Of a stretch of DNA of 64,000 bases, positions 1 to 64,000 are shown in pieces. Positions within the stretch are counted from its first letter, which is position 1; every line of letters starts with the position of its first letter. The position numbers and the translations under genes are program-made. The stretch is from the NCBI GenBank assembly GCA_002422525.1, contig DIWA01000026.1, forward strand, positions 264,843 to 328,842, given 5' to 3'. Origin of the DNA: Candidatus Hydrogenedentes bacterium UBA6118. GTDB lineage: Bacteria > Hydrogenedentota > Hydrogenedentia > Hydrogenedentales > SLHB01. Under the pieces are notes generated by a model. That model was not told the DNA's origin. It did not search any database and was given only the letters and a program-made list of their open reading frames with translations.

Positions 1-597
1 CGTGTAGTCCTCTTTGTACGGCAGCGGATTCGTGCGACGCCACTGCGCATGCAGATACGCCGCATCGTCCGGCACGGGACACAGCGTGTAGTTGACCTGG
101 TAGAACAGGACCATGTCCTCATCCGCGATGTTCTCGACCGTGATGCGGCAGCGCTTGCGGAACGGCATGGTCCAGTAGCTGTTGAACGCGCTCCCGGGGT
201 TCACGCAGATGGGCAGCGAGTTCACGTGCGCATACGAACACCAGCCCTGGCAGAAGAAGTCGCCCATGGGCGTCTCGATGCTCGGCTGCTCCTCGTCGTC
301 CCAATAGAAGCGCAGAATCACATAGCGCCAGTGGCCGGAAGGCGTGAACCAGATCTGCTGGATCGCGCCCGGCCCCTCGATATCCGCGACCTCGAAAGTC
401 TTCCCTGCGGCGATGCTCACCGCGGGGCTGATCTTCCACGGCCGACCCAAATCGCGCGCCGCGTTGGCCCCGAGGCCCTCCGTCGCCATGCCGCCCTTGC
501 CCCGCTCCCCGCGATAGTTCTCCGCGGAAATCGAACGACTCTCCGCATCCGACAGCCGGAACAGATTGCCCAGATTGAGCTGAAGTCCGTCGAACAT
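1..597 (-). CDS. DUF2961 (GH172-like) family protein, N-terminal ~199 aa; the gene continues past the window start
   Basis: The minus-strand ORF starts with ATG at 597-595, preceded by GGGGAG. Its translation MFDGLQLNLGN...FYWDDEEQPSIETPMGDFFCQGW matches the DUF2961 signature (yWDgEe.PSvE.PlGDFFG.G). It is absent from the ORF track because it has no in-window stop. Confidence 0.55.
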   Translation of the reverse strand, partial: MFDGLQLNLGNLFRLSDAESRSISAENYRGERGKGGMATEGLGANAARDLGRPWKISPAVSIAAGKTFEVADIEGPGAIQQIWFTPSGHWRYVILRFYWDDEEQPSIETPMGDFFCQGWCSYAHVNSLPICVNPGSAFNSYWTMPFRKRCRITVENIADEDMVLFYQVNYTLCPVPDDAAYLHAQWRRTNPLPYKEDYT

Positions 598-754
598 CCT
601 TGCTCCCCTTTTGCAGAACGCCGCCAAGCGCGGGCGAACCGGAGACAACCTGCCCGGGCCGCGCAACATCCACGCGCTCCCCGCCTGGCCCGCGCATTGA
701 ACCACGATCCCCCCGACCGAATCCACACGCCCTCGCGCGGACGCGCGCCCATGC

Positions 755-1384
755 TCACGCCGTTGGCGTCTCCATGAACCGCGCCAGCGTGTCCAGAAAG
801 CGCTTGGCCCATGGACTCGCCTCGGCGACCTTCGCAGGCGAGATCACCTGGAGGATGTGGAACGATGGAACACCCTTCGCGTAGCGTCCGGATCGGCAAC
901 CAGCGCTGGCCTTCTCCAACCCCGAGAGAACGTCATCCTTGGCGATCGACTCGACGCGCGGGTTCTGCGGCAGCGCCTGCGGCCTGAAGTCCTTGCCGAA
1001 GAACGTGCACAGCACACCCTTGTCGGCCAGGAACCACGACTCCATGCAGACGACCATGAGGTGACAGTGATCATCCGTTGCGTTGGCCGGCTTGTCGAAC
1101 CGATCCTCCGGATTCCTCGCGAGGAAGGCCCACGGCGACGGCTCGTCGCCCACGGGACGCTCGCTGTCGATCAAAAGCAGCGCGACATCACCATCGCTGT
1201 GGGGGTGTTCGCAGGCCATCCTGAACCGATCGTGCGCGGCGCGCCGGGACCCGCAGGCGACAATTCTGGGCATACGGCCCTCAAAACCAGCCCTCTTCAG
1301 GAATCGACTGAAGCCTTCACGACAGAGGACATGGAGCGAGGCCGAGTCTCCGCCGCCCTCGACGTAGATTCGGACGGTCACCAC
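755..1384 (-). CDS. DUF4276 family protein (Toprim-like), putative nuclease partner of the upstream ABC ATPase
   Basis: 209 aa. N-terminal IYVEGGGD and LLLIDSERP are Toprim-like acidic motifs. Its start overlaps the ATPase stop by 7 nt, suggesting translational coupling. DUF4276 typically co-occurs with AAA_21 ATPases. Confidence 0.7.
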   Translation of the reverse strand: MVTVRIYVEGGGDSASLHVLCREGFSRFLKRAGFEGRMPRIVACGSRRAAHDRFRMACEHPHSDGDVALLLIDSERPVGDEPSPWAFLARNPEDRFDKPANATDDHCHLMVVCMESWFLADKGVLCTFFGKDFRPQALPQNPRVESIAKDDVLSGLEKASAGCRSGRYAKGVPSFHILQVISPAKVAEASPWAKRFLDTLARFMETPTA

Positions 1385-2553
1385 CGAGTCCCTCCGATCT
1401 CTCCGCTGGTCCAGAGCTCGCCCAACCGGTACTTCTCGAGCCAGGGCTTCAAGCGGTCCGGGTCGAGCCGCTTGACCTGCGTGCCGCCGTCAGCCTTCTC
1501 GCAGACCCGGACGAACCCGGCGTTGTCGTGGAAGGCGTCGACCAGGGCGGGCGAATGGGTGGTGACGATGAGTTGCGTTCGCTCGCTCGCGTCGAGCAGC
1601 AGATCCGCAATGCGGTGGGTCAGGTCGGGATGCAGCCCCAGCTCGGGCTCCTCGATGCAGACGAGCGGAGGAGGATCGTCGTCGCACAGCACCGCCAGCA
1701 GGCAGAGGTACCGCAAGGTCCCGTCGGACAAACGCGTGGCTGGAACGAAGAAGCGGTCCTCTTCGACCAGCACCTGCACGCGCCCGCTCTCGATCGTGAC
1801 ATCCAGGTCGCGAGCCTCAGCGTAGACCGCCCTGAACGCGTCGAGCAGCCGGTCCCGCGTCTGCTGCCTGAGTCGGAGTCGGTTGAGGACCAGCCCCAGA
1901 TTACGGGCATCCGGCTCAAGCCATCTGTTGGGAAGGTCCGCCGGCTGCGGCGTCCGCGGAGCGGTGTACCTCCCCAACGCCCAGTCGCGATAGATGCGGA
2001 TGTCGGAGAGCGTCTCGGCCAGCCGGGTGATCTCGGGGTAACTGTCCGGGTCGCGCCGTTGCGCCAGGATCGAACGTTCCGGGTCGATGTCCTCTCGCTT
2101 GAGCGTGCGCTCGCCCACGTCTTTCACGTTCAACACGGGCCGGTTGTTCTGATAGCGGTAGTAGAAGTACGGGTTCTCGTGGCCCGGGTACGGCTGAGCG
2201 TTCTCAATCCGCTCGTCGACGATCTCGAACCGCTTGCCCGACTCTGTGAACTCAATTCGGTAGCGGAGCGGCTGGCCGGGCCGGTCATCACCGCATGGAG
2301 TATCGATCACGACCTCGATCATCGCGATAGGGGTCCCCTCGGTCCCTTTCCAGAGCCAGTCTCGCACCCCTCCGCCCTCGCGGATGGGTTGGTTGATCTG
2401 CCCCGGCGCCGATTGCAGCAACGCGATGGCCTCCAGCAGGTTGGACTTGCCGGACGCATTGGGGCCGATGACCACGTTCAGACGGTCGAGCGGTATGACA
2501 TCGCTCTCCGGTCCAAACGAGAGCAGGTTCCGCATCTGGATGCTCTGGAGCAT
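1378..2553 (-). CDS. ABC-type (AAA_21) ATPase, OLD/AbiL/PARIS-AriA-like
   Basis: Motifs: Walker A GPNASGKSN, signature RLSDGTLRY, Walker B PLVCIEEPELGLHP, H-loop IVTTHSP, C-terminal YRLGELWTSGEIGG. Start ATG at 2553 has a GAAGGAGG RBS 7 nt upstream. The track ORF extends further upstream to 2625, but that N-terminal extension is not protein-like. Confidence 0.8.
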   Translation of the reverse strand: MLQSIQMRNLLSFGPESDVIPLDRLNVVIGPNASGKSNLLEAIALLQSAPGQINQPIREGGGVRDWLWKGTEGTPIAMIEVVIDTPCGDDRPGQPLRYRIEFTESGKRFEIVDERIENAQPYPGHENPYFYYRYQNNRPVLNVKDVGERTLKREDIDPERSILAQRRDPDSYPEITRLAETLSDIRIYRDWALGRYTAPRTPQPADLPNRWLEPDARNLGLVLNRLRLRQQTRDRLLDAFRAVYAEARDLDVTIESGRVQVLVEEDRFFVPATRLSDGTLRYLCLLAVLCDDDPPPLVCIEEPELGLHPDLTHRIADLLLDASERTQLIVTTHSPALVDAFHDNAGFVRVCEKADGGTQVKRLDPDRLKPWLEKYRLGELWTSGEIGGTRW

Positions 2554-2705
2554 GAATCCTCCTTCGGCCGCGCGCTCCCCGCCTGGCCCCACCCATTCAA
2601 CCACGATCCCCGCGACCGAATCCACACGCCCCCCGCGCGGATGCGCGCCCTACAGCATGGCCGTCGCAGCGTCGTGATCCACGCCGGGATGTAAGACCCC
2701 GGGCC

Positions 2706-3791
2706 GTGGGGTGTATTCTACGCTGGAAGCCGCAAGGACGCGGCGCCGAGACCGAGGATCGCGGAACCGTCGCAGTGGTGCATATCGGAAATCGTTCTAT
2801 CAGCCCGTCGCGTGCCGCGATCCGCTGGACGAGAGGCCTCGCGTGCTGCGCCCTTCTCTGTCTGGCCGCGGGTTGCCCGGTCGAGCCCCTGGACAGGCTG
2901 ACCCTGCCGGGGCCGTACACGGCCGTACTCGAGCTCGTCCACGTCGACGACGGCTGGCGCTATCCGCTCGACCTCAGCGTGATCTACCCGGATGCCGATC
3001 CTCCCGAGGGCGGCTGGCCCGTGATCCTCTTCTCTACCGGCTGGAACCAGGCCCGCGCCTCCTACGACGGCATGGCGTCGCAACTGGCCGAACACGGGTT
3101 CGTCGTCGTGATCCGGTATTTCCCCAGTCTCGGCATCTGGGACCTCGGGTTCGACCTCTTCGACCTGCATCTCGAGCAGTGCGACGCGGTCCTCGCCTGG
3201 TGCGCCGAGCAGAACGCGCTGCCCGGATCGCTCCTGTACGGCCGATGCGACATGACCCGCGTCGGGGCCACGGGCCATTCGATGGGCGGACACGTCTCGA
3301 TCGTCCTCGCCAAACGGGATCCGCGCGTTCAAGCCGTCGTATCCCTCGACGCGCTGGTCGACCGCCCCGGCCTCTACGCCGTGGGCGACCTGTCGGAGCT
3401 GCGCGCGCCGACGCTGTACATCGGCGCCGAGGAAGGCGGGCTCTGCTCAACGTTCACGCTGTCCATGGACGACCCCGTCTGGTTGTACGACTACACGCCG
3501 GCGCCCCGCCAGGAAATCCTGATCACTGGCGCGGATCACCTGGATTTCATCCAGCACCGCACCGGCGAACCGTTGATCGACACGCAACTGTGCAGCGTCG
3601 GCTCCGCGGACGGCTATCTTGTTCGAGACATCGCATCTCGGTATATGATCGGATGGTTCACCTATTTCCTGAAGCAGCGCCCGGAGTACCGAACCTATTT
3701 CGACGGCGCTTGCTCGCAGGAGGACGAACAGAGCGGCGCGGTCGCCATACGGCGGGCGCTCAACGAAACCGACTTGATTGGGGAACCATGA
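2706..3791 (+). CDS. alpha/beta hydrolase lipoprotein (chlorophyllase/dienelactone-hydrolase-like), paralog 1
   Basis: GATGHSMGG nucleophile elbow; lipobox LCLAAGC. The real start may be GTG at ~2775/2778, giving MVHIGNRSISPSRAAIRWTRGLACCALLCLAAGC. It is ~45% identical to the next gene. Its stop overlaps the next start (ATGA). Confidence 0.6.
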   Translation: MGCILRWKPQGRGAETEDRGTVAVVHIGNRSISPSRAAIRWTRGLACCALLCLAAGCPVEPLDRLTLPGPYTAVLELVHVDDGWRYPLDLSVIYPDADPPEGGWPVILFSTGWNQARASYDGMASQLAEHGFVVVIRYFPSLGIWDLGFDLFDLHLEQCDAVLAWCAEQNALPGSLLYGRCDMTRVGATGHSMGGHVSIVLAKRDPRVQAVVSLDALVDRPGLYAVGDLSELRAPTLYIGAEEGGLCSTFTLSMDDPVWLYDYTPAPRQEILITGADHLDFIQHRTGEPLIDTQLCSVGSADGYLVRDIASRYMIGWFTYFLKQRPEYRTYFDGACSQEDEQSGAVAIRRALNETDLIGEP

Positions 3792-4741
3792 CCACGCATC
3801 GACTTCGCCCCGCCGTCCTGTCTGTTCTAGTCGCTCTCGCTTCGGCGTTCGCGCTCTCCGGTTGCTTCCAGCCATCCTCGCTGGGCTTTCCAGGTCCATA
3901 CGAAGCCAGCGCTTACCACGAGACCTACGGCGAGGAAGCGCTCCCGCTCACCGTCTTCTATCCGGACACCAACCCGCCGCGGCGCAACCTGCCGACGATC
4001 ATCTTCACGCCGGGGTTCATCCAGCCGCGCGCGTCGTACGAAAGCTACGGGTGGCAACTGGCGCAATGGGGGTTCGTCGTGGTGATCCGCGCCTACCCCA
4101 GCCTCGGCTTCGGCGGCGTCGGCGACGCGCTCATCGATGACCACGTGATCGAGTGCGGCCGAATCATCGACTGGCTGGTCGAGGAGAACCGCCGCGAGGA
4201 CTCGCGCCTGTACGGCATGATCGACGAGACGCGCTTCGGCGTGGCCGGCCATAGCGTCGGCGCGTCCGTCTCCATCGCAACCGCCGTCACCGACCCCCGC
4301 ATCGACGCGATGGTCGCGCTCGACGTGGCGTACGACGGCGCCGACCTCGACGTGCTGGGCGCGTTGCCCGACACGCAGGCCGCCATGATGTACATTCGCG
4401 GCGACGCAGGCGGCCTCTGCGGACGGTCGCCGTTCGCCACCGTGCCCCTGATCGACTATTCCCCGCCGCCGTCCATCGAGGTCACGATCCGCGGCGCCGA
4501 CCACATGGACTTCCTCGACGGCCTGATCGGCCTTTATGACTTCGGCTACGAAGTCGTCTCGCTTTGCTCCGACGGCCCGGCCGACGAGGAGTGGGTGCGC
4601 GCCATGGCGACGAAGTACATGGTGGCGTGGTTCAACGTGTACTTGAAAGGGCAGGACGAATTCAGGGACTATTACGAGGGCGCTCGGGCGGACGAAGACG
4701 TTGCGGCGGATGCCGTCGATTTCGTCCGGGTTCTCGACTGA
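3788..4741 (+). CDS. alpha/beta hydrolase lipoprotein (chlorophyllase/dienelactone-hydrolase-like), paralog 2
   Basis: Signal peptide MTTHRLRPAVLSVLVALASAFALSGC; GVAGHSVGA GxSxG motif. It occupies the 3' half of the 676-aa track ORF; the 5' half of that ORF is Arg-rich nonsense. Confidence 0.75.
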   Translation: MTTHRLRPAVLSVLVALASAFALSGCFQPSSLGFPGPYEASAYHETYGEEALPLTVFYPDTNPPRRNLPTIIFTPGFIQPRASYESYGWQLAQWGFVVVIRAYPSLGFGGVGDALIDDHVIECGRIIDWLVEENRREDSRLYGMIDETRFGVAGHSVGASVSIATAVTDPRIDAMVALDVAYDGADLDVLGALPDTQAAMMYIRGDAGGLCGRSPFATVPLIDYSPPPSIEVTIRGADHMDFLDGLIGLYDFGYEVVSLCSDGPADEEWVRAMATKYMVAWFNVYLKGQDEFRDYYEGARADEDVAADAVDFVRVLD

Positions 4742-4795
4742 TGGCCGTAGTTTCGCCCAGGGGCGGCGGGGGCGCACCACGCGGAGACCAGCAAC

Positions 4796-5404
4796 ATGCC
4801 AGTAGCTAACGGCCTGCTGATCGGCTGCGTCGCGTTGTTGGCGTTGGCGGCGATCCTGACGCTGATCATCCTCGCGCCGCTGATCGTCTGGTCCTCGAAG
4901 CGCAAGAACCTCTTCATCACCGCCTGGCTGATCGTCGCCGGGGTGCTGGTCGTGCTCGCGATCGTGGGCGGCGCGGTCGGCATGCACAACAGCGCGCCGC
5001 CGATGCAGCCCATCGAACGCCAGATCGACATCACCGATGCGGAAGGCGCGCTCACCGTGAGCGGGTTCCACCTCGCCCCGCCGCAAAACGGCGCGGCGCG
5101 GCTGAACGTGCGCGTACGCAACGCTTCCGACGAACCCCGCTACCTCGGGGTCGAGTACTACGTCGATGCCGGGCAGGTGGCCAATATCTTCTCCCCCGGC
5201 GCCATGAGCCAGGCCCTGGTCGAGAAAGTCGCGCCGGGGTTCTCAGGAACGATCACATTCGATCTCGCCATGCCGCCGCTCGCCCGCGACAGCTCGCTCG
5301 TCATCGTGCTCGCCCGCTCCAGCGGTCCCGACGCAGGCGGCGTCCGCCTCGATCCGGAGTCGGAAGCGCTTTACCAAGAACGGATCCAGCTCACCGAGGA
5401 GTGA
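4796..5404 (+). CDS. hypothetical membrane protein (two N-terminal TM helices)
   Basis: Hydrophobic N-terminus LLIGCVALLALAAILTLIILAPLIVW and LIVAGVLVVLAIVGGAVG. Codon usage matches the genome. It is followed by a hairpin. Confidence 0.5.
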   Translation: MPVANGLLIGCVALLALAAILTLIILAPLIVWSSKRKNLFITAWLIVAGVLVVLAIVGGAVGMHNSAPPMQPIERQIDITDAEGALTVSGFHLAPPQNGAARLNVRVRNASDEPRYLGVEYYVDAGQVANIFSPGAMSQALVEKVAPGFSGTITFDLAMPPLARDSSLVIVLARSSGPDAGGVRLDPESEALYQERIQLTEE

Positions 5405-5423
5405 GGTGAGAGAGAACACCCGG

Positions 5424-5440
5424 CCCCGGCGCCGGGGTTT
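5424..5440 (+). terminator. putative intrinsic terminator hairpin CCCCGGCGCCGGGG followed by TTT
   Basis: A 14-nt perfect GC palindrome and a T-run lie 20 nt after the stop of the membrane protein gene. Confidence 0.35.
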
Positions 5441-5612
5441 GCGCGTTCGGCCGCGGCCGCGTATGATCCGCCCGGCGCACTGTCGATCGAATGCCTGACG
5501 CATGCCCGGCCGGTGCGCCCGGCCCGCTCCGCCGCACCAGAGCGCACGGATTCGCCAAGGGTCGCGTCCTCTCCGCCGCGATCCGTCTCCGACAGCAACG
5601 AAAGGAACTTCG

Positions 5613-7238
5613 ATGAGCGACCTTAAGCTCTCCCCGCTGAGCGACTACGCCCCCTTCCCCGGCCCGGTGGTGCTGATCATCATGGACGGCGTCGGCCTTG
5701 GCAAACGCGACGAGGCCGACGGCGTCTACATGGCCTATACGCCGGTGCTCGATCGCCTGCTGGAAGAGCCGGTCTATACGCAGCTCAAAGCGCACGGCAC
5801 GGCGGTCGGCCTGCCCACGGACGACGACATGGGCAACTCGGAAGTGGGACACAACGCGCTCGGCGCCGGACGCGTGTTCGCCCAGGGCGCCCGCCTCGTC
5901 AACGAGGCCATCCAATCCGGCGCGATCTTCGAAGGCGACGCCTGGAAGCAGATCGTCGAGCAGGCGAATGCGGGCGGCGCGGTGCATTTCATCGGCCTGC
6001 TGAGCGACGGCAACGTGCACAGCCACATCGACCACCTCTTCGCGTTGCTCGACCGCTGCGCCGAGGAAGGGTTCCAGCGCGTGCGCGTGCATCCGCTCGC
6101 CGACGGCCGCGACGTGGGCGAGAAGAGCGTGTTGGGCTACATCGAGGCGCTGGAAGCGCGGCTCGAAGCCCTGCGCAAGGACGGCCGCGACTACCGCATC
6201 GCCTCCGGCGGCGGCCGCATGGTCACCACCATGGACCGCTACGGCGCGAACTGGGGCGTGGTCGAGAACGGCTGGAAGGCCCACGTGCTCGGCGAAGGCC
6301 GCCCGTTCGCCAGCGCGGCCGAGGCCGTCCAGACCTACTACGACGAAGACCCGGACATCACCGACCAGTACCTGCCCAGCTTCGTCATCACCGAGAACGG
6401 CAAGCCCGTCGGCCCGATCGAGGATGGCGACGCGGTGGTGTTCTTCAATTTCCGCGGCGACCGCGCCATCGAGATCAGCCGCGCCTTCGAGGAAGAGGAC
6501 TTCGCCGAGTTCGACCGCGTGCGTTGGCCGAAGGTGTTCTACGCGGGCCTGATGCAGTACGACGGCGACGCGCACATCCCGAGCAATTACCTGGTGGAGC
6601 CCCCGGCCATCGACGGCACGATCAGCCAGTACCTCTGCGCCGCCGACGTGACCTCCTTCGCGATCGCCGAGACCCAGAAGTTCGGCCACGTGACCTACTT
6701 CTGGAACGGCAACAATTCCGGCTACATCGACGAGAAACTCGAGAAATACGTCGAGATCCCATCGGACCGCGTCACGTTTGAGAAGCGCCCCTGGATGAAG
6801 GCGGCGGAAATCACCGACGAGGCGATCGAAGCGGTGCGGAGCGGCGCGTACAAGTTCATCCGCATGAACTATGCCAATGGCGACATGGTCGGCCACACGG
6901 GCGTCCCCATCTCCGTGCGGATCGCGGTCGAGTCGGTCGACCTCGCGCTGCGGCAGCTCCTCCCGGTGATCGAGCGAGCCAGGGGCATCGTCGTGATCAC
7001 GGCGGACCACGGCAACGCAGACTGCATGTGGACCGAGAAGAAGGGCAAGCGCGAGCCGATGGTGGCGCATACGCTCAATCCCGTACCGTTCATCATCAAG
7101 GACTACTCGGGCGCGAACCCGTGGCGCATCGCGGGCGTCGCCGAGCCCGGACTGAGCAATGTCGCCGCGACCCTGCTGAACCTGCTGGGGTACGAGAAGC
7201 CGGAGGAATACGATCCGTCGATCGTGACGCGGTCGTAG
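5613..7238 (+). CDS. gpmI: 2,3-bisphosphoglycerate-independent phosphoglycerate mutase
   Basis: 541 aa. Motifs LIIMDGVGLG, MGNSEVGHNALGAGR, ITADHGNAD. RBS AAAGGAA before ATG 5613. Confidence 0.85.
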   Translation: MSDLKLSPLSDYAPFPGPVVLIIMDGVGLGKRDEADGVYMAYTPVLDRLLEEPVYTQLKAHGTAVGLPTDDDMGNSEVGHNALGAGRVFAQGARLVNEAIQSGAIFEGDAWKQIVEQANAGGAVHFIGLLSDGNVHSHIDHLFALLDRCAEEGFQRVRVHPLADGRDVGEKSVLGYIEALEARLEALRKDGRDYRIASGGGRMVTTMDRYGANWGVVENGWKAHVLGEGRPFASAAEAVQTYYDEDPDITDQYLPSFVITENGKPVGPIEDGDAVVFFNFRGDRAIEISRAFEEEDFAEFDRVRWPKVFYAGLMQYDGDAHIPSNYLVEPPAIDGTISQYLCAADVTSFAIAETQKFGHVTYFWNGNNSGYIDEKLEKYVEIPSDRVTFEKRPWMKAAEITDEAIEAVRSGAYKFIRMNYANGDMVGHTGVPISVRIAVESVDLALRQLLPVIERARGIVVITADHGNADCMWTEKKGKREPMVAHTLNPVPFIIKDYSGANPWRIAGVAEPGLSNVAATLLNLLGYEKPEEYDPSIVTRS

Positions 7239-7287
7239 CCGGGGGCCGCAGGATGCCCCGCGCCGCACGCGCGGCGGGAAGGAGTGC

Positions 7288-8274
7288 GTGATGTCGGACA
7301 ACCGTACGCGTTGGGGCGTGCTCGCCCCGGGACGCATCGCCCGCAAGTTCGCCGAGGCCGTGGGCGGCGCAGGCGACGCACTGGTCGCCGTGGGGTCGCG
7401 ATCGAAGGACCGCGCCGACGCCTTCGCCGACGAGTTCGACATCCCGCGCCGCTACGACAGCTACGCCGCGCTCGTTGCGGATCCCGACATCGACGCGATC
7501 TACGTATCGAGCCCGCACCCGTACCACCGCGACCATGCCGTGCTCGCGCTCGACGCCGGCAAGGCCGTCCTGTGCGAGAAGCCGATCGCCGTCAACGCGG
7601 CCCAGGCGCGCGACATCGTCGCCGCCGCCCGGCGCAACGGCAAGTTCGCCATGGAGGCGATGTGGTCCCGGTTCCTACCCATCGTCGCCCGGACGCGCGC
7701 CCTGATCGCCGAAGGCGCGATCGGCGCGCCCCGCATGGTGAGCGCCGACTTCGGGTTCCGCGCGAACGTCGATCCGAAAGGCCGCCTGTTCGACCCCGCC
7801 CTCGGCGGCGGCGGCCTGCTCGACGTCGGCTGCTACCCCGTCTCTTTCGCCCACATGATCCTCGGCAAGCCCGTCGAGGCGAAGGCCCTGGCCTGCCTCG
7901 GCGAGACCGGCGTCGACGAGCAGAACGTGGTCACGATGAAGTTCGCCGACGGCGCCCTCGCCGTCACGACCTCCGGCGTGCGGACCACCACCCCGCTCGA
8001 CGCCGTCGTCCTCGGAACCGACGGCCGCATCCGCATCCACAGCCCCTGGTTCGACGGCGTCGCGCTCACGCTCACGCGCCCCGGCGAGGAGGACCGGCGT
8101 ATCGAAGAGCCCCGCGTCGAGAACGGCTTCGAGTACGAGGTGCGCGAAGTCGCGCGCTGCCTCCGCGAAGGCCTCCTCGAGAGCCCCGTGCTCCCGCTCG
8201 ACGAGTCCGTGGCGATCATGGAGACCCTCGACCAGGCCCGCGCCCAGTGGGGCCTCCGCTACCCCATGGAATGA
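7288..8274 (+). CDS. Gfo/Idh/MocA family oxidoreductase
   Basis: N-terminal Rossmann WGVLAPGRIARKF, EKP motif (LCEKPIAV) and a C-terminal alpha/beta domain. Confidence 0.8.
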   Translation: MMSDNRTRWGVLAPGRIARKFAEAVGGAGDALVAVGSRSKDRADAFADEFDIPRRYDSYAALVADPDIDAIYVSSPHPYHRDHAVLALDAGKAVLCEKPIAVNAAQARDIVAAARRNGKFAMEAMWSRFLPIVARTRALIAEGAIGAPRMVSADFGFRANVDPKGRLFDPALGGGGLLDVGCYPVSFAHMILGKPVEAKALACLGETGVDEQNVVTMKFADGALAVTTSGVRTTTPLDAVVLGTDGRIRIHSPWFDGVALTLTRPGEEDRRIEEPRVENGFEYEVREVARCLREGLLESPVLPLDESVAIMETLDQARAQWGLRYPME

Positions 8275-8334
8275 TCCGAGGGGAGGGCCTGCGGCCTCGC
8301 ACGCCCTCCTCCGTCCTCACGGAACCGGCGCCTC

Positions 8335-8681
8335 CTACTCGCGCCCCGCGGCGCGTTCGGCGTCCTCCGCATACCGCTCGTACCAGGGCTTGCGCTCCGC
8401 CGCCTCCTCCGCGAGAGGGCTGTCGGGATACTCCGCCAGCAGCTCGCCCAGCACCCCCGCGGCGTCGTCGTGGCGCTGCGCAAAGCTGTAGGCCCGCGCC
8501 AGGTCGAGCATCACCTCGTCGCGCAACGCGAAGTCCGGCGCGTTGAGGTAGAGGTCCTCGAGTTCTCCCAGCGACGACTCGGTAAGACCGCCGACCGTGC
8601 AACGCTTGTGGCGCCCATAGAAGGCGTAGGCCGTGTCGGGGAACTCCGTCAGCAGTCGGCTCAGCGCGCCGCCCCGAGTCG
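8335..8681 (-). pseudogene. 3' (C-terminal) fragment of a type-1 secreted-array paralog, split by IS3 insertion
   Basis: Its DNA is ~90% identical to the 3' end of the gene at 14106-15080. It encodes ...LNAPDFALRDEVMLDLARAY...YPDSPLAEEAAERKPWYERYAEDAERAAGRE*. Homology ends exactly at the IS boundary. Confidence 0.7.
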
Positions 8682-8863
8682 TGCGCCTACCCCCAATCTT
8701 CGACCACGGATCGGCGATTTTAGGGTGGAACCTGCCGCCCTGTACGCCATGTCGTCGAGGCCCGTGAGCCGCGTGTCGGTGATGCCGTCGCGGAGTGGAG
8801 CCCGACCCCGAAGGGGCGGCCCGCAGGGCCGAGGGCGGAGCGCAGCGACGGCATCATGCGGTC

Positions 8864-9727
8864 TCATTTCCACCCCGCTCCTTGATGGAATACCTCAGCA
8901 GGGGTTCTCTTGTCCAGCGCGCTGTGTCTCCTTTCATAGTTGTAATAGTTGAACCATGCATCAAGCCCCCGGTGCAACTCATGTCCGTCGGCGTAGGACT
9001 TGGGATAGATCTCCTCATACTTCACCGACCACCACAGGCGCTCGATAAACACGTTGTCCAGAGCCCGTCCGCGACCGTCCATGCTGATCGCGATGCCTTT
9101 GTCCAGCAGCACGCGCGTGAAAGCCTGCGAAGTGAACTGCGAGCCCTGGTCCGTGTTGAAGATCTCGGGCGTGCCCCGGCTCAGCGCCCGCTCCAGGGCG
9201 ACCACGCAGAACAGGCCCTCAAGCGTGTTCGAGAGCTCCCATGCCAGCACGAAGCGACTGCGCCACTCCATGACCGCCGTCAGGTACATGAACCCATGAC
9301 GCATCGGAACGTAGGTGATGTCCGTGCTCCAGACCTGGTTCACCCGATCGATCCGCAGATCACGCAGCAAATAGGGGTAGATCACGTGTCCGGGCGCCGG
9401 CTTGCTCGTATGCGGCCCCGGCGTGATCGCCTGGAGCCCCATCCGCTGCATCAGCCGACTTACCCTCTTGCGGTTCACCGCGTGGCCCTGCTCCGCGAGC
9501 CAGTCCGTCATCCGCGGAGACCCGAACTCCGGATGGCGCATGTACTGCTCGTCGATGAGCCGCATCAGCACAAGGTTCTCTTCAGACTCCGGGGCGGGCA
9601 CGTAGTAGAAACTCGACCGAGGAACGCCTGCCAACCTGCATTGCCGCCGAACCGAGAGCCCGGCGCTGGAATCCACCCAGCCCCGGCGCGTTGAAAGCGG
9701 CAGGCTCATAGCTTTTTTTCCAGCCAC
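8864..9727 (-). CDS. IS3-family transposase OrfB (DDE/rve integrase domain)
   Basis: 287 aa with an rve-like core (...WSTDITYVPMRHGFMYLTAVMEW...FNTDQGSQFTS...ERLWWSVKYEEIY). Confidence 0.85.
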   Translation of the reverse strand: MAGKKAMSLPLSTRRGWVDSSAGLSVRRQCRLAGVPRSSFYYVPAPESEENLVLMRLIDEQYMRHPEFGSPRMTDWLAEQGHAVNRKRVSRLMQRMGLQAITPGPHTSKPAPGHVIYPYLLRDLRIDRVNQVWSTDITYVPMRHGFMYLTAVMEWRSRFVLAWELSNTLEGLFCVVALERALSRGTPEIFNTDQGSQFTSQAFTRVLLDKGIAISMDGRGRALDNVFIERLWWSVKYEEIYPKSYADGHELHRGLDAWFNYYNYERRHSALDKRTPAEVFHQGAGWK

Positions 9728-9990
9728 CGGATATCCATCTTCAACCGGCCGATCTCCTCGTAGAGCGGAGCCGTCAACTCCTCCTCGCTCTTGCCGCGCG
9801 CATCCTTGCCCGACGAGAACAACTCGGGAGCCTTCGTCACAAGCTGCTTCTTCCAGGTCGAGATCTGGTTGGGATGCACCTTGTACTCCGCCGCCAGCGC
9901 CGCCAGGGTCTTCACGCCCTTGACCGCCTCAAGCGCAACCTGAGCCTTGAACTTCTCCGTGAATGTCCGTCGTCGTCTTCCCACGTCCAT
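9706..9990 (-). CDS. IS3-family transposase OrfA (HTH); a -1 frameshift into OrfB is expected
   Basis: 94 aa with a leucine-zipper-like tail. The 22-nt overlap with orfB contains AAAAAAG. Confidence 0.8.
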   Translation of the reverse strand: MDVGRRRRTFTEKFKAQVALEAVKGVKTLAALAAEYKVHPNQISTWKKQLVTKAPELFSSGKDARGKSEEELTAPLYEEIGRLKMDIRWLEKKL

Positions 9991-10062
9991 GCGTCCTTTC
10001 CTACCAGCTCAAGGACGCAAATTCCACCTAAGCCCCTGGTCCGAAAATCGGGGGCAACCGCA

Positions 10063-10678
10063 TCGCGAACGAGTTGAGCTCGAACCCATTCGTCTTCAGC
10101 CCTTCCGTCCACAATGCCAGCGCCTCGCTCTCGCGACCTTCGGGCGCGCGCACCGTGATCTCCAGCCAGTTCGTCAGGACGCTCGGGCGCTTGCCGGCGG
10201 GCGCCTCCTGCCCGTCCGCCGGAGCCACCTGCACCTCCACCCGAAACCTGTGCACCCCTGGACGGTCCAGCACAAATGCGCTGGTCCCGCCGTACGCCGT
10301 CAGGAGGTCGCGTACCGTGTACGCCCCGCCCGGCGCCAGCTCGATGCGGTTGGCGCGGGAGTAAGATCCAGAGGACGCGCGGACGTAGCGCGCGTGCTCC
10401 TCGCTCCCCGGTCGCTGTTGGTACACCGTCGTGGAGCCGTCGCCAATCTCCCAGGGCGCGTTCACCCGCAGCGGATCCTGCGTGACGTTCGTCAGCGTCA
10501 GCTCCAACACCAGCGGTTCGCAGCACACATACGTCTGCTTCGGCGACCCGATGGTGTAGGCCACGCTTCCGGAAGCCGCGCCCGCCTCGCCGAACGCGGC
10601 CCCGCCCGCCAGCAACACGAGCCCCAGTGCAGCCGCGATGAACCACCCGCCGCCGTTTCTGCGTCTCTCTGCGTCCAT
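10063..10678 (-). pseudogene. 5' (N-terminal) fragment of the same type-1 paralog disrupted by IS3
   Basis: Signal peptide MDAERRRNGGGWFIAAALGLVLLAGGAAFG plus the SPKQTYVCCEPLVLELTLTNV domain, ~85% identical to the paralog at 14106-15080. The track ORF reads through into the IS to 10028. Confidence 0.7.
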
Positions 10679-10753
10679 GTCCGCCTCCCTGCCCCCAGTT
10701 CGTGCGTCTCCCCGTCACGGCGCCTCGCTGAGCATCTCCCTGATCCTCCCTCC

Positions 10754-11812
10754 TCACGGAACCGGCGGGTCTTCCTCGCCGCGGAGCAGGCGTTCGACGT
10801 ACTCCGTGTGGCGGCTGTCGGGGAAGCGCTCGCGCATCGCGTCGCAGATCTCCTGCGCCTCCGCCTCCATGTGCGCGCTCAGGTAGGCCTGCGTCAACTG
10901 CACCATCGCGCTGCTCAACAGCGGGAAGTCCGCCGCGTCCGCATCCCGCACGAACGCCTCGAACATCTCGACCCGCGACTGCTGCGCCTGCGCGATCCGC
11001 TGGCCCATCTCCGGGATCGGCGCTCGAGACGCTTCCAGAACGCTCCGGTGCGCTTCGCCGGCAACCCAGATCATCCGTTGATAGAGCCCGAACACCGTGT
11101 CTCCGAACTCCGTCGCCAGTCGCTCCCGCGCCTTCCGCGCCCTCTCCCGAACCGCAGGATCCCGGCTCCGGCCGCCGCGCAATACATCGCCGAACAGCGC
11201 ACTGGCGTCGCGATCCCGGCCTTGGGCCGCGACGACCTTGACCTCCAGCACGTTCGACCGAACCAACCTGCCGCAGTGCGCATCCGCCGTGTTCTCGGGG
11301 TCGGTCACGCAAGGCAGGTACGCGCACATGACCTCGTACACGCCCGTGCGAGTGAACGGGATTCCTGCCCCGGGACCCTGCGACCGGCCCACGTACTCCA
11401 GCAGCTTGCCGCCCTTCAGGGACGCGCCGGGCTCCACCAGCGCGATCTTCTCAGAGAAGTCATCGAAGAACTCCAACGGTCTCACGTCGTAGCCGTCGCC
11501 GTCCGGCTCGGTGATATGCACGTCCACGTTAGGTTCCAGGATCCATACGCTCTCCTCACCGGCATACGTGATCCGCCAGTCCAGGGCGAGCGGCTCGTTC
11601 GGCAGAAGGGTTGTTTTCGGCGAGGATACCGTCAGCGTGAACGGCAGATCCGGCGCCGCTTCGTCGTCGCCCATGCCGCTCCCGGTGTGCGCAAAGGGCG
11701 CGTCGCGCTCCACCGCATCACTAGCGAGGGACGAAACGGCCAGCACGGCGCAGAGCACCGTGCCGAACAGTCTGCGGCGACTGATGTTCCTGTCGCATCG
11801 CACCAGCATCAT
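10754..11812 (-). CDS. secreted paralog, type 2 (SPKTT beta-sandwich + FPDS helical tail family)
   Basis: Probable start at MMLVRCDRNISRRRLFGTVLCAVLAVSSLA (signal peptide); the track ORF starts with GTG at 11953. C-terminus ...EAFVRDADAADFPLLSSAM...RERFPDSRHTEYVERLLRGEEDPPVP. Paralogous to 16191-17243 and 17315-18376. Confidence 0.65.
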   Translation of the reverse strand: MMLVRCDRNISRRRLFGTVLCAVLAVSSLASDAVERDAPFAHTGSGMGDDEAAPDLPFTLTVSSPKTTLLPNEPLALDWRITYAGEESVWILEPNVDVHITEPDGDGYDVRPLEFFDDFSEKIALVEPGASLKGGKLLEYVGRSQGPGAGIPFTRTGVYEVMCAYLPCVTDPENTADAHCGRLVRSNVLEVKVVAAQGRDRDASALFGDVLRGGRSRDPAVRERARKARERLATEFGDTVFGLYQRMIWVAGEAHRSVLEASRAPIPEMGQRIAQAQQSRVEMFEAFVRDADAADFPLLSSAMVQLTQAYLSAHMEAEAQEICDAMRERFPDSRHTEYVERLLRGEEDPPVP

Positions 11813-11865
11813 CGTGATCACCTCCCTGTTTGGCCGCGCAAGACGACCATGCACTCCGCTACGTC

Positions 11866-13800
11866 CTAGTACGTGAAGTAGAATGCATTGCCTCGGATAT
11901 GGGCCTTGCATAGGTCGCAGAACGTTCCGGCTACGCCACTGCGCATCAGGCACACGTCTGCGGGATCTGGATGGTCTGCAAGGCCAAAGAAGTGGCCGAC
12001 CTCGTGCGCTGCGACGCGATCCGTCGTGAGCGCAAGGTCCTCGGAGATGCTCTCCACAAAGACAGCAGCGACAGGTGCTTCATCGTGGTGCAATGATGCG
12101 CCTCCCAAGACTCGCTCCTCGTCACATCCTGGGAAGCCCCCTTCAGGGTTGGGATCCCCGTCCCGCGCGTAACATGGGTCATAGCACACAACAACCTGCC
12201 CCGCCCAGTATCTGGCATCTGCCGGACTTCCGCAGTACTGCCTCAGGAACTCCGGCATGGCGTAGTTGTCGTCGCCACGGTAGACGTAGTCATAGTGACT
12301 GCTAGGGTCCCATGGGGCATACGCATGCACAGGCATATTCCGTCTGAACGGCACATCCGACGTGTCTTCCCCGGTATCGAACCTGGCCTCAATGTACGCC
12401 TCCTGAAGCGAGGCGACGATGGTGTCCGTCGGCGCGGGCGGAAGGGCGCCCCCCGGATCCGTGTCCTCCGTGTCTATCCGGTACGGGTCGCCCGACGACG
12501 CATTGGCGGTGATGTCAGGCGGCGTGCCGTGGAGCGTGAAGGCCGTGTCTGCCGAGTTCTGCCAAACGACATAGCGCCCTGGATCGAAGTCGGACCTGTT
12601 CGGATCGACAACCGCTCCGATGAGCTGATCGCAGCGGTAGGGCGTGACAAGCCACTCCGAGTGCGTCGGCCCCCAGTCCGCCGTGTCGTCCTCCAGGTAG
12701 CCCGAGCCCGTGTGGTGACTCGACAGAGCGGTGCTGTTCCCGGTAACGACGCCGAAAACCTCGCTGGGCGAAGGCGCCCCCATCGCGTCGCGTTCTATGT
12801 GCAGCGATCGCCACACGGTCAGCATCTCGGTCATGGCGCCGACGGGCGGCGTGAGCCCGTAGTCGGCCGAACCCTGCGAACCCAGCCCCGTCGAGTCGTT
12901 GATGCAAGCCGCGGTCACGCGGTAGTTGTCGCCCGGATTGAGGCTCACTACAAGCACTGCCTCTGCCACCCCGTTCGCGTCGGTGCTGGCGGTCACTGTT
13001 GTGCTGGCAGGTTCGCCCGCCCAGCCGCCAAGGCCGCGGTTGTCCGGACCGGTGACCCCCCCATTGGGATCGACCGGGGCGGTGGTCGACGACGGGTCGT
13101 CGACGTCCCAGACGCGAAAGTAGACCGTGATCCCGGCGATCGGCGGTTCGACTGTCGCCTTCACGCTCACGCGGTCCCTCCGACTCGGGTAGGCGTCGTT
13201 GTAGGTCAGTTTGTCTGGAAAGATGCGCTTGCTGCCGTTGTTGTTGGGACAGTCGTCGAGGTCCCGGTTGGTCGCATGGTGTTTCTGCCACACGACCTCC
13301 GTCACCGCGGCGAGCGCCAGTTGAACGCCGATCTGCCCCGAGGGATCGTCGGCGACAAGCCCCGGATCGTCGATGGTGCAGTGGGCCGCGTAGAGCCCCG
13401 GATCGAGATCCGCGGGCAGGGTCCACTTGCGCACCCAGTACCGATCCGTCGCGGCTGTCGTTCCGCCGTCCGTCGCCCACCCGGTGAAGGACACATAGTC
13501 GCCGTCCACCACGGGCACGGTCAGCATATAGTCGGTATCACTCATCGCGCCATACAGCCACAGCGTCTGCTGGAAAGCCCTCAGCATGAGCCGATGGACA
13601 CCGCCCACGCTCGGCACTTCATCCCCCGCGCCGTTCTGCACCTGGAGCTCGGTGTCCGCGATGTACGGAAACGGGAAGTACATCTGCGCATCGGTGACGC
13701 GCGGCGTCAGCCACAAGAGCGATGTCGCGAACACGCCCGTCGCGATCGCGGCCCACCGCGCCGCACGCCGTGCTCCTCCATTCAGCCTGGTTCTCTGCAT
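11866..13800 (-). CDS. secreted 644-aa protein with a snapalysin-like zinc-metalloprotease motif HEVGHFFGLADH near the C-terminus
   Basis: Signal peptide MQRTRLNGGARRAARWAAIATGVFATSLLWLTP. Long beta-rich body. HExxHxxGxxD(H) matches the M7/snapalysin consensus HETGHVLGLPDHY. It is embedded in the paralog array and preceded by a conserved promoter/leader. Confidence 0.7.
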   Translation of the reverse strand: MQRTRLNGGARRAARWAAIATGVFATSLLWLTPRVTDAQMYFPFPYIADTELQVQNGAGDEVPSVGGVHRLMLRAFQQTLWLYGAMSDTDYMLTVPVVDGDYVSFTGWATDGGTTAATDRYWVRKWTLPADLDPGLYAAHCTIDDPGLVADDPSGQIGVQLALAAVTEVVWQKHHATNRDLDDCPNNNGSKRIFPDKLTYNDAYPSRRDRVSVKATVEPPIAGITVYFRVWDVDDPSSTTAPVDPNGGVTGPDNRGLGGWAGEPASTTVTASTDANGVAEAVLVVSLNPGDNYRVTAACINDSTGLGSQGSADYGLTPPVGAMTEMLTVWRSLHIERDAMGAPSPSEVFGVVTGNSTALSSHHTGSGYLEDDTADWGPTHSEWLVTPYRCDQLIGAVVDPNRSDFDPGRYVVWQNSADTAFTLHGTPPDITANASSGDPYRIDTEDTDPGGALPPAPTDTIVASLQEAYIEARFDTGEDTSDVPFRRNMPVHAYAPWDPSSHYDYVYRGDDNYAMPEFLRQYCGSPADARYWAGQVVVCYDPCYARDGDPNPEGGFPGCDEERVLGGASLHHDEAPVAAVFVESISEDLALTTDRVAAHEVGHFFGLADHPDPADVCLMRSGVAGTFCDLCKAHIRGNAFYFTY

Positions 13801-13894
13801 GTCTCACGTCCTCCGTGGGAACCGCCGTTACAGAACATGCATGCCGTCTCCCGCCTCAGCGGGACGGCGAATGGGCTGAACTCCGGTCCGGCAA

Positions 13895-14011
13895 TCACCT
13901 CCCTCCAATCGGGAGGAACGCCGGGAAGAGACACGACACAGACGGGAAGGCCGAGCGACGGATGCGTCGCCCGAAGGGGGGATAGGCTGCTGTCAGTCCA
14001 GAAGGTCTCAT
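13895..14011 (-). pseudogene. relic 5' end of a type-2 paralog (38-codon ORF MRPSGLTAAYPPFGRRIRRS...), now the 5' leader of the metalloprotease gene
   Basis: Nearly identical to the first codons and 5' UTR of the gene at 17315-18376, then diverges and stops. Confidence 0.4.
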
Positions 14012-14057
14012 CGCACGGCGTCCCAGCCTCGCGCTGTATACCTCGGCCTATGCATCG

Positions 14058-14086
14058 ACTCTACACCGTATTGGATGGGCTGTCAA
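14058..14086 (-). promoter_or_regulatory. sigma70-type promoter TTGACA-17 bp-TAGAGT with an upstream A-tract (copy 2)
   Basis: On the minus strand: aaaaaaggtcTTGACAgcccatccaatacggtgTAGAGTcg. It is near-identical to the promoter at 18423-18451 and is an extreme AT-rich outlier in a ~70% GC region. Confidence 0.5.
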
Positions 14087-14105
14087 GACCTTTTTTCGGC
14101 GCCTC

Positions 14106-15080
14106 CTACTCGCCCTCCGCGGCCTCGCGCGCGGCGGCGCGTTCGGCATCCTCCGCATACCGCTCGTACCAGGGCTTGCGCTCCGCCGCCTCCTCCGCGA
14201 GAGGGCTGTCCGGATACTCCGCCAGCAACTCGCCCAACACCGCCGCGCCATCGCTGTAGCGTTGCGCGGATCTGTACGCCCGCGCCAGGTCGAGCATCAC
14301 CTCGTCGCGCAACGCGAAGTCCGGCGCGTTGAGGTAGAGGTCCTCGAGTTCTCCCAGCGACGACTCGGTAAGACCGCCGACCGTGCAACGTTTGTGGCGC
14401 CCATGGAAGGCGTAGACCGTATCGGGGAACTCGGTCAACAGCCGGCTCAGGGCGCCGCCCCGAGTCGCGAACGAGTTAAGGTCGAACCCATTCGTCTTCA
14501 GTCCTTCCGTCCACAATGCCAGCGCCTCGCTCTCGCGACCTTCGGGCGCGCGCACCGTGACCTCCAGCCAGTTCGTCAGAACGCTCGGGCGCTTGCCGGA
14601 GGGCGCGTCCTGCCCGTCCGCCGGCGCAAGCTGCGCCTCCACCCGAAACCTGTGCACGCCTGGACGGTCCAGCACAAACGCGCTGGTCCCGCCGTACGCC
14701 GTCAGGAGGTCGCGGACCGTGTACGCCCCGCCCGGCGCCAGCTCGACAATGTTGGGGGAGAGGTAATCGCTGAAGATCGCGGGGACGTAGCGTGCCTGTT
14801 CCTCGCTCCCCGGTCGCTGCTGGTACACCGTCGTGCGGCCGTCGCCAATGTCCCAGGGCGCGTTCACCTGCACCGGATCCTGCGTGACGTTCGTCAGCGT
14901 CAGCTCCAACACCAGCGGTTCGCAGCACACATACGTCTGCTTCGGCGACCTGATGGTGTAGGCCACGCTTCCGGAAGCCGCGCCCGCGTCGCCGAACGCG
15001 GCCCCGCCCGCCAGCAACACAAGCCCCGCCGCGGCCGCGATGAGCCACCCGCCGCCGTTCCTGTGTCTCTTCGTATTCAT
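14106..15080 (-). CDS. secreted paralog, type 1 (SPKQT beta-sandwich + YPDS helical tail), intact copy
   Basis: Signal peptide MNTKRHRNGGGWLIAAAAGLVLLAGGAAFG; GGGAGG RBS; tail LAEYPDSPLAEEAAERKPWYERYAEDAERAAAREAAEGE. Confidence 0.7.
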   Translation of the reverse strand: MNTKRHRNGGGWLIAAAAGLVLLAGGAAFGDAGAASGSVAYTIRSPKQTYVCCEPLVLELTLTNVTQDPVQVNAPWDIGDGRTTVYQQRPGSEEQARYVPAIFSDYLSPNIVELAPGGAYTVRDLLTAYGGTSAFVLDRPGVHRFRVEAQLAPADGQDAPSGKRPSVLTNWLEVTVRAPEGRESEALALWTEGLKTNGFDLNSFATRGGALSRLLTEFPDTVYAFHGRHKRCTVGGLTESSLGELEDLYLNAPDFALRDEVMLDLARAYRSAQRYSDGAAVLGELLAEYPDSPLAEEAAERKPWYERYAEDAERAAAREAAEGE

Positions 15081-15116
15081 GTCTACCTCCCTGCCCCCAG
15101 TTCGTGCCTTCCCCCG

Positions 15117-16115
15117 TCACCGCGCCTCGCGCGCGGCGGCGCGTTCGGCGTCCTCCGCATACCGCTCGTACCAGGGCTTGCGCTCCGCCGCCTCCTCCGC
15201 GAGAGGGCTGTCCGGATACTCGGCCAGCAACTCGCCCAGCACCGCCGCGCCATCGCTGTAGCGTTGCGCGGATCTGTACGCCCGCGCCAGGTCGAGCATC
15301 ACCTCGTCGCGCAACGCGAAGTCCGGCGCGTTGAGGTAGAGGTCCTCGAGGATCGCCTGCCGGCACGCCTCCTGCGAGCGCCCCTGCAACGTCGACTCGG
15401 GCAACGCGCCCCGCTTGGCCAGCGCGGACCGCGCGTGCCGCCCGTAGACCGTGTCCGGGTGATCCGCGACCAGCGCCGCGACCGCCTCATCGGACTGATC
15501 CAGCGATCCCAGGTCGAACGCAGCCCGCTGGAGCGCCGCCAGCCAGAGCGCCAAGGCCTCCGCGTCGCGGTCCGCCGGGGCGCCGACCGTCACCTGGACC
15601 TCGTTGCTCACGACGGCCGGCCAGCCCGACGCCGGCTTGCCGCCATCGCCGGAGTCCACCGTGAACCGCGCCCGGAACCGGTACGCGCCCGGCAACGCGA
15701 GAACGAACGGGTTGGCGCCTGCTCGGTCATCGGTCTCCATCGTCGCAAGGATCCCCCGCAGGCGGATCGCGCCGTCCGCGGCAAGCGGCGCCCGGAGCGG
15801 GACCATGAGGCTGAGGGTCGACGGCGGCTGGTACACGCGCCATTCCGCCTCGCCCGGACCGCACACCTCGATCATGAGGGGCGCCTGCCCGACCTGCGGC
15901 GGCAACGTCACCGTGAGCGCCCCCTCCGCGTCGGTCTCAAGCGCAACATCCAGCACGATGGGCTCACCGACGAGACACTGCGCGTCGCCGCTATGCCGGA
16001 GCGTCACGCGGATCGCGTCCGACGCGCACCACGCGGCCCCGCCCGCCAGCAACACAAGCCCCACTGCGGCCGCGATGAACCCGCCGCCGCCATTCCTGCG
16101 TCTCTTCGTGTTCAT
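15117..16115 (-). CDS. secreted paralog, type 1 variant (divergent middle, same signal peptide and tail)
   Basis: Probable start MNTKRRRNGGGGFIAAAVGLVLLAGGAAWCAS with the conserved GGGAGGCAGACATG leader. The C-terminal ~75 aa are near-identical to 14106-15080. Confidence 0.65.
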   Translation of the reverse strand: MNTKRRRNGGGGFIAAAVGLVLLAGGAAWCASDAIRVTLRHSGDAQCLVGEPIVLDVALETDAEGALTVTLPPQVGQAPLMIEVCGPGEAEWRVYQPPSTLSLMVPLRAPLAADGAIRLRGILATMETDDRAGANPFVLALPGAYRFRARFTVDSGDGGKPASGWPAVVSNEVQVTVGAPADRDAEALALWLAALQRAAFDLGSLDQSDEAVAALVADHPDTVYGRHARSALAKRGALPESTLQGRSQEACRQAILEDLYLNAPDFALRDEVMLDLARAYRSAQRYSDGAAVLGELLAEYPDSPLAEEAAERKPWYERYAEDAERAAAREAR

Positions 16116-16190
16116 GTCTGCCTCCCTGCCCCCAGTTCGTGCCTTCCCCCCGTCACGGCGTCTCCCGCGCATCTCCCTGATCCTCCGTCC

Positions 16191-17243
16191 TCACGGAACC
16201 GGCGGGTCCTCCTCGCCGCGAAGCAGGCGCTCGACATGCTCCGTGTGGCGGCTGTCCGGGAAGCGCTTGCGCATGGTCTCGCAGATCTCCTGCGCCTCCG
16301 CCTCCATGTGCGCGCTCAGGTAGGCCTGCGCCAACTGCTGCATCGCGCTGTCCAGCAGCGGGAAATCCGCCGCCTCCGCATCCCGCACGAACGCCTCGAA
16401 CATCTCGACCCGCGACTGCTGCGCCTGCGCCCGCGTATGCTCCACGTCCCGCGTGTCCGCATACCCGGCCGCGTGCACGCCCCAGCGCCCGGCCACGGCG
16501 ATGCGCGGCAGTCTCTCGTACAGCCCGAACACCGTGTCGCCGAACTCCGTCGCCAGTCGCTCCGCGGCCGCCGCGGCCTCCTCACGGGCCGCTTCCTTGG
16601 GGCTATAGGTCCCGAGCAGCACCGTCCGGTACAGCGCGCCCGCCTCGGCGTCGCGTCCCTTGGCCGGGTTCACTGTCACTGTGAGTACATTCGACCGGAC
16701 CAGCTTGCCCCGCCGCGACCCCGTGGCGCGATCCGGATCGGTCACCAAAGGGCCGAAGGCGCAGCGCACCTCGTACACGCCCGGTCGAGAGAACGGCACG
16801 ACCACAGGGGGGACGCCCCGCCGCGCAGCCGTCTGCAACAGCATGCCGCTCGCATGGACGTACCCCGGCTCGACCTGAACAGGAGGAGGCTGCGAGGTCA
16901 TGAAATGCGTCGTTTCCCGCAAGTTGTAGCCGGTTCCGCCCGGCTCGGTGATGTGCACCATCACCTCCGGCTTCCTGATCCAGATGGACTCGGAACCTGT
17001 GTAGGAAAGCCGCCAGTCCAGAACCAGCGGCTCGTTCGGCAGAAGCGTCGTCTTCGGCGACGATATCGTCAGCGTGAACGGGAGATCCGGCGCATTCTCC
17101 TCGTCCTTCGCGTACCTCAGCCACTGCTCGAAAGGGGCGTCCAGGTCGAGCCCGGCCGCCGCCGCAACCGGACAGACCAAGGCCGAGAGCACGACGATGC
17201 TCGCGACCAACCCTGCGTATCTGACTCTGCTCTCATCCGACAT
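16191..17243 (-). CDS. secreted paralog, type 2
   Basis: Signal peptide MSDESRVRYAGLVASIVVLSALVCPVAAAAG; SSPKTTLLPNEPLVLDW domain. The 3' ~230 nt are near-identical to the 3' end of 17315-18376. Confidence 0.7.
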   Translation of the reverse strand: MSDESRVRYAGLVASIVVLSALVCPVAAAAGLDLDAPFEQWLRYAKDEENAPDLPFTLTISSPKTTLLPNEPLVLDWRLSYTGSESIWIRKPEVMVHITEPGGTGYNLRETTHFMTSQPPPVQVEPGYVHASGMLLQTAARRGVPPVVVPFSRPGVYEVRCAFGPLVTDPDRATGSRRGKLVRSNVLTVTVNPAKGRDAEAGALYRTVLLGTYSPKEAAREEAAAAAERLATEFGDTVFGLYERLPRIAVAGRWGVHAAGYADTRDVEHTRAQAQQSRVEMFEAFVRDAEAADFPLLDSAMQQLAQAYLSAHMEAEAQEICETMRKRFPDSRHTEHVERLLRGEEDPPVP

Positions 17244-17314
17244 ACCGCATCCCTCCCGATCGAACAGACCCCATCGCGCCGCCGGAGTTCGCCCCTACTC
17301 GCCCTCCTCCGTGC

Positions 17315-18376
17315 TCACGGAACCGGCGGGTCCTCCTCGCCGCGGAGCAGGCGCTCGACGTACTCCGTGTGGCGGCTGTCCGGGAAGCGCTTACGCATGG
17401 TCTCGCAGATCTCCCGCGCCTCCGCCTCCATGTGCGCGCTCAGGTAGGCCTGCGCCAACTGCTGCATCGCGCTGTCCAGCAGCGGGAAATCCGCCGCCTC
17501 CGCATCCCGCACGAACGCCTCGAACATCTCCACCCGCGACTGCTGGGCTCTGCGCAGATCGCCCTGTCCGCCCCGGCTTGCCTCCCAGACGCCGTGCTCC
17601 GACGCCGCTGCAACCCGCGACTGCCGTTGGTAGAGCCCAAACACCGTGTCGCCGAACTCCGCAACCAACCGCTCCGCGGCGGACACTGACTCGTCGCGAC
17701 TGACCTGGCCGTCTCCATAGACACCGAACATGACCGTTCGGTACAACGCGCCCGCCTCGGCGTCGCGTCCCTTAGCGGGCTTCACGGTCACCGTCAGTAC
17801 GTTCGAGTGCACCGGCCTGCCGCCAACGGTCGCTTGGCGCGTCTCCGGGTCAGCCAACGCAGGCGCGAGCCTGCACTGAACCTGGTAGACGCCGGGCCGC
17901 GCGAAGGGTATGACCATCCGCGTCGCCGAGGGTTTGGAGACGATCTGCAGCAGCTTGCCGCCGGTCCGTACGCAGCCCGGTTCCATCGCCTCGACCACGG
18001 CGCGGTCGAAGTGCACATGCATCCACCGCTTCACGTCGTAGCCGTCGCCATCCGGCTCCGTGATGTGCACCTTCACGTCCGGCGCAACGACCCAGATCGT
18101 CTCATTCCCGGCATACGTGATCCGCCAGTCCAGGGCGAGCGGCTCGTTCGGCAGAAGGGTCGTCTTCGGCGACGAAATCGTCAGCGTCAACGACAGGTCC
18201 GGCGCCGCTTCGTCGTCGCCCATGCCGCTCCCGGTGTGCGCAGACGGCGCGTCGCGCTCCGCCGCGGTCGCAACCGGACAGAGCAATGCGAAGAGGAGAA
18301 CGGCGAGATGCACAGGCGAGCGACGGATGCGTCGCCCGGAGGGGGGATAGGCTGCTGTCATTCCTGAAGGTCTCAT
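17315..18376 (-). CDS. secreted paralog, type 2 (first gene of the array, directly after the conserved promoter)
   Basis: N-terminus MRPSGMTAAYPPSGRRIRRSPVHLAVLLFALLCPVATAA. Same domain organisation and the FPDSRHTEYVERLLRGEEDPPVP tail. Confidence 0.7.
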   Translation of the reverse strand: MRPSGMTAAYPPSGRRIRRSPVHLAVLLFALLCPVATAAERDAPSAHTGSGMGDDEAAPDLSLTLTISSPKTTLLPNEPLALDWRITYAGNETIWVVAPDVKVHITEPDGDGYDVKRWMHVHFDRAVVEAMEPGCVRTGGKLLQIVSKPSATRMVIPFARPGVYQVQCRLAPALADPETRQATVGGRPVHSNVLTVTVKPAKGRDAEAGALYRTVMFGVYGDGQVSRDESVSAAERLVAEFGDTVFGLYQRQSRVAAASEHGVWEASRGGQGDLRRAQQSRVEMFEAFVRDAEAADFPLLDSAMQQLAQAYLSAHMEAEAREICETMRKRFPDSRHTEYVERLLRGEEDPPVP

Positions 18377-18422
18377 CGCACGGCGTCCCTGCCTCGCGCT
18401 GGATACCTCGGCCTACGCGTCC

Positions 18423-18451
18423 ACTCTATGCCGTCTGCGCGCGGCTGTCAA
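18423..18451 (-). promoter_or_regulatory. sigma70-type promoter TTGACA-17 bp-TAGAGT with an upstream A-tract (copy 1), ~40-nt 5' UTR to ATG 18376
   Basis: On the minus strand: ggtaaaaaggtcTTGACAgccgcgcgcagacggcaTAGAGTggacg. It is duplicated at 14058-14086. Confidence 0.55.
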
Positions 18452-18569
18452 GACCTTTTTACCGGGCTCAGGCGCCCCGCAGACGGCAAAAGGCCCCGAC
18501 GCGGGGCGTCAGGGCCTCTGCAATGCGCCGCCGCTCCGTCGCGGAGGGCGGGATGTCTGCGTTCGCGGA

Positions 18570-19904
18570 CTAGATCTTCCAGCCTTCCCGATTGTCGCGG
18601 GTGAGCAGCGCGTTCGCCTCGGGGACGTTCGTCACCTGCATGTTGGCGGCGTCCCACTCGATGCGCTGGCCGGTGCGGACCGCGATGTTGCCCAGCAGCA
18701 CGATCTCGCTGAACGGACCGGAGTACTCGAAGTTCGAGCACGCGGCCGGTCCGCCCTTGCACGCGCGGAACCAATCCTCGTAGGGGCTGTTGTCGGGCAC
18801 GCGCTCGATGTACGGCTCGGGGACCACCACCGCGGCATTCTCCGATTCCGGATGCAGCCGCGGGTTGCCGCCATACGTGCCGCAGGACATGTAGCCCTTG
18901 GAGCCGATGAACAGCGTGCCGTTGTCGCCGTCGCCGAGCTTCTCCTCGGCCGGAATCCCCTCGGGACGCTCGGGCAGCTCGCCGCCGTCGTACCAGTAGA
19001 ACGTCAACGCGGGCCAGGTGCGGCCGTCGGCCTCGCGCTCGGGGAAGTCGTACCGGATGACCGACTTCACGGGCCCGCTCTGGGCGGTGTTGCCCTCCTG
19101 GCGAACGCACTCGACGGAGGTCGGCGCGCCGAGGTGCAGCGCCCAGTAGGCCGGGTCCATGATGTGGCAGGCCATGTCGCCGAGGGCGCCGCAGCCGAAG
19201 TCCCACCAGCCGCGCCAGTTGAACGGCGCATAGCCGGCGTTGTAGTCGCGATAGGGCGCCGGGCCGAGCCAGAGGTCCCAGTCCATGTGCGCGGGAACTT
19301 CCTCCGCCGGGAGCGGGTCGACGAGGCCCTGGGGCCAGATCGGCCGATCGGTCCAGCAGTGCACCTCGGTGACGTCGCCCAGCGCGCCGCTCCAGATCAC
19401 CTCGCAGAGCTGCCGCACGCCTTCGTCCGCGTGGCCCTGGTTGCCCATCTGCGTGGCCACGCCGTACCGCCGCGCCGCTTCAGTGAGCATGCGCGCCTCG
19501 GCGACGGTGTGCGTGAGGGGCTTCTGCACGTAGACGTGGATGCCTTGCTCCATCGCCGCCATCGCCGCGACGGCGTGCGTGTGGTCCGGCGTCGAGATCG
19601 TCACCGCGTCGATGTTCTCCTTCTCGAGCATCACGCGGAAGTCCTTGTAGTAGGTCGCGTTCGGGAAGTTGCGGATCGATTCGGCCGCGCGCACGTCGTC
19701 AACGTCGCACAACGCCACGACGTTGTGTCCGCGACAGGCCCAGATATCGCTGGCGCCTTTGCCGCCGACGCCGATGCCCGCGATGTTGAGCTTCTCGTTC
19801 GGCGAAGGCGCCGCCTTCGCGATGCGCGATCCGGTGGCGCACCCGGCCGCAGCCATCGCCGCGCCCATCAGGAACGTCCGTCGTGTGAACCGTCTGGATT
19901 TCAT
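18570..19904 (-). CDS. Gfo/Idh/MocA-family oxidoreductase with a Tat signal (GH109-like)
   Basis: Tat motif RRTFLMGAAMAAAG; Rossmann IAGIGVGGKG; VYVQKPLTHT. Confidence 0.85.
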   Translation of the reverse strand: MKSRRFTRRTFLMGAAMAAAGCATGSRIAKAAPSPNEKLNIAGIGVGGKGASDIWACRGHNVVALCDVDDVRAAESIRNFPNATYYKDFRVMLEKENIDAVTISTPDHTHAVAAMAAMEQGIHVYVQKPLTHTVAEARMLTEAARRYGVATQMGNQGHADEGVRQLCEVIWSGALGDVTEVHCWTDRPIWPQGLVDPLPAEEVPAHMDWDLWLGPAPYRDYNAGYAPFNWRGWWDFGCGALGDMACHIMDPAYWALHLGAPTSVECVRQEGNTAQSGPVKSVIRYDFPEREADGRTWPALTFYWYDGGELPERPEGIPAEEKLGDGDNGTLFIGSKGYMSCGTYGGNPRLHPESENAAVVVPEPYIERVPDNSPYEDWFRACKGGPAACSNFEYSGPFSEIVLLGNIAVRTGQRIEWDAANMQVTNVPEANALLTRDNREGWKI

Positions 19905-20042
19905 GTCTGCCCCTCATGCCAAGTCTGTTGTCGTGAAAACCACGGGTCGGCGCCACGCCGCCCGGCGTGGACAACACTCATACCCGGACAGCATACTCCA
20001 GGCTTGAAAACCTGTCAAAACGGACTGAGCTTCACGGGATCC

Positions 20043-22601
20043 ATGAGAACCACCGGCGCCAGGACTCCAGATGGACGGCGTTTGTCCGTCATTCCAGGGA
20101 AACGCCGCCCGTTCTCCGCCCCCGCCGCGCTGCTCGTGGTCCTGTGGCTGGTCGCAACGGCCGCCGCGGCCCAGCGCCCGCACCACACCCTGCGCCTCGC
20201 CCCCCTGCTCCACGCAGAGACGACGGACGCGGGAACGCTGCTGGTCTCCGACGTCGAGGCGGACGGCGCGCGCATCGCCTTCACCCTGGTGCGGCCCGAC
20301 GCGCCGCTTGCCTGGGTCGACGATGCGGGGCGGGACGCCTTCCTCGCGCAGGCGATCGCCGCGGCGGACGCGGCCGTGCAAGCGGGTCGCACCGGCCTCG
20401 CGCTGGACCTCGTCGCCGACTCGCCACGACACGCCGTCACGTGGGCCGGCTACGACCTTGACGCCACAACGCCCGACGCGATGGAGACGACCGCCCGCCG
20501 GTTCGGTCGCCGTCTCCGCCAGGCCATCGACGCCCGCGCGGCCCAAGCCGACCGACCGTTGGAAATCCTGTGCATCGAGGCGGATGCCGAGGCGACGGGC
20601 GTCCTCTGGTACGCCTTCTTCGAAGGCTTGGTCGACGGCGCCCGGTCCGGCAGCCGACCCGTCTACCTGATCACACAAGCCATTTCGGATGCGGCGGACC
20701 CGCTGGCGTGCATCCAGGCGACCGCGGGGCTGCGCCGACGTCTGCGCTGGTATACGCGCCTCGGCGACGCCGTGCACGACGCGGTCCGCATCGGCATGGC
20801 CGTGAGGTCCGATGCAGGCGACCCGGGGGCCTTCCCGTTGCACCTCGCGGCCCGGTGTTACAGCGAGACCTACGCGCTCTACGACGGTCCTCCCGAAGAC
20901 GCGCCGTTGGCGCCGGAGGCGCTCCCCTTCGACCCCACGACCATCGTCCGCATCGGGCCGTGGATCCGCGACGATCTGATCGGCTATGCGCTCCGAGACG
21001 AGGAGGGCGCGGCGCTAATCCTGTGGACCGGACTCCCGGAGCCGCTGCGCATCCCGAACCGCGACCGCCCGGTGACGGTGACGGACCTCGCGTCGGGCGG
21101 CGCGACGGAGATCGCGCCGGAGGAAGGCGGCGTCACGATTCCTCCGCAGGAAGGGGCGGTGCTGATTCGTCCGCTCCCGATGCAGGACTGGGGCCTGCCG
21201 GCCTGCCTCTGGGTCGACCTCGACGCCGGCGGCTTCTCGAACGCGCTCGAATGCGCGTGGGGCCTGACGAACCGCACCGGGTTCGCCCTGACGGGCTCCG
21301 TCGCGGCGACCGTATCGCGGCATGTGAGCATCCGGCCGAACGTGCAGCCGCTCGATCTGGGTCCGAACGACGATGTGATGGCGACGGGCATCGTGCGCGG
21401 GGCGTTCCGTCCCGGCGGTCTCGTCGAGATCAGCCTGAGCATCCACGCGCCCGAGGCCCCGGCGATCGCGGGTCTGTTCCGCTTCCCCTGTTACCAACGC
21501 GCCACGGCCTCCGCACGCCTGCGCAGTCCGATCACGGCGGCCCCGTTGCTCATCCCGCGCGAGGTCGACCCGGACCACGGAGCGCAGGTCGTCGCGGCAT
21601 CCGCGGCGGGCGAAATCGTGTGCCTGCGGACCGATGGCGCCGTGCGTTGGACGCACCGCCGCGCCGCGCCGTTCTCAGTCGGACCCGCGCTGGTCCGCGA
21701 CTGGCAGGGCGCCCCGCTCATCCTCACCTGCGACGATGCCGGGACCATCGAGGCGCGACATCCCTCCGGCGTGCCCGCGTGGAACGCGGACTTGGGCGGA
21801 CCGCCGTCGGTCGGGCCGATGCGCGTCGGCCATCTGCACGGGTTCCCGGGCGAGGAGATCGTGATCCCCCGACAGGACGGCGCGGTCGCGATCTTCCTGA
21901 ACACGGGCCAACTCCTGCGAAAACTGGATGCGAAAGGACGCAACCCCCGCCCGACGCTCGGGCCCGCGAGCGCGGCGGCCGGCGCGGACATCTACACCAT
22001 CGCCGAGGGCGACGAGGCCGTGCTGACCTGCTTCGAGCGCGGCGGACGCACGAAGTGGACGCACACGATCCGGATGACGCCCGCCTGCATGCCGCTCTTC
22101 ATCCCAACGCGCGACGACGAAGACGGGGCGGTCGTCGCAGTGGGGAGCACACGCGGCACGATCCAAGTGCGCGACGCCGTCGCGGGCGAGGTGCTGGCCG
22201 AGCGACGCATCCCCGGGGCGACGCCGGTAGTCGGGCTGGTCAGCGTGGACCTCGGCCCCGAGGTCGGGCCGATCCTCGTGGCGACGTCGGAGAGCGGCGT
22301 GCACGGGTATGCGCTTGACCTCGAACCGCTGTGGAGTCGCCCCCTCCCCAGCGCCGCCCCCGCCTGCGTCGTGCCGCTCATCGGCATCGGTCCGGGGCTC
22401 CTCATCCCCGGCGCGGACGGCGCCTTGCACCTCCTCACGGCGACAGGCGATCCGATCTGGACGAACCCCGAGGCGACCGGCGCGATCGTCGCGGCGCCCG
22501 CGGCCGGACCGCCCGACCTGGAGACGGGCGCGGTTACGGCGGCCTACGTCTCCAGGGACGGCGGCCTCCGCATCCTGCCCATCGAGGTCCCGGAATGGTA
22601 G
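20043..22601 (+). CDS. secreted hypothetical protein with C-terminal PQQ/BamB-like beta-propeller repeats
   Basis: Signal peptide ...RRPFSAPAALLVVLWLVATAAAAQ; repeated xDGAVRWTH / GRTKWTH / DPIWTN blades. It is the 3' portion of the 1249-aa track ORF, whose 5' part is antisense to the oxidoreductase. Confidence 0.6.
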   Translation: MRTTGARTPDGRRLSVIPGKRRPFSAPAALLVVLWLVATAAAAQRPHHTLRLAPLLHAETTDAGTLLVSDVEADGARIAFTLVRPDAPLAWVDDAGRDAFLAQAIAAADAAVQAGRTGLALDLVADSPRHAVTWAGYDLDATTPDAMETTARRFGRRLRQAIDARAAQADRPLEILCIEADAEATGVLWYAFFEGLVDGARSGSRPVYLITQAISDAADPLACIQATAGLRRRLRWYTRLGDAVHDAVRIGMAVRSDAGDPGAFPLHLAARCYSETYALYDGPPEDAPLAPEALPFDPTTIVRIGPWIRDDLIGYALRDEEGAALILWTGLPEPLRIPNRDRPVTVTDLASGGATEIAPEEGGVTIPPQEGAVLIRPLPMQDWGLPACLWVDLDAGGFSNALECAWGLTNRTGFALTGSVAATVSRHVSIRPNVQPLDLGPNDDVMATGIVRGAFRPGGLVEISLSIHAPEAPAIAGLFRFPCYQRATASARLRSPITAAPLLIPREVDPDHGAQVVAASAAGEIVCLRTDGAVRWTHRRAAPFSVGPALVRDWQGAPLILTCDDAGTIEARHPSGVPAWNADLGGPPSVGPMRVGHLHGFPGEEIVIPRQDGAVAIFLNTGQLLRKLDAKGRNPRPTLGPASAAAGADIYTIAEGDEAVLTCFERGGRTKWTHTIRMTPACMPLFIPTRDDEDGAVVAVGSTRGTIQVRDAVAGEVLAERRIPGATPVVGLVSVDLGPEVGPILVATSESGVHGYALDLEPLWSRPLPSAAPACVVPLIGIGPGLLIPGADGALHLLTATGDPIWTNPEATGAIVAAPAAGPPDLETGAVTAAYVSRDGGLRILPIEVPEW

Positions 22602-22628
22602 CTCCGGGAACGGCGCCCCGCGGCGCGT

Positions 22629-23408
22629 CTACGCCGGCCCTCGGCGCGCCTTGATCAGCAGAACCGTCGCCCAGCGAACGGGGATCATCGCCGCCTCAAT
22701 GCGGCAGACGACCACGAGGACGGCATTGAGGAGCCGCGCGATCGGCGCCAGCGCGACCAATCCGCGCGGCGGTCGCGCGCTGCGGGAAACGCCGTCCCCT
22801 TGCGGAAACACCCGCGACACGAGCAGCACCGTCGGGGCCATGATGCACTTCTCGAGCAGACCCAACACGCGCCTCGGCGGATCCGGAGCAAACCCCGCCT
22901 CGACCAGCCGCTCCCGCATCTCCGCGGCCTCGTACCGTCGGAAATGATCGACAAACCGGTCGTCCACGCCGAAGTACGCCGCCCGGTGCGGGAACGTCAC
23001 CGCCGCCGCGCCGTTCGGTTCGAGCACGCGCGCCATCTCGCCGATCGCCGCGCGGTCGTCGGCGACGTGTTCGAGCACTTCCGAGCACACGGCCTGGGCG
23101 AACGCGCCGTCGCGGAAGGGCAGGCGCGTGCAGTCCGCCGCGACATACCAGCCGCGGCCGTGGATGCGCCGCAACGTCGCGAGCGCCCGGGGCGACAGGT
23201 CGGAGTACACGATGCGGTCGACGTCGGTCAGGATGGGCGACATCCCGGCGCCGATCTCGAGGATCCGCCCGGCATTATGCCGATCCGGCAAGGCCGCGCG
23301 CACGGCCCGCTGACGGAGGCGGTAGTTGTAGAGGCTGTTCTTCAGCGTGACGTAGAAGTCCGCCGCGAAGAAATCCTCGAACCGGTCCTCCCGGGGCGGA
23401 CCGCTCAT
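22629..23408 (-). CDS. class I SAM-dependent methyltransferase
   Basis: Motif I ILEIGAGMSPI and VLEHVADD. The start at MSGPPREDRF overlaps the stop of the upstream GT2 gene (ATGA). Confidence 0.75.
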   Translation of the reverse strand: MSGPPREDRFEDFFAADFYVTLKNSLYNYRLRQRAVRAALPDRHNAGRILEIGAGMSPILTDVDRIVYSDLSPRALATLRRIHGRGWYVAADCTRLPFRDGAFAQAVCSEVLEHVADDRAAIGEMARVLEPNGAAAVTFPHRAAYFGVDDRFVDHFRRYEAAEMRERLVEAGFAPDPPRRVLGLLEKCIMAPTVLLVSRVFPQGDGVSRSARPPRGLVALAPIARLLNAVLVVVCRIEAAMIPVRWATVLLIKARRGPA

Positions 23409-24172
23409 CCCTGGGGCGCGTCGACCAGCGGCGGGAACAGCGGCGAGCGGACCAGCCCCCACTTCGCGAGTCGGTAGGTGGCGCCTACCCGCAGGCAGCC
23501 CAGCCCGTACCGCAAGCTGCGCCGGAAGTTGATCGACGACGCGTCATCGAAATACTTCGTCGGACACGTCACCTCGGCGATGGTGTGCCCGTGCCAGAGA
23601 ATCTGCGCCAGCATCTCGTTGTCGAACACGAAATCGTCGGAGTTCGCGCTCAGATCGAGCTGTTCGAGCAGGCTGCGCGAGAAGGCGCGGTAACCGGAGT
23701 GGTATTCGGACAGCTTCGCGCCGGTCAGCAGGTTCTCCGCGAGGGTGAGGAACCGGTTCGCCACGTATTTGTACAAGGGCATGCCCCCGCGCAGGGCACA
23801 GCCGCCGAGGATGCGCGACGCCAGCACGCAGGGATACAGCCCGTTCCCGATGATCGCCGCCACGGCCGGGATCAATTGCGGCGTGTATTGATAGTCCGGA
23901 TGGATCATGATCACGATGTCCGCGCCGGCCTCGAGTGCGAGCCGATAGCACGACTTCTGGTTCGCGCCATAGCCCGCGTTGCGCTCGTGTACATGCACCC
24001 GCGTGTGCGGCAGCGTTCGGGCGATCTCGACCGTCCGATCCGAACTCGCATCATCGACGAGAATCACCTCATCCACGATGCCCTGCGCAAGCACCTCCTC
24101 GTGCGTACGCACCAGGGTCTGCTCCGCGTTGTACGCGGGCATCACCACGACGACTTTCTGGTCTTGGTACAT
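23405..24172 (-). CDS. family-2 glycosyltransferase (polyprenyl-phosphate sugar synthase/DPM1-like)
   Basis: VVVMPAYNAE, ILVDDASSD, DxD and GT-A fold motifs. Confidence 0.8.
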   Translation of the reverse strand: MYQDQKVVVVMPAYNAEQTLVRTHEEVLAQGIVDEVILVDDASSDRTVEIARTLPHTRVHVHERNAGYGANQKSCYRLALEAGADIVIMIHPDYQYTPQLIPAVAAIIGNGLYPCVLASRILGGCALRGGMPLYKYVANRFLTLAENLLTGAKLSEYHSGYRAFSRSLLEQLDLSANSDDFVFDNEMLAQILWHGHTIAEVTCPTKYFDDASSINFRRSLRYGLGCLRVGATYRLAKWGLVRSPLFPPLVDAPQG

Positions 24173-24523
24173 CCTTCATTCCCTGGTGAGACGGACCCAT
24201 CCCGCGCATGGCATCGGTCGGCCGCGGACAGCTCTCCCGGAATGTGTCACAACCGGACCGTGCGCCGCAACCGCGGCCGGACCCGCTTCGATGCCTGCCG
24301 CGACAATCCGCTGTCCGTGATCGCCACGGTTGAACGCGCCCGCACGGCGCGTGGTACAGTCGCTGGCATCCCGTGCGCGCCGGGCGTCTCCTCGAACTGC
24401 TTGCGGATCCGCCGGGCCGCGACCGCCCTCGGCTTCTGGCGCCGACGGCGGCCCGGCGTGTAGGATGGCGGGCCTGCGCATCTCGCGCAACGGAACGAGC
24501 CAAACCCGAAGGAGAACTGGAGA

Positions 24524-25522
24524 ATGCCGTTCAACCCGGACCGGTATAAGGACATGCCCTACCGACGCTGCGGACGCAGCGGCCTCATGCTGCCCCCGAT
24601 CGCCTTGGGCCTGTGGCACAATTTCGGCGGCAAGGCCGACCACGACACCTGCCGCGCCATGCTGCGGACGGCGTTCGACTTGGGCGTCACCCATTTTGAC
24701 CTCGCGAACAACTACGGGCCGCCGCCCGGCGCCGCGGAGGAACGGTTCGGCCGCATCCTGCAGGAAGATTTCTCGGCCCACCGCGATGAACTGATCATCT
24801 CGACGAAGGCGGGGTACTACATGTGGCCGGGGCCGTACGGCGACTGGGGCAGCCGGAAGTACCTGATCGCGAGCATTGACCAGTCGCTCAAACGCATGGG
24901 CCTGGACTACGTGGACATCTTCTACTCGCATCGGCCCGACCCCAACACGCCGATGGAGGAGACGCTCGGCGCGCTCGAGCAGATCGTTCGCCAGGGCAAG
25001 GCGCTCTACGCCGGCATCAGCAGCTACAACGGCGCGCAATACGTGAAGGCCGCGGAGACGGTCGCGCGCCACGACTGGGCGCCGATCACGATCCATCAGC
25101 CCGTGTACAACATGCTGAACCGCTGGGTCGAGCACGACCTGCTCGACTACACCGAGGCCTACGGCGCGGGCGTGGCCGTGTTCTCGCCGCTCGCCCAGGG
25201 CATCCTCACGTCGAAGTACCTCGACCCGAGCCGGACGGTGCCGGAGCAGTCGCGCGCCGCCGATCCGGACAGTTTCCTGAACGCCGATGCGCTCACGCCG
25301 GAGCTGTTGGACAAGGTGCGCCGGCTCGCCAAGATCGCCGAGCGCCGCGGCCAGACCATGGCCCAGATGGCGTTGTCGTGGGTCCTGCGCGATCCGCGCG
25401 TCACCACGGCCATCATTGGCGCGCGCACGCCCGCGCAGATCGAGGATTGCGTCGGCTGCGTCAAGAACGTCAAGTTCGACGGCGACGAGCTGCGCGAGAT
25501 CGACGAGATCCTCGCGTCCTAG
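24524..25522 (+). CDS. aldo/keto reductase (YghZ/Tas-like)
   Basis: MPYRRCGRSGLMLPPIALGLWHNFG; IFYSHRPD; typical 332-aa AKR; GGAG RBS. Confidence 0.85.
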   Translation: MPFNPDRYKDMPYRRCGRSGLMLPPIALGLWHNFGGKADHDTCRAMLRTAFDLGVTHFDLANNYGPPPGAAEERFGRILQEDFSAHRDELIISTKAGYYMWPGPYGDWGSRKYLIASIDQSLKRMGLDYVDIFYSHRPDPNTPMEETLGALEQIVRQGKALYAGISSYNGAQYVKAAETVARHDWAPITIHQPVYNMLNRWVEHDLLDYTEAYGAGVAVFSPLAQGILTSKYLDPSRTVPEQSRAADPDSFLNADALTPELLDKVRRLAKIAERRGQTMAQMALSWVLRDPRVTTAIIGARTPAQIEDCVGCVKNVKFDGDELREIDEILAS

Positions 25523-25611
25523 CCGCCGCTCACCTCGCTGAACGCCGCGCGCCGTGGTCCCCTCCGCCACGGCGCGCGCTTGTTCTGCAACAGGTTACCG
25601 CTACGGCACGG

Positions 25612-28600
25612 TCAGTCGCGCCGATTGCGTCTACGGAGGGCCGCGACGCCCGCCCACACGACCATCGCCGCAGTCGCGGACAGCCCGACCGGCGCAAGCG
25701 GCAGCGAAGGCGCAGGCACGTCGTCCATCCGGAACGCCGCCTCGACGGTGATATCCGCCGTCACATCCACATCCCGGCGCGGATTCTGCGTCGAACCGTC
25801 CGACCATTGCTCGAACGTGTAGCCGACGTCCGCGTCGGCGCTGACTTCTTCGCCGTCCTCGCCATGCTCGACGGTCTGCTGAGACGGGCCGACGATCTCG
25901 CCCCCGACCCCCGCGGTGTAGGTCAGCGTGTAGGTCTTTTTCCGGAACTCGGCCGCGACCGTGATATCGCCCACCACGTTCACGTCCTGACGCGGGTTCG
26001 CCTGCGAGCCGTCCGACCACTGCACGAACTCATACCCATCGTCCGTAGTCACGCCCACCGGCGCCCCGTCCTCGCCATGCTCGACGGTCTGCGGCGACAG
26101 GCCGTCGATCGAACCGCCGACGCCCGCCGTGTAGGTCAGCGTGTAGGTCTTCTTCACGAACTGCGCCTGCACGCTGATGTCGCCGATCACGTTCACGTCC
26201 TGTCGCGGGTTCGCCTGCGAGCCGTCCGACCACTGGTCGAACGCATACCCGTCGTCCGGCGTCACGCCCACCGGCGCCCCGTCCTCGCCGTGCTCGACCG
26301 TCTGCGGCGACGGGCCGGCGATCTCGCCCCCGACGCCCGCCGTATAGGTCAGCGTGTAGGTCTTCCTCACGAACTGCGCCTCGACGTTGATATCCGCAGT
26401 CACGTTCAGATCCTGCCGCGGGTTCGCCTGCGAGCCGTCCGACCATTGGTCGAACGCGTAGCCGTCGTCCGGAACGGCGCTGACCTCTTCCCCGTCCTCG
26501 CCATAGTCGACGGTCTGCGGCGACGGGCCAGCGATCGAGCCTCCGACCCCCGCCGTATACGTGAGCTGGACTTGCGTACGTCTCGACGCGGGCGGTCCGG
26601 GCGTCGTCTCGACGTCATCGTCATTGCGCGCCACCACCGAGAAGACGTACTCCGTGGCCCCGGTCAGGCCGCTCACGACGACCGTGTCCCACACCGGAAC
26701 CGACCGCCACACGGCGACCGCGCCCAACGACCCGTCGCCCTGCACCCACTGCGACGTGGTCACGCATCGGATTGCATACTCCGTGCCCGCCGGGTTGCCG
26801 TCGGCCGAGTCGATCGCCACGGGGATCGTCGTGCGGGTCGGCGCCAGCGGGAACAGCGGCGCGAGCGGCGTCCCGGCGAGCGTGTACACCGACACCGGCG
26901 ACGTCTGGGGGCTCTCGCCGATGCCGTTGAAAGCGCTGATCTGACAAGTGTACATCGTATTGGGGAGCAGTCCGGTCTGCGTCCACTCCTCCACGTCGGG
27001 TCCCGTGTCATACGTTACTGTTCCTGGCGCCGTAGCGCCCGGCCCGGCGTACACGTTGAAGCCCAGCTCATCCGCCGCGGCGTCGTACCACGTCCACGTA
27101 GCTTGATCCGACAGGACGTCCTTCCATCCAGGATTGGTCGGCGCGGCGGGCGCGGTCCCGTACGAGACAACTCCAGTCCACAGCTCGCTGGTCTCGGTCA
27201 TCGATGCGCCCGGTATAGACGGAGGGAACGGTCCATAGGACTGCGCCATCTCAAAGCCGTCCCCTGGACTTCCGGGCGATCGGCTCGGCACGAAGGCGTG
27301 CGTGTCCGCCTGCCACGCGAACAGGTAGTCGCCGCTGTCCAGCCAGACCGAGGACGGCGTCCCGTCCACGACGGGGACCGTCACCCAGTGGTTCTCGGCG
27401 GTGTTGGACACGGACCCGCTCTCCCAGACAAGCGTCGGGGCCGCGCCGGACGTGTCGTACAGCCCCACGCGCACCGGACCCGCAGCGGTGTGCGAGTACA
27501 ACGCTACGCTCTGGAGCGCGCCGGACTCCGGCATCGTCAGCGGGGAGCCTTTGACATGCCCCGCCTGTGAGTTCAGCCCCACCTTGACCACCGTTCCAGG
27601 GCTCGTCACCGTGCCGAAGTAGCCGTAGCCGTGGCTCCCGTCAACCGCGCCGCAGTAGAGCAGCTCCTCGCCTGGATTCAGGGTCACGCTGTCAACGACC
27701 AAAGGCGGGTCGCCGCCGGCGCCGCCAGACACCTCCACCACCGTTGCCGGGTTGCTGAAGACCCCGTAGAAGAGGCTGCCGTTCACCGGGTAGTCGGAAC
27801 CGCAGGAAATCGACTGGCCGGGATCAAACGTGACGGCTCCCACGCGCGACGGCGGATCGCTCCCCGCGCCCAGATCCACCTTCACCACGATCCCCGGAGA
27901 TGTATACGTTCCAAAGTAGCCGAGGCCGTTTGGCGCGTCGAGCGCGGCGGTCTGGAGCATGTCCTCTCCCGGATTGAACGTCACCGCCCCAACGCGGGAC
28001 GGCGGATCGCTTCCCGCCCCGGGATCCACTTTCACCACCACACCGGGACTGGTCATGCAGCCGAAGTACGCGTGGCCGCCGACGGGATCGAACCCCGAGC
28101 ACAACAGATCATTCTCACCCGCGTTCAACGTCGTCGACCCCAGGCGCGCGGGCGGGTCGCTCCCCACGCCGAGATCGACCTTCACCACCGTGCCTGGACT
28201 CGTTCGCGTTCCGAACAAGGCGTACCCGTTGGCGGGATCGATCACAGCGCTCGATATACTATTCTCCCCGGGGTTCAACGTCAGCGCGCCGACGCGCGTC
28301 GGCGGGTCGTTCCCGGCCCCAAGGTCCACCTTCACGATCGAACCGGGCGACGTGTCCGTGCCGAAATAGGCGTATCCGTTGGCCACATCGATCACACCGC
28401 TGCCGATGCCGTCCTCACCGGGGTTCAGGGTCAACCCGCCGACGCGCGTCGGCGGGTCGTCTCCCGTCCCAAGATCGACTTTCACCACCACCCCGGGCGA
28501 AGTGCTCCCGCCGAAATACCCATACCCATTAACCGGGTCGACTACCACCGTGGTCAACCAGTTCTCGCCGGTGTTCAGGCCGGTGACATCCGTGCGGGCG

Positions 28601-29136
28601 AGTTGCCCGTTGACGTAGTTCGTGTCGCCTACAGCATCATTCCCGGCGATCGGGTCGCTGAACCGCAACGAACGGTCCGTGTACGTGCGACCCGCGCGAT
28701 CCGTCACGGTGATCGCGACGCGGTACCAGATCTCCTCGAGGCCGACCGCCGTCCATTCCGCCTGCCACAGACCGACCTCCGCGCCGTCCCGTACGCTCTT
28801 CGACGTCAAGGGTAGAATCGCAACGGGGGCCGTCTTCCGTGCCGCCCCCGACACGTCGTCGGGCCGGGATAACGTGTCCTCTCGCTCGATTCGCGCCTCA
28901 ACGGACGCCACGCCGGCCTTGGCCGTGACCGCCGCCTGGATGGTCGCCCGTTCCCCGTTCTTCAAGGAGGGCGCCGACAGGGTCGGCAAGATGTGTATCG
29001 TCCCGTCTCCGCTGCCGGGCAGTTCCCCCGTGAACGCCATCCGATGTGGCGTCTCGCCGTGCGCGAGAACGCCTCCCATCACCACCGCTAGAACCAACAG
29101 AAGCGCAGCACGCCGCACCACATCTCGTCTACACAT
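25612..29136 (-). CDS. large secreted PEP-CTERM protein with ~7 tandem 50-aa YFGTxTSPGxVVKVDLGAGSDPP repeats, an FN3-like region and 4 Listeria-Bacteroides (Flg_new) repeats
   Basis: Signal peptide MCRRDVVRRAALLLVLAVVMGGVLAHG. Four repeats ~KKTYTLTYTAGVGGxIxGxSPQTVEHGEDGxPVxVxPDDGYAFDQWSDGS. C-terminus VPAPSLPLAPVGLSATAAMVVWAGVAALRRRNRRD. Confidence 0.75.
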   Translation of the reverse strand: MCRRDVVRRAALLLVLAVVMGGVLAHGETPHRMAFTGELPGSGDGTIHILPTLSAPSLKNGERATIQAAVTAKAGVASVEARIEREDTLSRPDDVSGAARKTAPVAILPLTSKSVRDGAEVGLWQAEWTAVGLEEIWYRVAITVTDRAGRTYTDRSLRFSDPIAGNDAVGDTNYVNGQLARTDVTGLNTGENWLTTVVVDPVNGYGYFGGSTSPGVVVKVDLGTGDDPPTRVGGLTLNPGEDGIGSGVIDVANGYAYFGTDTSPGSIVKVDLGAGNDPPTRVGALTLNPGENSISSAVIDPANGYALFGTRTSPGTVVKVDLGVGSDPPARLGSTTLNAGENDLLCSGFDPVGGHAYFGCMTSPGVVVKVDPGAGSDPPSRVGAVTFNPGEDMLQTAALDAPNGLGYFGTYTSPGIVVKVDLGAGSDPPSRVGAVTFDPGQSISCGSDYPVNGSLFYGVFSNPATVVEVSGGAGGDPPLVVDSVTLNPGEELLYCGAVDGSHGYGYFGTVTSPGTVVKVGLNSQAGHVKGSPLTMPESGALQSVALYSHTAAGPVRVGLYDTSGAAPTLVWESGSVSNTAENHWVTVPVVDGTPSSVWLDSGDYLFAWQADTHAFVPSRSPGSPGDGFEMAQSYGPFPPSIPGASMTETSELWTGVVSYGTAPAAPTNPGWKDVLSDQATWTWYDAAADELGFNVYAGPGATAPGTVTYDTGPDVEEWTQTGLLPNTMYTCQISAFNGIGESPQTSPVSVYTLAGTPLAPLFPLAPTRTTIPVAIDSADGNPAGTEYAIRCVTTSQWVQGDGSLGAVAVWRSVPVWDTVVVSGLTGATEYVFSVVARNDDDVETTPGPPASRRTQVQLTYTAGVGGSIAGPSPQTVDYGEDGEEVSAVPDDGYAFDQWSDGSQANPRQDLNVTADINVEAQFVRKTYTLTYTAGVGGEIAGPSPQTVEHGEDGAPVGVTPDDGYAFDQWSDGSQANPRQDVNVIGDISVQAQFVKKTYTLTYTAGVGGSIDGLSPQTVEHGEDGAPVGVTTDDGYEFVQWSDGSQANPRQDVNVVGDITVAAEFRKKTYTLTYTAGVGGEIVGPSQQTVEHGEDGEEVSADADVGYTFEQWSDGSTQNPRRDVDVTADITVEAAFRMDDVPAPSLPLAPVGLSATAAMVVWAGVAALRRRNRRD

Positions 29137-29404
29137 CAGACGATTACTCCTCTCGGCGTTCTCGGGGCGCCCCTACCGGACACGAAGCCCGACATCTCAC
29201 AAAGACGCATCCTGCCCCGCCTGCCAACGCCGAATGCAGTATTGCAGGCAAGAACAGAATATGTCAATCACTACGTTTTATGTTAAAAACGAGCGATGTG
29301 CGCTCTCCGCCCTCTTGATGCTCCGCGCCGCCCGCTGGTATGGTCTCAAAGCGCGCGCCGAAGGTACGGGGACCATTCAGCGTATGCCTTCGTCAGGAGG
29401 AGCC

Positions 29405-31807
29405 ATGCCCATTCGTCTGCGAAACCTGCCCGTTCTTCCGGTCCTGCTGGTCGGCATCATCGCGATCCAACAGGCATTTCTGTTCTCGCTCAGCCGATCG
29501 ATACCTGCCCCGCCGGAGCCGACAGCCGCCCTCGAACCGGAGCCCGCGAGTCCTCTCGAGAGTCCGGCGTTCGTCAGAGACCCGATCGACCGCGCGGAAG
29601 CGCTGGACTTCATCCGCGAAGCGCAGTGGACGAGCTACCCCGCGCTGCGCCCGCCCTCGGATGCGCTCATCAAACACGCCCTGCGCTATGGCGGACCGGA
29701 CGCAGAGCCGCTGAGCTGGATGCAGGAGGCGACCGCGCAGCGCAACGCGAACGCCCATATCGAGGCGGCGCACGCGATCATCGACGGCGTCGCACGGGAT
29801 CGCACCTATCTGTCCTATATCATTCAGGAGATCGACGCCGTCGCCTACGACCTGGCCTTGACGCTCGTCCGCTCCGGCGAACGCGAGACAGCCCGAAACC
29901 TCATCTCCGCCTGCGCCGTCGCCTCGGGCGACCCCATCGCCTACCTGCGGCATACGCTGAACCGGATGCCGGATGAGGACATTGCCCGCCTGTGGCGAGA
30001 AGACCCCTACGCGGTGCTCGTCGACTTCGGCGAAGACGACACGCTCTTCCAGATCCGGAAGATGACGGATTTTCAGAACAGGGAATCGCTCCGGTGGACC
30101 AACGACCCGGACGAGAGCCTCCGCGGCGCCGCGAGCGTGCGCATCGCCGCCGGCGAACCGAACCGCGACGGCGCGCTCATGCTCGGATGGCGGGACCCGC
30201 TGATGCGGCTCTCCCCCGGCGCCGCGGGACTGCGCGTCTACGCCAAAGCGGAGCATCCGGATCCGGTGCAGGTCGCGGTCCTCGGGTCAGGCGCTTTCGG
30301 AAACGGACGCGAGTTCGCGTCGGTGTTTCGCATCCCGCTGCCGGACCACCGGGGCGACGGCTGGCTCTGTTTCGACACGGAGGCCGTCAGCGATGACCTG
30401 TTCAGCGCGGTGATCAACGGGTACGGCGCCTCCGAACCGTGGTCGATGCAGCATCTGCAACAGGGCGCCGTGACGCAGGCCAGGGCCTCGCTGAGGCTCA
30501 TCGGACTCGACATCCCGCCCAACGGTGCGAACCGCTACTGGCTGGACCGGGTGGAGCTGTACATCCCCGCGGGCAGTTGGACCGAACCCCCGACTGTACC
30601 GGACCTCTCCAGCTTCGGCCTCGGGTGGCGGCCTTCCGAGCACGACCTGCTCGCCGACGATGGCATGGACGACGCGACGCAGGAGCAACTGGCGGAGCTT
30701 GAGGCGCTCGGTTACCTCGGCGCCGTCAACGCCGCTCCGGCGACCTCGGGCGTCACCGTCCACGACACCACGAAGGCCTGGCCGGGGCTGAACCTCTACG
30801 TCAGCGGCCACGCCCCGGAACTGACCCTGATGGATATGGACGGCCGGATCCTCCACACGTGGCGCCCGAACTACGACCACCCGAACTGGCCCGAAGACCA
30901 CGCGCCCGAGGAGGAAATGGCCGACCGCCACTGGCGCCGCGGGCGCCTGTTCCCCAACGGCGACGTCCTGACCGTGCAGAGCGGCGAGCTGCTCGTGAAG
31001 ATGGACCGACACGGCGACATCCTCTGGGCGAAGCCCGGCGGCTACCACCACGACCTGCGCGTCATGGACGACGGGCGGATCTACGTCCTCTATCGCGAGT
31101 GGGAGCGCGTGGCCAACGGCGGGCCCGGTCGCGAGACGTTGGTGGACTACATCATGATCCTCGACGCCGACGGGAACGAGCTCCGGCGCGTCTCGCTGTT
31201 GCAGGCCCTGGAGGACTCGCCCTACGCCCCCGTGCTGGCGGATCTCGACTATGGCGGCGACATCCTCCACGCCAACTCGATCCAGGTGCTCGACGGGCAG
31301 CTCAGCGACCGCATCCCGGCGTTTCGCGAAGGCAACGTGATGGTCTGCATGCTGATGCCCAGCCTCGTCGCGGTGGTCGACATGGAGACGGAGCGAGTGG
31401 TGTGGGGGCAGACGGGGAAATGGCTGCATCCGCACGACCCGAAGCTGCTGCCCGACGACACGCTGATGATCTTCGACAACGCCGGCCCGTCGTGGCACTG
31501 GCTGCTGCCGCGGGCCTCCCGCGTCCTGATCTGCGACCCCGTCACCCTCGAGGTGACCTGGGACTACACCGGCGGCCCGGACCAGCCCTTCCATTCCAAC
31601 ACGAGCGGCGCCGCATGGCGTCTGCCGAACGACAACATCCTCATCTCCGAGACGAACAACGGACGCGCGTTCGAGGTCACCCGGGACAAGGAGATCGTGT
31701 GGGAGTACTTCAACCCGGAACGCAGCGGCGAGAATGACGAACTGATCGCGAACATCTTCGAGCTGGTCCGGTACCCCGAGGACTACGCGCAGACCTGGCT
31801 CCAGTAG
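29405..31807 (+). CDS. arylsulfotransferase (ASST)-family beta-propeller protein with an N-terminal membrane anchor
   Basis: GGAGG RBS; TM segment LPVLPVLLVGIIAIQQAFLF; ASST-like motifs GGYHHDLRVMDDG and DILHANSIQVLDG. Confidence 0.6.
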   Translation: MPIRLRNLPVLPVLLVGIIAIQQAFLFSLSRSIPAPPEPTAALEPEPASPLESPAFVRDPIDRAEALDFIREAQWTSYPALRPPSDALIKHALRYGGPDAEPLSWMQEATAQRNANAHIEAAHAIIDGVARDRTYLSYIIQEIDAVAYDLALTLVRSGERETARNLISACAVASGDPIAYLRHTLNRMPDEDIARLWREDPYAVLVDFGEDDTLFQIRKMTDFQNRESLRWTNDPDESLRGAASVRIAAGEPNRDGALMLGWRDPLMRLSPGAAGLRVYAKAEHPDPVQVAVLGSGAFGNGREFASVFRIPLPDHRGDGWLCFDTEAVSDDLFSAVINGYGASEPWSMQHLQQGAVTQARASLRLIGLDIPPNGANRYWLDRVELYIPAGSWTEPPTVPDLSSFGLGWRPSEHDLLADDGMDDATQEQLAELEALGYLGAVNAAPATSGVTVHDTTKAWPGLNLYVSGHAPELTLMDMDGRILHTWRPNYDHPNWPEDHAPEEEMADRHWRRGRLFPNGDVLTVQSGELLVKMDRHGDILWAKPGGYHHDLRVMDDGRIYVLYREWERVANGGPGRETLVDYIMILDADGNELRRVSLLQALEDSPYAPVLADLDYGGDILHANSIQVLDGQLSDRIPAFREGNVMVCMLMPSLVAVVDMETERVVWGQTGKWLHPHDPKLLPDDTLMIFDNAGPSWHWLLPRASRVLICDPVTLEVTWDYTGGPDQPFHSNTSGAAWRLPNDNILISETNNGRAFEVTRDKEIVWEYFNPERSGENDELIANIFELVRYPEDYAQTWLQ

Positions 31808-31921
31808 CGGCCGATTCGCCCCCAGCCTACAGCGACTGAGACGAAGCGGCGGGGCCGACTATCAAGCCGACCCCGCCGTGCATGTCCTCAACGGTCACCC
31901 TGAGCAGGCGCCGATTGCCGA

Positions 31922-33346
31922 TTACGGGGTCTCCCACAGGAGATGGGGATACTGGCCCGCGGCGATCCCCCAAGTATTGGCGAAGTCCCAACCCGCGCCG
32001 GTGTACGTGGCCTGCTTCTTCATGTCGGCGGTGGTCTTGCCCACGCCCCCGACCGACGACGCCTGGCCGCTCGTGTCCACATCCCAGAAGCTGGCGGAGG
32101 CGGTATCGGAGTTGGATCGGCCGATCAGACCGCCGGCGTGCTCAAGCCCCTGCACAAGCCCCGCCGAATAGCAGCGCGCCACGGTTCCCGTGGTTGTGAA
32201 GGACTCCTCGGACGCGTTCACCGTGATCGTCGCGGGCCACAGCGCCTTGTCTGTAAGGCCCTCGGCCAGCAGCCGGGTCCAGCGCCCCGTGTTGCCCGTC
32301 AGGCCGCCGACGCCGCGGCTGCCGATGACGGACCCCAGCGCGTAGCAGTCCGCGACTTCAGACAGGTTCGCCCCGACGAGCCCGCCGACGTGGCCATAGA
32401 ACGGCCCGCCCGCCGCGGTGTGGATCAGCGTGCCCGCCACCGGGCCGTCCGCACAGGAGCGCACGATAGCGCCGCCGAACGCGTCGCCCACAAGTCCGCC
32501 GACATCGCCGTGGCCCGAGACCGCGCCCATGGCCGCGCATTCCGTCACCTGCGTGAGCACCGCGGACCCGATCAGCCCGCCGGCGCCATAGGTCCCGGCT
32601 ACGTCCACCTCAGCGGTGCAACGCCGCACTTCCGCCATGTCGGCCAGGCCCGCCAAAGCCCCGGTGTCGGCGCCGCCGGTCACGCTTCCGTCCACGAGAT
32701 GCACCTTCTCAACGACCGCGCCCGGGCCCAGATAGCCGAACAGCCCCACCGAAGAGGCGTTCGGCCGGTTGATATGCAGCCCGGTGATCACGCGACCATT
32801 GCCCTCCAGCTTGCCGTAGAAGGCGTTGGTCGGGTTGTTCACGTCGCCCGATCCGATCGGGGCGAATCCCGCGCCGTTGTTCCAGTCCGCCGTGGCGGAC
32901 GCGTCGATGTTCGCCGTGAGCTTGTAGCGCGCGTTGAGCGGATACGCGGCATCCCGCCCGATCTTCTGGAGATCCTCAACCGACGCGATTGCGATCGGTT
33001 GCTCCATCGTCGGCTCGGGGCCTTTGGACAGGAACAGCTTGATGCTATGCACCGCGACGACTTCCGCCCCGGCCGCCGGCTCCGTGCGAACAACCCTACC
33101 GGGGGGCGAAGCGTCGCTGAACTCGCCCGCCGCGACATCGACCTCCTCAATGCCGTGGCTTTCCACCTCCGCCATCGCCTCGTACAGCGTCAGCCCCGTA
33201 AAGTCCGGGACGGTCACCCTGACCGAGGAAGGACACCCGAACAACGCCCCGCTGCACAACAGAACGAGCGCTATCGAGGCAAGAGCCGCCCCTGCGTTCA
33301 CTCCAGCGACCCTCAGCCCGTTGCGTGTTTCCCCAAGATGCGTCAT
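31922..33346 (-). CDS. lipoprotein with a PASTA-like domain and multiple GLUG motifs
   Basis: Lipobox LLCSGALFGC. PASTA-like VTVPDFTGLTLYEAMAEVESHGIE...KLFLSKG. Repeated GGLIG/GGLVG/GGLTG units. Confidence 0.65.
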   Translation of the reverse strand: MTHLGETRNGLRVAGVNAGAALASIALVLLCSGALFGCPSSVRVTVPDFTGLTLYEAMAEVESHGIEEVDVAAGEFSDASPPGRVVRTEPAAGAEVVAVHSIKLFLSKGPEPTMEQPIAIASVEDLQKIGRDAAYPLNARYKLTANIDASATADWNNGAGFAPIGSGDVNNPTNAFYGKLEGNGRVITGLHINRPNASSVGLFGYLGPGAVVEKVHLVDGSVTGGADTGALAGLADMAEVRRCTAEVDVAGTYGAGGLIGSAVLTQVTECAAMGAVSGHGDVGGLVGDAFGGAIVRSCADGPVAGTLIHTAAGGPFYGHVGGLVGANLSEVADCYALGSVIGSRGVGGLTGNTGRWTRLLAEGLTDKALWPATITVNASEESFTTTGTVARCYSAGLVQGLEHAGGLIGRSNSDTASASFWDVDTSGQASSVGGVGKTTADMKKQATYTGAGWDFANTWGIAAGQYPHLLWETP

Positions 33347-33578
33347 GCCGTTGTCTCCCGTCCATCCCCGGACCCGACCCGCCTGCTGCGTCGCCCGACG
33401 CCGCGCGATATGCCGGCCCGTTCCGTCGGTCTGTTCAGTATACACACTTCCCGCTATTGCCGGTAGCGTCGGCCGCACGCCCGCAGAACCGCGCAGACCT
33501 GCATGCGCCCAGTATAGATCGCCTTCTGGAAAAGCGCTACACATACGCGCCCGCCGCGCGTCGCGCACCGACGTCGCC

Positions 33579-34433
33579 TCATTCCTTCCCCGCAACCCGG
33601 TCGAACGCGAATTCGAGGATCCGCCGGGCGTCCGCATACTCCGTGAAATGCCCCAGCTCCTCGCGGTGGATGATCAGGATGTCGCGCTCGAGCGCCCGCA
33701 GCACGCCCGCAAGCCGCAGCACGCTCTCCGGCGGTACGCTCTCGTCCTGACCGGAGACGGTCGCGCCGATGGGCATGGTGAGACGTTCGGGCCAGTACTC
33801 GGCGCTGCGCCGCTTGTACTCCTCCGGGATCGCCGCCTTGGTCCCGCCAAACGACTCCATGATCGCGTCCTGGAAGTTCTCGTACTCCAGCAGGTTGGCC
33901 GTCCCGTTCATCGAGGCCGCCGCATCGACCAGATCCGGGTGCATGGCGGCGAAACTCAGCGCGGCGGTCCCCCCCATCGATCCGCCGGACAAGATGATGC
34001 GCTCCACGCCGTAGTCCCGCTTGACCTCGGCGATGACCTGCACCACGTCGGCCTCCGCCGCCGGACCCATCCACGAAGTCGTCGCGCGGTAGTCGGGCGA
34101 AACGCACACCGCGTTCCGCTCACGCCCGACATCGAGCACCGCGCGACACTCGTCGCGGGCTTGCCGCACGAGCTGCCATCGGTCGGAACCATGTCCGTGC
34201 AGGAAGAACAGCGCGACCCGCGGCGGGCCGTCGGCGCCCTCCTCCGGCGGCGCGACGACGACGTACCGCTGCTCCGTGCCGTCATAGTCCGCCACGAACG
34301 CGACGTCCCGCTCGCCCTCCCGCGGAACCTCCGCGCCGCCGTCGTCGCTTGCCGCAGCCGCCAACGACATCGCTCCCATCACGCACAACACCGTCATCCT
34401 GAACACGCCTCTCCTCCGGGTTGTCTTCACCAT
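33579..34433 (-). CDS. secreted alpha/beta-hydrolase esterase (prolyl-oligopeptidase/dienelactone-hydrolase fold)
   Basis: Signal peptide MTVLCVMGAMSLAAAAS (alternative start ~34397). LSGGSMGG nucleophile elbow and a later His. Confidence 0.7.
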   Translation of the reverse strand: MVKTTRRRGVFRMTVLCVMGAMSLAAAASDDGGAEVPREGERDVAFVADYDGTEQRYVVVAPPEEGADGPPRVALFFLHGHGSDRWQLVRQARDECRAVLDVGRERNAVCVSPDYRATTSWMGPAAEADVVQVIAEVKRDYGVERIILSGGSMGGTAALSFAAMHPDLVDAAASMNGTANLLEYENFQDAIMESFGGTKAAIPEEYKRRSAEYWPERLTMPIGATVSGQDESVPPESVLRLAGVLRALERDILIIHREELGHFTEYADARRILEFAFDRVAGKE

Positions 34434-34586
34434 GAAAGTATATGCCGGGCGACGGGTCTACTCCGAGTGCGTCGTCTTCGCATCGCCCTGCAATGCCCTC
34501 GGGGAATACGTAGACCGCACGCCCGCGTTTTGCTGTATGAAACCAGATCCGCTATACTGAAGCATTGGAGAAGTGCCAACCCGCAC

Positions 34587-35489
34587 CTACGGCTCGTCCC
34601 ACTTCTCTATCTGACGCCAGTCGCGCGTCGGCTGGTAACCAAGCAGCTTCTTAGCTTTGCGGATGTCGAACGCCGGCGCCTCAGGGTTCGCCTCGTAGTA
34701 GGACTTGTCCCGCACTTGCGGAAGCTCATCGTAAATTCGCTTCAACACGTCGAGCGTCGGCTCGCCGTAGAACGTCGTATCGGCCATGATATAGAACGCC
34801 TCGAACGGGATCGGCTCATCGCCCTTGAACGTGTACTGCGTCGCCAGGCGCACCGCCTGGGCGACGTCGTGCGCCGACACATAGCACCCGAACCAGGGCT
34901 TCTCCGCCCGTTCGCCGCGCCGGAACGGCTCGATCATCGCCGTCAGGGCTTCCGCTTCCTTCCGCATCCACACGCCGCAGTACCGCAGCGAGATCCCTTC
35001 GATCTTGTGGGCGCGGGCGAAGTTCTCGACCATCTCCTCCCCGAACCGCTTCGTAAAGCTGTAGCTCTCGTGCGGCCACAGCGGGTGCGCCTCGTCGATC
35101 GGCAGATACTCGGGACGCAACACAACGTCGTGGATGCCGAAACCCGCTGAGGATTCGCTGCCCGCGTAGACGATCCGCTTCACCCCGTTTTCGCGGGCGG
35201 CCTCGACCACGTTGAAGCACGTCACCATATTGACGGCCATCACCTTCTCGCCGGGGTCTACAAACGCGTTCGGAATCGCGGCGAGATGCACCACGGTGTC
35301 GTAGCCCCGCAACGCACGGATCGTCTCCTCCTTGTTCATCAGGTCGCAGCGGACGAAGTCCACCCCGTCGGGCAGCTTGGCCGGCTCCCGGACATCCAGC
35401 ACCGTGTGCGGAATGTTGTGCGCCGCGAGATCCGCCACAACGTACTCGCCTACGCCGCCCGCGCCGCCAGTCACCAGAATCTTGCTCAT
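34587..35489 (-). CDS. NAD-dependent epimerase/dehydratase (SDR) family protein
   Basis: ILVTGGAGGVGEYVV Rossmann motif; YxxxK region. Confidence 0.8.
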   Translation of the reverse strand: MSKILVTGGAGGVGEYVVADLAAHNIPHTVLDVREPAKLPDGVDFVRCDLMNKEETIRALRGYDTVVHLAAIPNAFVDPGEKVMAVNMVTCFNVVEAARENGVKRIVYAGSESSAGFGIHDVVLRPEYLPIDEAHPLWPHESYSFTKRFGEEMVENFARAHKIEGISLRYCGVWMRKEAEALTAMIEPFRRGERAEKPWFGCYVSAHDVAQAVRLATQYTFKGDEPIPFEAFYIMADTTFYGEPTLDVLKRIYDELPQVRDKSYYEANPEAPAFDIRKAKKLLGYQPTRDWRQIEKWDEP

Positions 35490-36067
35490 GTTGCGTCTCC
35501 TGACTCGTTACCGTGTTCCACTTCAGCAGCAGTATGCCCGCCGATGCGACAGGCCCCGTCCCTACACACAACGGCGGCCCGCCGCATCGGATCACCGGTC
35601 ACTCCGGCTTCGCCGCCCCGCCTGGGCGATGGCGGCGCATCACCCTCATTCAAGCGCCTTGCGCAGCGACGCAATCGCCCGCGCCACCTTCTCTCGATGC
35701 GCCTCGATCGGAGCCGGGTCCCACGTGAACTCGGTCGTCGAGGCCGTGATCTCCGCCGGGGTCTCCAACAGCCCGCGGTAGGGATCGAGATCCAGACCTC
35801 TCCGGCCTCTTCGCCGGTTCCGCGCATGCCGAGAGACCGACGCTCGACAGCGCCTTCCTCGAGCCACACGCCGTCTCCCGCATCGAGATGCCAACCATCC
35901 GGCCCGTCGTCGCCGTCCTCGAAGGACGGATTCGGAACTTCGACCGGCCCGGCCGACGCTATCGGCGCATACAGCATGGCCGGAATCAGCAGGCCTGCGA
36001 TCGCCGCGCAGACCGCCGGCCCGCCACGTATAGTCCCCTCAAATCGACGCACACCACGCATCGTCAT
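35486..36067 (-). pseudogene. small secreted protein gene with an apparent frameshift
   Basis: The N-terminus is protein-like (MTMRG...AGPVEVPNPSFEDGDDGPDGWHLDAGDGVWLEEG) but becomes Arg-rich nonsense. A second frame (35646-35894) resumes with a protein-like ...LDLDPYRGLLETPAEITASTTEFTWDPAPIEAHREKVARAIASLRKALE*. The junction is near ~35800-35815. Confidence 0.3.
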
Positions 36068-36088
36068 CCGTCTCCCCCTCGGTCTCGC

Positions 36089-37096
36089 TTATATCCCTCG
36101 CTCGGCGATGACCGCGCGTTCCCAGTCGACCAGCTCCAGCGCCTCCGTGGACGACTGCGCCGTCCCGTTCGTCGGCGCCTCTCCACGCGCGATACAGTCC
36201 AGGAAGTAGGCCTGCTCCCCGGCGTACCCGTCGCCCTCACAATTATCCAGCGCTTCCGTCGCGCCGTTCGCGTCGTACACCCGCAGGTTCATGTCCACGG
36301 ACGACTCGAACACGAGCGTCGCCTTCTCGCACACGATGCGGAACCCCATGCGGAAGGGATACGGAGCCGGATGGCCCCAACCGCCTTCGATCGTCACGAC
36401 GGGCCCGTCGGCATACTGGTACAGCGCATTCGCCTGCTCGATGCCTTCCTTCCCGTTGCGTACGCCGACCGCCTCAATGGACTTGGGCCGCCCGAACAGG
36501 TAGTTCACGAAATCGACGTCGTGTACGTGCAGATCGAGGATCGCGCCGCCCGACAGCCGCTCGTCCATGAGCCAGCCTTGCCAGGCCCACGCGGGTTTCG
36601 GAGACGTCCGGATGAAATGCGCATGCCGCACCGCCCCATACGTCCCCTGGCGCACGAACTCCGCGGCCTTCATGTACGCCGGCCAGAACCGCAGGCAATG
36701 GCCGACCATGAACGCGCGGTCGCTTCCTGCGATCGCCTCGCAGATCGCCCGCCCTTCCTCGCCGGACAACGCGAGCGGCTTCTCGCAAAGCACGTGCTTC
36801 CCCGCCTTGATCGCGGCGATGGCCAGATCCTTGTGCAGATACGTCGGCACGGCGACGATCACCGCGTCGACGTCCGCCTCCGCCAGCAGCGCCTCGCCCG
36901 ACGCGTACGTCGCCACGCCGTCCAGGCTCGTGTCGCCCGACACCTCCAGGTTCCCGGCCGCGCCCCGGCCCGCCAGGTTCTCCGGCTCCTTGTCCGCAAC
37001 CGCCGTCAGCTCGGCCAGCCCGCCCCGCCGAAGCGTGGCAAGATGCATCCGGCCGATGAATCCGAGCCCGATCAGGCCCACTTTGGTCTTGGTCAT
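36089..37096 (-). CDS. Gfo/Idh/MocA family oxidoreductase
   Basis: MTKTKVGLIGLGFIGRMH; LCEKPLAL; GGAGGAAG RBS. ATGA overlap with the upstream gene. Confidence 0.8.
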   Translation of the reverse strand: MTKTKVGLIGLGFIGRMHLATLRRGGLAELTAVADKEPENLAGRGAAGNLEVSGDTSLDGVATYASGEALLAEADVDAVIVAVPTYLHKDLAIAAIKAGKHVLCEKPLALSGEEGRAICEAIAGSDRAFMVGHCLRFWPAYMKAAEFVRQGTYGAVRHAHFIRTSPKPAWAWQGWLMDERLSGGAILDLHVHDVDFVNYLFGRPKSIEAVGVRNGKEGIEQANALYQYADGPVVTIEGGWGHPAPYPFRMGFRIVCEKATLVFESSVDMNLRVYDANGATEALDNCEGDGYAGEQAYFLDCIARGEAPTNGTAQSSTEALELVDWERAVIAERGI

Positions 37097-39264
37097 GGCT
37101 TCGCTTCCTCCATCTCGATCTCGTACGCGCCCGTCGCGAAGTCGACGGTCACGCGAACGCCATTGCTGAACGTCGTACGCTGCTTCGTGCGTTCGGCGTT
37201 GAGAAACTCGTGGTTCACCATCTCCGCGAACGCACACCGCTCCGCGAGCGCGGCCGCCTCATGGACTCGGGCGATCTGCTCCGCGTCGGCCTCAGCCTCC
37301 CCATACGGCGGCGTCGCGTAGGGCGCGCCGGCGTTCAGCAAGCAAAGCAGCCGCCCGCTCAGCTCATTGGGGATGCCCCAGCCGCCGCGTTCGCCCATGT
37401 CCCACGGCGTGATGAGCGCGTCGTGGTAGACCAGGTTGAACAGCGGAATCGGGATGCCGAACGCCTCCGCGCCGCTCCACACTTGCGGGAACGGGTTCAC
37501 CGCGAACGGGGCATGGTGCACGAGGTCCAGCGTCGCCATGAACGCGTCCGTCGGTTCTTCGGAGCTCACGACGTAGCCCCGGGCGCGCAGCAGCTCAAAG
37601 CACTTCTTGCGGTACGCAAGGCACTCCGACCGCGTCACGCGCGCCCCCGGCTGCGCACTCTCGTCCATCGGCAACACGCTGAACACGTCCAGGTACGCGC
37701 CTTCCACGGGAATCCCGTGGTCTCGGAAGAGGTCGTGGTTGCGGCGCACGTACTCCGGGGCGTACCGCGGACTGAGCACCGTCTGCGGCCCGCCGCACCA
37801 CTGCGACACCTCGAAGCGCTTGCCCGACACATCCGTCGCGGCCAGCCGCTCGTCATACGACGCCGCATTCAGGTAGAAGTCGCGATACTGGTCGTGCACC
37901 GCGAACAGATAGTCCAACTCCCGGCACGTCTCGCCGAACCGTCGCAGACCGTCCCAGCCGCCCTGCTCATAGCCTGCGGGCAAGGGATCCGGATGCGCGC
38001 TGTCGTAGCCATGGAACCCCCAGCCGTCCAGATGCACGTAGGCCCGGTCGATGCCGCCCGCCTTGAGCCTGCGCAGGCTCTGAGCCAGCTCGTCGAAGGT
38101 CAGGAGCTGGTGGTTCGCCTCCTCGCGCTCTTTGCGGTACAGAGAGGCCTCGGGCACGTAGTGGTACAGCGCGCCGAGGTGCACGATCGGAGTCCCGATC
38201 ATCCGCTTGAGCGCCGGCGTGCGCACGCACTTCTCCGCCAACGACACAAACCGCCCGCTCTCCATCACATGCTGCCGGTACCGCTTCGCCAGGCTTACGT
38301 ACGTCGCGTCTTCTTCCAGCACGTAGCGGATGGTCCGCACGTAGCCCACCTGCCCGAGGCTGGCGTACCAGCGCGGCCCGAGGCGCGTCGGCCCGCCGGC
38401 CGGATGAACGCACACGCCGCCGGCATCCTCCGCCGTATCGAAGATCCCCATGATGCCGTGGCCGTCCACGATGTGCCCGAACCACGGCATGTAGAACTCG
38501 CGGCTGCTCGTGAGCCCGCCGTACATCAACTCCTGATGCCAGTCTCCCGGGATCAGGATCCCCTGCATCACCGGACACACCGACATCGCGCGCGCGTCCG
38601 CGGGCAGGACCACCGGCTTCGGCCAGTTAACCGAGTGCAGCGACGCGCCCGTCTCGTCCGCCGCGACGTCGAACGTCACTTCCCCCTCACGCACATACGC
38701 GGTCACGTACAGCGTGAATCCCGGCAGGGCGTCGAACTCCCCGAACGTCATCCGCATGCCCGCGCTGTAGCCCGTGTGAAACGCCTCGGCCTTGCGAACG
38801 CCGGCGGCGAGTAACGGCAACCGGCCCTCCGCATTGTCGTAGAGCACGTCGTCTTCCGCGCTCGCCATGAACCGCCACTCCGTCGCGGGCGTCGTGATCG
38901 ACACCGAGAGATCGTTTCGATCCACGGCCAGCGTCACGGTCGGCGTCCGCACGGTCCACGCCTCCGCGGTCTCCTCGAAATCCCCCGGGGCGCGCTCGGG
39001 CCGCTCCGCCGCATGCGCCCACAGCCAACCCCGCACCGCATCCATCTCGCGATACAGCGCGTTCACCCCGTCGCCGTCCTTCGCGCCGCCGTCGAGACGC
39101 TCGCGAAGCGCTTCCAGCCTCTCCGCGCGCTCCTCCGCGAACTCCGCGGCGACCTCGATGCGCTGCAGCGCCTCATAGTGCCGCTCGAGCGTGTCCAAAC
39201 GCGCCGCAATCTCTTCCGCCGCTCCCCCGCTCATCATCACCATGACCAACGCCCACATACGCAT
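37093..39264 (-). CDS. hypothetical secreted protein, putative glycoside hydrolase (unassigned family)
   Basis: 723 aa with a signal-like N-terminus MRMWALVMVMMSGGAAEE. Translationally coupled to the oxidoreductase. No family recognised from sequence alone. Confidence 0.55.
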   Translation of the reverse strand: MRMWALVMVMMSGGAAEEIAARLDTLERHYEALQRIEVAAEFAEERAERLEALRERLDGGAKDGDGVNALYREMDAVRGWLWAHAAERPERAPGDFEETAEAWTVRTPTVTLAVDRNDLSVSITTPATEWRFMASAEDDVLYDNAEGRLPLLAAGVRKAEAFHTGYSAGMRMTFGEFDALPGFTLYVTAYVREGEVTFDVAADETGASLHSVNWPKPVVLPADARAMSVCPVMQGILIPGDWHQELMYGGLTSSREFYMPWFGHIVDGHGIMGIFDTAEDAGGVCVHPAGGPTRLGPRWYASLGQVGYVRTIRYVLEEDATYVSLAKRYRQHVMESGRFVSLAEKCVRTPALKRMIGTPIVHLGALYHYVPEASLYRKEREEANHQLLTFDELAQSLRRLKAGGIDRAYVHLDGWGFHGYDSAHPDPLPAGYEQGGWDGLRRFGETCRELDYLFAVHDQYRDFYLNAASYDERLAATDVSGKRFEVSQWCGGPQTVLSPRYAPEYVRRNHDLFRDHGIPVEGAYLDVFSVLPMDESAQPGARVTRSECLAYRKKCFELLRARGYVVSSEEPTDAFMATLDLVHHAPFAVNPFPQVWSGAEAFGIPIPLFNLVYHDALITPWDMGERGGWGIPNELSGRLLCLLNAGAPYATPPYGEAEADAEQIARVHEAAALAERCAFAEMVNHEFLNAERTKQRTTFSNGVRVTVDFATGAYEIEMEEAKP

Positions 39265-39327
39265 CGCTCCTTGCGTTCCCGGCGGCGGTTCTCCGCCGCC
39301 CGCATCCCTCGGTCTGGTATAGTGAAC

Positions 39328-39376
39328 GGCGAGCCTGGGCCGGCCGCTGGTCTCACTAATGACCCAGGCTCGCCGC
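39328..39376. repeat. inverted repeat GCGAGCCTGGG ... CCCAGGCTCGC (11-bp stem, ~25-nt loop) in the intergenic region
   Basis: Read directly from the sequence; it lies between convergently/tandemly arranged minus-strand genes. Confidence 0.4.
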
Positions 39377-39570
39377 CGTCGACTGATCCGACAGGGATCA
39401 GCCGAAACTCGGCAGCGCCGCTCCGCCCGTCCGCCGACGCGAGGCCAACGCGCCGAGGTGAAGCGTACACTGGTATGCGCATTCCCTGCGCCTCAGTTCA
39501 ATGACCAAGGCGAGGGCCGGCCTCGCCATGGGGCGGCCCGGAGGATGCTCGCCAGGCCGGCCGCGGCGAA

Positions 39571-40075
39571 TCAGCCGAATCCGCCGTACTTCCACATCCA
39601 CATGTAGACGAATTGTCCGAGGTTGTCGCCGTACTCGTTCGGGGGCTCATTCCACACGGGGAACTTCTGCCCGTAGCGAACGAATTCGACGTGCCCGTCC
39701 ATGTACAGCACGTTCGATCCGCCCGGAACGTGGTTGAAGTAGGCCACGGGGTTCGTGCCGACGGCGTACTCCTGCTGGTCGCCGCCTTGTTCGGACGACG
39801 CCCACGCATCGAACATCACGGGCAGGGCGGTCTGCGCCGTGGCGCCGCTCGCCGGGTTGTTGATGTCCGTGATGAAGAACCGCTCGATGCCTTCCTTCAG
39901 GCGAGGATAGGTCGACGGCATCGGGCTGCCGTCAAGGTCGTGGCTCGCCATGATCCACGAATGGCTCGTGCGGAGCGCCTCAAGCACAAATCCCGGTACG
40001 TCGATCTGTCCGAGGCTGCCGAACGCCGCGACATGGCGCCCCCGGACGGCGCCCACATGCCCCCCTGGTGCGGTC
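39571..40075 (-). CDS. DUF1559 (H-X9-DG) family protein, C-terminal region only; possibly truncated or frameshifted
   Basis: C-terminal GGSNVLYMDGHVEFVRYG matches the DUF1559 H-X9-DG motif. No prepilin-type N-terminus. The upstream part of the ORF overlaps the sialidase gene and contains C6/G5 homopolymers. Confidence 0.35.
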
Positions 40076-41317
40076 TCAGTCGTGCACGTCGTGCAGCAGC
40101 GCCAGGGGGAATCGACAGGTCGCGATGTGCTCTTTGTTGACCGAACAGACCACAACCACGACACCTTCGACTACGGCCAGATGCGGGTAGCCGTAGCGTC
40201 CCCCTTTGAACAACCCGTCGAACTCGGGCGGCGTCGCGGGCGCGTCGCCGACGATGTAGTGCCGATCGAACGTGACGCCGTCCTCGCTCAACGCCAGCAC
40301 CAGCGGCGTGCGCGCGCCGATCGCCTCGGGATCCGGGGTGCTCAACGCGAAGAACCGCCCGTCGGGCAAGCGGCCGAACTGGTGGCGGCTGCAGTTGTCC
40401 GTGAACGCCGTGGGCCGGACCCGCGCCCACGTCTCGCCGTTGTCGCGGCTCTGCGTGCAGGCGAGGCGGTTGCGCGGCGTACGCAGCATCATGTGGACGA
40501 CGCCGTCATCCGTCTGAAACCACGACCCCTCGCAATAACCGATGCCCTCGGGGTCGATCTTCAGCGCCCGCTGGAAACCCGCCGAGTCATCGACGTGCCC
40601 CGGCGGCACGCCGGGCAGCGTCGCGACGCGCCAGCCGCGCAGGCCGGTGGGATCGTCCGTGTAGGCGAACGTCGCGTTGGCCGGCATCAGCAAGCGACCG
40701 TTCGCCAGCGGCCGCGGGCCGAGGTTGAACACGACCCCGTCCACCACCTTTTCCGCGGCGCCCCACGTCTCGCCGCCGTCAACCGACTGCACCGCCATGC
40801 AGCGCGTGTCCACATGCGCTGCGTCCGCCGGAGGGCGCCCGCCTTCCGACGTGAGGCCGTCTTGGGCGTACCCATACACGCCGAAATAGGCCGTGATCGT
40901 CAACGGCGCGTCCGCCGAGGCGCGGTACGCATACAACCCCGTCGCCGTACACACCTCCCCGTCGGCGGCGATCGAGCGCGTCGCCTCGATCACGCGGGGC
41001 GCGGCCCACGTCGCCCCCTTGTCCGTCGACCGCGTGAACCACACCTCCTGCCCCACGTCATCCTCGTGCGCCCGGCCGCTCGAGAAGGTCGCATACAACA
41101 CGCCGTCGGCGACGATCACATGGGGATGGTGGTGATACGACCGCCCCGGCCGGGCCCGCTGAATAGTCGTCTCCTCCAACCTCAGGCGCACCGTCGTCGC
41201 CTCGCCCCACCGGTTCGTGATGGGCGCTGCGTTTCCCCTGTCCTCGATGGCCTGGCCCCAAGCCGACGCCGTCAACGCGACCCCCATCAACGCATGCCAC
41301 ACAGCCGAGCTCCGCAT
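40076..41317 (-). CDS. BNR-repeat exo-alpha-sialidase-like glycosyl hydrolase (GH33-like)
   Basis: Signal peptide MRSSAVWHALMGVALTASAWGQA. BNR/Asp-box repeats STDKGATW, SVDGGETW, SRDNGETW. Confidence 0.75.
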   Translation of the reverse strand: MRSSAVWHALMGVALTASAWGQAIEDRGNAAPITNRWGEATTVRLRLEETTIQRARPGRSYHHHPHVIVADGVLYATFSSGRAHEDDVGQEVWFTRSTDKGATWAAPRVIEATRSIAADGEVCTATGLYAYRASADAPLTITAYFGVYGYAQDGLTSEGGRPPADAAHVDTRCMAVQSVDGGETWGAAEKVVDGVVFNLGPRPLANGRLLMPANATFAYTDDPTGLRGWRVATLPGVPPGHVDDSAGFQRALKIDPEGIGYCEGSWFQTDDGVVHMMLRTPRNRLACTQSRDNGETWARVRPTAFTDNCSRHQFGRLPDGRFFALSTPDPEAIGARTPLVLALSEDGVTFDRHYIVGDAPATPPEFDGLFKGGRYGYPHLAVVEGVVVVVCSVNKEHIATCRFPLALLHDVHD

Positions 41318-41503
41318 CGTCCCTGCACCTCCCTGGGGTAGATCCATCCTGGTCCGCCTGCATACCCTGCTGCAGCGAGGCATCGGCCGTCAACCGCGCA
41401 CGCCCTCAGACCTTGCCCCGAGGCGCCCGTTTCGGTCATTCTGCCTCCGGTGCGGGCCGCGGTCCGCATCAAGACGCATGGAAAGAAGAAGGGAGCAGTA
41501 CGC

Positions 41504-43135
41504 ATGAAGTGGAAGTCAATCTCGGCCCTGGTCGCAGCAGCAGGTCTGTGCTGCGGCGCCGTCGCCATCGCGCAAGAGGCGCCCGCGGACACAGCGGAGA
41601 CGCCCGCCGCAACGTCCGCCCCCCGCGAAGATGACATCCGCCTCGGCTACGCCTACTTCGTTGAGCGCATGGTGGGGAGCTGGAACACGAACGGCTTCAT
41701 CTCCCGCGTCCGCCGCAACCTCCGCCGCGACCTGCCCATCATGGCGTCGGTCGGAGCGCCGGCGGTCAAACTCTGTCTCTGTCCGCCGTTCGCCGGCCTG
41801 CGCTACCAGGAAGGGCAAGGCGCGGAGGTGGACGTCGAAACGCTCGAAGCGAGCACGCGGAACATGGTGACGATCATCCGCCAGTTCGCCGACCACGGCA
41901 TCCCGGTCGTCATCGACTTCGTGCTGAACGACTACTATCTGCGCGGACCCAACGGCTGGATCCCCAACAATGACCCGGACTGGTACCAGTACGCCTACGA
42001 GCCGATGGGCTTTCCCGAAGGGGCGCAGCGGATGGCGCGCGACTTCGCGGAATGGGAGTCGGCCTTTGTCGAGGCGTTTCGCGAAGCCGACGTCGAACGT
42101 CACATCCTGTACTACAACCTCTTCACCGAGGCGAACTACTCGTTCCGTCCCTACGCGAAGGATGTAACGAGCTGCGTCGTGCGCACCGTGCTCGCATCCG
42201 TCAACGTGCCGGACGACAAGCGCGTGGCGGACGCCTATCCCCACACCGACGCGCAGCATCTTGCAGACGACGTTGCGGCGGTCGGCAAGCCGCTGGCGCT
42301 CACGGAAGTGCATGCCTATCCGGACGTCGCGGACGTTGACCTGCCCGCCGAGTTCGCCCACGTAAAGGCCCTGTTCCCCGGGATCCGCGTCGAGTTGGGG
42401 GAGATCGGCGGCAGTTACTGCGCGACCGGCGAGGATGAGTTCGCGGAAGCCAGGACCCTCCGCGATGCGCTCGACGCCGCCCACGACGCCGGCGCCCGGC
42501 TCGCGTTCAATTGGGGGCTCTGGGATGCCGACGAGGAGCTGGTCTGCGGCGAAGGGTTCGACGGGTTGCGCGTCGGAACGGGGTTTTCGCCGGGGCGTCC
42601 GCGGGCCACGTGGGGAGACATCGTCGACCGCTACAGCGCGTTGCCGGGCGGCGATTTCGAGACCGATTGCAGCGGCTGGACGGCCGCGACCGAGTGGGAC
42701 GCCGAGGTCCCGATCACACACTGCGGACCCGACGTCGGCGGCGCCGCGACGGGCCGCCATTTCATCCGCATGGAGACCGTGCAGCAAGAGGCCCACGAGG
42801 TCAACTCGCCGTCCTTCGCCATCGACGGCACGCATCTCGCCGTCAGCGCGTATCTCCGCGGCGACTGCGACGCCGCGTTCGTCCACGTGGACTACCGCGA
42901 CGAATCCGGCTGGAACTGGCAGACGAACCGCGCACCGCTGATCAAGAAGGCGGTCCTGCCCGAGACGAACCGATTCCACCAGATCCAGGACCTGTGGGGC
43001 GGCGAGGTCTTCCGTTTGCCCGACGGAACCCGCGAGGCCCGTCTGCGGTTCGTGATCTACGCCCGCACGGCCGACGACCACCACCAACTCGACATCGACG
43101 CCGTCGCGGTGAACGCCTTCACGCCGCTGGAGTGA
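41504..43135 (+). CDS. secreted glycoside hydrolase (GH5-like TIM barrel) with a C-terminal CBM4/9-like domain
   Basis: Signal peptide MKWKSISALVAAAGLCCGAVAIAQEA. NWG/ELGEIGG catalytic-like motifs. C-terminal GGDFETDCSGWT... beta-sandwich. Confidence 0.6.
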   Translation: MKWKSISALVAAAGLCCGAVAIAQEAPADTAETPAATSAPREDDIRLGYAYFVERMVGSWNTNGFISRVRRNLRRDLPIMASVGAPAVKLCLCPPFAGLRYQEGQGAEVDVETLEASTRNMVTIIRQFADHGIPVVIDFVLNDYYLRGPNGWIPNNDPDWYQYAYEPMGFPEGAQRMARDFAEWESAFVEAFREADVERHILYYNLFTEANYSFRPYAKDVTSCVVRTVLASVNVPDDKRVADAYPHTDAQHLADDVAAVGKPLALTEVHAYPDVADVDLPAEFAHVKALFPGIRVELGEIGGSYCATGEDEFAEARTLRDALDAAHDAGARLAFNWGLWDADEELVCGEGFDGLRVGTGFSPGRPRATWGDIVDRYSALPGGDFETDCSGWTAATEWDAEVPITHCGPDVGGAATGRHFIRMETVQQEAHEVNSPSFAIDGTHLAVSAYLRGDCDAAFVHVDYRDESGWNWQTNRAPLIKKAVLPETNRFHQIQDLWGGEVFRLPDGTREARLRFVIYARTADDHHQLDIDAVAVNAFTPLE

Positions 43136-43162
43136 CCGCTGCCGTCGCGATGCTGGCCGTGG

Positions 43163-43900
43163 TCAGCCCTCCCCCCGCGCGGCCGGAAGCAGCTCGGCGG
43201 GGCGATTGGTGCAGATCTTGTCGACGCCGAGCCCACGCCAACGCGGCAGCTCGGCAGGATCGTCGATCACCCACGCGTTCACGCGGAGGCCGGATTCGTG
43301 CGCTTCGGCGACCAGGGTCGTGTCCACGGTGTTGCGCTCGGCGTGGATCCACGGGATGCCGAGCCGCCGGGCCACCGGCAGGATCTCGAGGCCGCGGCCG
43401 ATGCAGGCCAGGGTGATCTCCGGGGCGAGCGCACGCACTTCGAGCAGCGGCTCGACCTCGAACGAGGACACGAGGCAGTCCTTCTCGCGCCCGAACGCGC
43501 GAAGCAGCTTCACCAAGCGCTCGGCCACGTCGAACCCTTGCGCAAACGCTTTGATCTCGACGTTGACCCGCGTGTCGCGCGATGCCGCAAGTTCGAACAC
43601 TTCCTCAAGCAGCGGGATTCGCTCGCCGGCGAACTCCGGATCGAACCAACTCCCCGCATCCAGGCGCCGCAGCTCCTCCGCCGTGAAGTCGGACACCGCC
43701 CCCGCGCCGTTCGTCGTTCGGTCGAGCGTGTCGTCGTGGATCACCATCAACGCGCCGTCCTTGGCGGGATGGATATCCAGCTCGGTCCACCTGACGCCGA
43801 GGTCGAACGCGCGCTGAAAAGCGGCCAGGGTGTTCTCGGGCGCATTGGCGCTGTCGCCGCGGTGGGCTTCGATGACCGGATGGGCGTCTGTACTGCTCAT
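43163..43900 (-). CDS. glycerophosphodiester phosphodiesterase
   Basis: HPVIEAHRGDSANAPENTLAAF, ELDIHPAKDG (GDPD motifs). Confidence 0.8.
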   Translation of the reverse strand: MSSTDAHPVIEAHRGDSANAPENTLAAFQRAFDLGVRWTELDIHPAKDGALMVIHDDTLDRTTNGAGAVSDFTAEELRRLDAGSWFDPEFAGERIPLLEEVFELAASRDTRVNVEIKAFAQGFDVAERLVKLLRAFGREKDCLVSSFEVEPLLEVRALAPEITLACIGRGLEILPVARRLGIPWIHAERNTVDTTLVAEAHESGLRVNAWVIDDPAELPRWRGLGVDKICTNRPAELLPAARGEG

Positions 43901-44178
43901 GGGGGGACTCCATTACACACAGTCCTGCTTCGATACACGATTCGCTTGCCGCGCAGCATAGCACAGCCCCCGGGTTGCGCCATCGCGCCGTCCGTTCCGA
44001 CATGCCCGCTCGCTACGACGCCGCGCGGTCGTGCGCGTCCTTGCGGGGTCTCCGAACCGGGTCTACAATGGCCTCGACGGCGTGCGGCGGCGATCGCGGT
44101 GATCGGTCGCCGCGCACAAGCGCCGCGCACAACGTGAGGTTGAGACGTGTACGACACAGACCGCGGGAGTGATCTGCA

Positions 44179-45597
44179 ATGGCTGCTACGGACAAGAAGA
44201 TGACGTTCGGACTGATCGTGGGCAATCGGGGCTTCTTCCCCGACGCGCTGGCGAAGGAGGGCCGCGAGGTCCTGATGCGGATCCTCGACAAGCTGGGATA
44301 CGGCGTGATCGTCCCCTCGCCGCAAGACGCCAAGTTCGGCTGCGTCGAGACCTGGCCCGAGTCGCGCGCGTGCGCGGACCTGTTCAAGAAGCATCGCGAC
44401 GAGATCGACGGCGTGATCGTCACCTTGCCGAACTTCGGCGAGGAGCGCGGCATCGCGGATGCGCTGAAGCTGGCGGGGCTCGACGTGCCGGTGCTGGTCC
44501 ACGCGTGGGATGACGACGCCGACAAAATGACGATCCAGCATCGCCGCGACTCGTTCTGCGGAAAGATGAGCACGTGCGCGAACCTCACGCAGTACGGCAT
44601 CCCCTTCTCGCTCACCCGACGGCACACCATGGCGCCGGAGACGCCGGAGTTCGAAGAAGAGCTCCGGGGCTTCGCGGCCGTGTGCCGCGTGGTCAACGGG
44701 CTGTCCAACTGCCGCGTCGGGGCGATCGGCGCACGTCCGGCCGCCTTCAACACGGTGCGCTACAGCGAGAAGCTGCTCGAGGAATCGGGGATCAGCGTCG
44801 AGACGCTCGACCTTTCCGAGGTGTTCGGCCGGGCGGCGCGGCTGTCTGACACGGACGCGGCGGTGAAGGAGCGGCTCGCGGCGATCGAAGCGTATGTGCC
44901 CGCGAAGGGCATCCCGCAAGAGGCGCTGCTCAAGATGGCCAAGCTGGCGACGGTGGTCCAGCAATGGATCGACGCCGACGACCTCGACATCACCGCCGTG
45001 CAGTGCTGGACCTCGCTCGAGGAGTTCTACGGCGTCGTCCCCTGTACGGTGATGAGCATGCTGAGCGACCAGCTCCGGTCCTCCGCCTGCGAGGTGGACG
45101 TGTGCGGCGCGGTCGCCATGCATGCGCTCGCGCTGGCGTCCGAGACGCCCAGTTTCCTGCTCGACTGGAACAACAACTACGGCACGGACCCCGACAAGTG
45201 CGTGTGCTTCCACTGCTCGAACCTGCCCAAGAGCGTGCTCGAGGAGCCGACGATGGATTACCAGGAGATCATCGCCGGGTCCGTGGGCAAGGAGAATACG
45301 TTCGGCACGATGGTCGGGCGGATCAAGGCGGGTCCGATGACCTACTGCCGCGTCTCGACGCTCGATGTCGAGGGCTGCGTCGGCGCTTATCTCGGCGAGG
45401 GCCGGTTCACGGCGGACCGGGTGTCCACATTCGGCGGCTACGGCGTGGCGGAGATCCCGAACATGCAGGGCCTGCTCCAGCACATCTGCCGAAACGGCTT
45501 CGAGCACCACGTCGCCGCGAGCCACAGCCGCAGCGCCCGCGCCGTGCACGAGGCGTTCGACACCTATCTCGGCTGGGATGTGTACTGGCACATGTGA
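44179..45597 (+). CDS. L-fucose/L-arabinose isomerase-family sugar isomerase
   Basis: 472 aa. FucI-like architecture (N-terminal Rossmann-like MTFGLIVGNRGFFP, C-terminal metal-binding half). Confidence 0.55.
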   Translation: MAATDKKMTFGLIVGNRGFFPDALAKEGREVLMRILDKLGYGVIVPSPQDAKFGCVETWPESRACADLFKKHRDEIDGVIVTLPNFGEERGIADALKLAGLDVPVLVHAWDDDADKMTIQHRRDSFCGKMSTCANLTQYGIPFSLTRRHTMAPETPEFEEELRGFAAVCRVVNGLSNCRVGAIGARPAAFNTVRYSEKLLEESGISVETLDLSEVFGRAARLSDTDAAVKERLAAIEAYVPAKGIPQEALLKMAKLATVVQQWIDADDLDITAVQCWTSLEEFYGVVPCTVMSMLSDQLRSSACEVDVCGAVAMHALALASETPSFLLDWNNNYGTDPDKCVCFHCSNLPKSVLEEPTMDYQEIIAGSVGKENTFGTMVGRIKAGPMTYCRVSTLDVEGCVGAYLGEGRFTADRVSTFGGYGVAEIPNMQGLLQHICRNGFEHHVAASHSRSARAVHEAFDTYLGWDVYWHM

Positions 45598-45663
45598 GCC
45601 GCGCATCGGCCGGAGGCGGGGTCTCGCGCCTCGCCTCCGCCGTCGCGACGCCCGTCCGCGGGC

Positions 45664-47073
45664 TCAGAACTCCGCCGACTTCGGCGTGCGCGGGAAGGGG
45701 ATCACGTCGCGGATGTTCGCCATCCCCGTCGCGAACTGGACGGTCCGCTCGAAACCCAGACCAAACCCCGCGTGGGGAACCGTGCCGTAGCGGCGCAGGT
45801 CCACATACCACCAGTAGGCCTCCGGGTCGAGCCCGCATTCCGCCATCCGCCGCAGCAGCACATCGCGCCGCTCTTCGCGCTGACTCCCGCCGATGATCTC
45901 TCCGATCTTCGGGGCCAGCACGTCCATCGCCGCCACGGTCCGCTCGTCGTCGTTCAGGCGCATGTAGAACGCCTTGATGTCCTTCGGGTAGTCGTACACG
46001 ATCACCGGCCGACCCACGAGCTTCTCGGTCAGATACCGCTCATGCTCGCTCTGCAGGTCCAGCCCCCACGCCACGGGCAGTTCGAACGCCTCGCCGGACT
46101 GCTCGAGCGCGCGAACGGCCTCCGTGTAGCTCATCCGCTCGAAGGGGCTCGCCACGATGTGTTCGAGCGTCGCGATCGCCGTGTCGTCCACCCACTGGTT
46201 GAACAACGCCATGTCCTCGGGGCAGCGTTCGAGCACGGCGGCGAACAGCGCCTTGATGTACGCCTCCGCGAGGTCCATGTCGCCCTCGAGATCGCAGAAG
46301 GCCATCTCCGGCTCGATCATCCAGAACTCCGCCAGATGCCGCGACGTGTTCGAGTTCTCCGCGCGGAACGTCGGCCCGAACGTGTAGACGTTCGTCAGGG
46401 CGCACGCGTACGTCTCCGCGACCAACTGCCCGCTGACGGTCAGGTAGGTCTTGCGCCCGAAGAAGTCCTCGGCGTAGTCCACGCCGCCGTCGGCCTCGCG
46501 CGGCGGCGCCGCCGGGTCCAGCGTCGTCACCTGAAACATCGCCCCGGCGCCCTCACAGTCGCTCGCGGTGATGATCGGCGCGTGCAGATAGAGAAAGCCC
46601 TGGCCCTGGAAGAACTCATGCGTGGCGTAGGCGAGCTGGTTCCGCACCCGCGCGACCGCCCCGAACACGTTCGACCGCGCCCGTAGATGCGCGATCTCCC
46701 GCAGGAACTCCATGCTGTGCCGCTTCTTCTGCATCGGGTACGCGTCGGGCTGCTCGACCCACCCCAAGACCTCGATCGCCGTCGCGGCGATCTCGACGTT
46801 CTGGCCCTTGCCCGGCGACTCCCGCAGTTCGCCTTCCACGCGCACGCTGCACCCCGTGGTCAGGCGCAGCACCTCGGATTCGTAGTTCGGCAGCGATCCA
46901 TCGGCGACCACCTGTATGCCCCGCACGCAAGACCCGTCGTTCACCTCGATGAACGAGAACCCGCCCTTCGAGTCGCGCCGCGTGCGCACCCACCCCTGCA
47001 CCTCCGCGCGCGCGCCGTAGTCCGTGCGCTGCAACAGCGCCTTGACCCGCCGCTCGGCATCCACTGTCCTCAT
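45664..47073 (-). CDS. asnS: asparagine--tRNA ligase
   Basis: Class II motif 2 [21 protein letters not shown]; motif 3 [10 protein letters not shown]; GGSQREER. Confidence 0.9.
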
Positions 47074-47416
47074 GCGTAGTCCTGTCCTTTCCGCCCCTTA
47101 GATTGGCGTCCACGCGCCCCGTCGGGCCGGATTATATCGCCGCGAGCAGCGCCGCGCCACCGAGACGGCCCGAGCGCCCCGGCATGTCCGGACCCTGTGT
47201 TCAGGACAGTTATGTACTGAACGCTTGTGTCATGCGACCGGACGCCCGCGGCTGGCCTGCTCCTGTCGGCAACCCAGACAAAAACCCGCAAACCTGCCCT
47301 GCGTAGCGCGTTACAGCCGATCCATTCCCCGCGATCCGCCGCCCGGCGCCCTTGGCATATATCATGCTTCAACTTGGGAACCACTGCGAACGAATCCCGA
47401 CGACCCCCGGCGCCCC

Positions 47417-47782
47417 ATGGCAATCATCGTGGTCATAGAAGACGAGCCGGTCTTGCGGCTGACGTTTCGGCACATTCTCGAAGCCGAAGGGCACGAAGTG
47501 TGGGAGGCCGACAACGGCCGTACGGGACTCGCCCTCTGCCGCAGCAAGCGGCCCGACCTCGTTATCACCGACCTGATCATGCCCGAGCTGACCGGCGCCG
47601 AGGCCGTGACCATCCTCGACCGCGAACTCCCGAACACCCCGGTCATCGCGATGTCCGGCATGGAATCCGACGTGCCGGAGGAGATCGCCGAGCGGACCGC
47701 GCGGTTCCGGTTCGTGCTCAAGCCCGTGAAGCCGCAGACCCTGCGCACCCTCGTCGGTACAATGCTCGCGCCGGGCGCGTGA
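47417..47782 (+). CDS. single-domain response regulator (CheY-like receiver)
   Basis: IIVVIEDEP, DLVITDLIMPELTG, IAMSG. Confidence 0.75.
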   Translation: MAIIVVIEDEPVLRLTFRHILEAEGHEVWEADNGRTGLALCRSKRPDLVITDLIMPELTGAEAVTILDRELPNTPVIAMSGMESDVPEEIAERTARFRFVLKPVKPQTLRTLVGTMLAPGA

Positions 47783-47956
47783 GCCCAAGCGCCGGCGCGC
47801 CGCTGCAGACCGCCCTCCCGACGGATCCCATGTGTCCCGTTTGACGTCCGACCGTCCCCGTGCTACGGTGCGGACGCCCGCGCGCACGGGCCAGATCGCG
47901 GACCGAGTGCGCGGCGCGCCGACCGGTCGGCGGAGTGAAGGGGGTTTGACGCACGC

Positions 47957-48706
47957 ATGGTATCCACCTGGGTCGTGACGCCGTGCTACAACGAAGAGCG
48001 GCGCTTGCCCGTGAAGGCGTTCGAGGCCTATCTGGCCGAGCGCGATGACGTCGGGTTCTGCTTCGTCGACGCCAACAGCGACGACGACACGGGGCCGCTT
48101 CTGCGCGAGATCGTTGCGCGCCATCCGGACCGCACCGCGTTCACCGCCACGCCGGGACGCCACGGCAAAGCCCAGGCCGTCCGCGCGGGCGTGTTGCACG
48201 CATGCGAACTGCCCGGGGTCGAGCGCATCGGCTACTGGGACGCCGACCTGGCCGCCCCGCTCTCGGAAGTCACCCGCTTCATCGCGCTGTTCCACGAGCG
48301 GCCGGAAGTCCGGTTCGTCTGCGGCGCGCGCGTGCGACGGCTCGGCGCGCGGATCGCACGGCCCGCCGTACGCCGCTATCTCGGCCGCGCATTCGCCACC
48401 GCCGCCGGACGCCTCCTCCACATGCCCGTGTACGACACGCAGTGCGGCGCGAAGATGCTGGACGCCGCGCTCGCCGCCGAGCTCTTCGCGGAACCCTTCC
48501 TCTCACAATGGGTGTTCGACGTCGAGCTGCTCGCCCGGGCCCGACGCCGCTTGGGCGACGCCTTCCCCGAGGCCGTCGTCGAGCTGCCGCTGGAGGCGTG
48601 GGAAGAGGTCGCGGGATCGCGGCTTCGGCCAATCGACTTCCTCTGGGCCGGCGTACAGCTCGTGCGCATCGCCGCGAAGTACCGCCGTCCCGCGGCGCGA
48701 GATTAG
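47957..48706 (+). CDS. family-2 glycosyltransferase (ArnC/GtrB/DPM1-like polyprenyl-phosphate sugar synthase)
   Basis: VVTPCYNEE, FVDANSDD, YWDADL. Confidence 0.75.
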   Translation: MVSTWVVTPCYNEERRLPVKAFEAYLAERDDVGFCFVDANSDDDTGPLLREIVARHPDRTAFTATPGRHGKAQAVRAGVLHACELPGVERIGYWDADLAAPLSEVTRFIALFHERPEVRFVCGARVRRLGARIARPAVRRYLGRAFATAAGRLLHMPVYDTQCGAKMLDAALAAELFAEPFLSQWVFDVELLARARRRLGDAFPEAVVELPLEAWEEVAGSRLRPIDFLWAGVQLVRIAAKYRRPAARD

Positions 48707-48786
48707 CGGAACCTTCCCGCCTCTGCTATCATGCGCGCGCTCTGCGGCGGGCAACCGCGGACCAACCGGCCGGAGGTTCACAGCGC

Positions 48787-49590
48787 GTGGTCTACATCAA
48801 AGCGATTCTGCTCGGCATTGTTGAAGGCTTCACGGAATTCCTGCCAATCAGCAGCACAGGCCACCTGGTGCTCGTCGAGGACTACCTGAGCCTCGACCAG
48901 GGCCAAGCGTTCACCAACACCTTCCACGTGGCCATCCAGTTGCCCGCCATCGCGGCGGTCGTGGTGTACTTCTGGTCACGGCTCTGGCCGTTCAGCGGGC
49001 CCCGTGAGGCGCAACGCCAACGGCTGCTGCTCTGGACGAAGATCATCGTCGCCGTGCTGCCCGCCATCGTGCTGGGACTGCTGTTCGACGACCTGATCGA
49101 GGCCCATCTGCTCTCCCCGGTCCCCGTGGCGATCGCCCTGCTGGTCGGCGGGATCATCCTGATCGCCATCGAGCGCCGGCATTCGGTCGCCCGCCTGACC
49201 ACGACGGAAGCCCTGCCGTACCTCACCGCGCTATGGATCGGCTTCTTCCAGTGCCTGGCCATGATACCCGGCACTTCGCGCTCTGCGTCGACCATCATCG
49301 GCGCGATGCTGCTCGGGGCGTCCCGGCCCGTCGCGGCGGAGTTCTCCTTCTTCCTGGCGATCCCCACCATGCTCGGCGCGACCACGCTCACCCTGGCCAA
49401 GCACAGCGGCGGGTTCACCCCGCGGCAGTGGGCCCTGCTGGCCATCGGCGGCATCGTGTCGTTCGTCACCGCCTATGCGGTCATCGCCGCATTCATGGGC
49501 TACATTCGCAAGCACGACTTCCAGGTGTTCGGCTACTACCGCATCGTCCTCGGCGCGATCGTACTCCTCGCCTGGCTATTCCGCGGATAG
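48787..49590 (+). CDS. uppP: undecaprenyl-diphosphatase
   Basis: GTG start. LLGIVEGFTEFLPISSTGHL and IPGTSRSASTIIG motifs. 8 TM helices. 267 aa. Confidence 0.85.
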   Translation: MVYIKAILLGIVEGFTEFLPISSTGHLVLVEDYLSLDQGQAFTNTFHVAIQLPAIAAVVVYFWSRLWPFSGPREAQRQRLLLWTKIIVAVLPAIVLGLLFDDLIEAHLLSPVPVAIALLVGGIILIAIERRHSVARLTTTEALPYLTALWIGFFQCLAMIPGTSRSASTIIGAMLLGASRPVAAEFSFFLAIPTMLGATTLTLAKHSGGFTPRQWALLAIGGIVSFVTAYAVIAAFMGYIRKHDFQVFGYYRIVLGAIVLLAWLFRG

Positions 49591-49607
49591 GCGCACCGAC
49601 GCGCCGC

Positions 49608-51767
49608 TCAGTAGCGCCCTTCAGGAACCAGTTCCAGACCGGTGTACCCGGAGAGCTGGTTGATCGTGAAGCTCTTGACCACGGTGTGCCCGCGCTTCAC
49701 GTCGTACGTGCCCAGGCACATGCCCTCTTCGAACACCCCGTTCTGCACGAGAAACTCGATCCACATCCGCGCCCGCTCCGCGTCGCCGCCCGTGACGAAC
49801 AGCCCGTCGCGTCCGACCAGCTCCTCCCAGCCGCCCCAGAGGTCGTACTGGTTCATGCGGCGCTGAATCGGGATGCAGTACGCGCGCGGACGCCCCGGCG
49901 CGTAGAACGCGAGCCACGCGGTGAGCTGGTAGCGATCGCTGAACAGGAACGGCCCCTCGTCGGGGTCATAGTCCAGCGCTTCCAGCGCGGCGCCCAGCTC
50001 GCGCCCGCCCCGCAGCTTGTTCGTCGGGTCGTCGTCCGGATCGATCTCCATCCCGAGCAGATGGAGACGATCGTCGCGTTCATCCAGGCTCGGTTCGGCC
50101 CCGAGCAGGTAGATCACGTCCGTGGACCGCGCCGCCGCGCCGAGCAGGCACCCCAACGCGATCCCGGCGGCCAGCAGCCGTGTCATCCCGCGCCCGCGAG
50201 GGCGCTGCACCCAGGCCCAGCCGAGGGCGATGGCCGCGGCCGGATACGCCGCCACGGGCCAGTTCGCCTGCGGCGGCCGCGTGAACGACACGACCAGGTA
50301 GAACGCGAACAGCACGCCGAAGCACAGGAGCAGGTAGGCCGCATCGCGATCCGCCCGCGCCTTGCGCGCGCATTGCCACACCGCCCACGCGAACAAGCCG
50401 AACAGGATCGGCGACACCACGCCCCCCGCCTGCGCGCCAAGGAACTCGGCGACCTGCGCCAACGACCGGCCGAGCGACCAGCCGCCCTCATCCAGGCCGA
50501 TCGCGGCGGTGTGGCGGAACGACACCCAGTCGTGCTGCGCGTTCCAGTAGATCACGCCGGTCTGCAGCGCGACCGCGATCAACAGCGCGAGCCACGGCCC
50601 GCGCGTGCGGAGACTGCGTCGGTCCACGAGGATCAGGTACAGCGCGAAGCTCAGGAGCAGCACGGCCATGGTGAACTTGGACAGCATGCCCAGCCCCAAC
50701 GCCGCGCCCGTGAGCGCCCACATGCCGCGCTCGCCCGCCGCCGCACGGTGGAACGCGTACATCGCCAACAGCCAGAAGAACACCAGGATCGGGTCGATCG
50801 TGATGAGCGCAGACCCGACCCACGTCGCGGGCATGGCCAACGCCGCAATCGCCGCCACGAGCGCCGCCCGTTCGCTCTGCGCGATCCGCAACGTCAGCGC
50901 GTAGACCAGCGCGAGCGCCCCCGCGGACAGGAGCATCGCCGCGCTGCGAATCGCCGTTTCGTTGTTGCCCCCCGCGCTGGCGAAGATGCCAATGACATAG
51001 GCCACCATCGGCGGTTTGCTGTAGTAACAGAGGTCGAGCCGGCGCGACCAGTCCCAGTACTGCGCCTCGTCGCCCGCCAAGTCGAACACGCCGAGGTAGA
51101 GGAACGCGAAGGTCGACGCGACCCAGATCCCCAAGATCCAATGGAAAACCTTCCGCTCGGGCGCATAGCTCGGTCGGGCCGTCTCGGGCGCTCCCGGCGG
51201 ACCCCAGATCCGCGCCACGAGCCAGAACGCGCACCGGTAGGCTGCGTACCCCGCCGCGGCGCCCCATGCATATCCCGCCAACACCTGGCTGGGGTAGTGG
51301 TTGCCCGTGTAGACCCGCGAAAGCCCCACCATCAGCGCGATCGGCACGCACAACCACGCCGTCCGCCGTCGGACAAGGAACAGCACGACCGCCGCGGCCG
51401 CCGCGTTGGCCGCGTGCGACGAAGGCATGCCATGGCTCTTTCGGTTGTCGAACGGGTACCACTCCGACTGGTACACGATCCACTGCCCGCTCCGGTGCAG
51501 ATGCACCGAGTCTTCCCGGGCATACGGGCGCTCCTGCTGAAACAACGGCTTGAAGACGCGCTCCGATCCCAAGTCCGCCGCCGCCGCCGCCAACACGACC
51601 GCGAGAACCACGGTCCGCGCATGGCGCCCGCCGAAGTAGCACACCAGCGCCGCCGCCAGCGCGCCCGGAATCACCACATAGTTCTTGTCCGAGAACACCG
51701 GCATGACCGCATCGAGCAGCGGAGATCGGAGGGTGTCATTGATGAAATGAAACAGCCACGCATCCAT
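49608..51767 (-). CDS. fusion protein: N-terminal PAP2 lipid phosphatase + C-terminal GT83/ArnT-PMT-like polyprenyl-phosphate-sugar-dependent glycosyltransferase
   Basis: PAP2 motifs KPLFQQERPY, PSSHAANAAA, SRVYTGNHYPSQV. ArnT-like DEAQYWDWSRRLDLCYYSKPPMVAYV followed by ~10 TM helices and a periplasmic C-terminal domain. Confidence 0.75.
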   Translation of the reverse strand: MDAWLFHFINDTLRSPLLDAVMPVFSDKNYVVIPGALAAALVCYFGGRHARTVVLAVVLAAAAADLGSERVFKPLFQQERPYAREDSVHLHRSGQWIVYQSEWYPFDNRKSHGMPSSHAANAAAAAVVLFLVRRRTAWLCVPIALMVGLSRVYTGNHYPSQVLAGYAWGAAAGYAAYRCAFWLVARIWGPPGAPETARPSYAPERKVFHWILGIWVASTFAFLYLGVFDLAGDEAQYWDWSRRLDLCYYSKPPMVAYVIGIFASAGGNNETAIRSAAMLLSAGALALVYALTLRIAQSERAALVAAIAALAMPATWVGSALITIDPILVFFWLLAMYAFHRAAAGERGMWALTGAALGLGMLSKFTMAVLLLSFALYLILVDRRSLRTRGPWLALLIAVALQTGVIYWNAQHDWVSFRHTAAIGLDEGGWSLGRSLAQVAEFLGAQAGGVVSPILFGLFAWAVWQCARKARADRDAAYLLLCFGVLFAFYLVVSFTRPPQANWPVAAYPAAAIALGWAWVQRPRGRGMTRLLAAGIALGCLLGAAARSTDVIYLLGAEPSLDERDDRLHLLGMEIDPDDDPTNKLRGGRELGAALEALDYDPDEGPFLFSDRYQLTAWLAFYAPGRPRAYCIPIQRRMNQYDLWGGWEELVGRDGLFVTGGDAERARMWIEFLVQNGVFEEGMCLGTYDVKRGHTVVKSFTINQLSGYTGLELVPEGRY

Positions 51768-51810
51768 GCGCGCGAGTATACGGAAACCCGTAGAGACGAT
51801 CCACGAACGG

Positions 51811-51927
51811 CCCTGCCCCGCGTCCCATGCCGGTTACCCGTAGGGGCGATTCACGAATCGCCCAGCCCCGCGTCCCCCCGATCACCGTAGGGGCGATTCA
51901 CGAATCGCCCCATTGACGAATCGCCCC
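51811..51927. repeat. two ~48-bp tandem repeats, each containing a perfect 20-22-bp palindrome GGGGCGATTCACGAATCGCCCC (plus a degenerate third copy)
   Basis: Read directly from the sequence. Palindrome centres lie ~84 and ~131 bp upstream of the PAP2-GT83 ATG and just 3' of ssrA. No T-run follows. Confidence 0.5.
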
Positions 51928-51974
51928 ATTCTATGCGAATGGCTCCGACTTGCCAGCCGAAGCCTTGGCGAAAA

Positions 51975-52331
51975 TGGTGGAGGCGGCGGGAATCGAACCC
52001 GCGTCCGAAGGTGCATCGACGTAAGCGTCTACGTGTGTAGCCCGTCCTTTAGGATTCGCCGCCTTGGACCGCGTCGGGCTCGCTGACCAAGGCCGCTAGG
52101 CGGAGGACGTACTCTCCACCGACGGCTCCGCCGTCCCTCGGCTTCGAGGCCTGCTGTCGACGCCTTAGCCCCCTAGCAGGCGGTCAGGGGTAAGACGGGA
52201 GGCCTAAGTTAGGCCGCCATTGCCAAAGGTTCGTTGGCAGTTGTGAAATGATCGGCTTTTTACGAGGCCAGCCGACCAACCTCGACACGCAACTCACGCT
52301 TCATCACCCCCGTCGAAACCTTGTCGCCCCC
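51975..52331 (-). ncRNA. ssrA: tmRNA (transfer-messenger RNA)
   Basis: 5' GGGGGCGACAAGGTTTCGACGGGGG and 3' GGGTTCGATTCCCGCCGCCTCCACCA. Internal tag ORF GCC AAC GAA CCT TTG GCA ATG GCG GCC TAA encodes ANEPLAMAA. Confidence 0.8.
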
Positions 52332-52524
52332 ACTTGAAGGGAAGGCCGGGCGCGGTGAACCGCCGCGCCGAAGGGGAAATCGCGCTGTCCATAGTATGCC
52401 ATACACGCCCACGGAACGCCAATCGCCCCGACCCGACGAAGTTCGCGTTCAGTCTCCGCATACCCGTAGGATAGGGACTCCGCGTCGGGCGGAGAGGCGC
52501 ACGGAGCGCAGGGAGGCCGGAGAT

Positions 52525-53634
52525 ATGTGGCAGCGAGTGGTGTTGGCGAGCGTGTTGGCGACGGCGTCCGCGTCGGCGCAGGAAACGGCGGACGTTCCGG
52601 CGCAGGCCGCCCCGGACCGCGGGGACGATATCCTGGTCGGCGTGTCGTACTTCGCCGGGTGGTGGGAAGCGCAGCCGAACAAGTGGACCCGCCGCGACGG
52701 GTCCGACTGGCGTCCCGACTTCCCCGAGCGGATCCCGGTACTGGGCCAGTACAACGCGCAGGACGTGATGAACCGCGAGATCGTCGCCGCGGCCGAGTAC
52801 GGGGTCGACTTCTTCATGATCCTGTGGTACCCGAAGCCGGGCGGCGAGCACCCGGAGCCGAACGCGGCGAACCTCGAACGCGGGCTGCTCGACTTCATGG
52901 CCTCCCCCGAGGCGCACCGCATGAAGTTCATGGTCGAGTTCTGCAACCACCGCCCCTACAACGTGCGCACGGATGAAGACTGGGAAGCCTGCATCGAGGT
53001 CTTCCTCAAGGCCTTCGCCCATCCGAGTCATCTTCGCATCGACGGCAAGATCCCCATCAAGGTCCACAGCTCGTGGGACTTCTATCGCGACGCGGATGAG
53101 GATGTAGAAGTCTGCCGGGCGCGGATCGAGCGGCTGCGCGAGGCCGCGCGCGACGCCGGTCTGGGCGAGCTGCTCGTAGGCGTCGGCGTCGGCGGCCAAG
53201 GGGCGATCGGTCCGGACAACTGGGTCGTGGGCATGTTCGACTGGACCGGCACGTACATGGACCTGCCGCAGCTCGAGCAGCGGGAGGAAGACTACCCCTA
53301 CGAAGAGCTCACGGGGTTCGCGCGGACGGGCCGTCTCATGCACGCCCAGGGGCCGCTGCCGTACGTGCCTTACCTGCCGTCGGGCTGGAACCCGCGCCCG
53401 TGGTCGGATCCGCGCGCGAGCTTCGCCCTGCCGACGCGGGCGCAATGGACGGCGACGCTCGAGGAGCTGCGGCAAGACCTGATCGCGCAGCCGAACTTGG
53501 GCTTCCCGGGACGCCCGGCGTTCACGATCTACGCCTGGAACGAGTTCGGCGAGGGCGGCATGGTCGCGCCGACCGCGGGCGAGCAGTACATGAAGCTCGA
53601 GGCAATCCGCGACGTGTTCAAGCCCCAGCGCTGA
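52525..53634 (+). CDS. secreted hypothetical protein, putative glycoside hydrolase (TIM-barrel-like)
   Basis: Signal peptide MWQRVVLASVLATASASAQE with a GGGAGG RBS. No confident family. The track ORF starts upstream at TTG 52321, overlapping ssrA. Confidence 0.55.
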   Translation: MWQRVVLASVLATASASAQETADVPAQAAPDRGDDILVGVSYFAGWWEAQPNKWTRRDGSDWRPDFPERIPVLGQYNAQDVMNREIVAAAEYGVDFFMILWYPKPGGEHPEPNAANLERGLLDFMASPEAHRMKFMVEFCNHRPYNVRTDEDWEACIEVFLKAFAHPSHLRIDGKIPIKVHSSWDFYRDADEDVEVCRARIERLREAARDAGLGELLVGVGVGGQGAIGPDNWVVGMFDWTGTYMDLPQLEQREEDYPYEELTGFARTGRLMHAQGPLPYVPYLPSGWNPRPWSDPRASFALPTRAQWTATLEELRQDLIAQPNLGFPGRPAFTIYAWNEFGEGGMVAPTAGEQYMKLEAIRDVFKPQR

Positions 53635-53664
53635 CGCGCGCAACGAACCCGAGGAGGTCTCCAG

Positions 53665-56448
53665 ATGATCCGACGCGCAAGTCTGTGGTTGACGCTGGCC
53701 TGCGGCTGCATCGGCGCGGCGCACGCGGGGGAGTTCGTCACAATCGACGAAGAGACGGGGCTGTTCCGCAAGGGCGACGAGCGCTTCTCGCTGCTTTCCG
53801 TCACCTACGTGCAGCCGGCCGGCGAGCGCACCGGGGCGAACGCGGGCGCGATCAATATCTTCGACTTTGATCTAACCCGCATCGCGGACGACTTCCGCCA
53901 TATGCGGCGCTTGGGCGTCGGGGCGATCTACATGCGCATCGGCACGGGCTTCTTCCTCACCCAGGAGGGCGCGTGGCGACGCCTCGACGATCCCTACCAC
54001 GGCGTGCTCGATCCCGACGGCGCGCGCGCAGCCAACGACACGCGACTCGCCGCGGCGGCCGCGCAGGGGATCGGCCCGTTCACCTACAACTATGAGCTGT
54101 TCGACTATCTCCTCGACTGCGCCGAGGACACCGGGATCTACGTGGTCCCGATGATCATGGACAACTGGAGCAGACCGCGGAAGCACGACCTCGGCGAGCG
54201 CCTCTCCGCCGTCACCAACGCGGAGACTTGGCAGAGCCTCATCTCGGATTGGCGACAGATCCTCTCGCGTTACAGCGACCGCACGGCCATCATCGGCTAC
54301 CTCCTCGAAGGCGAGACCTTCACGCTGCGCCCCTGGGACGAGCGCAACTGGCATTTCCTCGCACCGGACGGCCCCGAGCTGAAGGTGCACCCCGCGCAAC
54401 TCGCTCATGACGATCCCGAGCTGCGCACGGACTTCCAGCAGTTCCTGCAAGCCCGCCATGGCGACATCGGCACGTTCAAGGCGCGCCTGAACCACGGCTA
54501 CGACCGTGCGCAGGTCACATACACCGGGCCCGACGCGGCGACGCCCCGCTATCCCTTCGCTCCGGACGCTTTCGCGGAGGCTGCATCCCTCGCCGACGTC
54601 CCCCTGCCGACTGTAGAGCGCGGTCGCGGCGACGACGGCCCCGGCCCGGGCGCCCACTTCCCCTGGTGGCGCAACGTCCCGTTCGACCCCCTCTGGGTCG
54701 AGTTCGCCTACTTCAAGAGCTGGATCTACAACGACCGGCTCAACGAACTGATCGCCGCGCTGCGCGAGGTCTGCCCGAACCACCTCTTCTTCCACAGCGC
54801 CGCGTGGGACGGCGCGCCGGTGTGGCACCCGTTCTACATCCCTTGGGACCACGGCGCGTTGGACTGCGAGGTCGCCCTGCACGGGGGCGGCTACACGCTC
54901 TCGCATACCCTCGCCCAACCGCTCACGTTCGACCCGTACGAAGGCCACATCGAGCTCTATCAGTCCGTCGGGTGCTTCCGTCCATTCCTCCGCGCGCCCG
55001 GCGTTCCCCACATGTTCGGCATGGGCGAGGGCGGCCTCGCCTTCGAAAGCAACGACGACGACGCCACGCCGGTCACGGAGGCCGACGAGGCCGTCTGGAC
55101 GACCGCGCTGCTGGTCGACAACTTCGGCTCAGGCGCGGGCTTCGTCAATCTGTGGGACTGGAGCGTCGTAACCGGGTTGTCGCACGACGATCCGACGCTG
55201 CACGACCATCTCGTGACCGAATCGATGCGGGCGCTGTCCGAGGCGATCGAGGGGCGCACCTTCACGGAGTCCGCGGCGCGCGTCCTGATCCTCGCCAACG
55301 GCCCCATGCTGAACTCGCTAATGAAACAGCTCGCGTACGACAACCTCCGCGTGCTGTCGAGCGCCCTGGCGACCGCCCACTACAGCTTCGACATCGTGAC
55401 CACCGACGAGATCGCATTCGGGGCGGAAACGGGCAAGGTCGACCTTAACGGCTACGACGCGGTCCTCATCCCGGAGCTGTTCACCCTGCCCGACGCGCGC
55501 CTCTCGGGGGCGGCGCCCATCGGGGCCGCGCCTGCCGAAGGTCTGTGGGAGATGCTGACGCGCTGGGCCGACGCCGCGCCCGGCCGCGTGCTCGTGTTCG
55601 GCGCAACAGGCATGCGCGACGCGTGGTTCAACCCGATCGGTACGCTGCCGGAGGCGTTCCAGAGGCTCACCGGCGTCGACGGCGTCGGGCCTTTGGTGCG
55701 GCGCGACGGCGCGGCGACCTGGACCGCCGACGAGGCCGTGCTGCAGACCACACTCAACGGCGTATTCACCCACACCGTGCAGGTCGCGGACGGCGGCGCG
55801 GCGCCTTGGTTGGTCGACGGCGACCAGACACTCGGCGCGCGTCGCATCCTTGCCAATGGGTCGCGGGTCTGCGTCATGGGCTTCCCGCTTGGATTGACCT
55901 GGCCTTCCTACATCGAGGAGTCGGTATCCGGCGGCGGCCTCAACACGGACCTTGACTTGGCCGCGCTCGCGGGGTTCTACGCAGACGTGCTCACGGCCGC
56001 CGGCGTCGCGCCGGACTACGACGCGCCGCCCGACGTCGTGGCCTATCTCTCGGGCGACGCCGAGGTCCTCCTGATGCGCCGGACCATCACCTCCGACGAC
56101 GACGGCCCGCTGTGGGTCGCGCATCCGCGCATCGGCGGACGCCTGTACGCGGACGCGACCACGGAGGTCTCCGGATCGGAAGGCGAGGCGCGGGTCATCG
56201 TAGCCGACGCCGGCGTGGACCGGGCCGCTATCCTGCGCGCGGTCGGCCGCATCGAGCTGCTCGACGAGGGTCCCGTCTCTGCGTCCGTTTCGACGAAGCC
56301 GGACGGCCGCCATCGCATCGAGATCACCGGCGGCGCGGCCGCACGCCTCATCACCCCCTCCGGCGTCGCGCACACCCTGGACCCGCCTTCTGCCGGGGCC
56401 GCCCGCACGCTCACGCTGACCGAAGCCGGCGAACGCATCGCCGACTAG
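53665..56448 (+). CDS. secreted glycoside hydrolase, GH42-like beta-galactosidase family (catalytic TIM barrel + trimerisation-like domain)
   Basis: Signal peptide MIRRASLWLTLACGCIGAAHA. Domain order resembles GH42, with a class-I glutamine-amidotransferase-like middle domain (DIVTTDE...YDAVLIPE). Confidence 0.55.
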   Translation: MIRRASLWLTLACGCIGAAHAGEFVTIDEETGLFRKGDERFSLLSVTYVQPAGERTGANAGAINIFDFDLTRIADDFRHMRRLGVGAIYMRIGTGFFLTQEGAWRRLDDPYHGVLDPDGARAANDTRLAAAAAQGIGPFTYNYELFDYLLDCAEDTGIYVVPMIMDNWSRPRKHDLGERLSAVTNAETWQSLISDWRQILSRYSDRTAIIGYLLEGETFTLRPWDERNWHFLAPDGPELKVHPAQLAHDDPELRTDFQQFLQARHGDIGTFKARLNHGYDRAQVTYTGPDAATPRYPFAPDAFAEAASLADVPLPTVERGRGDDGPGPGAHFPWWRNVPFDPLWVEFAYFKSWIYNDRLNELIAALREVCPNHLFFHSAAWDGAPVWHPFYIPWDHGALDCEVALHGGGYTLSHTLAQPLTFDPYEGHIELYQSVGCFRPFLRAPGVPHMFGMGEGGLAFESNDDDATPVTEADEAVWTTALLVDNFGSGAGFVNLWDWSVVTGLSHDDPTLHDHLVTESMRALSEAIEGRTFTESAARVLILANGPMLNSLMKQLAYDNLRVLSSALATAHYSFDIVTTDEIAFGAETGKVDLNGYDAVLIPELFTLPDARLSGAAPIGAAPAEGLWEMLTRWADAAPGRVLVFGATGMRDAWFNPIGTLPEAFQRLTGVDGVGPLVRRDGAATWTADEAVLQTTLNGVFTHTVQVADGGAAPWLVDGDQTLGARRILANGSRVCVMGFPLGLTWPSYIEESVSGGGLNTDLDLAALAGFYADVLTAAGVAPDYDAPPDVVAYLSGDAEVLLMRRTITSDDDGPLWVAHPRIGGRLYADATTEVSGSEGEARVIVADAGVDRAAILRAVGRIELLDEGPVSASVSTKPDGRHRIEITGGAAARLITPSGVAHTLDPPSAGAARTLTLTEAGERIAD

Positions 56449-56527
56449 ACCTCACGCGGATCAGAACGAGGGGACCCCGCGAGGTCCCCTCGTGATGCAC
56501 CAGAGTCAAACGTCCCGTCGCCCGACG

Positions 56528-59716
<3,189 letters not shown>

Positions 59717-59867
59717 TCAGCCCGTGCGCGACGAAGCCCATCTTACCAGCACCCACCCCTTGCGAGCGAGACCGCGCAACGGGCGTCCGGGCGACTTGCG
59801 GAACCGCGTCCCTATCGCACACTATCCAGAGGAGGCCGCAGCAGTGCGGCGAGACGGAGGGCGTGAC

Positions 59868-60272
59868 ATGGACGAACAGACGACGCCGCCCGACGGATCG
59901 GCGGCGCCCGAGAACTCCCTCGAGACGTTGCGCCACGAGATCGACGCGGAGCTCGCGGCCGCCCGCCAGGAGGCGGAACGACTGCGGGCGATGGCGGACG
60001 AGGCCGCGAAGGAGGAGGCCGCCCTGCACGAGAAGGCCGAGGCGCTGCGAGCATCGACGCAGCCGCCGGCCGAGCCGGAGAAAGCAGCCCCGGATGCGCA
60101 GGCCGCCCCGAAGGGTGAGGAGGAACCGGCGGAGAAGCCGGCCGAACCCGTGGAGCCGCCTGCGGAAACGACGGCGGGAGCGCCTGAAGCGCCTGAAGCG
60201 CCTGAAGCCCCCGCGCCGCGACGCGGCCTGCTCGCCAGGGTGAAGGGGTTCATGCGTCGCAAGCGCCCCTAA
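59868..60272 (+). CDS. small Ala/Glu/Pro-rich low-complexity protein (coiled-coil N-terminus, APEAPEAPEAP repeat, basic C-terminal tail)
   Basis: GGAGGG RBS. Composition is consistent with a real but disordered protein. Confidence 0.45.
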   Translation: MDEQTTPPDGSAAPENSLETLRHEIDAELAAARQEAERLRAMADEAAKEEAALHEKAEALRASTQPPAEPEKAAPDAQAAPKGEEEPAEKPAEPVEPPAETTAGAPEAPEAPEAPAPRRGLLARVKGFMRRKRP

Positions 60273-60338
60273 CGACGACGGGCCTCCGCCGCGAAGGAAG
60301 AGGCCCGCCGATGGCGCCGAAAACGCTCGCCGATCGCG

Positions 60339-60704
60339 TCAGCGCTTCATGCGGTTCACGACGCGGGTCAGCCAGAGATCCAGGTAGTCGCGCCCCAGCT
60401 CCCGCGCCACGTCGATGCCGTGCTCGCGGCCGTACTCGATCGCTGTGCGCAGGGCCATGTCGCGCGCATGCTTGCGTTCGGCATCCGTCAAGCGGCCGTC
60501 TTCGCGTCCCGCCTTGATCCCCTGCACGTAGGCGCGATAGGTCGCCTCGACGCCCGCCTCCAGCGCCTCGACGGCCCGTTCCAGCCGCAGCGCCCGCGCC
60601 CGCACATGCCACTCGCTCGACTTGAACGCTGTCCAGATCGCTCCAAGCACGCCGCCGAGCAGCGTCAGGCCGGTCTCTCCGGTCAACAATGCAGTCAAAT
60701 CCAT
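60339..60704 (-). CDS. small membrane-anchored helical protein (holin/spanin-like?)
   Basis: N-terminal TM LTALLTGETGLTLLGGVLGAIWTAF, then charged helices. Directly downstream of the M15-like peptidase. Confidence 0.45.
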   Translation of the reverse strand: MDLTALLTGETGLTLLGGVLGAIWTAFKSSEWHVRARALRLERAVEALEAGVEATYRAYVQGIKAGREDGRLTDAERKHARDMALRTAIEYGREHGIDVARELGRDYLDLWLTRVVNRMKR

Positions 60705-60733
60705 CGTGTCGTCTCCCTTCGTGGCGCCCCGGC

Positions 60734-61195
60734 TTACCGTGCGCGATCGCGGTTGTCCGCGTGCACGTGGCCGTCGGCGTAGTCGTCCTTCACCCAGTCG
60801 AAATGGCGGCGGCAGACCCGCCCCAGTTCACGTTGCGGGATGCGCCGCCGCCCGTTAGCCGTCATGGCGACGAGGTCCGCGGCGATTCCCCCGTGCCGGC
60901 TCAGGTGTTTGCTGTTGCGGGCGACGGCCCCGCCCTGATCGGTCCAGCCCAGGCATGCGGCGAGGCGCTCGAGATCCCGCTGCGTGCGCACCGCGTCCGT
61001 GATGATCACCCAGACCTCCTCGCCCGCCGCGGCGCACAGGTCGCGCCGGACCCGCTCGAGCGACGCCAACGCACTCGCATGCACCATGGCCAGGCCCTCG
61101 CCGTTCTCGAACTCGCGCAGACGAAAGTGGCTCACCGCCTCGCCATCGATCTCCGCCAGCAGCCTCACATCGTTTCGCCCTGTCAGTCCGCTCAT
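60734..61195 (-). CDS. peptidase M15-family (VanY/L-Ala-D-Glu peptidase-like) zinc hydrolase, possible endolysin
   Basis: SKHLSRHGGIAADL (SxHxxGxAxD) and DGHVHAD motifs. GGGGAGG RBS. The track ORF extends upstream through Arg-rich non-coding-like sequence. Confidence 0.5.
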   Translation of the reverse strand: MSGLTGRNDVRLLAEIDGEAVSHFRLREFENGEGLAMVHASALASLERVRRDLCAAAGEEVWVIITDAVRTQRDLERLAACLGWTDQGGAVARNSKHLSRHGGIAADLVAMTANGRRRIPQRELGRVCRRHFDWVKDDYADGHVHADNRDRAR

Positions 61196-61212
61196 GCCGT
61201 CGTCCTCCCCGT

Positions 61213-61734
61213 TCACACGAACGTGCGCGCGTCGACGATCCACCCGTCGACGCCGTTGTCCGCGTCCAGGATCCGCGTCATGCCCGGACGGCAACGGATA
61301 TGCGCCAGGGCGATGCCGCCTTGCTCCGGTTCGGGCGCAACCGGCGACGCGGCCTCGCCCCCCGTCCGCAGCCGGATATCCCACGCATCCAGCCGGGCCT
61401 CCACGAGATCGATGCGCGGATCCGTCGTCGGCGGGGCGATTTGCGCGCTGCTCCGCGCCTCGTCCATCCGAAACGGCAGCCCGTCGATGAACGCCCACCC
61501 CGCCCCGACGTCCACGGCCAACGACGGCGGCGAAGCGGCGCGCACCCCCAGGTCATCCGTCGTCACGCCGCGCAGCACCCCGTCGCCTCCGCCCCATGCG
61601 CGGCAGACCAGGAAATGCAGCATCTCAAGCGCCGCTTCGATGCGGTCGTCCCACTGGTTGAACTTGGCCGAGGCCACCGGCCGTTCCTGATAGGCCCAGG
61701 TCGTCTTCACATAGGCTCCGCCCCGTATCGGCAC
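61213..61734 (-). CDS. hypothetical protein
   Basis: 173-aa ORF, operonic with its neighbours. No recognisable motifs. Confidence 0.4.
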   Translation of the reverse strand: MPIRGGAYVKTTWAYQERPVASAKFNQWDDRIEAALEMLHFLVCRAWGGGDGVLRGVTTDDLGVRAASPPSLAVDVGAGWAFIDGLPFRMDEARSSAQIAPPTTDPRIDLVEARLDAWDIRLRTGGEAASPVAPEPEQGGIALAHIRCRPGMTRILDADNGVDGWIVDARTFV

Positions 61735-61764
61735 AATTCGCCCCTCCTTTTCGGTTGTGCTGGG

Positions 61765-63516
61765 TCAATCCAGGTGATGCGCGCCGTCCAGCCCAACGGC
61801 GTCGTCGTCCAGCCGGAACTGCCGCACGGTCCGGGCCGACGGCTGGCTTCGCGTCATGAAGGCGATCGGGTCCGCCACGGATCGCAGCGGCGATGTGAGC
61901 CGCACCGTCGTGCTTACTCGACGACCCGCGATGAGGTGCCGCACCTCGTCCACGCGTCCCACGAGCCGATCCGCGTAACGCCCGCCCCACAGCCCGTCGA
62001 CCGGAGGCGCGACCCGACGCAGCTCCGCGCCGCGCACCTCCACGAGGTCCCCCACGCTGATGTCCGTTCGCCCGCGATAGAACGTGATCTCGGCTGAGAT
62101 GCGCGGGTACGCGACGTCGTCGAGCAGCGCCTCGACCAACAGGTCGGCGTCGTCGGCCTGACTCAGGGCCCGATAGACCAGCCCGCGCTCCTGCACGCCC
62201 ACGGCCCGCACGCTCGCCTCGCGCGTGTAGACCGACGCCAGGCGTTCTCCGTCCGGGCCGCCCGCGAACGCGATGCGGTTGGCCGCGGCGACCAGGTCCT
62301 CGCCGAATGTCACGCCGCACACGACCGGGTCGCGCACCACAACATGATCCGGCGCACCCGGTCGGCGCAGACGGATGCCGCCTTCGTCGTCGAGCGACCA
62401 GATCGATCCGCCCGCCATGTACGCGAGCGCCGTCGCGAGTTCGAGCGCACCGCCTTCCGCATCGAACCGCGCGATGGTCTCGGGCCGCGCTTCGATGCTC
62501 TCACGATGCGGTCCGGCGTAGCTGAAGAAGTCCTTCAGGGCCAACGCCGGCGCGAGCCTGCGTCCGTGGCCCGGCAGCGCCACGCCCGCCTGCCCCAGTT
62601 CGATCAGCGCGGCGTTGAAGCACGCGCCGCCGCCGAAGGCCAGGCCGACATACCGTCCGTCCGCGTCGATTCGGTTCGCGAACCCGCCCGTCTGGTCGCG
62701 GTACGAATCCAGTTCGATGTGCGAGACGCCCTTCGTATCGATGAGGGCCTGCAAGGTCTCGCGCGACGCCTCCGCCCGCACGGCGTACCCGCTCGCGGCG
62801 TACCGAGCCGCCGACCAGCCGACCGTGTCCGGATGCCGCGCCGTCGCTTCCCCGTTCAGCGCGACCTCCTCGCAGTCGACCCCGAGCAACCGCAGATCCG
62901 GCCAGGCGCCCCCGTCCACGCGAAGCCCCGCGATCGTCCGGCCGTCGCGCGCATGGGCCGCCGACGCGTCGATGCGGTCCGGCCCGACCCAGCTTCCCGA
63001 ATCGACGCCCCCGACCGGCAGCGCGTCGGCCGCGTTCTGTCGTGCCAGGAACTTGGCCCACTCGCGCTCCGCCCCCTCCGGATACGCCGTGTGGTCCACG
63101 TAAGCGTGCAACCGGTTCGGCGCGGCCTGCACCAGATCCCGCAGCAGACTCGTCGCCTCGCGGTGCCGGAACGCACCCGCAACGACATCGTTCAGCCCGA
63201 GCGCAGGGATCGCCGCATCAAACGCCGTGACCCGATGCATCGACACGTACCGGTCGACCAGCCGCTTCCGCGCATCGCTCCACTGCGGCGCCGTGCCGAC
63301 GACAGGCGCATCGATGATCCGCCGACCCGCCATCGCGACCCGAACGCGGTACCCGGGCGCGAGCTGTTCGACGTCCGGCGGCAGCAACCCCCGCGCGATG
63401 TCGGGGCGATCGGGCGCGGTGCGGATGATCTCGAGCAACGGCACGCGCTCGTAGCGCGCCGCGCACAACCCGTCGGGCCGAAACGCTTCCACGCGATAGG
63501 CGATCTGGTCGACCAT
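61765..63516 (-). CDS. hypothetical protein with an SNase-like segment (phage-structural-like?)
   Basis: Start MVDQIAYRVEAF with a GGGGGGAG RBS. DADGRYVGLAFGGGACFNAALIELGQAGVA resembles the staphylococcal-nuclease C-terminal motif. Confidence 0.45.
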   Translation of the reverse strand: MVDQIAYRVEAFRPDGLCAARYERVPLLEIIRTAPDRPDIARGLLPPDVEQLAPGYRVRVAMAGRRIIDAPVVGTAPQWSDARKRLVDRYVSMHRVTAFDAAIPALGLNDVVAGAFRHREATSLLRDLVQAAPNRLHAYVDHTAYPEGAEREWAKFLARQNAADALPVGGVDSGSWVGPDRIDASAAHARDGRTIAGLRVDGGAWPDLRLLGVDCEEVALNGEATARHPDTVGWSAARYAASGYAVRAEASRETLQALIDTKGVSHIELDSYRDQTGGFANRIDADGRYVGLAFGGGACFNAALIELGQAGVALPGHGRRLAPALALKDFFSYAGPHRESIEARPETIARFDAEGGALELATALAYMAGGSIWSLDDEGGIRLRRPGAPDHVVVRDPVVCGVTFGEDLVAAANRIAFAGGPDGERLASVYTREASVRAVGVQERGLVYRALSQADDADLLVEALLDDVAYPRISAEITFYRGRTDISVGDLVEVRGAELRRVAPPVDGLWGGRYADRLVGRVDEVRHLIAGRRVSTTVRLTSPLRSVADPIAFMTRSQPSARTVRQFRLDDDAVGLDGAHHLD

Positions 63517-63526
63517 GCTCCCCCCT

Positions 63527-64000
63527 TTACCACCACCGATGCCGGTAGGCGATCGTCGCGGCGGCTTCGTGCGGCGTGCTCGGGTCGCCGCGGTAGACCA
63601 ACGTCGTTCCCCCGGGCGACACGAGCGGAAACGCGCCGAACGCATAGGGCGTCACGTCCGCGTCGTCCAACAGCGCCCGCCCTTCCGCGGCATCGAACAG
63701 CAGCAGGCTCCCTGCATGCACGATGCCGTCATAGACGATGCGCCGCTCGTCGTCATCCAGCGCCGGGTAGACGAGATCCGTCACGGCGGTCAGCGTCACG
63801 ATAGGACGCGCCGACGCGTTGCCGTCGGTATCCAGCGCACAGGTCGCGCCGTCCCCGTCGATCGCCCACGTGACCGTGACCGCGTCGGTCGATTCCTCGA
63901 ACGGGTCGCGCGCGCCGAGCTTGAGTTCGAAGGAGCCCGTGCGACCGCTGGCATCGATCTCGCGCGTGTACGCATCCCGACGCACCCGCAGCCGCCGACC
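63527..64000 (-). CDS. hypothetical protein, C-terminal part (start lies beyond the window end)
   Basis: ORF ends ...AYRHRWW*, 10 nt upstream of the next gene's RBS. Confidence 0.4.
   Translation of the reverse strand, partial: GRRLRVRRDAYTREIDASGRTGSFELKLGARDPFEESTDAVTVTWAIDGDGATCALDTDGNASARPIVTLTAVTDLVYPALDDDERRIVYDGIVHAGSLLLFDAAEGRALLDDADVTPYAFGAFPLVSPGGTTLVYRGDPSTPHEAAATIAYRHRWW

What the first reader, a model, noticed from the sequence alone, without database searches (positions are those of the whole stretch)
47417..51767. Envelope glycosylation cluster: response regulator, GT2 polyprenyl-P-sugar synthase, UppP and an unusual PAP2-ArnT/PMT-like fusion
GT2 (47957-48706) and the GT83/ArnT-like transferase form the classical ArnC/ArnT-type pair. 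They make a polyprenyl-phosphate sugar and transfer it to a periplasmic acceptor. Here the transferase carries an N-terminal PAP2 phosphatase domain with all three PAP2 motifs. UppP, which recycles the lipid carrier, lies between them. A PAP2 fusion suggests coupled dephosphorylation and glycosylation of the acceptor, for example lipid A 1- or 4'-phosphate removal with sugar addition, or carrier recycling. The adjacent single-domain response regulator hints at regulation.
Basis: partly seen in the sequence, partly recalled or inferred. Interest (0 to 1): 0.6.

Follow-up and report, generated by a model that had tools for sequence, protein, structure and literature searches.

The report
Conserved lipid phosphatase–glycosyltransferase fusion enzyme
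One membrane protein of a Hydrogenedentes-like bacterium joins a lipid-phosphate phosphatase to a sugar-transferring enzyme; the pairing recurs, fused or as neighbouring genes, in at least six phyla, so it probably marks an unstudied way of swapping a phosphate for a sugar on an envelope lipid.

Summary
All four genes are real: response regulator 47417-47782(+), GT2 47957-48706(+), UppP 48787-49590(+), and a 719-aa PAP2–GT-C fusion 49608-51767(-).

The fusion is not an artefact.
- It is one ORF in more than 60 protein clusters from independent assemblies.
- The catalytic residues of both halves are essentially invariant.
- The AlphaFold model is confident (pLDDT 93, pTM 0.90).
- The closest solved structures are Aquifex LpxE for the PAP2 half and ArnT for the GT-C half.
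- Helix connectivity puts both active sites on the periplasmic face.

PAP2 and this GT-C subfamily are linked in 54 of 80 species-level loci: 40 fused, 12 adjacent, 2 within 4 kb. One lineage has an operon of GT-C, ArnC-like GT2, flippase-like protein and PAP2.

The "cluster" reading is only partly right.
- The fusion converges on the other three genes and is not co-transcribed with them.
- The window's GT2 is ALG5-like, not ArnC-like, and accompanies the fusion only in near-identical relatives.
- UppP adjacency recurs in 4 of about 12 Hydrogenedentes lineages.
- Nothing ties the response regulator to the fusion.
- The third PAP2 motif carries Gln instead of the canonical Asp, as in glucose-6-phosphatase.

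Most likely function (inferred): remove a phosphate from a periplasmic-leaflet lipid, lipid A being the best candidate, then glycosylate it from a polyprenyl-phosphate sugar. The family is uncharacterised, and I rate it a new variant of a known kind.

The parts
51204..51767 (-). PAP2 (LpxE-like) lipid-phosphate phosphatase domain of the fusion protein, aa 1-188. It has five TM helices (28-45, 48-76, 117-132, 134-153, 159-188). Motifs are K73x6R80P81, P115S116SH118 and S150R151x5H157x3Q161. A beta-hairpin insert at 88-99 lies between the first and second motifs.
   Evidence: Pfam PAP2 70.7 bits against a cutoff of 27.2. Family profile against PDB: A. aeolicus LpxE 6EBU, E 2.6e-20 over the whole domain. 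Foldseek 6EBU TM 0.77, rmsd 3.4. Motif tally; helices from the AF2 model.
51162..51203 (-). Cytoplasmic linker, aa 189-202 (GPPGAPETARPSYA), joining PAP2 TM5 to GT-C TM1.
   Evidence: Lowest-confidence stretch of the AF2 model (block pLDDT about 69) and no secondary structure. Variable and gapped in the alignment. The unfused Hydrogenedentes paralogue P0071 starts here.
49608..51161 (-). ArnT-like GT-C glycosyltransferase module, aa 203-719. It comprises a multi-helix TM bundle and a C-terminal periplasmic alpha/beta domain (about aa 556-719). The first periplasmic loop carries D233-E234 and Y248-Y-S-K251-P-P. D325, W408-N409 and N502-W503 are invariant.
   Evidence: Pfam PMT_2 107.6 bits, PMT 51.4 bits. 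Foldseek best hits are ArnT 5F15/5EZM, E 1.5e-8, TM 0.58-0.62. BLASTP against E. coli ArnT aligns D233E234 with D31E32 and YYSKPP with YFEKPI, 26% over 187 aa. Conservation.
48787..49590 (+). uppP/bacA undecaprenyl-diphosphate phosphatase, convergent with the fusion gene.
   Evidence: BacA E 4.5e-84; NCBIfam equivalog NF001391 323.5 bits against a cutoff of 293. Start codon checked. Adjacent to the fusion gene in window, L164, L170 and L086 (convergent) and in L005, L084, L174/L175 (co-directional, 20-82 bp).
47957..48706 (+). Soluble-type GT2 (249 aa) of the ALG5/DPM1-like family. It is a candidate polyprenyl-phosphate hexose synthase. Its link to the fusion is not established.
   Evidence: Pfam GT2 E 1e-9. 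Weak NCBIfam hits to PpgS and dolichyl-P hexose transferases, all far below cutoff. Homologues are named dolichyl-phosphate beta-glucosyltransferase by JGI. Motifs WDAD and YDTQCGAK are seen in the sequence. No orthologue next to the fusion in any other locus except L170.
47417..47782 (+). Single-domain response regulator (receiver only; E8/D9, D52, S80, K102 intact).
   Evidence: Response_reg E 7e-22 with no output domain. Residues read from the translation. Kept upstream of GT2 in the 96%-identical locus L170. No evidence of a regulatory link.

Best explanation
The 719-aa protein is a bifunctional inner-membrane enzyme. An N-terminal LpxE-like PAP2 lipid-phosphate phosphatase with five TM helices is fused through a short cytoplasmic linker to an ArnT-like GT-C glycosyltransferase. 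Both active sites face the periplasm.

The most likely mechanism has two steps. The PAP2 domain removes a phosphate monoester from a lipid in the periplasmic leaflet; lipid A 1- or 4'-phosphate is the best candidate. The GT-C domain then transfers a sugar from a polyprenyl-phosphate sugar onto the exposed hydroxyl. This would be a one-polypeptide version of the LpxE/RgtF or LpxF/RgtD pairs.

Shown here: the architecture, its conservation, the fold, the intact catalytic residues, and the repeated genomic coupling of the two modules with each other and, in other lineages, with an ArnC-like GT2 and a flippase-like protein. Inferred: topology, order of reactions, and the identity of acceptor and sugar.

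The neighbouring UppP plausibly supports the Und-P pool. The neighbouring GT2 is only a candidate donor synthase. The response regulator is unlinked.
For: - Architecture and conservation.
- Structure: AF2 pLDDT 93 and pTM 0.90. That is higher than about 0.72, the ceiling I would expect if only the 515-aa GT-C part were confidently placed; this is my inference.
- Fold: ArnT is the best GT-C match and A. aeolicus LpxE the best PAP2 match.
- Topology: LpxE_AA has a periplasmic N-terminus (PMC6581854). Five TM helices then put the linker in the cytoplasm, and GT-C TM1 brings the D233-E234 loop to the periplasm. The short loops 46-51, 133-135 and the linker are Arg/Lys-rich.
- Rosetta-stone coupling: 40 fused, 12 adjacent on the same strand, and 2 within 4 kb, out of 80 loci. 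Fused forms fall in three separate clades of an NJ tree.
- Donor type: an ArnC-like GT2 lies within 3.5 kb in 57 loci and a flippase-like gene in 40. The donor is therefore a polyprenyl monophosphate sugar, and the PAP2 is not needed to recycle the GT-C product.
- Precedent: LpxE/LpxF act before RgtF/RgtD, with RgtE as the GT2 (PMC7663294). Aquifex lipid A carries GalA in place of phosphates (PMC6581854). Aquificae have stand-alone homologues of this GT-C with near-identical motifs.
- The Gln161 variant also occurs in active glucose-6-phosphatase (HFPHQV).
Against: - No biochemical data exist for any member, and the acceptor and sugar are unknown.
- Akkermansia, which has a 30%-identical fused homologue, makes mono- and bis-phosphorylated, pEtN-modified lipid A. 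No sugar replacing a phosphate has been reported (PMC11436972, PMC13436333).
- The nearest named sequence families for the PAP2 part are Und-PP phosphatases (SepP, YbjG), not Rhizobium-type LpxE.
- UppP adjacency hints at carrier metabolism.
- The window protein lacks the canonical charge-relay Asp.
- One Hydrogenedentes lineage and many other phyla use the GT-C without an adjacent PAP2.
- In Verrucomicrobia the gene sits among housekeeping genes, which gives no contextual support.
- I could not place RgtD/RgtF in a tree with this GT-C because no sequences were accessible.
Confidence: 0.4

Rival explanations
1. Carrier-lipid coupling. The PAP2 domain is an undecaprenyl-diphosphate phosphatase, like BcrC, PgpB, YbjG and the second activity of LpxE. 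It is fused to the GT-C to keep the Und-P pool supplied for the glycosylation pathway. The GT-C acceptor needs no dephosphorylation.
For: - Best NCBIfam hits of the fused and operon PAP2 are Und-PP phosphatases: SepP at 40-57 bits and YbjG at 39 bits.
- LpxE enzymes, including the Aquifex one, also dephosphorylate C55-PP (PMC6581854).
- uppP is directly adjacent in 4 Hydrogenedentes lineages, co-directional with 20-82 bp gaps in three of them.
- Precedents exist: PAP2–DedA fusions read as sequential carrier-cycle steps (bioRxiv 10.1101/2022.02.03.479048), and coupling of PG polymerase with carrier phosphatases (PMC6053597).
Against: - The co-operonic ArnC-like GT2 implies a monophosphate donor, so the GT-C releases Und-P, not Und-PP.
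- A second Und-PP phosphatase (UppP) next door would be redundant.
- All the scores above are far below the equivalog cutoffs.
- This reading does not explain why PAP2 is repeatedly tied to this one GT-C subfamily rather than to GT-C enzymes in general.
Confidence: 0.25
2. The four genes form one regulated envelope-glycosylation module. The response regulator controls the module. The GT2 makes the polyprenyl-P-sugar used by the fusion. UppP recycles the carrier.
For: - The four genes are contiguous here and in the near-identical relatives L164 and L170.
- The GT2 family is annotated as a dolichyl/polyprenyl-P glucosyltransferase, and one homologue sits next to a GT-C.
- UppP adjacency recurs.
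Against: - The fusion is convergent with the other three genes, so there is no shared transcript.
- No GT2 orthologue lies near the fusion in any other locus.
- The GT-C next to the GT2 homologue in L168 is unrelated to this GT-C subfamily.
- Other Hydrogenedentes pair the fusion with a different, ArnC-like GT2.
- No flippase is present in the window.
- The response regulator has no output domain and no conserved link.
Confidence: 0.1
3. LpxT-like or regulatory PAP2. The PAP2 domain acts as a phosphotransferase, moving phosphate from Und-PP to the acceptor, or as a non-hydrolytic lipid-binding and regulatory partner of the GT-C. This would be a covalent version of the LpxT–ArnT interaction.
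For: - The PAP2 protein LpxT co-purifies with ArnT and modulates Ara4N-dependent polymyxin resistance in P. aeruginosa (PMC13142001).
- The window protein has Gln instead of the charge-relay Asp.
Against: - The nucleophile His157 and all phosphate-binding residues are invariant, and 66 of 74 homologues keep the Asp.
- The closest structure is a hydrolase, LpxE.
- No LpxT family hit appeared in NCBIfam.
Confidence: 0.07
4. The fusion is an assembly, frameshift or gene-calling artefact joining two separate genes.
For: Split versions exist in Thermodesulfobacteria (PAP2 gene overlapping the start of the GT-C gene) and in Deltaproteobacteria and Planctomycetes (PAP2 downstream).
Against: - The single ORF appears in more than 60 clusters from independent assemblies and sources.
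- The reading frame runs uninterrupted through a conserved linker.
- AF2 models the two halves as one confident fold.
Confidence: 0.01

Closest known systems
LpxE/LpxF lipid A phosphatases acting with RgtF/RgtD GalA transferases and RgtE (Rhizobium, Mesorhizobium, Caulobacter, Aquifex)
   Same: A PAP2 phosphatase removes a lipid A phosphate. An ArnT-like GT-C then adds a sugar from a polyprenyl-phosphate sugar made by a GT2. All steps occur on the periplasmic face (PMC7663294, PMC6581854). The best solved match of the PAP2 half is Aquifex LpxE. Aquificae carry stand-alone homologues of this GT-C.
   Different: There the phosphatase and transferase are separate proteins and usually unlinked genes. 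Here they are one polypeptide, or adjacent genes in other phyla. Orthology to RgtD/RgtF was not tested. The sugar and acceptor are unknown. The NCBIfam LpxE score is far below cutoff.
ArnC/ArnT/ArnE-F L-Ara4N pathway of E. coli and Salmonella
   Same: GT2, flippase and GT-C logic. ArnT is the best structural match. The DE and (Y/F)xKP motifs align. The GT2 of the related operons is 39% identical to ArnC.
   Different: ArnT adds the sugar onto the lipid A phosphate and needs no phosphatase. The fusion scores 36.5 bits against the 567-bit ArnT cutoff. The window's GT2 is not ArnC-like. There are no Arn sugar-nucleotide genes and no ArnE/F.
Helicobacter pylori LpxE–EptA (adjacent genes acting in sequence); from my own knowledge of Tran et al. 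2004
   Same: A PAP2 lipid A 1-phosphatase is genetically coupled to the periplasmic transferase that then decorates the dephosphorylated position.
   Different: That transferase is a phosphoethanolamine transferase, not a GT-C. The genes are adjacent, not fused.
LpxT–ArnT physical interaction in Pseudomonas aeruginosa (PMC13142001)
   Same: A PAP2-family membrane protein physically associates with an ArnT-type GT-C.
   Different: LpxT is a phosphotransferase that antagonises ArnT, and the association is non-covalent. The fused PAP2 here resembles the hydrolases LpxE and YodM.
PAP2–DedA (UptA) fusions and adjacency (Roney and Rudner, bioRxiv 10.1101/2022.02.03.479048)
   Same: A PAP2 fused to or next to another membrane protein of the polyprenyl-phosphate cycle, used as evidence for sequential steps.
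   Different: The partner there is a transporter and the PAP2 substrate is Und-PP. Here the partner is a glycosyltransferase that releases Und-P.

Membership tests
PAP2 superfamily (PF01569) | Profile match above the curated cutoff | tested here: met
   70.7 bits against 27.2, aa 57-182
PAP2 superfamily | Motifs KX6RP and PSGH | tested here: met
   K73, R80, P81 and S116 in 74/74; H118 in 72/74. The second motif reads PSSH
PAP2 superfamily | Motif SRX5HX3D including the charge-relay Asp | tested here: not met
   S150, R151 and H157 are present, but the Asp is Gln161 in the window protein (D 66, Q 7, A 1 of 74). The same H-x3-Q occurs in glucose-6-phosphatase, so activity is not excluded
LpxE lipid A 1-phosphatase | Equivalog-level sequence match | tested here: not met
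   NF007159 20.2 bits against a cutoff of 177
LpxE lipid A 1-phosphatase | Structural similarity to solved LpxE (A. aeolicus 6EBU) | tested here: met
   Profile E 2.6e-20 over the whole domain. Foldseek TM 0.77, rmsd 3.4, 23% identity
LpxE lipid A 1-phosphatase | Removes the 1-phosphate of lipid A | not testable with these tools
   Needs an enzyme assay or lipid A mass spectrometry
Undecaprenyl-diphosphate phosphatase of PAP2 type (SepP/YbjG/BcrC) | Equivalog-level sequence match | tested here: not met
   SepP NF047884 40.4 bits against a cutoff of 250
GT-C fold, ArnT type (CAZy GT83) | GT-C membrane fold with periplasmic C-terminal domain | tested here: met
   Foldseek top hits ArnT 5F15/5EZM, E 1.5e-8, TM 0.58-0.62
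GT-C fold, ArnT type (CAZy GT83) | Acidic DE pair and (Y/F)xKP motif in the first periplasmic loop | tested here: met
   D233E234 aligns with ArnT D31E32, and YYSKPP with YFEKPI. D233 and E234 in 73/74, K251 in 74/74
ArnT (lipid IVA L-Ara4N transferase) | Equivalog-level sequence match | tested here: not met
   NF009784 36.5 bits against a cutoff of 567. 26% identity over 187 aa to E. coli ArnT. No GT-C chain found by the sequence profile at E<=1
Protein O-mannosyltransferase (GT39) | PMT/PMT_2 profile match | tested here: met
   PMT_2 107.6 bits and PMT 51.4 bits. These profiles also cover ArnT-like enzymes
Protein O-mannosyltransferase (GT39) | Lumenal MIR domain and closest fold to Pmt1/2/4 | tested here: not met
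   No MIR hit. Pmt structures rank below ArnT with partial alignments
ArnC (Und-P Ara4FN transferase), for the GT2 at 47957-48706 | Equivalog match and C-terminal TM helices | tested here: not met
   15.1 bits against a cutoff of 529. 26% over 155 aa and 249 aa against 322 aa for ArnC. By contrast the L102 operon GT2 is 39% identical over the full length
UppP/BacA | Equivalog-level sequence match | tested here: met
   NF001391 323.5 bits against a cutoff of 293; BacA E 4.5e-84
Three-component periplasmic glycosylation system (GT2 + flippase + GT-C) | All three genes together in one locus | tested here: not met
   In the window, the GT2 is convergent and no flippase-like or LAB_N homologue was found. 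The feature is met in related operons such as L102, L114, L090 and L008

The most novel reading that the evidence does not exclude
The PAP2–GT-C protein is a single-polypeptide 'phosphate-for-sugar swap' enzyme that hands the dephosphorylated lipid directly from one active site to the other. On this reading it, together with its split and operon forms, defines a widespread uncharacterised envelope-lipid remodelling pathway. The pathway would span Hydrogenedentota, Verrucomicrobiota (including Akkermansia), Thermodesulfovibrionia, Thermodesulfobacteriota, Desulfobacterota and Planctomycetota, and the fusion would have arisen or been lost at least three times. It predicts phosphate-poor, glycosylated lipid A (or another glycosylated lipid) in these phyla.
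Probability: 0.3. Interest if true: 0.65.

Novelty: new variant of a known kind. Interest (0 to 1): 0.45.

Why it matters
Replacing lipid A phosphates with sugars changes surface charge, resistance to cationic peptides, and recognition by innate immunity. So far it is known only from a few Alphaproteobacteria and Aquifex, where separate enzymes do the two steps.

A conserved fusion, with matching split operons across at least six phyla, gives a genomic marker for where such chemistry, or a related lipid modification, may occur. These phyla include poorly studied environmental lineages and the gut symbiont genus Akkermansia.

The fusion also offers a compact two-domain protein for studying how a lipid phosphatase and a GT-C transferase cooperate. 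If the PAP2 half instead serves the carrier-lipid cycle, the fusion would be a new example of physical coupling between glycan transfer and Und-P homeostasis.

Tried and rejected
- Assembly or annotation artefact: rejected.
- tblastn and phmmer of the window's GT2 against all fetched loci, looking for a conserved GT2–fusion pair. Only weak hits to unrelated GT2s appeared, so the pair is not conserved.
- The GT-C next to the GT2 homologue in L168, and the extra GT-Cs in L165 and L167: different subfamilies.
- The 815-aa GT2-like gene after UppP in L174: unrelated to the window GT2.
- A crude Kyte-Doolittle TM prediction mis-split the Ala-rich helices. I used AF2 helices plus the published LpxE topology instead.
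- A sequence profile against PDB found no GT-C at E<=1; only the fold search linked it to ArnT.
- The afdb50 fold library was unavailable.
- Literature searches for a described PAP2–GT-C fusion, for Akkermansia ArnT and for SepP found nothing relevant.
- The small proteins downstream of unfused or fused Hydrogenedentes genes were tested as cryptic PAP2: no match, they are lipoproteins.
- Neighbour clustering in Verrucomicrobia gave only housekeeping synteny.
- The promoter and terminator scan gave nothing above background of use.
- Limnocylindria (an LPS-less phylum) as evidence against a lipid A acceptor: not used, because that sequence nests inside the Verrucomicrobia clade, which suggests HGT or mis-binning.
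- I could not obtain RgtD/RgtF sequences to test orthology.

Full report
**What is there**

The window is about 68% GC. Between 47.4 and 51.8 kb it holds four real genes.
- On the plus strand: a receiver-only response regulator (47417-47782), a 249-aa GT2 (47957-48706) and uppP/bacA.
- uppP starts at the GTG at 48787, preceded by GGAGG, and ends at 49590.
- On the minus strand: a 719-aa ORF (51767 down to 49608) whose stop lies 17 nt from the uppP stop.
- Upstream of the 719-aa gene lie a tmRNA gene (51975-52331, minus strand) and a short repeat-bearing spacer.

The four genes are therefore not one transcription unit. RR, GT2 and UppP run one way and the fusion converges on them. Flanking genes encode AsnRS, a fucose-isomerase-like protein, GDPD, a BNR sialidase-like protein, a GH2 beta-galactosidase and similar. 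These are housekeeping and glycan catabolism, not envelope synthesis. Homologues are named Candidatus Hydrogenedentes/Hydrogenedentota.

**The fusion is real and conserved**

Pfam finds PAP2 (aa 57-182, 70.7 bits) and PMT_2/PMT (aa 248-408, 107.6 and 51.4 bits) in the one ORF.
- The word-indexed protein search returned about 66 clusters at 48-93% identity with the same length and both domains. It also returned a further set at about 30% identity with the same architecture.
- A full HMMER scan of 1.84 billion cluster representatives gave 984 proteins at E<=1e-30. About 40 of the top 150 align from residue 1-17 to beyond 640, which makes them fused.
- In an alignment of 74 fused proteins, K73, R80, P81, S116, R151 and H157 (PAP2) are invariant.
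- In the same alignment, K251, R274, D325, W408, N409, N502 and W503 (GT-C) are invariant.
- D233 and E234 are each present in 73 of 74, and H118 in 72 of 74.
- The one departure is the last residue of the third PAP2 motif. It is Asp in 66, Gln in 7 (including the window protein and its close relatives) and Ala in 1.
- The same H-x3-Q is found in glucose-6-phosphatase, an active member of the superfamily (alignment). I therefore treat it as a variant, not as inactivation.

**Structure and topology**

AlphaFold2 with the 74-sequence alignment gives pLDDT 93 and pTM 0.90. The only soft spot is the linker at 189-202.
- Foldseek against the PDB ranks ArnT of Cupriavidus metallidurans first for the C-terminal part (5F15/5EZM, E 1.5e-8, TM 0.58-0.62).
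- Aquifex aeolicus LpxE is the best match for the N-terminal part (6EBU, TM 0.77).
- The family profile matches LpxE over the whole PAP2 domain at E 2.6e-20.
- BLASTP against E. coli ArnT aligns D233-E234 with D31-E32 and YYSKPP with YFEKPI, at 26% over 187 aa.

The topology argument runs as follows. The published work on LpxE_AA places its N-terminus in the periplasm (PMC6581854). With the five modelled TM helices, the second and third PAP2 motifs face the periplasm and the linker lies in the cytoplasm. GT-C TM1 (203-225) then brings the DE loop to the periplasm. The short loops I assign to the cytoplasm are Arg/Lys-rich. Both active sites are thus on the periplasmic face. This is inference from connectivity and homology, because the tool gives no coordinates. 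A pTM of 0.90 exceeds what a confidently placed GT-C part alone could give (515/719). This suggests a fixed packing of the two modules, which is also inference.

**The two modules are coupled across phyla**

I classified the 80 best GTDB species loci with HMMs built from the two halves.

| State of PAP2 relative to the GT-C | Loci | Taxa |
|---|---|---|
| Fused | 40 | Hydrogenedentota, many Verrucomicrobiota including Akkermansia, Thermodesulfovibrionales |
| Adjacent, same strand, upstream and overlapping | 3 | Thermodesulfobacteria |
| Adjacent, same strand, downstream | 9 | Deltaproteobacteria, Planctomycetota |
| Within 4 kb | 2 | Planctomycetota |
| GT-C alone | 26 | Aquificae, Bacteroidota, Parachlamydiaceae and others |

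- A metagenomic lineage with about 40% identity to the GT-C half has a conserved operon. Its order is GT-C, GT2, LPG_synthase_TM flippase-like protein, PAP2, then a 260-280 aa protein without a Pfam hit.
- That GT2 is 39% identical to E. coli ArnC over its full length.
- The operon PAP2 matches the fused-PAP2 HMM at about 1e-45.
- An ArnC-like GT2 lies within 3.5 kb of the GT-C in 57 loci and the flippase-like gene in 40. These include the fused loci L008, L046, L165 and L167.
- In a quick NJ tree of GT-C domains, with no support values, fused forms fall in three separate clades interleaved with split and stand-alone forms. Fusion or fission therefore happened more than once.
- One Hydrogenedentes lineage (P0070/P0071) has lost the PAP2 part.

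**The neighbours in the window**

*GT2.* It has the WDAD and YDTQCGAK motifs, and JGI names its family dolichyl-phosphate beta-glucosyltransferase. It is a plausible polyprenyl-P-hexose synthase. It is only distantly related to ArnC and to the GT2s that accompany the fusion elsewhere. It appears next to the fusion only in the 96%-identical locus L170. Its 51% homologue in L168 sits next to a GT-C of another subfamily. Two other Hydrogenedentes place the fusion at the end of an operon of ArnC-like GT2 and ArnT-like GT-C genes; L165 has two such GT-Cs flanking a LAB_N gene, L167 has one.

*UppP.* This is the most recurrent neighbour in Hydrogenedentes. It is convergent in window, L164, L170 and L086. 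It is co-directional, 20-82 bp downstream, in L005, L084 and L174/L175. It is absent in eight other lineages.

*Response regulator.* It has intact phospho-acceptor residues but no output domain and no conserved association.

**Mechanism**

The operon evidence says the donor is a polyprenyl monophosphate sugar. It is made by a GT2, flipped, and used by the GT-C in the periplasm. That reaction releases Und-P, so a pyrophosphatase is not needed to recycle its product.

PAP2 enzymes act on lipid phosphate esters in the outer leaflet. The most economical role for a PAP2 tied to this GT-C is therefore to prepare the acceptor, removing a phosphate so that a sugar can be attached.

This is exactly the logic of LpxE/RgtF and LpxF/RgtD with RgtE (PMC7663294), and of Aquifex lipid A, where GalA replaces both phosphates (PMC6581854). 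I therefore favour a fused lipid A phosphatase and glycosyltransferase, or one acting on another envelope lipid, at 0.4.

The main rival, at 0.25, is that the PAP2 half is an Und-PP phosphatase serving carrier supply.
- For it: LpxE enzymes also hydrolyse C55-PP, the nearest named families are Und-PP phosphatases, UppP is a recurrent neighbour, and PAP2–DedA fusions set a precedent.
- Against the lipid A model as a general rule: Akkermansia has a fused homologue, but its lipid A is mono- or bis-phosphorylated and pEtN-modified, with no sugar in place of phosphate reported.

**Comparison and novelty**

The parts are known families. The protein fails equivalog-level tests for ArnT, LpxE and SepP while meeting the fold and motif tests.

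I found no paper describing this fusion. The protein sources that name it (NCBI, JGI) call it 'glycosyltransferase family 39 protein', 'phosphatase PAP2 family protein' or 'membrane-associated phospholipid phosphatase'.

I rate it a new variant of a known kind: a covalent, widely distributed form of a two-enzyme logic known from a few organisms. Its acceptor and sugar are still unknown. Interest is moderate (0.45). The fusion is real and gives a clear experimental handle, but the gene 'cluster' around it is mostly coincidental and the function remains inferred.

Noticed in passing
window 51975-52331 (-): A tmRNA (ssrA) gene with tag peptide ANEPLAMAA lies directly upstream of the fusion gene. 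In the 93%-identical relative L164 the upstream genes are TetR, FMN_red, DsrE and AhpC instead, so synteny breaks at ssrA.
   Followed up: partly
window 51800-51930 (-): Two exact copies of a palindromic 24-mer, GGGCGATTCGTGAATCGCCCCTAC, lie at 51840-51863 and 51887-51910, with 0 expected by chance. A degenerate third copy is nearby. All sit in the spacer between ssrA and the fusion start. A sigma-70-like match (51956-51928) lies just upstream of them, next to the ssrA 3' end.
   Followed up: partly
window 52321-53634 (+): The listed ORF overlaps the 5' end of ssrA. The likely true start is near 52525, where a signal-peptide-like MWQRVVLASVLATASASAQ begins. It has a weak WbsX hit. WbsX+GH99 genes also lie about 3 kb from the unfused GT-C paralogue in L171 and L172.
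   Followed up: no
L102 6713-11785; also L090, L114, L103, L104 and others: A conserved operon in an unidentified high-GC lineage, downstream of purH, purD and purE. Its order is ArnT-like GT-C, ArnC-like GT2, LPG_synthase_TM flippase-like protein, PAP2, then a 260-280 aa protein with no Pfam or NCBIfam hit.
   Followed up: partly
L171 4178-8367, L172 4178-8394: One Hydrogenedentes lineage has the GT-C without PAP2. A heparinase II/III-like gene ends 3 bp before it and a small lipoprotein follows it.
   Followed up: partly
L165 547-8172; L167 3692-8121: In these Hydrogenedentes operons a short ArnC-like GT2 is followed by one or two classical ArnT-like GT-Cs (plus a LAB_N protein in L165) and then the PAP2–GT-C fusion. 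This suggests several periplasmic glycosylations fed by one donor synthase.
   Followed up: partly
Verrucomicrobiota loci L011-L081: The fused gene sits in conserved housekeeping synteny. An APRT-like gene and a sigma-70-like gene lie upstream. An OGG-like DNA glycosylase (0-17 bp away or overlapping) and a ComB-like phosphatase lie downstream. These neighbour names rest only on my reading of the sequences; no profile search was run.
   Followed up: no
L057 (labelled Limnocylindria), L013 and L027 (labelled Bifidobacterium/Bifidobacteriaceae MAGs): These fused genes group with Verrucomicrobia sequences: L057, L013 and L027 all nest inside that clade of the GT-C tree. This suggests mis-binned contigs or horizontal transfer.
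   Followed up: no
L035 7997-12175: My ORF extraction gives a 1393-aa frame with PAP2 at aa 669-840. It is either a long N-terminal extension or simply an upstream stretch with no stop codon. I did not resolve this.
   Followed up: no
window aa 81-106 of the fusion (nt about 51450-51527): Hydrogenedentes fused proteins carry an insert of about 20-25 aa between the first and second PAP2 motifs. It is modelled as a beta-hairpin (88-99). It is absent from Aquifex LpxE and shorter in the Verrucomicrobia homologues. It may be an interface or acceptor-binding element.
   Followed up: no
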